NCBI RefSeq assembly: GCF_040938485.1
Contig: NW_027271426.1
Span: 992,001-1,056,000, forward strand
Length of the DNA stretch: 64,000 nucleotides
Direction: 5' to 3'
DNA from: Diadema antillarum
Lineage: Eukaryota
Positions 1-64,000 of the stretch are shown in pieces. Positions within the stretch are counted from its first letter, which is position 1. Every line of letters begins with the position of its first letter. The translations under genes were made by a program, and so were the position numbers. The notes beneath the pieces were generated by a model, which was not told the origin of the DNA, made no database searches, and saw nothing but the letters and a program-made list of their open reading frames with translations.

Positions 1-194
1 GCGTTTCTTTCAGTTCATACACTCCACACTCTGCTTTTTTTTTTCTTCTGACATGTACTGTAAGAGTTTAAAAACATCTGGGACTGCATTTCTTTCCAAG
101 GATAAGTGGTGAAATATTCACTTGAGATTTCTCTCATGGCAATGTGTAGTTTATGTAGCCCGATCAGGTAACCTAGATTCAAAGTGGATTGTTA

Positions 195-260
195 TGCTGC
201 TGCTACTATTGCTACTACTACTACTACTACTACTACTGTTACTACTATTACTACTACTAC
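195..260. repeat. (CTA/TAC)n trinucleotide microsatellite
   Basis: Direct run of ctactacta...; explains the poly-L/poly-T ORFs in the track. Confidence 0.95.
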
Positions 261-487
261 CAGGGCCAGCGGAACGTTTTCAAAAGCATGGGGGCCCACT
301 TCCGGGTTTCATGAGCTAACAAGCAAAAAAAAAAAAAAAAAAGGTCTTCAGTGGAAAAACATAACCTTGCTGCACTCACACTTCAAGATCTCTATCTATT
401 TCTGTTTAGTGCCACTTGTGTACTTCCGGGTTAAAAAAAGTGTGGGGGCCCCGAGCCCCCATGACCCCCACGGTTCCGCCGGCCATG

Positions 488-545
488 ACTACTACATGTA
501 CTACTACTACTACTACTACTACTGCTACTGCTACTACTACTACTG
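488..545. repeat. (TAC)n microsatellite, tail of the adjacent SINE
   Basis: Direct run of tactactac abutting the 3' end of the minus-strand SINE at 545-760. Confidence 0.9.
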
Positions 546-760
546 TCTTATTTACCCAGGGTAGCCTCTTCGGTGTTGCCACTGCTCTATTAGAGGGTCC
601 TGCCATTATTATTACCCTAGCGTTGCAAGGTACCCATTTATACACCTGGTTTGAGAGGGACATGGTGGGTAAACACATCTTGTCCAAGGACGTAAGCACT
701 GGGCAGGATTCAAACTTGGGTCCTCATATCGGTAGTCGAGAGTCTTGTCCACTACGCCCC
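545..760 (-). mobile_element. tRNA-derived SINE
   Basis: Reverse complement starts GGCGTAGTGG (A-box-like) and has GTTTGAATCC (B-box-like). The body (ggtgtataaatgggtacc...gagcagtggcaacac..aagaggctaccctgggtaa) recurs at 31304-31700 and ends in a simple-repeat tail. Confidence 0.8.
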
Positions 761-1262
761 ACCCCCACCATGGCCCAAGTGGGCCCAGGTGGGCCACAAA
801 CAAAGTGTTAATAAGGTTGGCCCATGCATTATCAAAATGTTCATACATGGAGTCCTTGACAGATCTTGAGATGCCCTCACTTTCCAGAGTAATTCACAAA
901 TTTTATAAGCTATGCTTTTCTTGTGAATTCCTCTTTTCCATGTAGAGTTACAAATTAAGATTGTATTGCTTACTTATTTATTTATCCAAAGCAAAGTTGA
1001 TATCATTGTAACATTGTATTCATGTTTTGTTGAAACTTATGTGATTCAAAGTTCCTTAAAATATTATGTACTCATGTAAGCGTTACATTACTTTGTATTA
1101 CTTTATATGGAAATAAAATCATTTTTGAATTTTGAATTTGAATAATGGGAGGGGGGAGGATGCTTCAGTGATATTGCACTCCCTATGATTGAATGGTGAT
1201 GACATTGATAGAGTTGCTCAAGAACAAAAATGATAAATAAATGCAGAGAAGTGAATCATATA

Positions 1263-1697
1263 CAGTTCGACCTCGATTATCCGGCCTCCTTTTATCCGGA
1301 AATCTCTATTATCCGGACGCGTTCACGCAGTGAAGGACTTTTTTTTTTCATCCAAAAATTGAGAAAAAACAGTGACTTTAACATCTCTTCATGGATCTAT
1401 TTCACTAATTTCATAAGATGTGCATGATAGGTTTCTCAATATCTAATGAGGTAAAACATGTATGATTTTCACATAAAGATATACTTTATTTTTGTGAAGA
1501 AGGGACTACAATTTTGCGCAGGCTAGCATAGATTACACTACCGTTGCGGGGTACGCTACCTGCCTAGCTGCCAGTGCACGGGGACGGCAGCTTGGATGGC
1601 AGCTATATACATTAACATTGTGTCTCCCATATCCGGTCAATTCGCTTATCCGGATGAGCGCCGGTCCCGAAATGGCCGGATAATCGAGGTCGAACTG
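1263..1697. mobile_element. pogo/Tc1-mariner-type MITE
   Basis: 24-bp TIR cagttcgacctcgattatccggcc (1263-1286) / ggccggataatcgaggtcgaactg (1674-1697), TA on both flanks. Confidence 0.85.
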
Positions 1698-1949
1698 TAT
1701 ACATGTACACATGCATATTGCAGACTCCATTTCAGTAGCCAAGATGCGGTCTTGAGGCAAGGCGGGAAAAACACATAGGACCACAAAATTACAACCAAGA
1801 TGACAAGGACACCGAAGTAGAGAAAGAAGATGGAAATCAAGAAGGAAAGTCAATACAATGGACATTAAAAAGAAAAGACACAAGGTACAAGAAAAAACAA
1901 GCATACAAATGAACAAACAAAACAACACCAAAAATCACACACATATACT

Positions 1950-4900
1950 CACACACACACACACACCCACACAAAAGAAAAAAAAAAAGGTAAGGATAGT
2001 ATGGATTGCATCACCCTTCCATAATTCCATTTTCCTCTGAGGACTCCATCAATAACTGAATATGCTTTTTCAACTTTGGAATTATCTGTTTGGTGTATTC
2101 CCACACAAAGGGCGTGTGTGTGAAGCATCAAAAGCTCTGTGCAGACTTTTATACTTCTTGTGAAGTGCACAAGGCTGCAAAAAACACTTTGCTAATTTCA
2201 CATCCCCGAACTAAATTTTACATGCCGGACTTGCTCTGCATTTACTATACTATTAAAGGTAAAAGCCCCCCCCCCCCCCCCCCCCTTTTGATATCACATC
2301 TTTCTTAAAGTTTGTTCCATTTTCATTTACCATTTCATCTGCCTCCGCAGGTGTTATCCTTGTAAATCCAGATGAAAATTTGGGTGGAAGCTTTTTTTTT
2401 TTTTTGATCCTCCAATTTGTTCCAGACTGATGCACACTGATCCTGCCTGACCGCATCCTTTAAAACAGAACTTCCTCATCTGATCTAAATTCCTGAGCTG
2501 ATCCAACTCCTTCAAAACAAATCAAAAAGATGTGATTACAACACGTCAAGGTACGAGTATGTACAAACACATTAATCAAGGCTTAATTCTTTTTTTTATG
2601 CATACCTTCAAGGGGCTATCCCAAGAAGGTCGCTAGTGGCATCACTCGATGCAGCAACATTTTTTTCTTTTTTCAGCCGGACATTAATGAATAATTTCAG
2701 ACACAAGAACGAAGAATGCTACAAAATAGAAGAATGAGGTTTCAGAGACCGCTACATGTAGTTCCAAATCTTGTTTATTTCAATTACCTTAAAAATGTCA
2801 AACACTGAACAATGTGGAAGCAAAATAACAATCAATATTCACAAAGACACAATAGCAATTTCAAAAAAAAAAAAGAAGGGGGAAAAAAACATTGTGACAA
2901 TGCTATGCATACACACTCGTACATATCATCAACTGCTTACAGGAACAGACGAATCTCTTGGTTTTGGTCAATGCATGTGATTTACTGGTTCCTTAAGCTG
3001 CTGATGATATGACGAGAACTGAGATAAAAATCATACCGTCAAAATGGTCTCTTTCCATGTTATCCTTTTGAAATCCAAATTAGCCCTCACGGATCCTGAC
3101 GAAGGCTTTTGATTCGGAGACCTTTGAGAGATCCAGCAATTCTGGTCTGACTATTCTGCAGCAATCCATTGCGTACAAAATGCCACACGTCGTCACTGAA
3201 TCCCCACCTACCATCCGAATCAATTGCTGAAACCCTACAAAAGGTCCAGGTCTGAATGGGTAATTTTTCTTATCGTGGATGTTCGTGGGATCCAAGCTAA
3301 AAACATGCTGAACCCCTTTCCCTAATCTGTCTCCATGAAATCCCACTGATTCTGAATCTGGACTATGCTTTTGGTTACCCTACCACTTTTTTCTTTGTGA
3401 TCCTGCGATCCCGATTATCTGTGAAAGCTCTCTGATTTGACTGATTTGCATATCCTCCTTTTTCTTTTCTCTTTTTCTGATCCATGTAACTGATCCAGCA
3501 TCTGGAAAAAGCATGATCCGTGTGATCCGCGTGTGATCCCGCTTTGATCCACGGATGCCAGATCTGTGATCCCTGGATCCTGATTTGGTTCCCGAATACT
3601 GAGTCCAAATCCTGAATACATTCCTGGATCCCTTTCTTTTTGCATCTTTTGCATCCCATATTCCTGGATCCTGACAATGCTTTCCTGATCCAGAATATCC
3701 TCCACCTCTCTACATCCTCATCTTATGATCCTCCCTCCTCTTTGTCTCCGAAGGAGCCAATCTGAGACATATAAAGAGTCATGAAAATCGATTAGAAAAT
3801 CCTCACAAAGTATCTCAGCAACTGAGGTGTAACATGAACAAGGAAACACAAAAAGTGTGCAAAATCTTGCAAAACTTGTTAATGGTACCACAAGCTACAC
3901 CAGCCTAGCAAGCAAAGAAAAACAGAGTAAAAAAGGGCAAGGCATCAGATAATGTGGATCTGTTTCCAGGGATGTATTTCTGACCACAGCTAACGACTGC
4001 TTCACCACAAATTTGATGGTGAATGGGTCCTCTCAAATCTCGGATGTGGAACAGAATCGGCATGTCGAGTATGACAACGTGACCATGTGATGTGTTAAAG
4101 ATCGATTTGATATTAAAGTGGTGAACAGGATGTGTTTTGGGTACATTAAGGCATCCACATCCTGCATGCTTAAGACTCTCTATAGAGGAATCAAAGAGTT
4201 TGTTATTTTCCGCACGCAGCGAATCAGTGTTTCTTCCACCAACATGGCTCAGTAATCCGAGAGAAGATCAGTATACAATATGAATGCACATTTCCAATTT
4301 GTTGATTGTCAACCTGCAGTGTTGTGACAGTCAAAAACTTATACGGGGCTTTTGACTAACTTTCAAAAACTTTTCCACGATTGAATGAAAGGTGGCAATC
4401 TACCACTTTCTGTGTAAGAGCCAATATGCACATTCACTAACAAAACTGTAATCCAAGAATAAACAGCTTCTTTTTCGTACAAACAAGCTATTTGAATTTG
4501 GCGTGCAAGTACACTTCCTAATTACAATTACACTAGACATCCTCAAATGACAAAGTCATATTCACAGTGTAGATTCATAAAGACAAAGTTGTCATTATGT
4601 CAACTGCATTGTGATTCCCATATTGTTCGAGGCTACTTGCTTTTATGAGAACCCCAAACTGCTAAGTACATGCATGTTCAACATAAATCTGTACCACAAC
4701 TCATTATTTAAAGTGTCCCAAATGAATATATCACAGACCTTTCTCCTAGAAAAAAAAAAATCAATTTAGACACAATATGTTTTCCACACTAACACCAATT
4801 TCCAATATTTACACCGAAAATTAAATCATTGAATGTGTTCTATATTTACATGTGCCGACACAATTATCCTTTCATGCAACCTTTCCACACTTTTTTTTTT

Positions 4901-7900
4901 CAGGAACATGAACCGAAAGAGTATAACGGGCGATGTGCTGCTTCATTACACATGATATCTAATTTGCACTGGATGGACCAAAACATGCTTCCCAGTTCAA
5001 TTTGTACACATTAAAGCATCAAATACTAAATACTCCTATCGGCAAAATAACATGTCGTATTTGTCACATAGACTCATTACAAGAAGTTTTCCAGTCACTT
5101 AATGAGGATTTTATGCAATGAGGGTGACGTGCAAACTGTGATACAGTATGACTATAAGGATGGAAAAATATGAATTTGTGTACAAACTTGATCAATTGTT
5201 CACCAGCCCCATGTGAGTAAACCCAACAGACAGGTTAAACCTGCACTTTCCCAAAAGAAATCACCAATGTGGGCACTTATGACACATTTGTTTATGCCAA
5301 TGTGATTGTGAATGAAATACCTTTCTCAAAATGAAAACTTATGAAAGTAGCAAAAAAGTAAGATGAAATAAAACCATGACAATCTGAGTAGAGAAAACAA
5401 AACTCGGAGCGCAATACTGACAAAATATGCTACATATGATATGATGATTTCTAGAACATATTCTGCCATCTGTCATTCACTTCAAAACATTTTGTCACAA
5501 ATGAATTGCATCTACTCATTCTGGAAACTACACTGCTTAATGATTAGACGACCTGAAGTACAAACTCAAAATATGATACACTATTGAACCCTGGCCAATT
5601 TATTGGGATGTTTTCCGAGTATCACTCCTTTAAACATTAGAATATCAAATCCAAAAATTTCTCCTGAGCCCCTCACTTTCATAAAGCACTTTTGTGACGA
5701 CAGCAACTTCCAACAACTGCACCTCCCACAACAGCATCACTGCAACGACCGAACAACGGCAAAGCAGTGCCACCGTTGAGCCATGGGCAGCTGCAATAAT
5801 TGTAACGTACAAAATAGCCAGACTTCAGACTCCCGTACCGCAGGAAAGACTTTGCATGAGGGAAAGCACTTAAATCCCCATATATTGTGACACCATGATA
5901 AACAGCCTTTTGATTATATCTGACAGGCCTGAAGAAGGACATAAGTTGATAAATTCCACCTAAGGTTGCTGACAGTCACATTTTCCATTGTCAGGTGATG
6001 TATAAAAAGAAGAAGAAAAAGAACAAAAGAAGAACACATGGGAGATGGCATGCATTAAGGTTCATGTTTTAATTACCCATAGGTGCCTTGTGATAAGGTT
6101 AATATATTCTCCAGAAATACATGCAAATGAGAAGATATAAAGTTAAATTTCCACCCTTACTTCTCTCTCGCTAAACAAAAGTGAAGGGAGCATATGGTTA
6201 GCATGGCAATCGTAATACAATGAAGAAAGGGAAATACAAGCAGATGATTTGACCGTCCTAAAGTATAATCAGTGGTTTGGGTAAATGCTCCCAGAGAAAG
6301 TATTATATGTATGTACAGCTCAGATTCTGGTGCTTGGTGCAGAGCAAATATTGAAAGGAGGAACATCCTACAGAGATGAGCCAGCAGTAACTACAGAAAG
6401 AGTGAGTAAGGAAAAAAAAAGGGACTATTTACATAGAGAATCACATACACAACATTTTCCAGCATCCTCAAAATACCATCTGCGACGCTGCTACAAGAAG
6501 TGGGAAGTGTCAACTCTGCTGGACGCAACCTGTCACAGGTGAGCCTACGATCGTGACCTCGACCTCGATCTGGACCTCGATCGAGAGCTCCGCGAGCGGG
6601 AGCGTGAGAAGGACCTGGACCGCGATCGGCGGTGGCGGCCACCGCCGCCTCCCCAGCGGGGGCTGCGGGATCGACTCCTGGAACGGTAGCCCCCGCCGCG
6701 ACGTGGGCTCATCGAGCGACTCCTGGAACGATATCCAGTGCTGCTGGGGTCGATCTTCACGTGGATGTAAGAGGTCTCTCCCTGAAAGTCATAGGATGTT
6801 GATAAGTAACAGAAGGGCATTAATTTCAATCTTCAGTGAAAACTGAACATCAGCAAAACCATCCTGGAAAATTCAAAAGATTCTTTTCCAGCAATAACCA
6901 TTTCTGTAATGCTTTGTTTAAAACTTAAAGCCAAATAATGTTTTGTTAATCTAAATGTATGGTCTGGAAGAAAACTGTAAAATACTGCTTTTTATCGCGT
7001 ACCTTCTTCAACTTCCATCCATTCTGGATAAAACAAAAAACACACTAACAAACAGGAAAAAAAGAAAATTTGAGATGTTTCACTCAAGAGCTGCCTGTTA
7101 ATAGTTGTGTGTCCTGTCACTGATCTTAAGCTTAACCATGCTGTCACAATCTTTTAATATTCTTTGTGAACATGAGTAAAGATATAACATTCTTCCTTGC
7201 ATCCTCTTTAACTACACAACAGCAATAAACAGCAACAATTTCAAACTCACATAACAGCAGTTTGGTATAATTTCCTCTACAAAACTGTATCTCCCTTTAT
7301 TTCTTTTTTTAGTTTTCATTCAATTAGCTCCGACCCCGTAAGTACAGAAAATCTTAAAAAGAAACAATGGTACCTCATGTGACCTGAACTTGGTGTCGTC
7401 AAGCTGTTTGGAGGCGTATTTCATGTCTTCAGCACGCAGGAATTCAACCACACCAGTTCCGTCTCTGTAAACGTCGGCGTAGCACACATCGCCGGCCTCT
7501 CGCATGTGATCCTTCAAGTCCTGCCAACTCCCAGTCGAGGGTAGACCTGTTGAGCAGAGAGGGTTCTGTGAAACATCTTATACATCCCCCCAGCCCAGTA
7601 GACTATCGAAAGCATTCATTTTCACTGGTTTTCAGAGACTCTGCCTGGTTTACCCATCACTTTCAGCCATTTCCAATGGGCTTTTTGGGCAGCAGGCTAG
7701 CAATTCTTATCATTACTTCCAAGATATCAAGGTATTATACCATATTCTTGCATGCTCATACTACAGAATCTTCAGTCACCAGCTTGCACAACTCCATGAC
7801 AAAATTCTTTCGGGGATGTTTAAAGAACTCATCGTGTAGAATTTAATATCCTCCTTCTGGTCCCAGGTGATAGGCAACATCTGGTGCTACACAAATGAGC

Positions 7901-8770
7901 AAGTCAGCAAACCATGGCCAACAAACCTGACACGATGCAGCGGTAGTGGGATCTCCTGGGTGGCGGTCCCCTGGGACGGGTGCCCTTGAATCCCTTGGTC
8001 CCCCGGGGGAATTCAACCCGTATCCGGTAGCCATCATAGTTGTAGCCGTCTCTGGCCAGCACTGCGTCATCAGCATCTCTGTTCATAGGGAAGGATTCAA
8101 CAGATTTAATGCGAAAATGTGAAAATGAAATTACAGTAAAATAAACATACAGCAGAATGTTGCTTGGTTGGTAATGTTTCTTCAACAAAACATCAAAATG
8201 CTACCTTAATGACCCCACATAGAGTGAGAATAATCACTACCTAGCAAGTCTTGTTACACAACAGGATAAGCCACAATACTCTACCAGATCCAACCTTATG
8301 TTTCTAAAACACTACCATAATGTCTCAATCACTGGGTGACACAAATTTGAAACAGGTAAACATGTCGTGCACCACCAACAGTGATGAACATGCTTTCACA
8401 AAAGCTTTCAAACATTTCAATTTGGTGCTCTGAAATAAAGAGAGATAGAGGGAAAAAGTTAAGCTGTTGGCATTGGTTCACCTCTTATCATAGAATTCGA
8501 CGAAAGCAAACGGTGCTCCAAATCCGCCCGAAGTTCCTTGCCTCTTGTTCTTCAGGTCGATGTCTGCGATGTGACCAAACTTGTAGAACATGTCATCGAT
8601 GTCCCTCTCCCGGATGTCGGGTGGAAGGTTGCCAACGTAAATCCTGCACTCATTGTTTCCAGCGGGGCCTCGAACAATAGATGACGATGCCATGATGATC
8701 ACAACGCTAGGAAAAGTACCATACAAAACAATGAAATTGTAGAAAACTGTGGTTTTTCAAAACTGTCACT
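1950..8770 (-). repeat. Left arm of inverted segmental duplication (pairs with about 35210-42900)
   Basis: Reverse-complement similarity runs through coding exons, introns and about 4.5 kb of 3' sequence; copy B has an extra ~1.2 kb at about 41400-42600. Confidence 0.92.
6545..8693 (-). CDS. SRSF1: SR splicing factor SRSF1/SRSF9-like, copy A (RRM1 + pseudo-RRM2 + RS domain), 257 aa
   Basis: Exons 8693-8482, 8078-7927, 7546-7374, 6781-6545, all GT-AG and phase-consistent (774 nt). Motifs [64 protein letters not shown] and an RS-rich tail. Confidence 0.95.
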
Positions 8771-11613
8771 TTGCATTTCTTGAAAAACATATTTTTGGGC
8801 AAAGATAACATAACAACATTTAAGAGGTCAATAGTAGACCTATAGAACCTTTAATGTCAATTATCGCTTAGTCGCCACTTGCGTGTATTTCCTATGCGCT
8901 TCCGGGTTGGCGAACTATCAATAGGCACTGTATTAGTTCGCCGCCCATAGCACGCCATGTATTAATTAGCGAATTTCTTATACACACACTTCAATGTAGG
9001 ATACATTGTGCATCATCGCGTTTGAAAACCTTTGTTAATTTGCCACCTGAAATCCATTCAAAATAAAAAACATCCTCGCATCAAAAATGGTTTTGTCACC
9101 TGTTACATATATGGTAAAATACATTTGGATTATAATTAGAATCTACTTGTGTTTTTATGGAGGATAAAAGGTGAATTAAGAATGTATTTTGAGAGCGATG
9201 AAAATCCGTCACCCCATATACCAGCTGATCTCCGATCGCGGCGCACGTTACATGCGATATGAATGTCTGGCAATTTTAGGTAGTGGCGACTTAACACATT
9301 AATGGTAATTGACATTAGACTTAACACTCTTTAAAATTTGTCACGTCTTAAAAAGAGCAATCAATGTTCAAGTTCAAGATGAATGCAGACATTGAATACT
9401 GCCAGCTACAGTAGGAGAGTAGATCGTATCACCGGACGCTTTTTTTTCCGTGACTTTGAATTCCGTACTCAGAGGATGAAATTTTGGCTAAAAATAACAC
9501 CACTTATTCACAGACTCCTGGAAATTACGAATTCAGCCAACTCATGTCAATTGTTCGCTCCAGTTCTTAGAAAATATGCTTCAAACATACCCCTCTAAAA
9601 AAAGTTGTCCTTTTGCGCAGTGCAAAATCGCATTGTAATTCCGAACACGATTTTCGCAATGAAATAATCGATGTCTTTCGCACCTAGTCCTTGTACCAGA
9701 ATCACAATTCATCCCACAAATCACAGTACACATTCTCACCAAGCGGATGACAAAGAAAAATCGGCAAAAGAAGCTCAAATTTTGTATTTTACAGTAAAAA
9801 TTTCTATCTTGAACATTTCGAACAGTTCACGCAATAAAACCGTATGAAAAATTGACAATCAAATTTTGTGTGCTTTGTCTATGGAAGCGCAGGTAACGAG
9901 TTGCAGGCCTCGAAATAGGATTTTGGAGGGGCACGGCCATTTAGAAAAGGGCACTTTTTCCAAGAGGCCAGGGCACTTAAGCCAGTCAGAGGGGCACCAA
10001 GGCCACATTGGAAAGGGCATGTTTGGTGTTTATGAAAAAAGAAAGAAGAAAAACAAACCTAGAAAAACAAACAAACACACACACACACACACACACACAC
10101 AAAGTGCAACACACAACAAAAACCTCTTCCCTACAGCTGTAACACATTCCCGATCTCCGCGTTTCTATCAGGTGAAACAACATTTTTTAAAACAGGAATA
10201 AAACAACAGTAGGTATTGATTGAAACTCGACACCCTTTCAGGCCAGCCAGGCTGCCATGAAACTTCAAAGCACATTCCGACAGCTGGCTGGCAAAACCAC
10301 AAGGCAAAGGAATTTGCGTGCGCGTGTAGATTGCTATGATTAGTCTGTGACAGACAGTTCATGACCTCCAAGAATGTGCCAGTACGCGCGGTTTCTTCTG
10401 TTGATTGGTCTCTCTCTCTCTCTCTCTCCACCCCTCCCCATTCCCCACTCTGGCACACCTTGGCATCGTGGGATTTTTCTTTTTTCTTGGTGAACTTGGA
10501 GTTCACTCTTCACTACTCTATCTGAATATGCGCTGCCTAGCTAGCTGCTACTCGCGCGGCCGCTGCGCTGCGGAGGCAGTCGGGACGGTAAAAGCCGGTC
10601 GGGCGTACATGTACGTACACGTCGTCTCGTATCTCGGAAAGATACTTTGAGTTTGAATCAGATATATCGGGACGCGAGTGAACTGAAGGTATGATATTTG
10701 AGATCAGGAAAGTTGTTCAAGCTTATTAAAGAGACTTTGAGAAAGGGCATATCATACGTCATAAATAATAACTTTCATTCTAAAGGGGCACCACGGCCCC
10801 AAGAAAAAGGGCACATTTTTTTTTTTGGCCGTAACTTTGATCAAAAAACAAAAGGCATTGCGGCCAACGAGAGGGGCACCGACGGCCATGGCCGTCGGTG
10901 GCCGTCGGTTAATTCGAGGCCGGAGTTGCGGGCCTTGCGGGCCCCTTCCTTAGCGCACAACTTTCCGCATCGTTCGCGTTTGAGGACGATACAGCTGTAG
11001 CTGCAAATTTCCGGTATCTATCAGTGAACTTGTGGTTCTATAAGAGTCTTCAGCATTTTTCCTGTATGTGAGAGGGATTTCATAGAATTTCAGTTACGAC
11101 ATGTGATTTAAACATGCATAAATAAATGTTAACTATGACGAGGTGCAGGTCACTCAACTATAAATTTGAGGTAAAATGTGAATTTCTTCATGTTTTTACA
11201 TTCTTATGTCACGTTTTTTGCGATTTCGGTCCACACAACGTTCTGCTTTGTGACTTAGTGTAAGGGTGAGGCTAATCTACGAGGTCTTGCGCGTACTGAA
11301 TGTCATCAGTACGCAAAAATGTGCGTGTCCGGAATTACCATGCTGTCTGGTAATTACCATATCCGTAGCATAGGAACTAACATGCTACCTGTAACTTAGG
11401 CCTAGTACAATGTCCCCAATGAGTCAATGTAACAATATACTAGAAGTCTATATAGATCTACAGTACAGTCGTACAGACTATTCAACTTCAAGTAGGCCTA
11501 GCTAGACGAGAAAAACAATGCAATGCAAGACTAACGTTAATACCAATAGAATTAAGGAACATACACTGCACTGACCCTGTAGCCTAGGCTTAAATGATGA
11601 TGTATGACTCGAG

Positions 11614-11680
11614 CTGGGCCCCGTTTCATAAAGCTGTTCGTAAAGACCAAGTTACGAACAGCTTTATGAAACACCCCCTG
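11614..11680. mobile_element. Short hairpin MITE relic, same family as 31420-31591
   Basis: gtttcataaagctgttcgtaa ... ttacgaacagctttatgaaac inverted arms; terminus cccctg. Confidence 0.6.
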
Positions 11681-11749
11681 ATGTATATACATCATAACCA
11701 CTGGATATGGAACACTAGCACTGCGTCCGTCCGCATGCTGCACTGGACA

Positions 11750-12310
11750 CTGAATACACACACACAGCACACACACACACATCCAAGTTGTTGCATGCAT
11801 TTTTGCTTGAATATTTACGGATTAAATTATGGTTTATGAAGCAACTTTACGACCTCACCATAACCCTCTAACCAAAATACACACTAATATAATTCTCAGT
11901 GGTGAAATAAGCACCTAACGGACATATTTCAATGAAACATTCCACTGTTCATGTGGAAAGCTTACCTATCACTCTCAGGATCGGGTCAACTGAGCACACT
12001 TGTACGTACACGTACACACACAAGCAACGAATTATGGAAACGTACGTACGTACGTACGTACGTACGGACTGAGTGCGCATTTTATATAGCATGTACGCAT
12101 ACGGCGCGCAGAGCGGGGCAATAATCTATCGAATGCGTATCAAGCGAGAAGATACGAGAGCGCGGCGCTCTATCATCACTGCTAATACGATTTCCGAACA
12201 GCTTTCGGAAAGTCTCGGCACTGGTTTCGGATAAAAGTTTGCTGACCACATAAATTAGTCTGTTATGACTAGACTCAATTAACTATTTCTTTCTATAATC
12301 ATTTTAACTG
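11750..12310 (-). promoter_or_regulatory. Putative promoter and non-coding first exon of SR gene copy A
   Basis: Reverse-complement homology to 31940-32350. Donor tag|gtaagc with exon boundary at 11966, matching acceptor cctag| at 8706 just upstream of the ATG. Confidence 0.6.
12040..12066. repeat. (GTAC)n tetranucleotide microsatellite
   Basis: Direct cgtacgtacgtac run. Confidence 0.85.
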
Positions 12311-13393
12311 GGGTACTGCATGTAGTTATTCATGTTTTTTCCCTTACTTCCACTAGTTTTTGCAAATTAGATTCAATCTTATGAATATTCATGATCGACA
12401 TAGACCCAAATGTATGTCGTCTTTGAACGGCTTATTATCAGTAATCAATTTAGTACGCCGTCACATGTCTTTACAACCAGTTTGTATCACTAGCATTTAG
12501 ACTGGTAAAAAATATGTCGTATTGAAATATGAAAATTGAATTAACAACTTTATGTTTTGATGCCTTTTATCTATTTCAGCTAGATTCCAAATTGTAGATT
12601 CTCTCTTACGATTGTTTCAAAGAAATGTTTTTATTTCGATTCCATCATTCATATTTGATTACAATTTGAACATGTTGTTATTGTTTGCTAGCTGCATGAT
12701 ATTTCAAACATTTTACAAAGTAGTAAAAAATTGATGTTGCATAAATACATGTTATCATTATGTAATTAGTATATAGTATTGATACACTACAAAAATATAA
12801 TACACAACAATTACAGTCATCACTTCTTGTCCCTTTTTATGAAAATTCATGATCTATATGGAAACCAATAGAAGCCAAGTTCCAACTGGAATTAACTGGT
12901 ATCATATTTTCTGTTCCGTTCATTAGTTTAATTACACTGTGTATATACAAACCATTTTTGTCGACTGACACCCGAGGAAATAAGTTATGCATAATGGTTT
13001 CTTGTCTCGAAGTCGTGCAGTATCGTACAGTCACACAGAAGAATAGCGAATAATAAAAGTGATGAGATATGGAGCTATGATAGCAGTTCACCAATATGAA
13101 CTTTATCATATCAGCATAACCACATGTCTACCATGTGGGAGAAAAAAATGCAACCCACAGCTCTGATTCCCAAGTTCACATTTCTCGAAGTGATTTCGTT
13201 TCGTATCGTTTCGTTTCGTTTTATTTCATCTTTAACACATTATGGTATACAACATTACACAAGTATACTAATAATACAACAATGCAATGAAAAGCATGTA
13301 CAATGATACAGTTTTCAGTGGCGGATCCAGAGGGGAGCGCAACCGGCGCAGGCCCTCCCTTTATTTTTCGTTAAAAACAAGAGAAATAAAAAG

Positions 13394-15028
13394 AAAACTA
13401 GAAATGTCGCTATGGCGACTGATGCCTCCGCCATAATGCATGATTCTCCCATATTCTCCCATATTGCAATAGGCGTATAGTACAATGTCTTCACAATGTG
13501 TGATCCATGACATTTTCACACAACTGGCAAAATATTGAAATGACAGGTTTGTCAGAAATGTCTTGAACTGGGTTTGCTATAATTTTCTAAAAGTGCACGT
13601 ATACATACTCTGGGGAATTTTGGGGAAGTTTATGCATTGAGTAATTTCAAAGAGTGTGATAACGGTACAAAATAGATTTTTTTTGGGGGGGGCGGGGCAT
13701 TGAAACCTGGCCTTTGACCCTTAACCTTTGACCTTTGACCTTCTGCACTGCAAAAAGTCCGGTGTTAAATAGTGAACACCGAGCTGGTGTTAAATTTTCG
13801 GTGCTCATTTATAGTGTTAAATTAACACATACGGGTGTCATTTCCATATCTTAAACTGCTTTTTGAAGAGTTTCTTAATAACTGCACTTCTTGTTGATTT
13901 TTAATTTAAACAAGACGATCAAGAATTTTACATCAAAATACTAGATTTTTGAAAAAATGTGAAAATAAATTTACACCAAAGTAACACCAGCTGGTGTGGT
14001 CCCTTATTGAAGCTGGACGGGTGTTAAACCATTGATATTAACACCAGTACAGTGTCAAAATAACACCATGTACAGTGTCAAATTAACACCACGAAGTGTC
14101 AGGTGAACACTTTTCAACACCATCACAGTGCATTTTTAACACCTGTGGGTGTGGTCCTTTATTGAAGTTTGATCGGTGTTAGATTTAACACCCGTGGTGT
14201 TAAATCTAACACCGATGTTTTTACAGTGTGGCTGGAAATTTCCTGGAGAATCTCCATTAGGTAATGCATGTACTAAGTTTTGAAACTAATAATGCAAGCA
14301 TTGCATATACTAGTATATAAGGGAAATAGTAAAATTTTGAGGAGTTGACCTTGACCTTTGACCCCTGACTATTGACCCATGACCCCTAAATTCCCTAGAG
14401 AATCCCTGCCAGACAGTACATGCGTATATGTACCAAGTTCCATGAAAATACATTGAACCATTTGCGAGAAAAGTGATATTGCAACATTTTCACCTAACCT
14501 TTGACCTTTTGACCTTTGACCTCTTGCAAATGTCACTAAAATCTACTCAACTAATTGTCCCATCATACATCATCCTTGGACCAAGTTTGGTGAAAGCTGC
14601 TTCATCCAGTTTTGAGTTATCACGTAAACAGATAAATTTTAGGATTTGACCTTGATCTTTGACCTTTGACCTGTGTCCGATTTCACTGAAAAACTAATCA
14701 AGTAATTATTTTCCCATCATACATCATCCTCCAACAAAGTTTGGTGAAATTTGCTCCATCCAGTCTTGAGTTATCGCGTAAACGTATACAATTTCATGAT
14801 TTGACCTTGACCTTTGAACTTTTGACCTTTAGCCGATTTCAACCAAAATCTAATCAAATAATTGCCCCATCACACTTCATACTTGGATCAAGTTTGGTAA
14901 AATTCCAGTAAATATTACTCAAGTTATCGCGTAAACGAAAGCGGACCGACGTACGGACGTATACGGACGGACGGACAACCCGAAAACATAAATGCCTCCG
15001 GCACCACTTCGTGGCGGAGGCATAAAAA
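13394..15028 (-). mobile_element. Helentron-associated non-autonomous element (DINE-1/HINE-like)
   Basis: SubTIR atgcctccgcc (about 13422) / ggcggaggcat (15013-15023), (GGAC)n microsatellite at about 14950-14975, hairpin plus CTAG at 13398-13420, A-run flanks, internal tgacctttgacc motifs. Confidence 0.7.
13746..14228. mobile_element. CACTA/EnSpm-like MITE rich in aacacc/ggtgtt subterminal repeats
   Basis: Termini cactgcaaaaa / ttttttacagtg; TG on both flanks (2-bp TSD). Confidence 0.7.
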
Positions 15029-15829
15029 TGAAATGAAACCCGGAAGTGGCATCAAAAATATTAGCTACGTCCCCCCCCCCCCCCCTTACAGAATTCCTGG
15101 ATCCGCCCCTGGTTTTGTAATTTCAAGACAAGTACAGGAAAAAGTTCGAAATGGAGGGGACAGCTAAAAACAAATATTGTATCCGTGTGCAGTCTCCTCA
15201 TTTAAAAAAAAAATGTAGTTACAAAACTGATAAACGAGGCAAAGAAAGTAAAGTGAGACAGAGACGAACTATGCACACTAACAGACACATTAACACACAC
15301 CAGACAGCTCTCTTGTAAAGAGGGAAAGAGGAAAGGTAAGTAAGGGCACTGAAGGGTGGAATAAATGACAGGAGGAGACTAGACTACCTTCACAGTGGAC
15401 AGAGAAAAGGGAGAGTGAAGAGGTAATGGATCAAAAACCAGAGCTTGTGAGGCATGAGGCGAAGCTCCCCAAAAATAAAGGAATGTAAAGATGAGTTGTA
15501 GTAAAAAATAAACGATTGTGGGAAAAAAATGGGACTCGAAATTAAGACTTATATTTTATATACAAAGATGAATCCCATTATGAAATAAACATATTTTGAC
15601 AGTTCTTTAATTCAAAGGTGAAGATATTCAAACTTTAAGCTTCTTTCATATTACTGTCAAGAGAATTCCATAATATCAGACCAAAAAAAAAGATAATATG
15701 CCTACAAATTTAGCCCCCCCCCCCCAAAAAAAAAAAAAGAATAAAAATAAAAAATTGGTTAAAGGCAAATGAAATTGGATTGCCGGGTAGGATATGAATG
15801 CAGTTTCATTTTTCATGAACGTAGAGTCA

Positions 15830-16740
15830 AATACAGAAGGGGAAGGTTTAAGCTAATTGTGTCATCCAATAGAATATCCCTTAGAAGAATTTCCAGGGAA
15901 TTACTAAAAAGTACATTTAGTTTTATTTGCTCTTATCCACTGAAGTAATCTCATCAATTCAATGTTTAAAGTATCAATCAATACATCGGATCAGTGTTAG
16001 ATAAAGATACATTAGTGTCATCAGCGAATGATGAAAAAAAGAACGAGTATTAATATAAAAAACAAATAAAAGGGGTCCAAGTAAGCTTCCTTGAGGAACA
16101 CCACGGTATACTGACGTTTTACATAATTATCGTAATATAGATGTATAACCATTGATGAGTACATATTGTTGTTTATAAGTACACATTTTATAGTGAGGAA
16201 GCTCCTGAACCACTCCAAGGCCTTTCCTTTGATACCATAAAATAATTTATGGAGAAGTATACTAAATCATATTCACTGTTATATCAAAGGTCTTGCGGGA
16301 AGTCCAGAAAAACTCAGATAGTATATAAATGATGAAGTGCATGCATCAATGGCTTTTGAAACTTTGTCAAAGAAGGTATGATTGCATGGGTTGTATTGTG
16401 CTTGAGCCGAAAATAATCAGAAATAATTTTGAGAAGTATCTAAAAACTTCAAAAATCTGGAATAAACAACTTTTTCTATATTTAATTTCTAAATAGAAGA
16501 AAGAAATGGGTCTATAATCACAAACATCTTCCCAATCCCCTTTCTTATGAACTGGGATTATACCTGGGAAACTTTCATAGCCATTGGGACAATACCATTA
16601 CTTCGGATGTACCGGCGGATCAACAAGAAAATCCACAATATTTTTCAAAAGAACATTGGCAATGCCGTCATGCCCGCGGCGCTTTTTTTTTATTTGAAGC
16701 GATCGTTTTATTATGTGTTGTCATCTGACGCAAGATAATT
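15830..16740 (-). pseudogene. Degenerate non-LTR retrotransposon reverse transcriptase (CR1/L2-like)
   Basis: Minus-strand fragments read ..PVHKK..DYRPIS.., GIKGKALEWFRSFL, VPQGSLLGP and FADDTN, with many frameshifts. Confidence 0.75.
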
Positions 16741-17083
16741 TCAATGTCTTAATAGATATGCCTAAGTAACCAAAAGAAATTTCCCCTACAATATTAGCCA
16801 AATTTAAGATCTTTTCATTAAGTTGGAGCATCGAGCATCACAGAGCCAGACGAGATTTCTCATCCATTCATAATAGGAAACCGACACATTGCTGCGTGTT
16901 TGTAGCTATGTGGCAGGTATGGTGATTTAGCTTCACATAACAAGAGTATGGAATTTATTGTGAGCAATGGTGCAGTTTCTTTTGTCTTCACTTTTTCCCG
17001 AAAACTCGACTGTGGGCGCTTGACATGCACAAACTTCGGTCGTTCGGAAGTTTACGTACCAATTTAGGAATGATGATCGTCCG

Positions 17084-17192
17084 ACTTATGCAAGTAACAA
17101 TATATTATTGCACACCCACACTCAAAGTGCATGGAAGATATCTTCCATGCACTTTGAGTGTGGCTGTGTAATATATTGTTACTTGCATAAGT
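17084..17192. repeat. About 110-bp loop-less palindrome
   Basis: Centre gat|atc at 17139/17140; perfect 23-bp inner arms (17117-17162) and further matching outer arms acttatgcaagtaacaatatatt / aatatattgttacttgcataagt. Confidence 0.9.
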
Positions 17193-17352
17193 TTTGTGCA
17201 TGCTATAGTAAAGTACAAAACATAAGAATTTTTTTTTTGAAAGCAACTTGAAAGCGAGGTCACATGCAGCTGGTCGTTATTCATGTCTGAAAAAAAAAAC
17301 TCTAAATTTTCTGGTCGTAAGTTAATGTGTCAGAAATTGTACACTTTAGTCT

Positions 17353-18034
17353 TGTACGCGCCGAGGTCCTATGTGTGATCTTGTGACTTTGTGTATGTTG
17401 TCCACCATTAAATACACATGTTCATCCTTCCTTTCAGCTGTTCCTTTCACTCTCGACGTTTCACGTACACACAGTCACAGACGGTAGGGGGGTATTCGCC
17501 GTACTAAACAGCCACACGCCTACAGGCACCTTACACGCTCCCATATACTGACATCGATGTTTCTTCCGTGCTATGTAACAGCATCCTAAACCTCCTAATA
17601 GCTGTACTGCGCACCAACACACTGTTCATCGTGCACCACACCGTTGATTGTCGTACTCACATGCGACACACGCAGTGATAGTAATCACAGATTTGGATCT
17701 CATCTGGCGGTCAAATGAACAATTCCCTTCCTTTTATTTTGATCCAAACCAAGTGGCAAATATCACACAATATGAGCAAAGAAAACAACGTAAGCAATGA
17801 GAGGTTAAAGGAAACTTGTAGGTTTCCACCCCTACCTCTGGTTCTCTACCTTCTGCTCTTCATGACCCTTTTCCTGCCTATCTCTAACAGCAGTCTTCAC
17901 TTCACCTCTGAAGCTCTTTTCTTACCCTGGCGCCTCACCTCTCCTCTCTCCCTAACAACCAACATACATGTGACTTTTCCTATGTTCAACACTAGATGGC
18001 GCAAATGAAACAAATGCATGGAACGGCTCCTACA
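17353..18034 (-). repeat. 3' LTR of BEL element
   Basis: 682 bp, no difference seen by eye from 29594-30275. Preceded on the minus strand by a short purine-rich tract (aattaaggggccggta). Confidence 0.95.
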
Positions 18035-19719
18035 TACCGGCCCCTTAATTTTCAAAAGAGGGTAACCCCTTTTAAAATTACCAAAACCTACCACCATCAT
18101 TAATCACATTAATGTTCCTTCTTGACACCCAACAATCTATTGACCACAATAAACAACGCTAACTCGAAAATATGCTACATACTATCAAACTACAACAACC
18201 CCTTACACATACAACCTTGTGCTACACATGTAAGCCTATAAAACATGTCTTTGATGCAGAAATAGTCACCTTTCACTGGCAACAATGGCAAGGACAAAAT
18301 TGAATATTGTTATGTTTACAGAAGAACATCACATATTCATAAAGTGTCTAAACACCCTGACATTCATTATGTAACCTCTGTGTAGCCTAATGTATGCATG
18401 TGCCTCAAGTGTCAGCATGCATTCCAACAATCCACTTGTTGAAACTGTTCTTATATATCTATGAGTGCATGTCTGGAGACAGACAGTTCTGTAATAAACA
18501 CTAAAACGTTAACTGCCACGCCTCTTCTGTTCCTTCCTTATTTGCAACCATGAGTTTGCTAATTGTAACCCATGATACAACAAATATACATCATACCTGC
18601 AGTCCACTTATACCTTTAACATGTACATAAACAAACTACATCAAATGTATTCCCATACTTCTGCAACACAACTGTTGACCACTTCAAGATTTAGCCAAAT
18701 CCAAAGCCAGCTGTTTACAAAACATATTGTACACTCGATACTATACCCAGCTTGCATAAATGTGTCAAATATGTATGCATCCCGGCATAGCAAACAGAAC
18801 GAAACATATAACATCTTCAAATGTACAATGACCAACTAAACCTGCCAAATCTATTAGCTTGAATTTGACCTACACTGTACCCTTAATCTACAATGTAATC
18901 CAAACATAAATGTATTTACAGCATGGAATTCAACCATACACACATACAGTTTTGTACCACTTCTGGATGATACTGCATACCTGTGCACCAATGCATATCA
19001 AGTATCAACATAAAATATAAAATCTTATTCATACATTTCTCATGAACTCTGTTGATATGCTTATTACAGATACCCCTATTTCTTTCAAAAAAAATATGCA
19101 TCCTTCCAGTGTTGCATTTCTAAACAATACTGTTTTGAGCAATACTGTATATCACCAAATTTTTTTGCACAAAAAAGGAACAACAAAACAAAACGTAATT
19201 AAAGTGGGTTAAACATGAACAATAAAACGTGTTTCAATGACTATTGTCCATCAAACCATGTATCAACATAACCCAACCCGAACAACATCAGTGTACTGTG
19301 TAAGTAACCAAACACTGTGGTAGAAGTGCACTGACCTTCTCTGTCATTTCTGCACAAAATTATTAAATCTCTTGAGATCTAACAAACATAATCTACTTTA
19401 TCTACAGCCTTGTGAATGCCACAGCCATCTTAATTCACTGACTCACTCTGGATGGTCTCTTGGCCTAGAGAGTGAAGTTGCTTTGCACTGCAGTATACCT
19501 GAATACCGGTATACAATTGTACATACAAAACAGCATTAAAAAACCTGTATCACCTTTCCACTGATTGCCAATACAAATACAACATAACGAAACAACATAA
19601 TGAAAGCAAACTCATGCTACTTACTTTACAATATGGCACTTGTGGTAAGAAAATTTGCTTGCCACTGAATAAAAATGACATGTCACCATGACACACATAA
19701 GATACATTTTCATGTATAT

Positions 19720-21761
19720 GGGCAAGTCCAAGATAAGGTCCCCTCAGAAGGCAAAATTTCATCTTTGCTCAATATTGACATGTTTGGTATCATTTTGAAG
19801 CTTATGAGTTGAAGTTTTGATTTCCATGGAGGAAAAAATTATATTACATAAATTTATGCAAATTTCAAGGGCTTCATTTGCATAAATGTGAAACACAGCG
19901 TTACGTATGGGACATTTATAAAAATTTATATTAATTCAAAGGAAAGCAAATGATATTTGATTAATATGTGGACATAAGAAGTTCATCAAATAGTTTAACT
20001 TGGTATGAAAATTTAGGGATTATGCAAATGATTATGCAAATTAGCTCGTGTCCTATCATGACATGTCCCATACGTAACAAATTGAGGTCATTTTTTTAGG
20101 TTTTTTCTGAAATTGCTAAGGTTATATTAATGCCCTTTTGGAAAGTTCTAATTTATTGTTTAGAGAAATTAAATACCATAGAAAAAAGAAAAAACAGTAA
20201 AAGGAATATTTTTTATTAGGCATTGAAATAATGTTACGTATGGGACAAATGCGTTACGTATGGGACATCCTCATACATAATGCATGTGAATGCATGTAGC
20301 TAGCTGGGAAGGTCTCTCAGTGCACAAATGGTCAATCATCCTGAAGAAAGCATCCCAACATTGTAGCTACTTTTTGAGTTATAGACACTTTAAACAATAC
20401 ATGTTCTTGACTGAACAATTTTCAGAAAGGGGGAGGGGAAAATGGCAAAATACACAATGAAAAATCAGCATTAAAGGGATGGTATAGTTTTTTTTTTGTA
20501 GAAATGGGGATTCAGTTTTCAACTTTGAATGAGATGATTGGAAACTAATTATATGAATTACTAAAGAGCATACAATCCTAAGACTAGAGGAATTCAAAGT
20601 TTAGTGATGGAGATCCAAGTTGAAATGGTTGTGATATAAATATTTAAACAGAATATAAAGTAAAATGATTTTTTTTTATTGCAAGTGATACACAAATTGT
20701 CCTTATTCAGGTTTCAATAATAGCCACGACAAAATTCATGGGTAATCTACTCGATCACTGGGGTTCCACGCAGCAGGTATTGCTTATTTATAAAAATTAA
20801 TATTTCTTGTGTCAAGTTGTTTTTTACTGAAACGAAATGGCAAACTGCCCTTCATCAATGGAAGTAAACACCTTCAACTATTCAAGTTTTCAGTAGTAAC
20901 TATCCTGATAAAAATAGGGCATACATACTCAGGTTGGTCATAAAAATATAGAATATGATTAAATATGATTATGATGGTAAATATTTGGGGAATATTGTTC
21001 CCTTGTCAATCTGGATCAGTATTTGAGTAGTGTCAACTGATTCCATTCCAATAATTATGCAAAAATTTGTTTATGGGTATTTTGCAAAATTATTTTGCAA
21101 AATACCCATAAACATGTCTTTCCACACACTAAACGAATGGGGGACAAAGGGCATGCATACTCAGGTTGGCCATAAAAATATAAAAATATGATTGAATATG
21201 ATTAGGATGGTGAATATTTGGGAAATATTGTTTCCTTGACAATCTGGATCAGTATTTGAGTAGTTTCAACTGATTTTACTTCAATAATTATGCAAAATAC
21301 CCATAAACATGGTTCTTCACACACTAAATGAATGGGGGACAAACTGTCCCATACGTAACTGTCCCATACGTAACACGTCATGTCTGTCTTTAATTAGAAC
21401 CTGTAATTAGAACTTTTTACCTAATGACATGAAACTTACCTGTGATAATCTTGAGTGTTGTGACTTTCATCACAGTGAGTTACAAGTTGTAGAATGAAAT
21501 ACTTTCAGAGAGTTTTGAGGTTGAAAAAAATGTTCAAAAAAACAAAAATTTTCTGGTCCCATACGTAACGGCACATATTTTCTCTTCTAGAATATAAATG
21601 TGAAGGTCATTTTTCTCCATTTTTTGCATGATCATACTTCTCCTAGATATCAATCACCATGATAAAGTTTAATATGGTCAAAAGCCATTAACACTATTTT
21701 TCAGGTCATAAAAGTCTCTGAATGTCCCATACGTAACGCGCGTGTTATCTTGGACTTGCCC
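19720..21761. mobile_element. Non-autonomous DNA transposon, Sola2-like, inside the BEL element
   Basis: 17-bp TIR gggcaagtccaagataa / ttatcttggacttgccc, 4-bp ATAT TSD, at least 8 copies of gttacgtatgggac(a) in both orientations, and an internal ~200-230 bp tandem duplication (about 20917-21342). GRG termini with an AWWT TSD fit Sola2. Confidence 0.75.
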
Positions 21762-22745
21762 ATATGCGTTTCTCATGTCTTCTTATAACTCAAATGCATA
21801 CATATGTATACCTATGCGGGTATATAACATCATACTATGTACTGACCTTTAACACACTATTTGTGTATACAGCTGTACTAAAATCAATACCATCTTTCTT
21901 TATATATGCTTTGCCAAAAATCAAAATCTCTTCCCTTGCTTATAACTTATCTTGAATTTGACAATATTTCCACTTGAACAACAAGCCTAAATTTAGAATG
22001 TCTCCCTTTTGGCATGTTTGGAATTTGTAATGTTCTAAAATAGGCTGAATACACAATATACTACTCATTACATTACTGGTTAAAGGAGAATACAACCAAA
22101 CAAATAAGCAAATTCTGCTAAGCATTTGTCTGTATCCATCACATATCACATGGCAAAATGCACTATATATGACTACACAATACCATCTGTGCATAATCAT
22201 ACAATTATAAAAACTACCGCATACAAATCACATCAATGCTTTATCAAAACACATAATGATGTATACCAGGTAACGAAACTGTACTTGTATACAAAATTCA
22301 ACTCTTGCATCTGACGAATTGTTCATGTGACTAATTGGCTCCTCATTTGTTCTATCAAATCCCATGGAGTCCAAGTCACATCATAATATCTGTTCGCACA
22401 GTCCGTCCAGGCTTGACACAAAATTGTTCACGGTCCAATCACAAACCAAGCTTTACGATCAGTTCCCCTTCAGCTGGTTGACTTGATTTGTGACGAAACG
22501 CAATGTGAATTCCTGTCGGTTCGCGACACAAATTTTGTTCCATGTAAAAAAATACAAAAAAGGAATCACTCATTGTCAAAACACACTCTATACTAACCAG
22601 AATTTGTTATCACAATATCTGATCACCTTTACTTGCGTATATGTATCCGGATCTCCAATTTTTACACACATATGATCACTGAGAGTATCGCGAAATTCCA
22701 GCAAAATGTTCCATCGCGATCGAATGTGTAGATCTGTAAAAACAG

Positions 22746-24458
22746 TCATGAATCTCCCTCTAAAAGGAGACACAGCTTGCTGATTGGTCGCAGATAAACA
22801 CCAGTCTTGGTCTTCACCTCAACGCGACGGACAAGGCCTTCTCTGTCAGGTATGGTTCGCTGAATTCGTCCCATCGGCCAAACGTTTCGTGGTAGCGTGT
22901 CATCGACGACGAGCACAACATCTCCGACCTGAATGTTTCTGTTGCGGCACACCCATCTTTGCCTCTCCTGCAGTTGCGGCAGGTACTCCTTCAGCCATCT
23001 CCTCCAAAAGATGTCCGCCATATATTGTACCTGTCGCCATCGACGTCTCGCATAGATATCGGTCTGCCTAGTGACCGATGGGGGCAGCAGGGGGGTAGAC
23101 TTCAACTGCAACAGATGATTCGGTGTTAGAGCTTCCAGATCGTTTGGGTCGTCAGAAACTCTAGTGATGGGTCGACTATTGATGATACTCTCCACTTCAC
23201 AGAATAGCGTCTGCAAGCTCTCGTCACTCATGACTTGCTGCTTCGTCAGGGAGAAAAGAAGCTGCCTAACCGTCCTAATCTGTCTCTCCCAGACTCCCCC
23301 ATGATGAGATCCACCAGGTGGATTGAAGGTCCATTGGATGTTTCTCTGTAACAGCGCATTATTAAGCTGGTCCAAGTTCCAGCTCTCGATTGCCTGCCTG
23401 AGTTCTCTCTCAGCGCCGACAAAATTGGTCCCATTGTCAGATCTCATCTCCTTGATCGCTCCTCTGCGTGCCTGGAAACGTCTTATGGCAGCAATACATG
23501 AGTCTGTGTCTAACGAGTCTGCCTTTTCAATGTGTACAGCACGTATGGTAAGGCAAGTAAACATCACTCCATATCTCTTTACCATACTGCGTCCCCTCTT
23601 CACCTCCACTGGTCCGAAATAGTCCACACCAACATGTGTAAACGGTGGTTTGTCTGGCATCACTCTGTCTTTTGGAAGATCTGCCATTTTTTGCTGCATC
23701 AGCTGCCCTCTGCGTCGTCTGCACATGACACATCTTCGCAACATTTTCCTCACAGCTGAATTGGCACCAGGCATGTAGTACCTCTGCTGCAAATTGGAGA
23801 GAATGTAATTCCTCCCACAATGTCCAGAGTTCACATGAATGTTTCTCAGGATGAGTTCCGACACATGGTGACCCTTTGGCAGAATCAATGGGTGTTTTGC
23901 CTCCATAGGCAAGGCTGCCTTACTCAATCTTCCTCCGACTCTGAGCAGGCCATTGTCAAGTGTAGGATCAAGCTTGTAAATGGAGCTTGACTTCTTTACT
24001 CCATTTCTTTTCCCATTGACCTTTGACTCTTCTCCTCTCAGTGTTGCAATTTCTGGAGCAAATGCTTGCCCTTGGACGTAGCGGAAAATAGCCTCCTCAG
24101 CATTTTCCATATCCTTCGTAGTCAGCTTTGTAGCTTCACCCGTGTCATCCCTCTGACCCCTCTTTTTCATTTTCAGCATTTCTTTCAATTTCAGCATCCA
24201 TGCCACTGCCTTCCTCATACTCGTCCAGTCTGAGTAGTGAGACAACAGCCTTCCAACAGGGTCAAGTGTTTCATCACGTTCCTTTGCATTTGTCACAAAG
24301 GTACTCTTTGTCTCCCTCAGGCATGGCTCGTCACATTCAACATCACAAGCCAAAATCTTCCTTTTCAGCTCTGGGTCGTCTGTACTTGCCATGACCAAGT
24401 TCTCTGGTTGCGCTGGCCACATGCTTTCATCTGCATGAAGAAAGTCTGGACCTTCCTT
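22746..24458 (-). CDS. BEL polyprotein C-terminal part (integrase), after a 1-nt frameshift
   Basis: GP.FL motif, HHCC region (HVNSGH...CVMC), VGVDYFGP, SDNGTNF, GGVWERQIR, IQVGDVVLV..WPMGRI. Confidence 0.92.
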   Translation of the reverse strand, partial: KEGPDFLHADESMWPAQPENLVMASTDDPELKRKILACDVECDEPCLRETKSTFVTNAKERDETLDPVGRLLSHYSDWTSMRKAVAWMLKLKEMLKMKKRGQRDDTGEATKLTTKDMENAEEAIFRYVQGQAFAPEIATLRGEESKVNGKRNGVKKSSSIYKLDPTLDNGLLRVGGRLSKAALPMEAKHPLILPKGHHVSELILRNIHVNSGHCGRNYILSNLQQRYYMPGANSAVRKMLRRCVMCRRRRGQLMQQKMADLPKDRVMPDKPPFTHVGVDYFGPVEVKRGRSMVKRYGVMFTCLTIRAVHIEKADSLDTDSCIAAIRRFQARRGAIKEMRSDNGTNFVGAERELRQAIESWNLDQLNNALLQRNIQWTFNPPGGSHHGGVWERQIRTVRQLLFSLTKQQVMSDESLQTLFCEVESIINSRPITRVSDDPNDLEALTPNHLLQLKSTPLLPPSVTRQTDIYARRRWRQVQYMADIFWRRWLKEYLPQLQERQRWVCRNRNIQVGDVVLVVDDTLPRNVWPMGRIQRTIPDREGLVRRVEVKTKTGVYLRPISKLCLLLEGDS

Positions 24459-27400
24459 CACAGTTTCATGTTGAGGAATGGTGCAACTCTGCATCCTCTA
24501 GAGCACAGATCAGCTGGATTGAGTGCAGATTCGACATGTCGCCATTGGTTCACTCGCGATCCATCTTTAATTACGGCGATCCTGTTTGCCACAAAGGTTT
24601 TGAACCGTGCTGTCTCACTTCTGATGTACCTGAGCACTGTCATGCTATCAGTCCAAAAATATGTGTCATCCACAGGTACATGTACACCAAGCTCCTCCTT
24701 TACCAGCCGATTGATTCGCACTGCTACTGTCGCAGCTGTTAGCTCCATTCGAGGGATGGAAATCTGCTTCAAAGGGGCTACTCTTGCCTTGCTCATCAGG
24801 AAGCTGCATTTCACTTCGCCCTGGTCGTTCACTGTCCTGATGTATGATACAGTGCCATAACCTTTCTCGCTGGCGTCGGCAAAGTGGTGGAGGGTGATTG
24901 ACTTCGCTGCCCTGAAAGGCCCCGGCATTAGACATCTAGGCATCTTGAATTCTGACAGATGTGGGAGTTCCCGTTGCCATGTTTGCCATTTCCTCAGCAA
25001 CTCTGATGGGATAGGTTCATCCCACCCTAGTCCCAGCCGACACAATGTCTGTAGAAGCTGCTTTGCTTGCAATGTGACTGGAGACACACATCCAATGGGG
25101 TCAAACAGAGCACAAACTGTGGAGAGAATTCCTCTTCTAGTAGGTGGTCGTTCTTTCATCTGGATTTTGAATCCAAAAGCATCATCTTCTGTGTGCCATA
25201 ACATGCCAAGTGCTCTCTCGGTTGGCATTCCTCCTTCCTCAAAATTGAAATCCTTGACAACCTTCGCTCTCTCCTCAGCTGGGATCTGCTCCAGGACTTC
25301 TCTCTTGTTGCTGTTCCACTTTGTTAAGTGAAATCCCCCCTTTTGACACGTCTTTGTCAGCTCTTCTGTCGTCTCAATTGCCTTTTCCACTGAATCGGTA
25401 GAATACAAGCAATCATCGACGTAGAAATTACGGTGAATGATTTCTACTACATCCCTAAATGATGACTTCACATGCTCATCCGCCGTTCTCTGCAATGCGT
25501 AGTTTGCGCATGATGGAGAAGAAATAGCGCCAAACACATGTACGCACATACGATACTCGATCAGCGGCTGTTGAAAGTCCCCATCCTTCCACCACAAAAA
25601 TCTCAGGAAATCTCTATCTACCCTGGGCACTAGGACCTGAGAAAACATTGCCTCTATGTCAGCCATGATGGCTACCTCTCCCAGTCTGAATCTTGTCAGC
25701 ACTCCGAATAGACTGTTGGTCAAATCCGGCCCCTTTAGGAGTTCGTGGTTTAGGGACGCTCCATGATATTGCGCTGAGCAGTCGTACACTACCCTCAGTT
25801 TGCCTTTCTGTGGGTGCAGGACTCCGTGATGTGGCAGGTACCAGACTTTTCCCTTTGTCCCTGTCAACTCCTGCTCTCCTATCTTTTCAGCGTATCTGCT
25901 CTGAATTGTTGTCTCCATGCACTCCTTGTATTTCTGATGGAAATCAGGCTGTCTTTGGAACTTCCTTTTCAGATGTTCAAGTCTCTGTTCGGCGAGAGGC
26001 CTGTTATTTGGCAAGTCTATCTCCCTTCTGAATGGGAGTCCTATCTCATAGTGCTGATCACGAAGCCTGATCGTCTTTCCTACATCTCTCAGAAATTTCT
26101 CGTCCTCTACGGAAATCTCCTCCTTGTCATTCGACAGCAGCTCTGTAAAATCTGTGTTGTATAGACTGCTCAACTTCTCTTGAATGTCATCCAAGCCTTT
26201 AACCTGAGCTCTATGCGAGGTGATCCACTGTCGCTTCCTATTGTCATGCCTCTGACATCCATACACCATCCATCCTAATCTTGATTGACACGCGAATGGC
26301 CCACCATCTTGGCTGCTGATGACTCGCAAGGGCTCAAATGCCTTTGGCACATTGTTTCCTATCAATATGTCCACTTCAGCGTCTATCTCTGGCATTTCTA
26401 CTTCCTGTAGATACGACCACTTCTCCAAATCGACCTTTCTCGGGATATCGTCCTTGGATACGGGTATAGATGCCCTAGTATAGACCTCAGGAAGGGAAAA
26501 GTCATCTTTCCCGTTGATGTTGCATATTTCCAGATCATGTAATACGTGTGTTCGTACCACCTTCTCATCAGTCATGGTTTGCAGATGTATCATCCTTGAC
26601 TTTCCTTTAACCTGCAACCTTTCCTTCAGTGCTTCAGTGCAGAATGTCCCATTGCTGCCACTGTCAATGAAGGCATATGTGTTTACTTCTCTGCCAGTTG
26701 CCCTTGATCGCACCACCACAGGAATAATGGCTGGCTGTGCATCCATTGTTACTCCACGATTCGTCATCGAGCAAGTATGGTTCTCCACAACTCGTGTTCC
26801 TTCTCCATTCCTTGTTGACTGCACTCCAGTGTCAGATTCCCTTTCTTTCCTTTGAGTTGTTTCAGATTCAGCATTCTCTACCTGGCTCTGAGCTTCAGAC
26901 TTCCTCTCATCTGAGTGTGCAGGATTCCTATGTAGCACTGTAGGGTGATTATTCTGACACAGCTCACATTTCAACCTTTCTTTACAGTCCTTGGAGAAAT
27001 GAGATCCTCGGAGACAAGCAAAGCATAAACCCTTCATGCGACAAAATTGCACCTTCTGATCATGGGGCTTCTTGGTGAAAATTCGGCAGTCTGTCAGGTG
27101 ATGATTGTCCTTGTTACAATACAAGCACTTCTTCCTTTCATCATTCTTTAGAACAGTGCTGAAACTCTGCCTTGGTTTTGAAGGAGTAGCCTTGGATGGG
27201 TTAGCACGTCCCTCGCCTGACTTTGGTGTTCCTGTTATATCACCATACAATGGGTTGTTTACAATTCGTGATTGCCTACTCACGAAACGCACCACATCAG
27301 CAAATGTCAGGGGTTCTTCATGTACTTCCTGTATGGTGTCGACAGTGTACCTCCATTTGTCTCGAAGCTTGAATGGCAGCTTAGATATCACCATCTTAAT

Positions 27401-28402
27401 GTGCTGTGTGTGATTGATTTCTTGTTCAAGCTGCAAGTCCTTGGCCAAATTGCTCAGCTCGGTCACAAATAGTGTGTAGCTCTGTAATCCTTCAGCATCC
27501 TCATTCTTCACGTTTGGCCAAGCTTCAGCTTTCTTCATCATTCTGTCGAGGACCTGATGCTTATTACCAAACTTCTTCCCCAACAATGCCTTTGCCTTGA
27601 TGAAAGCCTGCTGATGGTTGTCACCATACATACAGCTCCTCACAACTTCATTAGCCTCACCTCTTGTGTACTGTTCCAAGAAGTACAGCCTGTCTGAGTT
27701 ATCGGTAGTCTTGGATTCAATCACATGTTCAAATGCCCTCATGAAACTGTGGAAATACATGGGATTTCCATCAAAGGGTTGCACATTCCTCTGTGGTAAC
27801 GATGACTTCATATGACACTCCAACAGAAGCTGTGTGAGTTGATTTTGCTGCATCTGTACCTCTGTCAAGTGACTGGCCGCATTTACATCTGCTCTTGAAT
27901 CTCCTTCTGCAGGACTGCCTGTGATTGGGTTTGGTGTCTGGCTATGAACTTGCACTGGTGTTGCTGGAATGGGATTAAAGGCTCGAGGGAATGGTCCTTC
28001 AAACTGCTTCATGGCGTCTGCCTTTGCAGTAGCTGCAGCAAGTTCTATTTCAACTTCCATTTGTTCCTTTCTCCTTAGCAGTTCTTGTTCCTCCCTTTCG
28101 AGGGCCTGTCTCCTCTTCAATCCTTCCAACTTCACCATCAGTTCTGCCTTCCTCCCAGCAGCCTCCATGAGCACACTGGTCACGCTGGTCTTTGAATTAC
28201 CTGATGCTTGTGACACACTATCCATAGCATGTACCTCATCACACTTCGTTGGGGGCGGCATTGCTCCGTGTGACTCCTCAGTCTCTAAATTTGTCCCAGG
28301 GAAATCTGAATCTACTGGCATCCATGGATCCATGCTCTGCAGAACAACACTTGGTTGCAGTGAACCATCTAATAACTTCGAACTTGGAATTGGTTCCTCC
28401 AT
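24458..28402 (-). CDS. BEL/Pao gag-protease-RT-RNaseH polyprotein, 1314 aa to the frameshift
   Basis: FDGNP gag motif, three Cys/His knuckles (CLYC..H..C, CFAC..H..C, CELC..HPTVLH), FIDSGS protease, WYLPHHGV, YVDD, FADASEKGYG, WTDSMTV, NPADLCSRG. Confidence 0.95.
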   Translation of the reverse strand: MEEPIPSSKLLDGSLQPSVVLQSMDPWMPVDSDFPGTNLETEESHGAMPPPTKCDEVHAMDSVSQASGNSKTSVTSVLMEAAGRKAELMVKLEGLKRRQALEREEQELLRRKEQMEVEIELAAATAKADAMKQFEGPFPRAFNPIPATPVQVHSQTPNPITGSPAEGDSRADVNAASHLTEVQMQQNQLTQLLLECHMKSSLPQRNVQPFDGNPMYFHSFMRAFEHVIESKTTDNSDRLYFLEQYTRGEANEVVRSCMYGDNHQQAFIKAKALLGKKFGNKHQVLDRMMKKAEAWPNVKNEDAEGLQSYTLFVTELSNLAKDLQLEQEINHTQHIKMVISKLPFKLRDKWRYTVDTIQEVHEEPLTFADVVRFVSRQSRIVNNPLYGDITGTPKSGEGRANPSKATPSKPRQSFSTVLKNDERKKCLYCNKDNHHLTDCRIFTKKPHDQKVQFCRMKGLCFACLRGSHFSKDCKERLKCELCQNNHPTVLHRNPAHSDERKSEAQSQVENAESETTQRKERESDTGVQSTRNGEGTRVVENHTCSMTNRGVTMDAQPAIIPVVVRSRATGREVNTYAFIDSGSNGTFCTEALKERLQVKGKSRMIHLQTMTDEKVVRTHVLHDLEICNINGKDDFSLPEVYTRASIPVSKDDIPRKVDLEKWSYLQEVEMPEIDAEVDILIGNNVPKAFEPLRVISSQDGGPFACQSRLGWMVYGCQRHDNRKRQWITSHRAQVKGLDDIQEKLSSLYNTDFTELLSNDKEEISVEDEKFLRDVGKTIRLRDQHYEIGLPFRREIDLPNNRPLAEQRLEHLKRKFQRQPDFHQKYKECMETTIQSRYAEKIGEQELTGTKGKVWYLPHHGVLHPQKGKLRVVYDCSAQYHGASLNHELLKGPDLTNSLFGVLTRFRLGEVAIMADIEAMFSQVLVPRVDRDFLRFLWWKDGDFQQPLIEYRMCVHVFGAISSPSCANYALQRTADEHVKSSFRDVVEIIHRNFYVDDCLYSTDSVEKAIETTEELTKTCQKGGFHLTKWNSNKREVLEQIPAEERAKVVKDFNFEEGGMPTERALGMLWHTEDDAFGFKIQMKERPPTRRGILSTVCALFDPIGCVSPVTLQAKQLLQTLCRLGLGWDEPIPSELLRKWQTWQRELPHLSEFKMPRCLMPGPFRAAKSITLHHFADASEKGYGTVSYIRTVNDQGEVKCSFLMSKARVAPLKQISIPRMELTAATVAVRINRLVKEELGVHVPVDDTYFWTDSMTVLRYIRSETARFKTFVANRIAVIKDGSRVNQWRHVESALNPADLCSRGCRVAPFLNMKL

Positions 28403-29593
28403 TTGTGTATCTCCAACAAAGCTTACCAGTGTGTGAAGATCAAATAGGTTCTAGACGAGAGAGCCTCTCACGTCCTTCCTACTATTTACTAGTGATCCTG
28501 CCTCTGAATGTGGACCTGATGTGCGAGATGCTTATCCTTCATCTGCTACCTCTCCCATCTGTATTGCAAAGTTCTCAATTTACTTTCACAACTACTGGTA
28601 GAACCTTCTTCTGATCTTGCTTTATATCATAGATGGTCCTCCTCCTTCCTATTTGTTTGAAGTCTGATCCTGTCTTCTACCTACTTCCTGTGCAACCCAG
28701 TAGCTGTTCCTCATTGCGCAGCCTTGCCTCTATGACTACGATCCTCTTTCAAGGCTAATTCTGTTCCATATTTATGTGCCTTGGTTTGCATTTCTCTAAT
28801 CATCTTTCTCATTTGTTCATTTAGGTTCTATTGTTGTTGATGTGCAATCCATTCCACAATATGCTGTAGGTCTACATCTGACTAGAGTGTACAGTTCTTG
28901 GGTCTTGTAGTCAAATACCAGATAGTAGATCCAAAATACCATATCCAGACATAAGTCCTGTCTCATATCCTTCTCCTTGGTATCATTGACATTAGACTTT
29001 TAGAGTCATAGACTTGGTCCCACATTTCAGTCTCTGGACAGAATGCTTTGTTCACTCAATATGTTTTCTACTGCTTATTTCATCTTTTATGAACTCATCT
29101 TATTAGGTAGGTTCTACCATGTGTATGTAGGGCTGTACCTGTACCTAATTCTATAGAGTACGATAATATTTCACAAGACGTATGCCTGCCTTTATCCAGC
29201 AGGGCAAAATGTACACTGCACTGTATTCTAACGTTGTTAGTGCCTGTACAAGTACTCACAGTCACACTCGCAGTTCACCTAGCAAATCCAAACACTGAAA
29301 CCATTGCCATTGTCATTCCATTTGTTGCATCTGACTCTGTGTTGGCTCCAGTTGAACTCGCCTCAATGTAACGTTACTCTGTTAGACCGTCGAGGGTGGG
29401 TAGTGACCAACGTTATGCTGTCATCATAAATGCCTTGACTCGTTGAGAGTTGAAATGTAGATTTCTAGCAGTTCTGATCCTCAATATCCAACTCAAAATC
29501 GTAATAACTGCTACTGCTAGACCTGTCCCTTTAACTCATCGAGTCATGAACTGTGCAGCTGAACAGCTAACCAAAGTTTCCTTTAACTAAGAA

Positions 29594-30275
29594 TGTACGC
29601 GCCGAGGTCCTATGTGTGATCTTGTGACTTTGTGTATGTTGTCCACCATTAAATACACATGTTCATCCTTCCTTTCAGCTGTTCCTTTCACTCTCGACGT
29701 TTCACGTACACACAGTCACAGACGGTAGGGGGGTATTCGCCGTACTAAACAGCCACACGCCTACAGGCACCTTACACGCTCCCATATACTGACATCGATG
29801 TTTCTTCCGTGCTATGTAACAGCATCCTAAACCTCCTAATAGCTGTACTGCGCACCAACACACTGTTCATCGTGCACCACACCGTTGATTGTCGTACTCA
29901 CATGCGACACACGCAGTGATAGTAATCACAGATTTGGATCTCATCTGGCGGTCAAATGAACAATTCCCTTCCTTTTATTTTGATCCAAACCAAGTGGCAA
30001 ATATCACACAATATGAGCAAAGAAAACAACGTAAGCAATGAGAGGTTAAAGGAAACTTGTAGGTTTCCACCCCTACCTCTGGTTCTCTACCTTCTGCTCT
30101 TCATGACCCTTTTCCTGCCTATCTCTAACAGCAGTCTTCACTTCACCTCTGAAGCTCTTTTCTTACCCTGGCGCCTCACCTCTCCTCTCTCCCTAACAAC
30201 CAACATACATGTGACTTTTCCTATGTTCAACACTAGATGGCGCAAATGAAACAAATGCATGGAACGGCTCCTACA
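29594..30275 (-). repeat. 5' LTR of BEL element
   Basis: 682 bp TG...CA with a minus-strand AATAAA at about 29974-29979. Confidence 0.95.
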
Positions 30276-30735
30276 AGTCTTATCAAGGAGCTTCAAAGCT
30301 CCTTGGTCTTATGTTATTCAAAATTCAAACTTGTGTTATGAACACATATATTCATATTTCAATTAGACTGATTACAAAATTGTGATCTAGTTCAGTAACA
30401 ATGCATGTCATAACGCGTTACAACTTTTTGCCCATATTCATATAAAAACGTGCTAATAGCAACTAACAGGTGATAGACTTATGGTATGTCTATAGGATTT
30501 AGGAAATTAGGAGCAGGGTAGGTTAGATTCGTATCATGGTTGTACCTGAAGAGACCCATACTACAGCTTCATTAAATTTTGTATAATGAAATACTAATTG
30601 ACTTAGCTGTCACGATGTAAGAATCAAGTCAAAATCGTTCATTTTTCTTTATCTATTTGCGTAAAAAAGACGTCTTTAACGACATGTAAACGACATGTTT
30701 ATGGTTGACGTGATAATAATCTTGTCATTAAAGTA

Positions 30736-30807
30736 CTCTGCAAAAAGTCCGGTGTTAAATAGTGAACACCCGTGGTGTTAAATCTAACACCGATGTTTTT
30801 TACAGTG
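30736..30807. mobile_element. 72-bp minimal derivative of the CACTA-like MITE at 13746-14228
   Basis: Left ~35 bp and right ~43 bp match the ends of the larger copy, joined at aacacc; TA on both flanks. Confidence 0.8.
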
Positions 30808-31303
30808 TAGTAATTTGCACTCTATAATGACCACCTAGACGTCAGACAGACGTCACAAATAATACTTCCATTTGAGCAAATATCATACGACATTTTGACG
30901 TCAGTTTGAGACGTCTAAATGACGTCCATTATCTTTGTTTATTGTCGCCAAAAGAATTCAAAAAGTAATTCACGTGTCTTTTTGACGTCTTTACGGTATG
31001 ACCACCTATGCTCTTTGGTCATAAAATAAGCTCAGCGGAGAGCAGTCTCTCGTTATCGCAAAAAGTCAAAGCCCATTGGCTTATTGTTCGCGCGCTTGGG
31101 GACTCTCCCCCTCGGTGATACTGCGCATGCGTATTCGAAAGATGGGTTTCAGTTACTAGTAGTCTGCTTCTGTAGGCCTACTGAATAAAACAAGATTCAA
31201 ACTTTTTTGTTTGTTTGTTTCAACAAAAGAAATATGATCTCTTCTTATCAACCGATTCGTTTAAAGTCTAGTGAGCAGTATTGCATTAATGAAGAAGCAT
31301 AGG

Positions 31304-31700
31304 GGGGAGCTGTGGCATAGTATATAAGACTCCCGACTCCCGATCGGAGGATCCCCGAGTTCGAATCCCACCCAGTGCTTACTTGGACACGACATGTTTT
31401 ACCCACGTCCCTCTCGACCCAGAGGGTTGTTTCACAAAACTGTTCTTAAAGTTATGAAGGACTTAAGAACGACCGGTGATCAGTTCTTGTCCCGATTGAG
31501 ATTCTGATAAGTGTAGCACATAAGAACTGATCACCAGTCGTTCTTCTGAGTCCTTCGTAACTTTAAGAACAGCTTTGTGAAACACCCCCTGGTGTATAAA
31601 TGGGTACCTAGCTGGCAACGCTATGGTAATAATACTAGTAATGGCAGGGCCCTCTGGTAGAGCAGTGGCAACACTGAAGAGGCTACCCTGGGTAACTAAG
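31304..31700 (+). mobile_element. tRNA-derived SINE (same family as 545-760) interrupted by a palindromic MITE at 31420-31591
   Basis: B-box gttcgaatcc; SINE body resumes at gtgtataaatgggtacc after the insertion. MITE arms gtttcacaaa.ctgttcttaaagtta..aaggact are mirrored. Confidence 0.8.
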
Positions 31701-31939
31701 ACCTTATTATCATTATTATATTAATCTAAATGTTTTCCATTTTGTGTTTAAATGTCTCGACAAGGCTGGTTCCTGGTTCCATTTGAAAATTATTGAGTGA
31801 ATTAATGGGAGCTTCAACCCATTTCGTGTTCAAACTTTTCTTAGTGAGTTTCCAGAACTGGTCAGCATCATTATGAAATCATTAACTTGCTTGAATTTTG
31901 CAGTTAAAATTTAGAATTGCATGCATTTAATCAATTTAT

Positions 31940-32350
31940 AATAAACAGTATTATAGAAAACAGAAATGGTTAATTTAGTCTAGTTATCACAGACTAATTC
32001 ATATTGTTAGCAACCTTTTGTCCGAAACTAATGCCGAGGCTTTCCGAAAGCGGTTCGGAACGATAATAGCTTGGCGTCGTTTCGATTACATTCACGTCGC
32101 TTCTCCTCATCTGGTAAGTTCTATATGAACAGTGGAATGTTTTGTTGAAATATGTCCGTTAGGTGCTTATTTCACCACTGAGAATTATATTGGCATTTCT
32201 GGCGCATATCTTTTGTTTAGAGGTTTATAGTGAGGTCGTAAAGTTGCTTCGTGAACCATGATTTAATCCATAATATTCAAGCAAAAATGCATGCAGCGAC
32301 TAGATCATCGATGTGTTGATGTGTGTGTGTGTTTTCTGCACTATTCAGTG
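31940..32350 (+). promoter_or_regulatory. Putative promoter and non-coding first exon of SR gene copy B
   Basis: Inverted homology to 11750-12310. Consensus donor ctg|gtaagt after 32113; acceptor cctag| at 35273, 10 nt before the ATG. Confidence 0.6.
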
Positions 32351-32660
32351 GGCATTCGCTGTGTGGTAACCCTAACCCCGTCGCGGGGCGCTGTAAGATG
32401 TAACTAGTCGCTGGTGCGGTTAGATGTGTGGTAGATGCTATTTGTTACTCTGTTTACGGTTACATGACTCTCTCTCTCTGTAGTAACTCAACATATACTA
32501 AAAAATGCGTCAAATTCAAATACCATTACCAGATCCTCTAAATACTCGTGATACAGACTACCAATACTGCAAATATAAACATGGTCAGGTATTCTGTCTG
32601 AGAGAAAATTAGTTTTGAATATATACAATATAGAACTTGTAACAAGGTCTATGGTGTAAC

Positions 32661-33479
32661 CAGAGTCGGCAGAGACTCCAACCCAATTATCAAAGTATGG
32701 AGGTGTATCCTATTACCGAACGATTTTTATTTAATTTATCCAGACGGGCAACATTATGCTTCAATTTAGCTAAAGATCTCCCAGAAGATAATTAAAATTC
32801 TGATGAATTTAGCTGTATCAGTATTATTTGAAAACTAAGCCACGCACTTAACAAAATCTGTATTTCAAAAACCGTGTCTTTTTACCGACGCAAATCGTAT
32901 TGTATTTACCGAACATGCCCCTGTGTATGGGGAAACTTAGGCATTGCATTTTCGGTCAATGTTATTAACGCAGAATAACAAACATCAACATTTCAGCGAT
33001 TATTACTAAAATTTTCTGTTTTTTGCTGCAGTTTAGCAATTTTGTGCACCGGCCTCCCTTGTGAGATAACAGCGCGTGCGTAGTGCAATGGATGCGTGCG
33101 TATACGAGTTGTTTTAACGCGCTTCCATTGAAAATGTACGTGTTCGGTAATAGGATACTGTTCGGTAATAGGATACCTGCCTATACCTTCTGATCTGGAG
33201 ATTCTCCCGCCTGAAACCCCTACTAGCAAACGGGAGACTCAAAGTCGATGTGTGCGAAGCGCGAAATTCCCAGGGTTCTAGATGCTCTCTGATGCTATCT
33301 AACTAAGGCTTACTTTTTCAACATACGCTAGAAATGGATAATCTAAGAAATCCTTTCCAACGGGAGACAAAGAGTCAGGGCGGGAGAAATCAAATCTCAA
33401 AAGGGAGAACGGGAGATTTTGCAAAAATGGGTTTTCGGCGGGAGATCTCCCATCGAAAACGGGAGAGTTGGAGTCTCTG
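32661..33479. mobile_element. hAT-like non-autonomous element with a nested MITE (about 32700-33180)
   Basis: cagagactccaac / gttggagtctctg inverted ends with tgtaac on both flanks; nested TIR gtatcctattaccgaac / gttcggtaataggatac. Confidence 0.6.
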
Positions 33480-33689
33480 TGTAACGTTAAATCTTGTGTT
33501 GTGTGTTGACTGTTGCCAAAGTTGGGAAATACGGAATAAGACCTATTAGAGTAGTCTACTGTATATGCTAATTTTTATATAAAGCTTATGGAATTTACAG
33601 CAAATTTCAGAACAGTGTCGAGGTCAAAATATCTGGAGATGACTTGAAATATGATTTTTAGCTTAAAATAGAATAAAAATGGAACAAAT

Positions 33690-34190
33690 TGGGCTACTTA
33701 ACCTTTTTGCGAGATACCAAGAAAACGATTATGAAATAGTACAGAGCCAGACATACTTGCGAACTCTACCGTATTTGGCGGTAGGCTACCGCTTTTGAAA
33801 GATTTCATTAGCATTCAAGCTAGCGCTGCTCACATAGGCATCCTGGATTGTACCGCTTTCTCAAATGAAAATGTTGGCAAGTATGGCCAGAGCATATCAT
33901 TTTAAGAGGAATTCAAAGTTATTTGATGAAAATTGGGTTCGAAATAGCTGACACATCCAAAAACAAAACGATCTTAATAAAATGTGGGTCCCACACTTTA
34001 TTAGGATCACTCTGTTGTGGATATCTCAGCCATTTCAAAATCAATTTTCATCAAATAAATGTTGAAATCCTCATGGAATTACATGCTCTTTCATATTTCG
34101 CAAGAGGTTTCTCACTATCACCAAAAAAAAAAAAAAAAAAAATGATAAAAACCTGAAGTTAAGTCTCTCTCAACCAAAACTATACAATCC
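33690..34190 (-). mobile_element. Kolobok-like MITE, inverted copy of the family at 53360-53734
   Basis: Shared internal palindrome aataaaatgtgggtcccacactttatt and flanking sequence in reverse orientation. Confidence 0.65.
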
Positions 34191-35283
34191 CAATGCATAA
34201 ATACAGAAAGGGCACACAACTAAAAATTGATGTAAACACATTTTAACGCAACTATGGTTAGATCTACGAAGAATTGACTGATGTATTGTTTTTCGTGATT
34301 TTCAGCAGCATTTTCCGGGTCATTTCCAATAAGACAAAATGATTGGTGATGTATACCCTTTTGGTACTGATTACAGACTGCAAATGTATATCACAGAAGA
34401 TGCCATTGTGTCTTGGCATGGCTGATTAAATCACAATTTGAAATGTGCTTAAAATCCCACATGTCATTTTACATTAATTTTTTGGTGAATATGACCATTT
34501 TCGAATGCATAAATCAGCTATTGAACATTTCGTTTATAAAAGTTTTTAGGTAACCCATGAAAATATCTAGGTAAATGTCTATCGATACACAGAAATTGGT
34601 GTCGTTCCTCGATGGGACGAGTAGTGATTTGTGACCTCAAGTGAATTTGGCAACTTTTTGAAAACAGCCAAATGTATTAAAGGTGGCCTACAAAAAAAAA
34701 CGATGCATACATTTTGGCCGATTTTTGGTAGGTCTGTAGAGCAAGTGAGAGTCTTTAAATAAGTATGATATTGGGTTCAAAGCTAATTGAATTTTGAAGT
34801 TATCAGCTTCCAAACATGCCCCCCAAAACATTAACTTTGACACTTACTGTAGCACCATTTTCAGTGACCTCTTGTGCAATAACAGATGGTCATATCCGTG
34901 CCATAATATATTGTGCATGTTAAGATCATTGATAAAGCGCTTTCAATTTACAGAAAATAAGCAATGTAACTCTTTCATCAAACTTGGGTGTAGCAGTCAA
35001 TCAAAAATATAGCAAATTTTATTTAAACTTGATTGTTCGACAATGCATTGGTTGCTAAGGGAGGCCGTAACTTAGCAACCGTTTGACCTTGGGGCAAACT
35101 ATTTCAGAATCTTCCATCAGACACTTGGGGGAACATTTAGTGTGAATTTAAAGAAAATCGAAGGGGTCGGGTTAACAGCATTGGTTGATTTGACATGCAT
35201 TGACCCGCCAAGTGACAGTTTTGAAAGCCACAGTTTTCTACAATTTGAGTGTTTCATGTGGTACTGTTCCTAGCTTTGTGATC

Positions 35284-37507
35284 ATGGCATCGTCATCTGT
35301 CGTCCGAGGCCCTGCTGGAAACAATGAGTGCAGAATTTACGTCGGCAATCTTCCGCCCGACATCCGAGAGAAGGATATTGGAGACATGTTCTACAAGTTT
35401 GGTCACATCGCGGACATCGACCTGAAGAACAAGAGGCAAGGAACTTCGGGTGGATTCGGAGCACCGTTTGCTTTCGTCGAATTCTCTGATAAGAGGTGAG
35501 CCAATGCCAACAGCTTAAGTTTTACCCTCTCTTTTTATATCATAGCAGCAAAGTGAAATGTTTGCAAGTTTTTGTGAAAGCAAGTTCATCACTGTTGGTG
35601 GTGCAAGACACGTTTACCTGTTTCAAATTTGTGTCACTCAGCAATTGAAACATGACAGTGTGGAAACATGATAGTGTTTAAAAGTACGGTTGGAAGTGGC
35701 AGAGTATCATGGCTTGTCCTCTTTTGTACTAAGACTTGCTAGATAGTAATTACTCTCACTCTATGGGGTCAGTAAGGTAGCATTTTGTTGTTCTGATATC
35801 ATCTAGATCTCTGTTCTGTGAAGAAACATTGCCAACTAAGCAACATTCTGCTGTATGTTTACTAATAGTGTAATTTCATTTTCACATTTTCACATAAATT
35901 TGTTGAATCCTTCCCTATGAACAGAGATGCTGATGACGCAGTGCTGGCCAGAGACGGCTACAACTATGACGGCTACCGGATACGGGTTGAATTCCCCCGG
36001 GGGACCAAGGGATTCAAAGGCACCCGTCCCAGGGGACCGCCACCCAGGAGATCCCACTACCGCTGCATCGTGTCAGGTTTGTTGGCCATGGTTTGCTGAA
36101 TTGCTCATTTGTGTAGCACCAGATGTTGCCTATCACCTGGGACCAGAAGGAGGAAATGAGATTCTAAGCGATGAGTTCTGTAAACTTCCCTGAAAGAATT
36201 TTGTCGTAAAGCTGTGCTAGGTGGTGACCGAAGATTCTGTTTGTGCTGTAGTTCTTTGACTGCACTGATTCATTTATGTTCAGATGATTCTATAATATGA
36301 GCATGCAAGAATATGATATAATACCTCAATATCTTAGAAGAAGTCATGAGAAGCGCCATCTAGCTGGCCAAAAAGCACATTGGTAATGGCTGAAAGTGAT
36401 GGGCAAACCAGGCAGAGTCTTTGAAAACCAGTGAAAATGAATGCTTTCAATAGTCTGCTGGGCTGGGGGTATAAGATGTTTCACAGAACCCTCTCTACTC
36501 AACAGGTCTACCCTCGACTGGGAGTTGGCAGGACTTGAAGGATCACATGCGAGAGGCCGGCGACGTGTGCTACGCCGACGTTTACAGAGACGGAACTGGT
36601 GTGGTTGAATTCCTGCGTGCTGAAGACATGAAATACGCCTCCAAACAGCTTGACGACACCAAGTTCAGGTCACATGAGGTACTATTGTGTCCTTTTAAGA
36701 TTTTCTGTACTTAGGGGTCGGAGCTAATCAAATGAAAACTAACAAAAGAAGTAAAGGGAGATGCAGTTTTGTTGGGGAAATGACACCAAACTGCTGTTAT
36801 GTGAGTTCGAAATTGTTGTTTATTGCTGTTGTGTAGTTAAAGAGAATGCAAGGAAGAATGTTGTTATCTTTACTCATGTTCACAAAGAATATTAAAAGAT
36901 TGTGACTGCATGGTTAAGCTTTAGATCAGTGACAAGACACACAACTATTAACAAGCAGCTCTTGAGTGATACATCTGAAATTTCCTTTTTTTTCATCCCT
37001 GTTTGTGTGTTTTGTTTTTTTTAATCCAGAATGGATGGAAGTTTAAGAAGGTATGCAATGAAAAGCAGTATTTTACAGTTTCTTCCTGACCATACATTTA
37101 GATTAACAAAACTATTTTGGCTGTAAGTTTTAAACAGCATATTACAGAAATGGATATTGCTGGAAAAGAATCTTTTGTGTTCCAGGATGGTTTTGCTGAT
37201 GTTCAATTTTCACTGAAGATTGAAATTAATGACCTTCTGGTACTTATCGACATCCTATGACTTTCAGGGAGAGACCTCTTACATCCACGTGAAGATCGAC
37301 CCCAGCAGCACTGGATATCGTTCCAGGAGTCGCTCAATGAGCCCACGTCGCGGCGGGGGCTACCGTTCCAGGAGTCGATCCCGCAGCCCCCGCTGGGGAG
37401 GCGGCGGCGGGGGCCGTCACCGCCGCTCGCGGTCCAGGTCCTTCTCACGCTCCCGCTCTCGGAGCTCTCGATCAAGGTCCAGATCGAGGTCGAGGTCGCG
37501 ATCGTAG
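35284..37507 (+). CDS. SRSF1: SR splicing factor SRSF1/SRSF9-like, copy B, 258 aa
   Basis: Exons 35284-35495, 35925-36076, 36506-36678, 37268-37507, GT-AG and phase-consistent (777 nt). Same RRM1, SWQDLKD pseudo-RRM and RS motifs as copy A. Confidence 0.95.
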
Positions 37508-39887
37508 GCTCACCTGTGACAGGTTGCGTCCAGCAGAGTTGACACTTCCACTTCTTGTAGCGGCATTGCAGATGGTGTTTGAGGATGCTGGAAGATGTTG
37601 TGTATGTAATTCTCTATGTAAATAGTCCTTTTTTTCCTCTCTCACACTTTCTGTAGTCTTTCTGTAGGCTGGTCTTATCTCTGTTCCCCCTTTCAATATT
37701 TGCTTTGCACCAAGCACCAGACTCCAGGCCGTACATACATATACTGTCTATGGTAGCATTTACCCAAACCACTGATTATACTTTGGCGGTATGGGAGTCT
37801 GGCTATTTTGTACATTACAATAATTGCAGCTGCCCATGGCTCAACAGTGGCACTGCTTTGCAGTTGATTGGTTGTTGCACTGGTGCTGTCTTGGGAGCTG
37901 CAGTTGTTGGAGGAAGTTCCTGTCTTACAAAGTGCTTTTTGAAAGTGAGGGGTTTGGGAGAAATTTTGCATTTGATATTCTGATGTTTAACAGAGTGATA
38001 CTCAGAAAACATCCCAATAAATTGGCCAAGGTTCAATAGTATGTCATATTTTGAGTTTGTATTTCAGTTCATATAATCATTAAGCAGTGTAGTTTCAGAA
38101 TGAGTAGCTGCAATTCATTTGTGACTTAATTTTTTGAAGTTAAGGACAGATGGCAGAATTTGTTCTAGAAATCATCATATCATACGTAGCATATTTTGTC
38201 AGTATTGTGTTCAGAGTTTTGTTTTCTCTACTATCATTGTTATGTTTTTATTTTATTTTTTTTTTGTGCTTCTTTCATAAGTTTTCATTTTGAGGAAGGT
38301 ACATAGTATTTCATTCACATTCACATTAGCAGAACGAATGTGTCATAAGTGCCCACACCGGTGATTTCTTTGGGGAAAGTGCAGGTGTAACCTGTCTGTT
38401 GGGTTTGCTCACATGGGGCTGGTGAATGGTTGATCAAGTTTGTACAAATATTCATGTTTATTCATCCTTTGGTCATAATATTTAATTTTCCTAGGAATGC
38501 ATCACACTTTGCACATCACCCTCATTTCATAAAATCTTCATTAAGCAACTGGAAAAATTCCATTAATGAGTCTGTGCGACAAAATATGACACATTATGTT
38601 GTAGTAGTATTTAGTATTTCATGCTTCAATGTGTACAAATTGAACTGGAAAGCGTGCTTTGGTCCGTCTAGTGCAAACTGGATTCATGTGTAATGAAGCA
38701 GCGCATCACCCAGTACACTCTGTCAGTTCATGTTCCCAAAAAGAAGAAGAAAAAAAAAATGATTAAAGGTTGCATGAAAGGATAATTGTATGAGCACATG
38801 TAAATATAGAACACATTCAATGATTTCATTTTTCCTGTGTAAATATTGGTGTTGATGTGGAAAACATATGTCAAAAAGTTGATTTTTTAAAAAATCCTTT
38901 TCTAGATGAAGGGTGGGTGATATGTATTGGGAACACTTCAAATAATTAGGTGTGATACAGATTTGAGTTGAACATACTTTGCAGTTTGGAGCTGTAGTAG
39001 CTTTAAACATTACGCCTACAAGTAGCTTTGAACAGTGTGGAAAGCACAATGCAGTTTCCATGATAAATGGGGACTTTTTCTCTATGAATCTACACTGTAA
39101 ATATGACTTTGTCATTTGAGGATGTCGTGTGTAATTGTAATTAGAAAGTGTACTTGCATGCTAAATTCTAATAGCTTACTTGTATGAAAAGAAGCTGTTT
39201 ATTCTTCGATTACATTTTTGTTAGTGAGTGTGCACATTGGCTCTTACACAGAAAGTGATAGATTGCCACCATTCATTCAATCTTGATAAAGTTTTTGAAA
39301 GTTAGTAAAATGCCTCAAATAAGTTTTTGACTGTCACAACACTGCAGGCTGATAATCAGCAAATTTGAAATGTGCAGTCACATCGTATACGGATACTCTT
39401 TCAGATTACATTTTGCATTTGTGCCATGTTGGTGGAAGAACACTGATTCACTGTATGCAGAAAGTAACAAACTCTATGATCGTTCTATGGAGAGGCTTTA
39501 ACATGCAGGATGTGAATGCCTTAATGTACCCAAAACACATCCAGTCCACCACTTATCAAATCAATCTGTAACACATCGCATGCTTACGTTGTCATACCCG
39601 CTATGCGATTCTGTTCCATGTGCGAGATTTGAGCAGACCCATTCACCATCAAATTTGTGGTATAGCAATCATCAACTGTGGTCAGAAATACATCCCAGGA
39701 AACAGATCCACATCATTTGATGCCTTGGCCTTTTTTCTTGCTAGGCTGGTGTAGCTTGTCCTGCCATTAACAAGTCTTACAAGATTTTGCACACTTTATG
39801 TGTTTCTTTGTTCATGTTACACCTCAGTTGATGAGATACTGTGTCAGGAGTTTCTAATCGATTTTCATGACTCTTTATATGTCTCAG

Positions 39888-40910
39888 ATTGGCTCCTTCG
39901 GAGACAAAGAGGAGGGAGGATCATAAGATGAGGATGTAGAGAGGTGGAGGATATTCTGGATCAGGAAAGCATTGTCAGGATCCAGGAATATGGGATGCAA
40001 AAGATGCAAAAAGAAAGGGATCCAGGAATGTATTCAGGATTTGGACTCGGTATTCGGGAACCAAATCAGGAGCCAGGGATCACAGATCTGGCATCCGTGG
40101 ATCAAAACAGGATCACAAGCGGATCACACGGATCATGCATTTTCCGGATGCTGGATCAATCAGTACACGGATCAAAAAAAAAAAAAAAAAAAGAGAAAAG
40201 AAAAAGGAGGATATGCAAATCAGTCAAATCAGAGAGCTTTCACAGATAACTGGGATCACAGGATCACATAGAAAAAAAAATTGGTAGGGTAACCAAAAGC
40301 ATAATCCAGATTCAGAATCAGTGGGATTTCATGGAGACAGATTTGGGCAAGGGGTTCAGCATGCTTTTCGCTCGGATCCCATGAACATCCATGATTAGAA
40401 AAATTACCCATTCAGATTTGGACTTTTTGTAAGGTTTCAGCAATTGATTTGGATGGATGGTAGGTGGGGATTCGGTGACAGCGTGTGGCATTTTGTATGC
40501 AATGGATTGCTGCAGTATAGTCAGACCAGAATTGGTGGATCACTCAAAGTCTCCGAATCAAAATCCTTCGTCAGGATCCGTGAGGGCAAATTTGGATTTC
40601 AAAAGGATAACATGGAATGGGATCATTTTGACGGTATGATTTTTGTCTCACTTCTCGTTGCATCATCAGCTGCTTAAGGAACCATTAAATCTCGAGCAGT
40701 GACCAAAGCCAAGAGATTTGTCTGTTCCTGTAAGCAGTTGGTGATATGTACTGTATGTGTATGTATACCTACACTGTCACAATGTTTTTCCCCCTTTTTT
40801 TTATTGCTATTGTGTCTTTGTGAATGTTGATCGTTATTTTGCTTCCACATTGTTTAATGTTTGACATTTTTAAGATAATTGAAATAAACAAGATTTGGAA
40901 CTACATGTAG
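39888..40910 (+). other. Candidate non-coding 3' exon of SR copy B (paralog about 3761-2750 minus), GGATC-rich, ending near AATAAA
   Basis: Branch-like CTAAT (39854-39858), pyrimidine-rich tract, ctcag| acceptor, stops in all three frames within ~55 nt, and AATAAA at 40882-40887; all retained in copy A. Confidence 0.55.
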
Positions 40911-43764
40911 CAGTCTGTGAAACCTCATTCTTTTATTTTCTAGCGTTCTTCCTCTCTCATATCTACCAGTTATTCACCACCTTAAAACACCAGTGTTCAG
41001 CTGAAAAAATATTGCTGCATCGAGTGATGCCACTAGCGACCTTCTTGGAATAGCCCTCTGAAGGGATGCATAAAAACGACCTGAATTAAACCTTGATCAA
41101 TGTGTTTGTACGTATTCGCAACCCTGACGTGTTGTAATAACATCTTTTTGATTTGTTTTGAAGGAGTTGGATCAGCTCAGGAATTTAGATCAGATGAGGA
41201 AGTTCTGTTTTGAAGGATGCGGTCAGGCAGTATCAGTGTGCATCAGTCTGGAACAAATTGGAGGATCAAAAAAAAAAGCTTCCACCCAAATTTTCATCTG
41301 GATTTACAAGGATAGCACCTGCGGAGGCAGATGAAATGGTAAATGCAAGTGGAACAAACTTAAGAAAGATAGATATGATATCAATGGGGGGGGGGGCTTT
41401 AACTATGCAATACAAATGCTTCTTGACTTATGTTGATTCATAATACAGTGTACACGTACATGTATGTACCCTCTAAATCACTTACGTGGCCAAATTATCC
41501 GAGTATACATTACACTTGCCATTTATTTTATTTTGTTGTTGTTTGTTCAGGTTATGTGGATATGCCCACAAAAAGAAAAACTTCCAAACCAAGATTCTGT
41601 CAAATACACGTATCAAGATATGCTTCTGTCAAATGCAAGGGGGTCCCACCCCCCTCCCCACTTTTTTTTATATGGAGTTGGACTTTCCTTTATCTGATCT
41701 TTGCTTGTCAGGAGCCGATGTTGTTAGAGGAGTGTCACCAAAAACTGAAGCTTGGTAGGCGATGTCGATAGGGAAATGGCTTGCGAAAGACCTTTTTTTT
41801 TTCTTTTTTTCTTTTTTTTTTTGCGAATTAATTCTTGAAGTGACACTAGAAAAAATGTTAAGCCCTTTTTTTGCTTGTCAGCCAATTTTGAGACACAATT
41901 AACTGTCATCCAAAATGTTTCCCCCCCCCACCACATCTTCAAAATGGATCGACGTCCCTGTTCCCATAAACTGCCCCCCCCCCCCCACCTTTAAAAATGT
42001 AGCGCCGGCTCTGATATCAATACGATGAACAAAAAAACAACAACATTGGAATGCACCTTTCCTTATACTGAGTATTACAGACATGTTTCCATGTTGCTGA
42101 TACACTGATATGATAAACAAAAGACATTGCAGGAAAACATGCAAGTGATACAAAAATTATTATGAAATATGTGGCACATATTCAGGTATTTTGGCCACAT
42201 AAGCGATGAGGTTATTACGAATCGGTACACGTCAAAATCCATTTGCATTGCATAGTCCCATTAAAGTTTTACTCCCATGTATTCTATGGCTATTTGTGAT
42301 CACAGCGTTCCCAACGTGGCATCAAATAGAACCGTGCTCAACCTTTATTAGCCCGAGGCTCAACTTGGCCCGTACAAAGTTTTTTGAGACCCGATTTCAT
42401 GTTTAGATCAGATACAAATCTTTTTTTCTTTTCTTTTTTCCATTTTTTGGGAGACATCGTGGCCCACCTGTTAGAGCTTCACGACCCACTGGTTGAGAGG
42501 CACTGAAGTACAGTGTAGAAGATCTCTTTTTTTTTCTTGGGGGAAAAATTCAATGGGATACCTCAGAGTGGTTTTGAGTTCCTGTCGTCATATTTGCTTT
42601 TTCATATGCAATGATACAGTAAATGCAGAGCAATTCCGGGAAGTAAAATTCAGTTCGGGAATGTCAAATTAGCAAAGCGTTCTCTGCAGCCTTGTTCACT
42701 TCAAAAGAAGAAGTAAAAAAGATCTGCACCTAGAGCTTTTGATGCTACATAACGCACACTTGCCCTTCGTATGGGCACACACCAAAAAGATAATTCCAAA
42801 GTTGAAAAAGCATTTTCGGTATTGATGGAGTCTTCAAGGGAAAAAAGGAAGTATGGAAGGATGATGCAATCAGTACTATCCTCGCCCTGTTTTTTTTTTT
42901 CTTTTTCTTTTGTGTATGTGAGTGTACAATGTATGTGTGTGTGTTTGTGTGTGTGTAACTTGTCCTTTATTTGCCCACAAAGGAGTGAGAGAAAGAGTCA
43001 GAGATAGAGGGAGAGAGAGAAGCATCTTTCGGGTCATTGGTGGACTTCGGGTCAGTGTTTCAATAAAACAGGAAAACCCCCAAAGAATGTAAAGTGGACT
43101 TGTTCTTCATCTTGTGGGTACTGCATCATTCAGTGTGACACTACTGGAGTCTGTTAGGGCGCATGAATAAGTGAACTGACTGAGCAGGTTCATGTGCATG
43201 TCTTGTGTGCAAGCACAGTATACCAAGTGAACTGTCTTGAAAGTTGACACTAAGGTCAATTGTAGGCCTACTCGTATTACAAAATGTGCAACTGTACAAT
43301 TTCTGTACAATGTGCAGTACATGTACACTGTAATCGGAACACATGCTTACATTTGTTAACACTAATATAGGGCCAGTATACATGTACAGTGTATTTGACA
43401 GTATACCAGTGGTATACTGGTCATTATACAGTGCACATTGTATATTTACAGTTTTAAAGAGATAGGGAAAACATGACATTTTCTGCAACAAACTTAAATT
43501 CTACAGAAATGTTTTCACAAAACACACTTTTAGGCATCAGCAATGACAACACATTACACAGACTGTACATGTACATGAAAGTGCATTTGCTGATCATGCG
43601 AGGTGATGTGTGCCACGAGTCTCCCTATTGTAGATTGGTAGATGGTGCACATTATATTTATGGAGAGAGTAAGATTTTTGGTAACAGCTGTTGCATTTAA
43701 GCACACAGATGAACCTTGTAACATATCTGCCTTCAAACAAACCTGAAAAGCTTCTATGTGCACT

Positions 43765-43807
<43 letters not shown>

Positions 43808-44599
43808 GTGTGTTTGTATGTGTATGAAAAACTAATGCAGTCAAAAGACATGAATGCAAATGAAGAGTTTGTTCGCAAAAACCGATACGTTCATTTTTGA
43901 AGATTTTGAAGTACAGTCTCTGTCATAAAGTACAAAATAATACCTTTTGAATTATATATTGGTCACTACGTATAAAGCTATATTTTTGAAGTTATGGTCA
44001 AAAGAAGCAAAAATTTTCTTATTATTCTCCTTATTTTTCTCGACCTTTAATCGCAAATATCTCCATTTGGCAAATATGGACTTCTCGGTTTTTGCAAACA
44101 AACTTTTCAAATGATTCAGGTTGCAACTCTGTTTCAACCAGTGATGTCCCCCAAAAAATTACAATGGGATTTTGCATTGATAAGTTTCTAAATACAAATT
44201 TGTAATTGAGCAATCTTAATGCTATTTCTTGGTATGAAAATGTAATTTCTTACCTACATTTTGTAGAGAACCCCATTCAATTTGTTAAGTGGTCACAGAG
44301 AAATGTAGATCGTTGTAAAGCATGTCATGGGTCTGTCTCTTCCAAGTTTAGCACTTGGATGCATGCTCTTGGCATTCACAACACGATGGACTAAACTTGG
44401 AGGAAGGGGATTCCTGTATGACATGCTCGACAAGGACCCCGTTTCTCTTTGACCACTGAAGCAAATTGGATGGGGTTTTCTGTAAAATGTCGGTTTTAAG
44501 TTATACATAGTTTCACACCTTGAAATTGCATTTCAATCGATTCACTTTTTTTAAGGGTATCCCTGCAGAAAGTCCCGTTGTATTTTTTTTTTTTTTTTT

Positions 44600-45557
44600 T
44601 GTCCCCGCCGAACGAGTTCGAGCAGGGGACTATGAAACGGGCTCCGTACGTGTGTGTGTCTGTGCGTCCGTGCGTCCGTCCGTCCGTGCGTCCGTCCGTG
44701 TGTGCGTCCGTGTGTGATCATAATGTTCAATTTGCTACTTCTCTGTCATTTATGAGCCAATTTTGATTCTGTTTGCTTTATATGATAGCACTACATGGGA
44801 GCTTTAAAACTTCTACACAGAATTTCAGTTGTGACCTTTAACCTTGACCTTTGACCTATATTGTACATTTGCTACAAAATGCTACTCCTTCGCCATTTCT
44901 AAACCGATTTCGATTCCGTTTGCTTTATGTGATGGCACTAGGTGAGGGCTTCAAAACTTCTACACAGAATTTTGACCTTTGACTTCTTTGACCTTTGACC
45001 TTGATTTTTGACCTATATTGTACATTTTGCTACAAAATGCTACTCCTTCGCCATTTCTAACCCGATTTCGATTCCGTTTGCTTTATATGATGGCACTAGT
45101 TGAGGGCTTCAAAACTTCTACACAGAATTTTGACCTTTGACTTCTTTGACCTTTGACCTTGATTTTTGACCTATATTGTGCATTTTGCTACAAAATGCTA
45201 CTCCTTCGCCATTTCTAACCCGATTTCGATTCCGTTTGCTTTATGTGATAGCACTAGGTGAGGGCTTCAAAACTTCTACACAGAATTTTGACCTTTGTCT
45301 TCTTTGACCTTTGACCTTGATTTTTTACCTATATTGTACATTGGCTACAAAATGCTACTCCTTTGCCATTTCTAACCCAATTTTGATTCCATTTGCTTTA
45401 TGTGATGGCACTAGGTGAGGGCTTCAAAACTTCTACACAGAATTTTGACCTTTGACTTCTTTGACCTTTGACCTTGATTTTTTACCTATATTGCACATTT
45501 TGTTACAAAATGCTACTTCCGGCGGGGACATATATTACGCACCGCGTAATTTCTACT
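44600..45557 (+). mobile_element. Helentron-associated (DINE-1/pearl-like) element carrying a 158-bp tandem array
   Basis: SubTIR tgtccccgcc / ggcggggaca, (GTCC/GTGC)n microsatellite, 157-158 bp monomers (anchors 44853, 45010, 45168, 45326, 45483), 3' hairpin attacgc-acc-gcgtaat, T-run insertion site. Confidence 0.8.
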
Positions 45558-46534
45558 TTTCCTTGTTTGTTTTTTTTTTTTTTGGGGGGGGGGGGGGACA
45601 TACGGTACAGTAAACTACAGTGCTGTTTTCTATGAAAGAGTTGCAAGGCAATTTTAGAGAAAATTACATAACACCTGTGTAATGGGAAGCTCGGCTAATT
45701 TCCATGATTCACAAGCACTGCTGTACTTTCTATTCTAATTGCATTCCCAGTTGCACTGTGTGCCTAGAGGTCAGGAAGAGGAACCAAAGGGGTCATCCCA
45801 CGAGAACGACACCCACGAGTATGACATTGACAAAAGATCCATCATACAGCTCACGAGTCCTACATTTTTAGCCCATGAGTTCGACATAACAGGGGGTTAA
45901 TGTGTCGATCTCGTCGGCCTTGTTTGCTTAGTCTTGAACTCTTGGGCTGTATGACTCGTCGGCTGTATAATTCATAGGCTGTGTGACATATGGGCTTTAT
46001 GAATCGTGATGTCGTTCTCGTGACATGCACCCGAACCAAGGTGCCCATGAGAACAAAACGCTGTAATTCCATTGCGATATTCCACGGGCTCATTCCATGG
46101 GCCTATGGACTATCGCAATGGAATGTGGGTGTGACAGGATCGACGCACTACATAATACATTTACACTGTACACTGTATTATGTAAACCATGGGGGAGGGG
46201 TGGACCCAACGAGAGCACATTTAATTACGTATGTGTGTGTGTGTGCTTGCTACCAAGGTGTATATCATGTTACCATTTAAACAGAAATAACCAGCACTAG
46301 CGAACTGACACAGACAAGAATTTGATGCAAACATTCGTAATTTTTACACTTGGGTCGTTTATTTAAAGACATCGATCACAATTGTACACATTCTGTCTAA
46401 TTCAAGAATAACTTGCACTGAACACTTTCAACATATCTTGTCAATATATAATACATAGCTGTACTGTATAGAAGCTTTGCAATGAATGAATTAGGTCTAT
46501 ACATGATATATATTTATATATGTACTGTATATCT

Positions 46535-46537
<3 letters not shown>

Positions 46538-46571
<34 letters not shown>
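46538..46571. repeat. (AT)n microsatellite
   Basis: Direct run. Confidence 0.95.
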
Positions 46572-46574
<3 letters not shown>

Positions 46575-47138
46575 TGTTCCATGAAGGCATCAAGTATTAT
46601 TTTGTCAGCACCATAATTATTAAATCATAATAATATTAATGCCCATAAAGACAAAATAGCACTCTGTAGTGTAGTCAGTTGACGGTAGCTGACAAATTGA
46701 ATGTACTGTATTATGTGTGTGGATTTTTTAAATTACATTATCGTAATTTTTCTTTATAGTTTGGTATGGTCTTATGCTATCAAGCACAATACCCACGCCA
46801 GTGCTTATAACTGCACACCGATATTATTATAGCAGCAACAATAATTGAAAAGGCTTTTTTTTGTGCTGTCTACACAAAACATTTTCAACACTTCAATTCG
46901 GATTTCATAATACAGTATATTGTACCAAACGGGTACTATTCTAGCAGGCAAGTATAGTTTGGTCACATCAGATTTTCCATGGATGAAGGAAATCGACAAG
47001 CTTCTGACTTTACAATAAATAATATTATTCTGGTACATCTCTTACATTGCCTGCAATATTCAGATACTGTTGCCTGAAAACAGGTGGATTTTGTGAGAAT
47101 GAAACCGGCGGTTTGCTTGAGAAGAAAAGTGCGCTTAA

Positions 47139-47841
47139 CCCTAAATCCCATCGGGTTTTTTGAGGGACTTGACACCCCCCTCCTTCAGATCTCGGTCGTG
47201 GATCGCGCGATCCTCGCGAAAATTTGCACTAAGGTAGAGGCCAATGTTATCTACAAGACTGGATAGTTAGATTTTTCAAATTTTGTGTTTTATATTAATT
47301 AATTTATGCTAATTTATGCAAAAATTCCTATAAATAAAAAGATAAAGCTCCAAGACTTCTCATTTTTGGTGAACATATTCTTTTCAATATCCTCAACAAT
47401 ATTGAAGCAAAAATTCGGTTCATAATTACTTCTTATGTATTTTATTGTTTATTGAATTTCTGTGTTTTTTACTTTTAGTTTTTGTTGCTTTTTTTCGTCA
47501 AAATTTGTCGCAGAAACTTTTTAAAGCATAATCAGGCTAGAATAAATCATTATCAGCCATTGAAAGTAAAAATATTTATTTTTATATGAATTAATTGCAA
47601 AAACACAATTTACATTGGATTTGTACACAAAATCATGTTTTTGAGCAATTTTTTGGGTCGACGAATTTTTTTCAAAGGGGCGTGGCTTCAAAACGGTATG
47701 CCCGGGAGCGACAAATTTGGTCTCAAAAGTTGCGCGATATATACTTGAAAGAAAAAAAGTCGTAAAATGTCGCGGCGAGAGCATCACGCGTTGCGGAATA
47801 ATCACGCGAAACGTCGGGGGGGGGGGGGGGGGGGTATAGGG
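47139..47841 (+). mobile_element. piggyBac-like MITE
   Basis: TTAA on both flanks with CCCTA / TAGGG termini. Confidence 0.7.
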
Positions 47842-48045
47842 TTAAAAGCGCCAAAGCAGTAGGCCTACATGTCTTAGCTATCCGTTTTAGTTAGGATATT
47901 AGTCATTAGATTTTGAATTATTCTGCTCATACACGGCTACACCATAAACTCGGATATGTATAGGCCTACAGGCGACTCCCGTTATAACGGAGCCGTCGGG
48001 TCCGTCAGAACGTTTTCTTTCGTTATATCGTAATTTAGTTAAATT

Positions 48046-48771
48046 GAACCCCCCCCCCCCCCGACATTTCGCGCCACGATTCCGCAACGCGCAAAGATTT
48101 TGCCGCGTCGTTTCATAATTTTTTTTATTGAAGTCTCCCGCATATTTTGAGACCAAATTTGCGACGTCCGGGTACACCGTTCTGAAGTTAAGTAATGTTT
48201 TGCATATGCATGTCAACCCGAAAACAGCTCAAATTCATGATATCGTGTGCAAATCCAATGCAAATTGTGTTTTGGGGTTAAATTGATACAAATTAGATCA
48301 TTTCAACTTTTAACCACTGAAATTAATTGAATCTAGTGTAGATAAGCTTGAAAAAGTGCCTGCACCAAATTTTGGCAAAAAATAGAAAACAAAAGGTCGA
48401 AAAAAAAACAATAAAATACATAAGAAATTAACAAAACAATAAAAAACAAAAGAAATTGATTTTGATTGTGCTATTTTTTACAAGAAAATTGTTTGATGTG
48501 TCTTGAGGAACTCTTGACACAAAAATTTAGCACTCCTTCAATCTTTTTAATGGAGTTACAGGTGAAAATATGATTTCAAGCATACATTTGCATGATTAAT
48601 TTATTAAAAGTAGAAAGCCAATATTTTTCTATTCTATGACAATGTAATCTTGTAGTTGACATCCGGCTCTATCTTTAGGCAAAATTTTGCGGCGATCGCG
48701 CGATCGGCGGCCGAGATCTGAAGCCCTCCCCCAGTAAAAACTCGGTCTCAAATAGCCCAGTTAAAATAGGG
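48046..48771 (-). mobile_element. Second, inverted copy of the piggyBac-like MITE family
   Basis: Reverse complement of 48647-48722 aligns with 47185-47270; taggg|ttaa terminus at 48771. Confidence 0.65.
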
Positions 48772-48859
48772 TTAAAGCGCGATAGGCCTACATGAAGATT
48801 ATAATGTAGGCCTATATAGCTAATGATTTGGGAGCATGAATTTTTACTTTGCTGTAATT

Positions 48860-49503
48860 AACGAGGGTTTAGATAATACACTATGTATGTGACTTGCTCG
48901 TTGCGGGAGTGCACTATATAAACAGTGCACCTCAAGAAAAACAAGACGAACACGATTATAACGAAATGTCGGATGTAACGAAGTGAGATTAAGGTAACAA
49001 AAATTACCTGTATAGGGACCATTCTTCATATAATTTATTTGTTTGGCTATAACGAAATGTCGATATAAAGCAAAAGAAAACTGCCCGTCCCGAAGACTTC
49101 GTTATACTGTAATGGGAGTTGCCCCGGGGAGTTGCCTGTATATCATTCTGATGTATTGTATTATGTTCTCATTAATGATTCGCAAGATAATAATCTTAGT
49201 CATCGAAGAGTGTGATTAATGAAAGTAGCCATCGCAGGCTTAGGCAAAATCGGCTCAAAATGAGGTGAAGACGGGATTTCATTATCTAGATAGTCCATAT
49301 AACATAGGTTTGCCTACAGTGCACTCGGTTAACGAACACGGTTATAACGAATTCCCGGTTACAACGAAGTAAAAATTCAGGCTGCAACATTATCCTCTCT
49401 ACATATGTGTTTCTATTGTTTATTTGTTCGGTTATAACGATATTTCGATACAATGAAAGAAACTGCAGGTTCCGAGGACTTCTTTATAACGGCGGTCCAC
49501 TGT
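48860..49503. mobile_element. Cluster of degenerate pogo/Tigger-like MITE relics
   Basis: Repeated ttataacga/cgttataa motifs; tacagtg...cactgta ends at about 49316-49503. Confidence 0.5.
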
Positions 49504-49933
49504 AGTAGGCCTAACTAACATGTTGTGGCAGTTCAAGTATTGCTGTCTTGGTCGTAATACTAATCACTGAAAAAATAAATGTATAAATCATGCGAACTGT
49601 GATTCAACCCTAAAATGGCATTAAGGCACTCCATCCTCACGCGCAAGCGCGTGCTTAGCAAAGGACCAGACAGGTTAGTAATTGCATTCTTCATCAGCGA
49701 CCAGGATGAAATATTGATGCTCCACATCCTGGTCGCTGATAATGAAGAATGCGATCAATATTATATTAAGTGTGTGTGGATGATATCAGCAAAGACTGCA
49801 TTGTGTGGCGAAATTACCAAATTTTAGTTTAGGGTTTTCTCATAAAGGCTGTCAAGAAAAAATAGCGCATAAATATAGTGCAGTTTTGGGAGGTCAAGGT
49901 ATTCATTTCGCAACAGTTACAGTAGCAGGTGTG

Positions 49934-52900
49934 TTATGAGGAGTTGTTGGGAACCTCAGTGACGAGGGGTCGGCCCTGGATGCCCGCCCAGAGGTTGTCG
50001 ACGCAGTTTTGCATCACCTCGTCCAGAGTCCTGCCGACGAACGCCGAGACGTGGGGAGTGACGATAACGTTGGGCATGTGGAGGAGAGGGTGCTCCTTCG
50101 GCAGGGGCTCAGGGAACGTGGCGTCTAGCGCCGCACCAAGGATGATGCCATCTTTCAGAGCCTCCACCAACGCCTCCTGGTCGAAAATTAGACCTGCATC
50201 GAGCAGTGGCAGCACACGAGCGCACATTATGCATCGATCACCCACGGATGCACATCCATATACGCACATACCATCACATAAAACAAAAAACACAAAATAA
50301 CAAAGAAACAAACAAAGTGACTTTGGTTAATCGACGTAGACCACTATTGTAAAGTTCCTTCCTACTATATACAGGATTATAATTGAATGGTCAACAAAAA
50401 TACTGGCCGTTGATTGGTAATAATGCAATGACATGTAGGCCTCCGGTAAGAGCAGTTCAAGCATTTTGACTGGTTTTCAACGAGGCTAGAATGGAAGGAT
50501 GTTAATTATGTAGTCTATGTAGCATTGTCTATCGTTGTACATGAAAGTCCCTGCATGGGAAGGTTTATTTTCCCCTCGAGACAACATAACTGCTTTCCAT
50601 CAGAGCTGCCGGCAGCTCTGCTCCCTTTGGGCGAATTATAATCTCTGGGGGGAAATGTCACTGTTTGACACAAGCATTCATCTCATCAGTTGCTCTCTGT
50701 CATATTGAGTGAAACAATGTCTTAACACTGAGGGTTCTGCAATATTTCCACTGATGTTGGTCTGAGACAGCATTATCGTCATGTTTCACGAACAAGGTTA
50801 TTGCTCATTAGAAGAAACTATTGGGGTAATTTCCAATATTGGACAGACATGATAATGGATAAAATGCATGTCATCATGAAGACGTTGAATGTTGACCATT
50901 CAAGCGTATCATACCTCTCGCAATATTGACGATGATGGCGGTGTTCTTCATCAGACTCAGTTGCTTCTTGCCCATCACGTGCCGCGTGCTGTCGTTCAGC
51001 GGAGCGGCGACGACGAGGAAGTCTACGACCGGTAGCATTTCTTCCAGCGTCGAACAGTACGTAGCTTGAACCTCCTTCTCCTCCTCTTCACTCCTGCCTC
51101 GCCCAGATGAAGACACATAAGAGTTACGTTCAGACGGTGATCCTTAACCCCGAGGACAAGCTCTATCGGGTGTCAAGTGCCGCACGGTCCATTTTGTTAC
51201 GAAATCAGTAGTTCCGTCACGAAATGACTGATTTCTGTACGAAATGGATCATTTCGTCGACGATATGACTGATTTTTTTTTCGACAAAATGACCATTTCG
51301 TCGACAAAATAACTGATTTCGTCACGAAATCGACAGTGCGACACTTGGCGCCCCATAGGGCCTATCCTAGCAGTTAACTTATCCTCGAAGTTAATGACTA
51401 CCGTCTGTACTTCCTTATTATTATTCCAAGTTTTCAAAACGCGGGGTGGGGTCACAGATAGTATACATGAATCGAAATTTAAAGCAGTCAAAGACGCTAA
51501 TTATGCAATAGTATAAGAATTCGTGACATCGTCAGATATTGTAATATTTCACGGGAGACTTTTCAGAGTGATGTAATAGCCCGCGTGCAGTTCTGATGAA
51601 GAAGAGTAGAAAGTGTCGCATACGGTAGCTTTTATGCAAATTTGTATGACAGAAGACATCAAATAACATGGAGTACATGTAGTAGGACATTGAGACAGGG
51701 GTACTTCTTTGCCTGTCATCATGGTGTGTTTTGACCAGGAATAAAATACATTGTAACTGTATGTTTGCGTAGTCAATTTTTCAGCATAAAGTATTGCCGT
51801 TTATTATTTTGACATGAATTTTCCACATCTCAACTACCTTTGAAGTAGGCCTACTCGGAGAAATCATTGGTAGCCTATATTACGGGCATATTACATTCAC
51901 TTCTTGCTCTTCATTTTCGGTTTCGTGAAACACAGATTCTTTATTTTACGTCAATTTGAAATCAAGTACACTGTATTCTGCATCATATCCGGCGGAGAAC
52001 ATGAGAGCTGGAGAAAGAAAAAAAAATCTCTCTTTCCAAAGGTACACTTTCCTTTATTCTTTTTGTTGTGTTTTTTAGATTCTTGTTGTCTTAGTTATAA
52101 AACTATACAATCTTACCACACACCATATTTATAGGCCCTATACAGAACATACTGATTGCAAATTGATCTCTATATCGCATGCTAAACTCGAAGTCAACTC
52201 ATTACCGTTTCCTCCTGTTATGGTACAGCACCCTCATTTTGAATCCTGCCGCTCTCCTCGCGACCTCGTATCCGATTGCCCCCATTCCCAGAACGCCGAG
52301 CGTTGTTCCCGACACGGGAATCCCGTACAAGTCGTCTGTTCGCTTCCATCCGAGATTCAGTGAGTCCTTGTCGTAACCACGCGCTCTCCCAATACCTGTG
52401 TTACGGCGACACAACGAGTTACTTCAAATTTTATGTTTTATTTTCATTAAAACAAAAAGGGTAAAAATAAAACCGATATCGAGCAGTCATTAGCTTCACC
52501 ATCGCAACTGATTGAAAAATTGCCATCCATCGACGTATAGCAGAAATTGACAATATCATTCAGTTACAGTATTGCAGTACACCCGCTGCAATAAATGATA
52601 AGACTCATTACCGGCCACTGGAAGCTTGGTATCTAGTCGCTGGTCTAGTGGATATGACGCGTGTCTAACAATAAGGAGGTCATGGGTTCATGTCCCACCC
52701 TAGTAGGTATACCTATGATTTTTATTAGGCCTATTACTATACTATAACGTCTAAATATTGAATAATGATCAGTGCTTATTTACGTAAATTAGTCAATAAC
52801 TTGCAAACTTCTTCTTTTTCGTCTTCATCTTCTTCTTCTTCTTCTTTCTTTATTCTTCTTCTGTTTCATGGACTACACAGACAAACTTTGGACTAATTTT

Positions 52901-55115
52901 GTACGCGTAATATCACCTGCATGATGTGCTCAAAGGTAGCTCAGAAGAAAGTACAGACAGCTATGATAAAAGAAGCTAAAATATTAGTGGGGAGATCTCG
53001 TTGACTCACAGACCGGAAGTTTCCGCGCTGCGGCGAGCAGCAACCCGAAAGCAAAGTCAGCGCATGTGTCATCCAGGATGCCTCGAGCGTGGCCGACCTT
53101 TAGACCTAGTTTCCATAGCAACGGGAGATTAAGGTGATTGGTACCTGTGCTGTGGGTCGTTACAACCTGTGGAGAATCATCGCCGGACTCATGAGAGGGA
53201 AGAATGTGTTGATTTCGTTCTTCAACTCTCTCAACTCATTTAACACATGGGTACATGAGATTATTGTGGGGAAACGCTCATAAAGTAGTATGCAAAAAAA
53301 AATGATTAAACAATAAATAAAACACAACAAAATAGGAACAGAAAACCCTTATGCATTAAAGGGATCGTATACATTATAGTTTTGGTTGAGCCTTAACTTC
53401 AGGTTTATATCATTTTTTTGTTGAGATAGTGAGAAACCCCTTATGAAATTTGAAAGAGCATGTAATTTCAAGAGGGATTCAATGCTTATTTGATGAAAAT
53501 TGGTTTTGAAATGGCCGAGATGTCCAAAACAGAGCGATCCTAATAAAGTGTGGGACCCACATTTTATTACGATCGTTTTGTTTTACTTTGTTTTTGGATG
53601 TTTCAGCTATTCCAAACCCGATTTTTATCAAATAAACTTTGAATTCCTCTTAAAATGGTATGCTCTGAACTATTTCATAAGTATTTTCATGGTATCTCGC
53701 AAAAAAGGTTAAAGCCCAATTTTGTACCATCCCTTTAAGAAGACACCGTATAACAATTCCGCGCAAGTGATTAAGATCAGAGGAAATTTCCCCGCGATGG
53801 CAAAATTTATTAGGTCTGGCCAATTCCCTCGTGCTCGTTGTAACTTTGTAAAGTCTCTTCATTTTAATATATCATGCAAACCTAATGTAAGTATACCATC
53901 AATGCAATGACAAGTGAAATTCATTCAAATCCGTTCACTATAGCCCATTACATGCCTAAATGAAAGTAACCGCCGTCAGCAGCGATCAGCAATTTTTCTC
54001 CAAGAATTTTTTCATGGCCAGTATAGGCCTCATAGTTGTTGCAGAAACAAACATCTTTTGTGTGTGTGTGGGGGGGGGGGGAGCGAGGAGCGTTGGGATG
54101 AAGATTTTCTGAGTATTTTACGACCACTTGGGCTCTGGAAGGAGAATAGCAATTTTGGGATTACGGTGCCCTCTATTTGGAAAATTAGAAATTAGAGATG
54201 ATACTTCAAATATATCGTCTTTAATAATGAATGACGATTTACAGTATGCAATTCGTTTCTGCTAAAGACATTTGGTGAGGATAATCCCGGGTCACCAATT
54301 TGTCTGTACTTTGAAAAAAAAAATGATGTCCAGTTTACAATATGTAGATTATATGCTCTTATCGTGTACACATCAGTAAATATAAATACATCATGCTCTA
54401 GCTGTACATATATGAATTTTGTATGAATATTTTATTTATATATTATTAATCGAATGATACACGTCTTACAAGCACCGCATTTCAGTAGATCACTCTTGTC
54501 CATCGCAATAAATAACTTCTTTCTTGTCCTCGCCAAGTATGTATTGTTCCTATCATTCATTGGTATAAATCTGTGTATCACTTTCTTAGGACTTGTACTT
54601 CTTTCAAATTGTTAAAACAATATGATTTGTCAAATGCAGTGACGGTTCCAGGAGGGGGACTTTTTTTTTTTTTTTTTTTTTTTGCTTGTCAGCTGATGAA
54701 ACTCGGAAGTAGCATTTGCTTTGCGCCCCCCCCCCCCTTTACGGAATTCCTGGATCCTCCCCTGAAATGTATACTTTGCATGATGTATTACCTTTAGTTG
54801 GATGGAAATAAAGTAATTGTTTATTCATTTATTCATTCATTTTTGCGGTAAGAGGGCGTGGCATTAACGAAATTTACTGCTCACCTTGAGGTTGGGCATG
54901 CTTCGCAAGATCTCTTCGGTTATCTCCGGCTTGTAGAACGGTATGTGAAGAAAACCTTGGATCCGTTCGCGGTAACGCAAGGGGTCCGCCACGAAATCAT
55001 CCCAGATCACCAACCGAAAGTTCTCCAGGAGTAACCGCTTTGAAGATTCCCTGAACGGCGTAGCCGTCGTCAGTATCCACGGCTTGACTGAGTCATCTTG
55101 GGCATCGGTCTCCAT
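49934..55115 (-). CDS. D-isomer-specific 2-hydroxyacid dehydrogenase (glyoxylate/hydroxypyruvate reductase-like), 338 aa
   Basis: Exons 55115-54885, 53166-53010, 52395-52206, 51093-50915, 50193-49934, GT-AG and phase-consistent (1017 nt). GMGAIG Rossmann motif, NIARG, AALDAT.PEP and TPH catalytic motifs. Confidence 0.92.
51168..51353. mobile_element. Small intronic MITE with cgaaat/atttcg repeats
   Basis: Imperfect TIR gggtgtcaagtgccgcac / gtgcgacacttggcgccc. Confidence 0.6.
53360..53734. mobile_element. Kolobok-like MITE in intron 1 of the dehydrogenase gene
   Basis: TTAA TSD, termini agggatcgtat / gtaccatccct; its 5' end also appears at about 20471. Confidence 0.75.
54637..54764. mobile_element. 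Short member of the CAGTGGCGGATCCAG-type family with 5-bp TSD
   Basis: Termini cagtgacggttccagg / cctggatcctcccctg; AAATG on both flanks. Confidence 0.65.
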
Positions 55116-57181
55116 GGCGACGGTCGAGTATCTTAAGGTTCATTTAAGATAAGATGTGTGTGTGTGGGGGGGGGGGGGGTGGCAGACAGAGGCAGGGAAA
55201 CCCAGAAGAATGTCATTACACATAAATTGAGCAGCTGCAAAATTTATCATTCAATAAAAAAAAAATGAGTTTGCGTTAGTTCTAAATTCGAAATGAAGAA
55301 AAACCAGCAACATGCATGACACTGTATGATTATGAGATGATTACTGGCCAGCAACATGAATAGATATATCGAGATGATAACGATATGAAAATAGGCCTCA
55401 TCTTTGCTTTCTATCCAGCGTCTTACCAAAACGCTTGAGACGCACAGACACAGTTGCACATTAATGTATATCATGTGCATTTCCCTATAGTGGTCACTGG
55501 AATCAAACTTGCGTTGAACACATTACCTACAGCGTACAAATTATACTCGTGACCTGAAGAGAGATGAATCGAGAACTCCAGTAATGCAGGCTGTCATATT
55601 GGCTGATTTTTAGGAGTATAGAAATCATGTTATGGCGTATAGACAATGATAATTGAAACTCATCAGAACATTGTTTAAACACGAAATCCAACACCCCAAA
55701 TGAATAAATTCTTAAACAAAACAAAAAAATCCCTACAGAATAATATGTTCCAAAAAGGACAAAAATTGAATAACAAATAAGGAAGACATGACATTTAGAA
55801 TGTCCCCCTTTTTTTTGGGGGGGGGGGGGGGCACATTTCTCGACCCACCCTTATACGAATATTCAAATAGGAGAGCGAGTCGATGGTGTCATGTCCTCAC
55901 AATTTTTCATGTATGTCATGATATGAAATTAGGAGGGGGGAATTCTATTTTTAGCTATGATATAGGCCTACAGGTAAAAGCACATTCCCATACAAAAATA
56001 ATTTATATCTGGGTTAACATACATTTGTTCTTTTTTTAATTTGTGTAGTTTTCAGGCAAGTTTTATATTCACACAGCTGAAATATATTTTTGTCGTCTCT
56101 GTATGAAATGAATTAATAAGAAAATGTGAGGGAATGGCACCATCAACTTGTTGATTTGAATATTCATAACGGCTGGTCAAGAAGCTAGTGTTTTCCAAAA
56201 GAAACTGAAATTTCAAAACATCATAACTTCCTTATTTCTTATCCGATTTTGATCATTTTTGCACTGCGTTCTTCTCTTTCTCATGGAATTGATACCAATG
56301 ATAGGCCTACATTTGGAGTGGATCTCTTCATGAATATGGACAAACAGTTGAGATTCTAAAATAAAAAAAAACAACAACAAAGAAGGAACGGCAGCATATC
56401 ACATAACAATTGAAGACCACCCCTTCCCAGCGGCTGTGTGCCTCGACCTCTCGATCCCCTCCACCCTCCCTTTTCCTCCCTTGTGGGTCAATCCCCACCC
56501 CCCCCCCCCAAGCCTTCCTGCATATACTCACGTGCCAACACATAAACACACACACGAACCAGGTGAGGCGAATATTAGAAGTACATGTACATGTACTGAT
56601 AGGCCCAAGGAAGGGTATTGAGCCCAGCGAGGTGAGACGAAACATGGCATGCGTAAGAACACACATTCAGGCCATTCACCTACCTCCCTATAGCCCTATA
56701 CACCTTTTCAGGCAGTAACCAGCTGGAATTACCGGAAAGCAGCGTAGAAACCCGTTTCCATTCGAATAATAATTAGGATCATTGCCACAACGTGCAGAGT
56801 CGAGTCAAGGTGTATAAGTACCTGGTGGAAACGATCCAGTGTCTAACAGTGGGTATTCGGCGTTGCAACCCCGCGTTTCCTTTCAAAATGTGATCGGTAC
56901 CGACTGCCAAAAACGAACGAAGGAGCATACCGTTTGCTCTTCCTAATACGTACTATAGCGTATGAGCTGTACCTATACAAAGACATACAGAAATAAAGAA
57001 AGAGAGAAAGAAAGGGTCAAGAAGTGCTTGTGCAGATTCGTGTGACGTGGGGTCGCACGTACACATAATTGTATTACGTAATGTCTTATGCAAACTGTCT
57101 CAGAGGGTAGCATATTTCTCGTGGTTAGGCAGCCTTCCACACGAAAGAAATTTCAAAGAAATTCCTTTCCTTGCATATGTG

Positions 57182-57189
57182 TATAAATA
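57182..57189 (+). promoter_or_regulatory. TATA box in DIRS left ITR (mirrored antisense in right ITR)
   Basis: TATAAATA about 55 nt upstream of the gag ATG at 57244. Confidence 0.55.
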
Positions 57190-57243
57190 GAGTGAGAGGA
57201 AGGTGCGAGACCATCATTTCTTTGTGTGCAGGCAGACTTCATC

Positions 57244-58365
57244 ATGTCTTCTTCCGACGACAACGACACACGCTTAAGAGCCGGAAAGCCGACGACGGGG
57301 GTCGAGGAGCAATTAGCCAGCCAGGCCGCGGAGATACGTCGGCTTTCGGATGCCCTCTCACGGCTTTCCGGCGAACACAGCCGCAGTGCTCAGCACGCGA
57401 TGACCTTGAGCCCTAGGGCTGGAGACGACATTAGTGTTTTCGCGGACGACACGTCCCTCACAGCAGGCCTCCGCGGCGAGGCTGCCCTTTCGCTCCCGGG
57501 AGAGCGTTACGACCCATAGTGGAGTCGCTGCTTTCCGCTTTGTCCCCCAACCCTCGAGGGGACGTAGATTTGGAGATGGACAGCGAAATGTACACAGAGG
57601 GAAGAGACCTGGGTCCCCCTCTATTCGAGAAATTGGCCGACAGGCTGACAAAGTCAATGACCATGCCCCCCGAAAAGACGGCTTTGGAACGCATCGGGGA
57701 AAGATACAAAACGCCCTCCAATGCCCCCGCGGCAAGCGCCCCGCGAGTTGACCCGGAAATATGGAGTACGCTACCGGGCCGCGTCAGGGCTAAAGGACGT
57801 GGGAACTCAAAAGCTGCTGCGACAAGTCGTAAAAGGGGCGCTGCCCTACAGCCTTATTCTAGAGGAACTAAACGGCATCTCAAAGGGGGAAAAAGTTCTG
57901 GATATCGAAAGACTGAAAAGTCTGGCTTTGGACGGCCTAACCCTCTCGGGATACGCTGTTTATGAGCTCAGCATGAGGAGGAGAGAGGATCTTAAAGGGG
58001 GTATCGCGCCGCGATACCGTGGATTGTGTAGTAGGAATACACCCCTCGCGGACACCCTGTTCGGGAGCGATTTGTCGGCCACTATGAGAAAGGTATCAGA
58101 CGCCTACAACGTGGGCCAGAGGGTCCAAACGACCAGACCTCCCCGCAGCCGTGAGGCGACGGCTGGGGACAGACGACGCCCCTTCAGGGAAACGTACCCA
58201 TATTTCATCCCCCAGCGTCGCTACCCGACCCGTCCAGCACAGCATCAGGCTTGGGGGCGAGGCTTTGCTAGTGCCACAGTGTCCCGCCCTCCCACACATC
58301 CGGGGCCTCCACCAAAGACTCACTTTCATCCCCGCGTCAAGCCTTCTGGCGAGTCAAAAAACTAG
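57244..58365 (+). pseudogene. DIRS gag-like ORF1 with two frameshifts (about 57517 and about 57794)
   Basis: Joined frames give ..APRVDPEIW..RAKDVGTQKLL..ELSMRRREDLK..YRGLC..LFGSDL, typical of DIRS gag. Confidence 0.8.
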
Positions 58366-60356
58366 TAAGTCCCCCCCTTCAAGCGGGGCGGTTATCGTTC
58401 TTCAGAGAGGCATGGTCTCAAATCACCTCAGATTCTTGGGTTTTAAACGCCATTTCGGGTTACAGAATCGATTTCACTGCAGTCCCAACGTTCAAATTCG
58501 TTCCCGGGACTCTTCCCTTCTCCCAAAATGAAAGGGATGTTATAAGCAATGAAGTTCGCACTCTGCTTTTAAAAGGTGCAATACGAGAAATTGATAAGCA
58601 GGAGTGCGCTTTCGTGTCATCTATTTTCGTCATTCCGAAAAAGTCGGGAGATTTGAGACCTGTAATAAATCTGAAAAACCTTAACCGCTTTGTCAAGTAC
58701 GAACATTTCAAAATGGAAACTTTCAAGCTCGTTTCAGAAGTGATTACTAAAGGTGATTTTCTGACGTCTATTGATCTAAAAGACGCTTACTTTTCCATTC
58801 CAATTCACCAATCTCAGCATAAATATTTAGCATTCAGCTGGAATGACAAATTCTTTTGCTTTCAGTGTCTTCCGTTCGGTCTCAGCTCGGCTCCAAGGGT
58901 CTTCACCAAAGTTATGAAACCCGTTATAGCAACTATCCGTGCTAAAGGAATTCGAGCCCTTATTTATTTAGACGACCTTCTCATTCTTTCATGTTCCGAA
59001 GAGGAAAGTCTTGAGCATACAAACTTTGTAAGGGAGCTATTGGAATCCCTTGGGTTTATCATAAATCAAGAAAAGTCTTGCTTTCAGCCAAGACATACGG
59101 CTATTTACTTAGGTTTCGTAATCGATTCATTATCCATGCATTACAGCATTCCTGCTGAAAAAGTACAGAAACTTCACGGCTCCGCCGTATCCCTCCTGAA
59201 CAATAGTAAAGTCACTATTAGAAGCCTGGCGCATTTCATTGGTCTTATTGTTTCTATTTTCGGCGCCTATCCACTCGGTAGGCTACATTACCGCCAGTTG
59301 GAATATGCTAAAATCCAGGCCTCTTCTTGCATACTTAACCCACCTGCCAGGGCAGAAATTCAGTGGTGGCTCGCACAGCCCGTGCATTCCTTTGTTTCCC
59401 CCATCCATAGACCCAACCCATCTGTCACGATCTCTACAGACGCCAGTACACAAGGTTGGGGTGCATTGCGTCATTCAGATAACTCCTTTTCACAAGATCA
59501 CTGGGCAGAGGAAGATCGAAATTTACATATCAATGAGCTCGAGTTGCTGGCTGTTGAACGGGCCTTGCCTGATTTATGCACTGACTGCTTCAATGAACAT
59601 ATTCACGTTCTGTGCGACAACAGCACAGCTGTTAGTTACTTAAACAAGATGGGAGGATGTGTACCTCGGCTAAACATAATAGCCAATAATATTTGGAAAT
59701 GGTGCGTTAAGAGAAGCAACTGGTTATCTGCCCATCATATTTCGGGCATGCATAATTCGTTGGCGGATTCATTATCTCGCAGAGATCTTAATAAGGAGTT
59801 ACACCTTTCGCCATGCATCTTTTCTTCTCTCATTAAACAGCTACCATTTCAACCTTGTATTGATTTGTTTGCGTCACGATTTACCCACCAATTGCCAGTT
59901 TATGCATCATGGAAGGCGGATCCAAATGCATACGTCATAGACGCCTTCTCGATTTCATGGGAAAATTTAACTCCATACCTTTTCCCCCCATTTTGTCTTA
60001 TTTGCAGAACCCTTCAGAAATTAAGAACCGATCGAACACCGTATGCCATCCTAGCGCCAATATGGCGAGCGCAACCATGGTACCCCACGCTACTCAATAT
60101 TATGGTCATCGCCCCGCCCTTGCTCCTCCCAGCGGATTGTCTGGTGACCCCCCTTCCCGACCCCAACCTAACTCTACGCCTGGCCGCGTGGATTATCTCA
60201 TCAGCAGAATGCAGTCAAACGGACTTTCTCAAGTCGCTACCGACCTTATCGCACACTCATGGCGGGAGCGAACGAATAAGCGATACGAGTCGGCATGGCA
60301 ACAATGGTTACGCTGGTGTTGTAAGGAATCATTTGATCCCTATTCACCGTCTATAA
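58365..60356 (+). CDS. DIRS reverse transcriptase - RNase H - adenine methyltransferase-like ORF
   Basis: Frame open from before 58365 (VSPPLQAGRLSFFREAW..); RPVINLK, IDLKDAYF, LPFGLSSAPRVFTK, YLDD, TDAS..GWG, HINELEL, DNSTAV, IDLFASR..YLFPPF..PWYP. Start codon uncertain. Confidence 0.92.
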   Translation, partial: VSPPLQAGRLSFFREAWSQITSDSWVLNAISGYRIDFTAVPTFKFVPGTLPFSQNERDVISNEVRTLLLKGAIREIDKQECAFVSSIFVIPKKSGDLRPVINLKNLNRFVKYEHFKMETFKLVSEVITKGDFLTSIDLKDAYFSIPIHQSQHKYLAFSWNDKFFCFQCLPFGLSSAPRVFTKVMKPVIATIRAKGIRALIYLDDLLILSCSEEESLEHTNFVRELLESLGFIINQEKSCFQPRHTAIYLGFVIDSLSMHYSIPAEKVQKLHGSAVSLLNNSKVTIRSLAHFIGLIVSIFGAYPLGRLHYRQLEYAKIQASSCILNPPARAEIQWWLAQPVHSFVSPIHRPNPSVTISTDASTQGWGALRHSDNSFSQDHWAEEDRNLHINELELLAVERALPDLCTDCFNEHIHVLCDNSTAVSYLNKMGGCVPRLNIIANNIWKWCVKRSNWLSAHHISGMHNSLADSLSRRDLNKELHLSPCIFSSLIKQLPFQPCIDLFASRFTHQLPVYASWKADPNAYVIDAFSISWENLTPYLFPPFCLICRTLQKLRTDRTPYAILAPIWRAQPWYPTLLNIMVIAPPLLLPADCLVTPLPDPNLTLRLAAWIISSAECSQTDFLKSLPTLSHTHGGSERISDTSRHGNNGYAGVVRNHLIPIHRL

Positions 60357-61162
60357 GTGATGTTGTAAATTTCTTAGCTCACCAATGCTCAACTGGGAAA
60401 TCGTACTCTACCATAAACTCATATCGTTCCGCTCTTTCATCTGCCTTTCCTCCTATCGATGGTCATAATGTGGGTAAACATCCGCTTGTTTTGAGACTTA
60501 TGAAAGGCATTTTTAATACAAACCCTCCAAAACCACGATACCAAAAAACGTGGGATGTTGCGTCTGTCCTTAAGTACATTGGTTCCTTACCCGACAACAA
60601 GGACTTGACTCTTCCTTTGTTAACCCGAAAGTTGGTGGCACTAATGGCACTAACCTCCGCACAACGCACACAAACGCTTATGTGCTTGTCTGTAACATCT
60701 CTCCATCTTGAAGAAAATAAAGCCTCTTTCAAGATTTCAGAGTTACTCAAGACTACTTCTAAATCAAACTTTGCCGACCAAACTTTGACGCTCTCATCAT
60801 TTGGTCAAAATTCTAAATTATGTGTAGTCAAAACGCTGAGAGAGTATTTGGAACGCACTAAGTCTTTGCGTACAGATGAGAGACTTTTTGTATCAACAAT
60901 AAAACCACATAAAGGAATCACTTCAGCTACTCTAGCTCGATGGATGAAAACAGTCCTTCGGGATTCAGGCATTGATACATCAGTCTTTAAGGCCCATAGT
61001 TTCCGCGGCGCCTCGACAAGTTGTGCTCTGGCCCACGGAGTTTCGCTACATGAAATCTTGAAAACGGCAAATTGGTCTCGAGCCGAGACGTTCAGGAAAT
61101 TTTACCACAAACCTATTAGTGACTCTACGTTCGCAAATGCGGTCCTCAATTCTGTAAACTGA
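59909..61162 (+). CDS. DIRS tyrosine recombinase (overlaps RT ORF in another frame)
   Basis: SYSTINSYRSALS, HPLVLRLMKGIFNTNPPKPRY..TWDV, AQRTQTL, HSFRGAS, ANWS and catalytic KFYHKP. Confidence 0.93.
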   Translation: MEGGSKCIRHRRLLDFMGKFNSIPFPPILSYLQNPSEIKNRSNTVCHPSANMASATMVPHATQYYGHRPALAPPSGLSGDPPSRPQPNSTPGRVDYLISRMQSNGLSQVATDLIAHSWRERTNKRYESAWQQWLRWCCKESFDPYSPSISDVVNFLAHQCSTGKSYSTINSYRSALSSAFPPIDGHNVGKHPLVLRLMKGIFNTNPPKPRYQKTWDVASVLKYIGSLPDNKDLTLPLLTRKLVALMALTSAQRTQTLMCLSVTSLHLEENKASFKISELLKTTSKSNFADQTLTLSSFGQNSKLCVVKTLREYLERTKSLRTDERLFVSTIKPHKGITSATLARWMKTVLRDSGIDTSVFKAHSFRGASTSCALAHGVSLHEILKTANWSRAETFRKFYHKPISDSTFANAVLNSVN

Positions 61163-61704
61163 AAACATCAAAGAGCCCTGAGATATGATGGCCTAACAAG
61201 GCTTGATAACGTAATAGGGCTATCTTTCACATTTCTGTGTGATCCTAATGATAGATCCGACGATTTCGGATGGTTGATTAATTTCCTTTGTAAAGCTTAC
61301 ATAGCATCTAATAGGGTACAAGTTAAACATCCTACAAGGCGTAGGAAATTTCTAGGTTTCGTTTAATTGTGCAGTAATGGTATAGACCCAGGACAACTTT
61401 ATAGATGTATAGCAGAAATGATTGTATTCCTTAATCATTCCTTTGATTTGTGTCATGCGTATGACGCTCCATACGGCGATTTGCACGAAGGACTCAACAA
61501 TTATTCATCGTAGATGAGAAAAGGGAAAAATAGCTTGCTTACACCCGGCACTTCATATGAATGATGACCTGATATGTATGTTTGGTTCGGGAAGTTTACT
61601 TTCCTTGACATTAAAGAAATGGAACAAATGGACAAATACTCGTGTTTGTTTATTTCATTGTCATCGTAGTTTGGCAAAAATAGCTTTTGCGGCTCACTTT
61701 GAAC

Positions 61705-61827
61705 ATGCTACCCTCTGAGACAGTTTGCATAAGACATTACGTAATACAATTCCAAAATTATGCAAGTAAATTATGAAGTATAATTAGAATTGTATTAGTA
61801 ATGTTGAAATGCAAAGTCGAAGAGGGT
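61705..61827. repeat. DIRS internal complementary region (ICR)
   Basis: 61705-61751 is the reverse complement of 57067-57113; 61753-61827 is the reverse complement of 62288-62362. Confidence 0.93.
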
Positions 61828-62639
61828 CCCTCCCTTGAGAAGCTTCGGCTCCTCTACAAAGTCAATGCCCTCCCCGAACAACAACTTCTGCCACAGAAGC
61901 CATTTTTCTTATCCATTTCGCTCAGACACGGGAGCTAAGTCCCCTGATCATTACTTATCATGAACATGTAGGTCATTCACACTGTCTTGTGGAGAGCGAC
62001 GAATGTATAGCTCGTACGTTAATTAACGTGGCCATGGTCAAATGCTGATGAGGTTTGGTGATCGATGTGTTGCGAAGTGTTTTTCAACTTGCGTGATCGG
62101 TGATCTCCAGACGTTTGTTGTGTGCAAAGTTCACCCTTTGGGGTGACAACACTGATACACAGCTATCACTTCTTTAAATGGATGGTCTCGCACCTTCCTC
62201 TCACTCTATTTATACACATATGCAAGGAAAGGAATTTCTTTGAAATTTCTTTTGTGTGGAAGGCTGCCTAACCACGAGAAATATGCTACCCTCTTCGACT
62301 TTGCATTTCAACATTACTAATACAATTCTAATTATACTTCATAATTTACTTGCATAATTTTGTAATTATGTATAATTAGGTTCTGCATCTGCCTCCAGTT
62401 CGTTGGCCCTTAATCTGACAGTATACGTTTAGTTTGGCTTCCAGACCCTCTGCTAGTGCTATTTCGCTATTCAGGATAATGACGCCCTTAACGTCGAAAA
62501 CTGTTATAGCTTAAGGTGGTTTTGTCCTGCAGAGGTCTTCCTTTATCATCAATTCCTCAAAGAAAATATAGGTTTTCCCCGCCCAGTTTCATTAGATTTG
62601 CATTCGATTTAACGATCGATGCGGGCATTCAAGTTCAAG

Positions 62640-64000
62640 CTGAATTTTATAATATATTTTGGACGGAGATTGGAGGAGTAGTAAGAGAAGCCTTAAATGA
62701 GGCATATAAATTAGGGGAAATGTCATCTTCACAGAAGCAAGCAGTAATTAAGTTGATTGCTAAGGATGGGAAAGATCCTTATTTATTGAAGAATTATAGA
62801 CCGATATCTCTTCTTAATGTAGATTATAAGATTTTAACAAAGATTTTAGCTAAACGGATAAAGGAAGTTTTGAATGAAGTTATTTTGGGAGATCAAGTAG
62901 GTTATATCGAGGGAAGAAATATTGGGGAAGCCATTAGAATCATAGATGATATGATATTTCATACATCTTATTATAATTCACCAGGGTTTTTATTGGCTAT
63001 AGATTTTGAAAAGGCTTTTGATTCTATTTCTCATCAATTTCTTCAAAAGGTTTTGCTTTCTTTTGGATTGGGCCCGTCATTTCAAAAGTGGGTACAAGTT
63101 TTGTATACAAATGCTTTGAGTTGTGTTTTGAATGAGGGGGTTTCTACCGCTTATTTTAAAGTGGAGAGAGGTGTTCGACAGGGTGACCCACTGTCTCCTT
63201 ATTTATTTATTTTATGCATGGAAATAATGGCGCATAGATTACGAAGAGATAATTCTGTACAAGGAATAAAGTTTGGAGATGAGGAAATTAAATAAGTTTT
63301 ATATGCAGATGACATGACTATTTTTGTACGTAATGAGAAATCAATTTATAGGTTAAAGATGTTGTTTGAAGAATTTGAAAAAATGTTGGGATTAAAGGTA
63401 AATATGGATAAGACTAAAGTATTAAGATTGCGATCATATCAGCATTTGAAATGAGATACTAATTTTGGAGAAACAGTTGATTTTGTGAAGATACTTGGGC
63501 TTTTCTTTTCTTTAGATGAGGGAACGAAGGAAAATATAAATTATAAAGGGATTTTTAAGTAAGATAAAAGTTCTTTTGAATTTCTGGAAACAAAGAGATC
63601 TAACTTTGATGGGAAAGATTCAATTACTCAAAGTACATATTTATTCAAAAGTTATATATCGAGCTTCTCTCACTCCAGTTCCCAGGTGGGTTTTTGACTC
63701 TTTAGACAAAATGGTTTTGATTTTATATGGAAAGGAAAAAGAGATAAAATTAGAAAAAATATATTGTTTTTAGATTATAGACAAGGTGGGTTAAAAATGA
63801 TGAATTTTGTTGATTTAGTTAAAGCACAGCGAGTTATGTGGGTTAAGAAACTTCTTAATAAAGATGAAAATATGAAATGGAAGCAATATTTTAATTTTGT
63901 AACGAGAGATATAGGAGGAAAATTTATATTTTTGTGTGATTATTTACCAGCGCTGTTGAAAGTGAAAGCTCCATTATTTTATAGGGATTATAGAAGTGTG
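62640..64000 (+). pseudogene. 5'-truncated, decayed L1/Tx1-clade LINE ORF2 (RT), continues past window
   Basis: EFYNIFW, NYRPISLLNVDYKILTK, DFEKAFD, RGVRQGDPLSPYLF, stop at 63293, YADD, later frameshifts and GGLKMM. Confidence 0.9.

What the first reader, a model, noticed from the sequence alone, without database searches (positions are those of the whole stretch)
39888..40910. GGAUC-packed non-coding 3' exon: candidate autoregulatory NMD switch in both SR paralogs
Seen: about 2.4 kb after the stop codon, a branch-point/acceptor (CTAAT...tctttatatgtctcag|) opens a segment with at least 15 GGATC pentamers in ~740 nt (about 1 expected), many more GGA/AGGA, and stops in all three frames at once. 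A donor-like tgt|gtatgt lies 94 nt downstream of the stop (37601/37602). Donor, acceptor, motif cluster and AATAAA are all kept in copy A (acceptor at 3761). Established: the SWQDLKD pseudo-RRM of SRSF1 binds GGA, and mammalian SRSF1 limits itself by 3'UTR splicing coupled to NMD. Inference: the protein binds this array, promotes splicing >50 nt past the stop, and destroys its own mRNA. The tandem GGAUC architecture is not one I recognise.
Basis: partly seen in the sequence, partly recalled or inferred. Interest (0 to 1): 0.75.

Follow-up and report, generated by a model that had tools for sequence, protein, structure and literature searches.

The report
GGAU-rich 3'UTR module of SRSF1
Behind the stop codon of a splicing-factor gene (SRSF1) lies a splice-acceptor followed by a dense array of GGAUC motifs, and the same layout recurs in SRSF1 genes of molluscs, worm-like animals and a priapulid, so it is very likely an old self-regulation element, although its splicing has not been seen directly.

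Summary
Window 39888-40630 has 17 GGATC on the + strand (0.6 expected), 13 of them GGATCA, plus 44 GGA. Copy A keeps 16 of the 17.

The host gene is a four-exon SRSF1 orthologue, present as two head-to-head copies. Between the copies, 39888-40180 is 96.8% identical, like the coding exons (96.6-98.7%). Introns and the rest of the 3' region are 84-92%.

The main new result is comparative. In 9 further SRSF1 loci, the highest sense-strand GGA density of the whole locus lies 0.2-2 kb past the stop codon. These include the chiton Liolophura sinensis, Priapulus caudatus, and unnamed mollusc-like and annelid-like contigs. In each case the cluster starts right after a branch-point-like CTAAY, a pyrimidine tract and an AG.

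Eleven mRNA contigs from relatives carry such a cluster in the SRSF1 3'UTR. In the eight where I could place an acceptor, the stretch in front of it is kept. In three species pairs the acceptor and exon start form the best-kept or only alignable 3'UTR island.

The shared core is (A/U)GGAU. The C extension is strongest here but recurs elsewhere.

Not shown: any junction such as 37601>39888, NMD sensitivity, or SRSF1 binding. No RNA run was listed for this species. The three-frame stops are no more than chance.

Verdict: a real, conserved element, most likely an SRSF1-responsive splicing enhancer array for negative feedback. It is a new member of a known kind.

The parts
35284..35495 (+). SRSF1-like copy B, coding exon 1 (RRM1 start)
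   Evidence: ORF and translation; GT donor placed by homology
35925..36076 (+). copy B coding exon 2
   Evidence: AG and GT at boundaries shared with orthologues
36506..36678 (+). copy B coding exon 3 (pseudo-RRM with SWQDLKD)
   Evidence: 92-100% identical exon in many SRSF1 proteins
37268..37507 (+). copy B coding exon 4 (RS domain) with stop TAG 37505-37507
37602..37607 (+). donor-like GTATGT, 94 nt after the stop (use not shown)
   Evidence: intron-only PWM score 7.3, tied for top of 178 GT between stop and acceptor; full 9-mer score 0.1 because of the TGT exon side
38016..38021 (+). proximal AATAAA, kept in copy A
39854..39887 (+). branch-point-like CTAAT, pyrimidine tract and AG (candidate 3' splice site)
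   Evidence: acceptor PWM 8.7, above the median (8.4) of 28 constitutive SRSF1 acceptors; 39800-39899 is 95% identical between copies; kept in organism C
39888..40633 (+). GGAUC/GGAU-dense non-coding segment: 17 GGATC, 44 GGA
   Evidence: 2 GGA in the 300 nt before and 26 in the 300 nt after the AG; motif falls in all three frames (reading ORFs)
40634..40639 (+). donor-like acg|GTATGA just after the last GGATC (use not shown)
   Evidence: full score 6.0, inside the range of constitutive donors; kept in copy A at 3036-3031
40883..40888 (+). distal AATAAA
41164..41280 (+). second pyrimidine tract + AG followed by a short GGA/GGATC-rich stretch
   Evidence: acceptor 8.1; GGA 3 before and 11 after; 94% A/B identity
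3037..3761 (-). copy A counterpart of the GGAUC segment (17 GGATC in all; 16 of copy B's 17 are kept)
3762..3795 (-). copy A CTAAT + pyrimidine tract + AG
6545..6784 (-). copy A last coding exon (RS domain) and stop

Best explanation
The segment is the distal 3'UTR module of an SRSF1 orthologue. It consists of a functional 3' splice site followed at once by an exonic array of (A/U)GGAU(C) motifs.

GGA is the motif bound by the SWQDLKD pseudo-RRM that this protein carries. The most likely working is concentration sensing. When SRSF1 is abundant it loads onto the array, which acts as a splicing enhancer cluster and activates the acceptor just upstream. The resulting splice lies behind the stop codon. 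It would start either from a 3'UTR donor such as 37602 or from the exon-3 donor, which would skip the RS exon as in the chiton isoform. It gives an unproductive mRNA, either an NMD target or one encoding an RS-less protein. The default mRNA, which keeps the interval unspliced, is the productive one.

Shown: motif enrichment, strand bias, constraint, conservation of the layout across phyla, and transcription within SRSF1 mRNAs of relatives.

Inferred: binding by SRSF1, use of the acceptor in this species, the identity of the donor, and NMD.
For: (1) Enrichment and strand bias.

(2) Paralogue constraint. 39888-40180 is 96.8% identical against 84-92% for introns and UTR. Exon against flank gives Fisher p about 1e-11. 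GGATC columns change at 3.3% against 9.3% for other columns, p = 0.07.

(3) A more distant relative (organism C) keeps 39744-40266, plus short pieces at 39492-39529 and 39680-39707, at 85% or more. Nothing else of 37100-41400 is laid, not even the RS exon.

(4) In every SRSF1 gene copy examined except the + copy of L005, the locus-wide GGA maximum over both strands is on the sense strand 0.2-2.8 kb past the stop. The copies are the window's A and B, L002, L003, L004, the minus copy of L005, L006, L007, chiton L009 and Priapulus L012. Poisson tails run from 1e-7 to 1e-21.

(5) GGA jumps from 0-4 per 300 nt before the AG to 14-30 after it in the 8 genomic loci and 2 mRNA contigs measured. CTAAT/CTAAC or CTTAAC sits about 29-45 nt upstream in most.

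(6) mRNA contigs with fully spliced coding regions carry the acceptor and cluster in their 3'UTR: L008, L010, L011, L024, L029, L077, L092 and L028. L014, L017 and L027 carry clusters for which I placed no acceptor.

(7) In L006/L010, L002/L077 and L024/L029 the acceptor plus exon start is the best or only alignable 3'UTR island: 91%, 80% and 84%, against about 83%, 80% and 78% in the coding sequence. L006/L010 also share a GGA-rich mini-exon flanked by a conserved AG and a conserved GTATGC.

(8) NCBI isoform X4 of the chiton gene joins the exon-3 donor to an acceptor 184 nt past the stop.

(9) Literature. The pseudo-RRM binds GGA (PMC7813835). Human SRSF1 promotes splicing of its own 3'UTR into unproductive isoforms, and the productive isoform retains the 3'UTR intron (PMC9262138).
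Against: - No read or contig shows a splice into 39888. No RNA run was listed for this organism, and the four laid runs behave as DNA.
- In the 8 relatives' mRNA contigs where an acceptor could be placed, the 3'UTR is colinear and unspliced. A plain long 3'UTR would look the same.
- The donor at 37602 has a weak exon side, and no conserved donor was found after the stop in other species.
- GGAUC places C at +2, not at the -4 or +6 preferred by human RRM1.
- In several lineages the top words are UAGGA/AGGAU, which other RNA-binding proteins might read.
- The L005 + copy lacks a cluster, and about 13 of 21 metatranscriptome SRSF1-like mRNAs with 3'UTRs of about 420 nt or more show none.
- EJC-dependent NMD is not established in these animals (my own knowledge).
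Confidence: 0.55

Rival explanations
1. The array works without splicing. It would be a binding platform in the long 3'UTR isoform, for SRSF1 or others, that controls nuclear retention, export, translation, stability or the choice between the two poly(A) sites. The pyrimidine tract and AG would then be incidental or serve another protein.
For: The relatives' mRNA contigs keep the 3'UTR unspliced wherever an acceptor could be placed. Two AATAAA signals bracket the array (38016 and 40883). A review lists further layers of SRSF1 control acting on its 3'UTR, and PMC9262138 cites translational control.
Against: The cluster starts within a few nt of a CTAAY-pyrimidine-AG signal in every lineage. That signal is the most conserved 3'UTR island in three species pairs. 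A conserved mini-exon with both AG and GT flanks exists in L006/L010. A 3'UTR acceptor is used in the chiton annotation.
Confidence: 0.25
2. The array is read mainly by a different RNA-binding protein, so it gives cross-regulation or silencing rather than autoregulation. Candidates are another pseudo-RRM SR protein or an hnRNP A/B-type protein recognising UAGGA(U).
For: TAGGA is the top pentamer in L004, L006 and L007. U follows GGA in 32-68% of cases, and the C at +2 does not fit the reported human RRM1 spacing. From my own knowledge, all pseudo-RRM SR proteins bind GGA.
Against: The array is found specifically in SRSF1 genes across phyla. The only invariant core is GGA(U). UAGG is not enriched in the window, where the base before GGA is A 36%, T 30%, G 20%, C 14%.
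Confidence: 0.13
3. Neutral sequence: a low-complexity tract, a tandem-repeat relic or a dispersed repeat that happens to lie behind the gene.
For: In L002, L003 and L009 parts of the cluster are young tandem repeats.
Against: Only the two SR copies match in the window. There is no tandem structure here beyond 2-3 short units. The depth of organism B contigs is like that of the coding exon. The segment is better kept than its flanks. The same placement and strand recur in 9 further loci.
Confidence: 0.03
4. A separate gene: a coding exon or an independent non-coding RNA downstream of SRSF1.
For: ORFs of 101 and 99 aa overlap 39944-40271.
Against: The motif falls in all three frames (one search read). 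There is no exact record of the ORF product and no Rfam match. In relatives the cluster is on the same mRNA contig as the SRSF1 coding sequence.
Confidence: 0.02

Closest known systems
Human SRSF1 (SF2/ASF) autoregulation through its 3'UTR (Sun et al. 2010 as cited in PMC9262138; Ding et al. 2022, PMC9262138)
   Same: Orthologous gene. The regulatory sequence lies behind the stop codon. The productive mRNA keeps the 3'UTR interval unspliced, as seen in relatives' contigs here. The element is unusually conserved.
   Different: Splicing, NMD and dependence on SRSF1 are shown in human cells and not here. I did not compare the sequences, because human sequence was off limits. I did not find a 0.25-2.3 kb array with 5-8 GGA per 100 nt directly abutting the acceptor described for the human gene in the papers I read.
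Poison or regulated exons packed with the factor's own binding sites (for example the TRA2B poison exon, PMC11791180; SR-gene poison exons, PMC4379411)
   Same: Design principle: a non-productive splice choice controlled by a cluster of motifs for the encoded splicing activator, conserved far better than the surrounding non-coding DNA.
   Different: Those are cassette exons inside the coding region that bring in a premature stop. Here the exon lies after the normal stop. Its primary sequence turns over between lineages while motif density and position stay.
SRSF1 RNA recognition: pseudo-RRM binds GGA, RRM1 binds CN at -4 or +6 (Clery et al. 2021, PMC7813835)
   Same: GGA is the invariant core of the array. 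The protein has the SWQDLKD helix. C is enriched next to GGAU in the window, the chiton, Priapulus and L008.
   Different: C sits at +2 (GGAUC), not at the reported optima. U after GGA is favoured in 9 of 10 clusters, which the paper does not describe. The inter-RRM linker of this protein is short and not glycine-rich.
Ancient unproductive splicing of SRSF5 (Lareau and Brenner 2015, PMC4379411)
   Same: It would be a second SR-gene regulatory event conserved across distant animal phyla.
   Different: That paper mentions SRSF1 only once and traces no SRSF1 3'UTR event. For SRSF1 I have architecture and transcription, not splice junctions.

Membership tests
SRSF1 (SF2/ASF) orthologue | RRM1 plus a pseudo-RRM carrying the SWQDLKD heptapeptide | tested here: met
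   Translations. The exon-3 piece finds SRSF1-like RRM proteins (PF00076) at E of 1e-31 and below. [quoted passage not shown]
SRSF1 (SF2/ASF) orthologue | C-terminal RS domain and the shared four-exon structure | tested here: met
   RS-rich last exon. Intron positions and phases are shared with 9 other loci.
SRSF1-type 3'UTR-intron AS-NMD feedback | A splice junction more than 50-55 nt downstream of the stop codon | tested here: inconclusive
   Candidate donor at +94 nt and acceptor at +2380 nt exist. No junction was seen in the four laid runs, which look like DNA. No RNA run was listed.
SRSF1-type 3'UTR-intron AS-NMD feedback | The productive isoform retains the 3'UTR interval | tested here: met
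   Met in relatives only. L008, L010, L011, L024, L029, L077 and L092 have spliced coding regions and an unspliced 3'UTR that contains the acceptor and the array. Not testable for the window's own species.
SRSF1-type 3'UTR-intron AS-NMD feedback | The spliced isoform is stabilised when NMD is blocked and rises with SRSF1 level | not testable with these tools
   Needs an experiment or suitable RNA-seq.
SRSF1-type 3'UTR-intron AS-NMD feedback | The element is conserved well above the neutral level | tested here: met
Enhancer array of the factor's own motif | Motif density far above chance, on the sense strand only, directly downstream of a 3' splice site | tested here: met
Enhancer array of the factor's own motif | The motif equals the factor's measured specificity, and the factor binds it | tested here: inconclusive
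   The GGA core fits the pseudo-RRM. The U and C extension does not fit the published C at -4/+6. Binding is not testable here.
Dispersed repeat or transposon | Further copies unrelated to SR genes | tested here: not met
   The self-comparison finds only the paralogue. Contig depth in organism B is like that of the coding exon, and no piece fits two places.
Described RNA families (Rfam 15) | Match to a covariance model | tested here: not met
   No match up to E = 1 in 37400-41600.

The most novel reading that the evidence does not exclude
SRSF1 autoregulation through a 3'UTR splice site guarded by an (A/U)GGAU(C) array is ancient, at least as old as the protostomes and perhaps the Bilateria. 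It has been maintained by conserving motif density and position while the sequence itself turns over, partly through tandem-repeat expansion. The arrays would then be an evolved read-out of the in vivo binding preference of invertebrate SRSF1 (GGAU, often GGAUC), which differs from the GGA plus C(-4/+6) rule derived for the human protein. They could also be the ancestor of the vertebrate ultraconserved SRSF1 3'UTR.
Probability: 0.35. Interest if true: 0.65.

Novelty: new member of a known kind. Interest (0 to 1): 0.55.

Why it matters
SR-protein homeostasis by unproductive splicing is well known. For SRSF1, however, the cis-elements and the age of the 3'UTR switch are poorly defined in what I could read, and the evolutionary survey I consulted traces no SRSF1 event.

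A motif array that sits at the same place in SRSF1 genes of molluscs, annelid-like animals, a priapulid and this genome gives three things. It gives a concrete, mutable candidate sensor. It hints that the feedback is far older than the vertebrate ultraconserved element. And it offers a natural data set on what SRSF1 prefers to bind.

All three can be tested with ordinary RNA-seq, minigenes and gel shifts.

Tried and rejected
- **RNA evidence for this species.** The look-up of sequencing runs listed no RNA run. The one read-laying run on X11, X12, X4 and X16 gave even, intron-covering contigs and no joint at 37601/39888, so these are DNA or unspliced.
- **Word search with the RS exon.** It found nothing because of low complexity.
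- **Exact look-up of the 101-aa ORF inside the array.** Not on record.
- **Full-length protein of the window.** I could not look it up because no reference exists for a spliced protein and I did not type it.
- **Metagenome scan for the first 36 nt of the exon.** No match.
- **Spliced and unspliced pairs among 80 metatranscriptome contigs.** The only clear pairs were plant-type SR34/SR30 genes with a retained last coding intron, which is unrelated.
- **Three-frame stops as a signal.** Rejected: 26% of shuffles do as well, and the orthologues show nothing special.
- **A conserved donor just after the stop in other species.** None is evident.
- **Rfam.** Nothing.
- **Tandem-repeat origin of the window's array.** Only 2-3 short units.
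- **Sun et al. 2010 (PMC2921916).** Not held, so I rely on how PMC9262138 describes it.
- **Literature search for GGAUC as a known SR motif.** Nothing specific.
- **Phylum of the window's organism.** Not established; the atlas search was uninformative.

Full report
**1. Observation**

The + strand of 39888-40630 holds 17 GGATC in 743 nt. The expected number is 0.66 from the segment's own base composition and 0.59 from the window's rate. GGATCA occurs 13 times (0.2 expected), GGAT 30 times (2.5 expected), and GGA 44 times against 11 TCC. Window-wide, the only two GGATC hot spots are this one and its mirror on the minus strand at about 3000-3760.

- CTAAT at 39854-39858, then a pyrimidine tract and AG at 39886-39887.
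- Stop codon at 37505-37507.
- tgt|GTATGT at 37602.
- AATAAA at 38016 and 40883.

The motifs are irregularly spaced (8-163 nt) and are not a recent tandem array. They fall in all three reading frames of the overlapping ORFs. No Rfam family matches. Stops in all three frames within 52 nt are real but unremarkable, since 26% of shuffles close as early.

**2. Context**

The gene is a four-exon SRSF1 orthologue. RRM1 is in exons 1-2, the SWQDLKD pseudo-RRM in exon 3, and the RS domain in exon 4. It exists as two head-to-head copies in an inverted duplication: 1922-8774 against 42956-35207, 82-91% identical.

Because the copies are so alike, retention of the signals in copy A says little by itself. 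A column-by-column comparison says more:

| Region | Identity between copies |
|---|---|
| Coding exons | 96.6-98.7% (exon 1: 91%) |
| Introns and rest of the 3' region | 84-92% |
| 39888-40180 | 96.8% |
| 39800-40099 | 95-100% |

The array against the 38041-39700 flank gives Fisher p about 1e-11. Sixteen of 17 GGATC are kept. GGATC columns change at 3.3% against 9.3% for other columns (p = 0.07).

**3. Reads**

No RNA run was listed for this organism. It produced contigs that cover exon and non-exon alike and showed no joint at 37601/39888, so they behave as DNA.

Two things can still be taken from it. In a related species (organism B) the array has the same contig depth as the coding exon, so it is not a high-copy repeat. 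In a more distant one (organism C) only 39744-40266, plus two short pieces at 39492-39529 and 39680-39707, are laid at 85% or more. The RS exon is not.

**4. Orthologous loci**

A word search with the exon-3 ORF gave genomic exon-3 ORFs. A second search, using a stop-free stretch of L007 restricted to exon 3, gave full-length SRSF1 proteins. Fetching their contigs gave:
- L002-L007: unnamed ENA contigs. By their C-termini, L002 and L004 look mollusc-like, and L003, L006 and L007 annelid-like. L003 is close to Ridgeia piscesae P0135.
- L009: the chiton Liolophura sinensis.
- L012: Priapulus caudatus.

In every SRSF1 gene copy examined except one, the highest GGA density of the whole 20-28 kb locus, over both strands, lies on the sense strand 0.2-2.8 kb behind the stop codon. 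The counts are 17-33 GGA per 300 nt against a mean of 3-5, with Poisson tails from 1e-7 to 1e-21. The exception is the + copy of L005, which is also part of a head-to-head duplicate whose minus copy does have the cluster.

In the loci where I placed an acceptor, the cluster begins within a few nucleotides of a pyrimidine tract and an AG. GGA counts jump from 0-4 in the 300 nt before to 14-30 in the 300 nt after. CTAAT, CTAAC or CTTAAC sits about 29-45 nt upstream in most of them.

**5. Transcripts**

Contigs with fully spliced coding regions carry a GGA cluster in their 3'UTR:
- Logan: L008, L010, L011.
- JGI metatranscriptomes: L014, L017, L024, L027, L028, L029, L077, L092.

In eight of them (L008, L010, L011, L024, L028, L029, L077, L092) the acceptor signal is visible just upstream of the cluster, and the interval in front of it is not removed. 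In L014, L017 and L027 I could not place an acceptor. So in relatives the array is part of the SRSF1 mRNA, and the assembled major form keeps the interval. That is what human isoform 1 does (PMC9262138), but it is also what a plain 3'UTR would look like.

Not all SRSF1-like mRNAs have a cluster. About 8 of 21 metatranscriptome contigs with 3'UTRs of about 420 nt or more do. Many of the others have different RS tails, or may be short 3'UTR isoforms or cut contigs.

**6. Evidence that the acceptor matters**

In three species pairs the acceptor plus the first tens of nucleotides of the exon is the best or only alignable part of the 3'UTR:

| Pair | Acceptor island | Coding sequence |
|---|---|---|
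| L006 / L010 | 91% over 79 nt | about 83% |
| L002 / L077 | 80% over 113 nt | 80% in exon 3, the only other match |
| L024 / L029 | 84% over 96 nt | 78% |

L006/L010 also share, further upstream, a 96% island made of CTAAT, a pyrimidine tract and TAG. It is followed by a GGA-rich stretch of about 175 nt that ends in a conserved AAGG|GTATGC, which has the look of a cassette exon.

In the chiton, NCBI isoform X4 (P0177) ends in a peptide encoded 184 nt behind the normal stop. The exon-3 donor is therefore joined to a 3'UTR acceptor and the RS exon is skipped. This is annotation-level evidence that acceptors behind the stop are used in this gene family.

In the window, GTATGT at 37602 is tied for the best intron hexamer among 178 GT between stop and acceptor, but its exon side is poor. 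I found no conserved post-stop donor in other species. A donor-like acg|GTATGA at 40634 closes the array in both copies. A second acceptor with a short GGA-rich stretch lies at 41164.

**7. The motif**

Across ten clusters the shared core is (A/U)GGAU:
- U follows GGA in 32-68% of cases and is the most frequent base in 9 of 10 (base content 22-31%).
- C rarely precedes GGA.
- C after GGAU is enriched in the window (57%), L008 (44%), the chiton (39%) and Priapulus (36%), against 14-18% C content. It is not enriched in L002, L004 or L010.
- L077 and L028 also contain GGAUCA(C) units.

The GGAUC flavour is therefore extreme here but not unique.

GGA is the motif of the SWQDLKD pseudo-RRM. The same paper reports C at -4 or +6 for human RRM1, not +2, and allows that other spacings may occur (PMC7813835). 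This protein's inter-RRM linker is short and lacks the glycine run. That might favour a close C, but this is speculation. The first 293 nt fold better than shuffles (z = -3.75), probably through GAUC self-complementarity. I draw nothing from it.

**8. Mechanism and rivals**

Best reading (0.55): an enhancer array read by SRSF1 that activates the adjacent acceptor and diverts transcripts to an unproductive form, giving negative feedback.

The steps shown are enrichment, constraint, conserved placement and transcription in relatives. The steps inferred are binding, use of the acceptor here, the donor, and NMD. Whether a splice behind the stop triggers decay in these animals is not established (my own knowledge).

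Rivals:
- A non-splicing 3'UTR platform acting on retention, translation, stability or poly(A) choice (0.25).
- A platform mainly for another protein (0.13).
- Neutral repeat (0.03).
- Separate gene (0.02).

**9. Comparison and novelty**

The kind is known: SR-gene feedback by unproductive splicing, SRSF1's 3'UTR switch, and regulated exons full of the factor's own motif.

What I did not find in the papers searched is a description of a GGAU(C) array abutting a 3'UTR acceptor in invertebrate SRSF1 genes, or of its conservation across phyla. The evolutionary survey PMC4379411 traces SRSF5 and mentions SRSF1 only in passing. My literature access is partial.

I file it as a new member of a known kind. 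It has moderate interest, because it yields a testable sensor and suggests an old origin.

**10. Limits**

Its SRSF1 N-terminus and the YRDGTG stretch look vertebrate-like to me from memory, which I could not test, so the claim "across Bilateria" is not established.

Noticed in passing
window 17353-18034 and 29594-30275: Two 682-nt direct repeats, 100% identical and 12.2 kb apart, between the two SRSF1 copies. They look like the LTR pair of a very young retroelement, which fits the earlier BEL/Pao note.
   Followed up: no
window 41164-41280 (copy A about 2400-2520, minus strand): A second pyrimidine tract + AG (ttgttttgaag|GAGTTGGATCAG) followed by a short GGA/GGATC-rich stretch. It is 94% identical between the copies and lies beyond the distal AATAAA.
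   Followed up: partly
window 40634-40639 (copy A 3036-3031): Donor-like acg|GTATGA directly after the last GGATC. The array could be an internal cassette exon rather than a terminal one.
   Followed up: partly
L009 12832-12876 (Liolophura sinensis CM072729.1): NCBI isoform X4 joins the exon-3 donor to an acceptor 184 nt behind the normal stop. This skips the RS-domain exon and predicts an RS-less protein.
   Followed up: partly
L006 11711-11930 and L010 1565-1760: A conserved GGA-rich mini-exon in the 3'UTR, flanked by CTAAT-pyrimidine-TAG and AAGG|GTATGC. It is 96% identical at its acceptor between two species whose coding sequences are about 83% identical.
   Followed up: partly
L012, L009, L006, L005: Microsynteny around SRSF1. 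A dynein light chain gene lies upstream on the opposite strand in Priapulus and L006, and a GatC gene lies downstream on the opposite strand in Priapulus and the chiton. In L005 a dynein light chain gene lies downstream on the same strand.
   Followed up: no
L005 (whole locus): A second head-to-head SRSF1 duplication in an unrelated, unnamed invertebrate. Only its minus copy keeps a GGA/GGAT cluster, which is cut by the end of the locus.
   Followed up: partly
window 39888-40180: The RNA fold is more stable than shuffles (z = -3.75; 1 of 200 shuffles as good), probably because GGAUCC and GAUC are self-complementary.
   Followed up: no
L063, L088, L058: Plant-type SR34/SR30-like metatranscriptome contigs differ by a retained or spliced last coding intron of about 1.1 kb. 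This is unrelated to GGA arrays.
   Followed up: partly
L002 14792-15800, L003 11958-14250, L009 14100-14700: In these species part of the GGA cluster is built from young tandem repeats (units of about 60-130 nt). The arrays appear to be renewed by repeat expansion.
   Followed up: no
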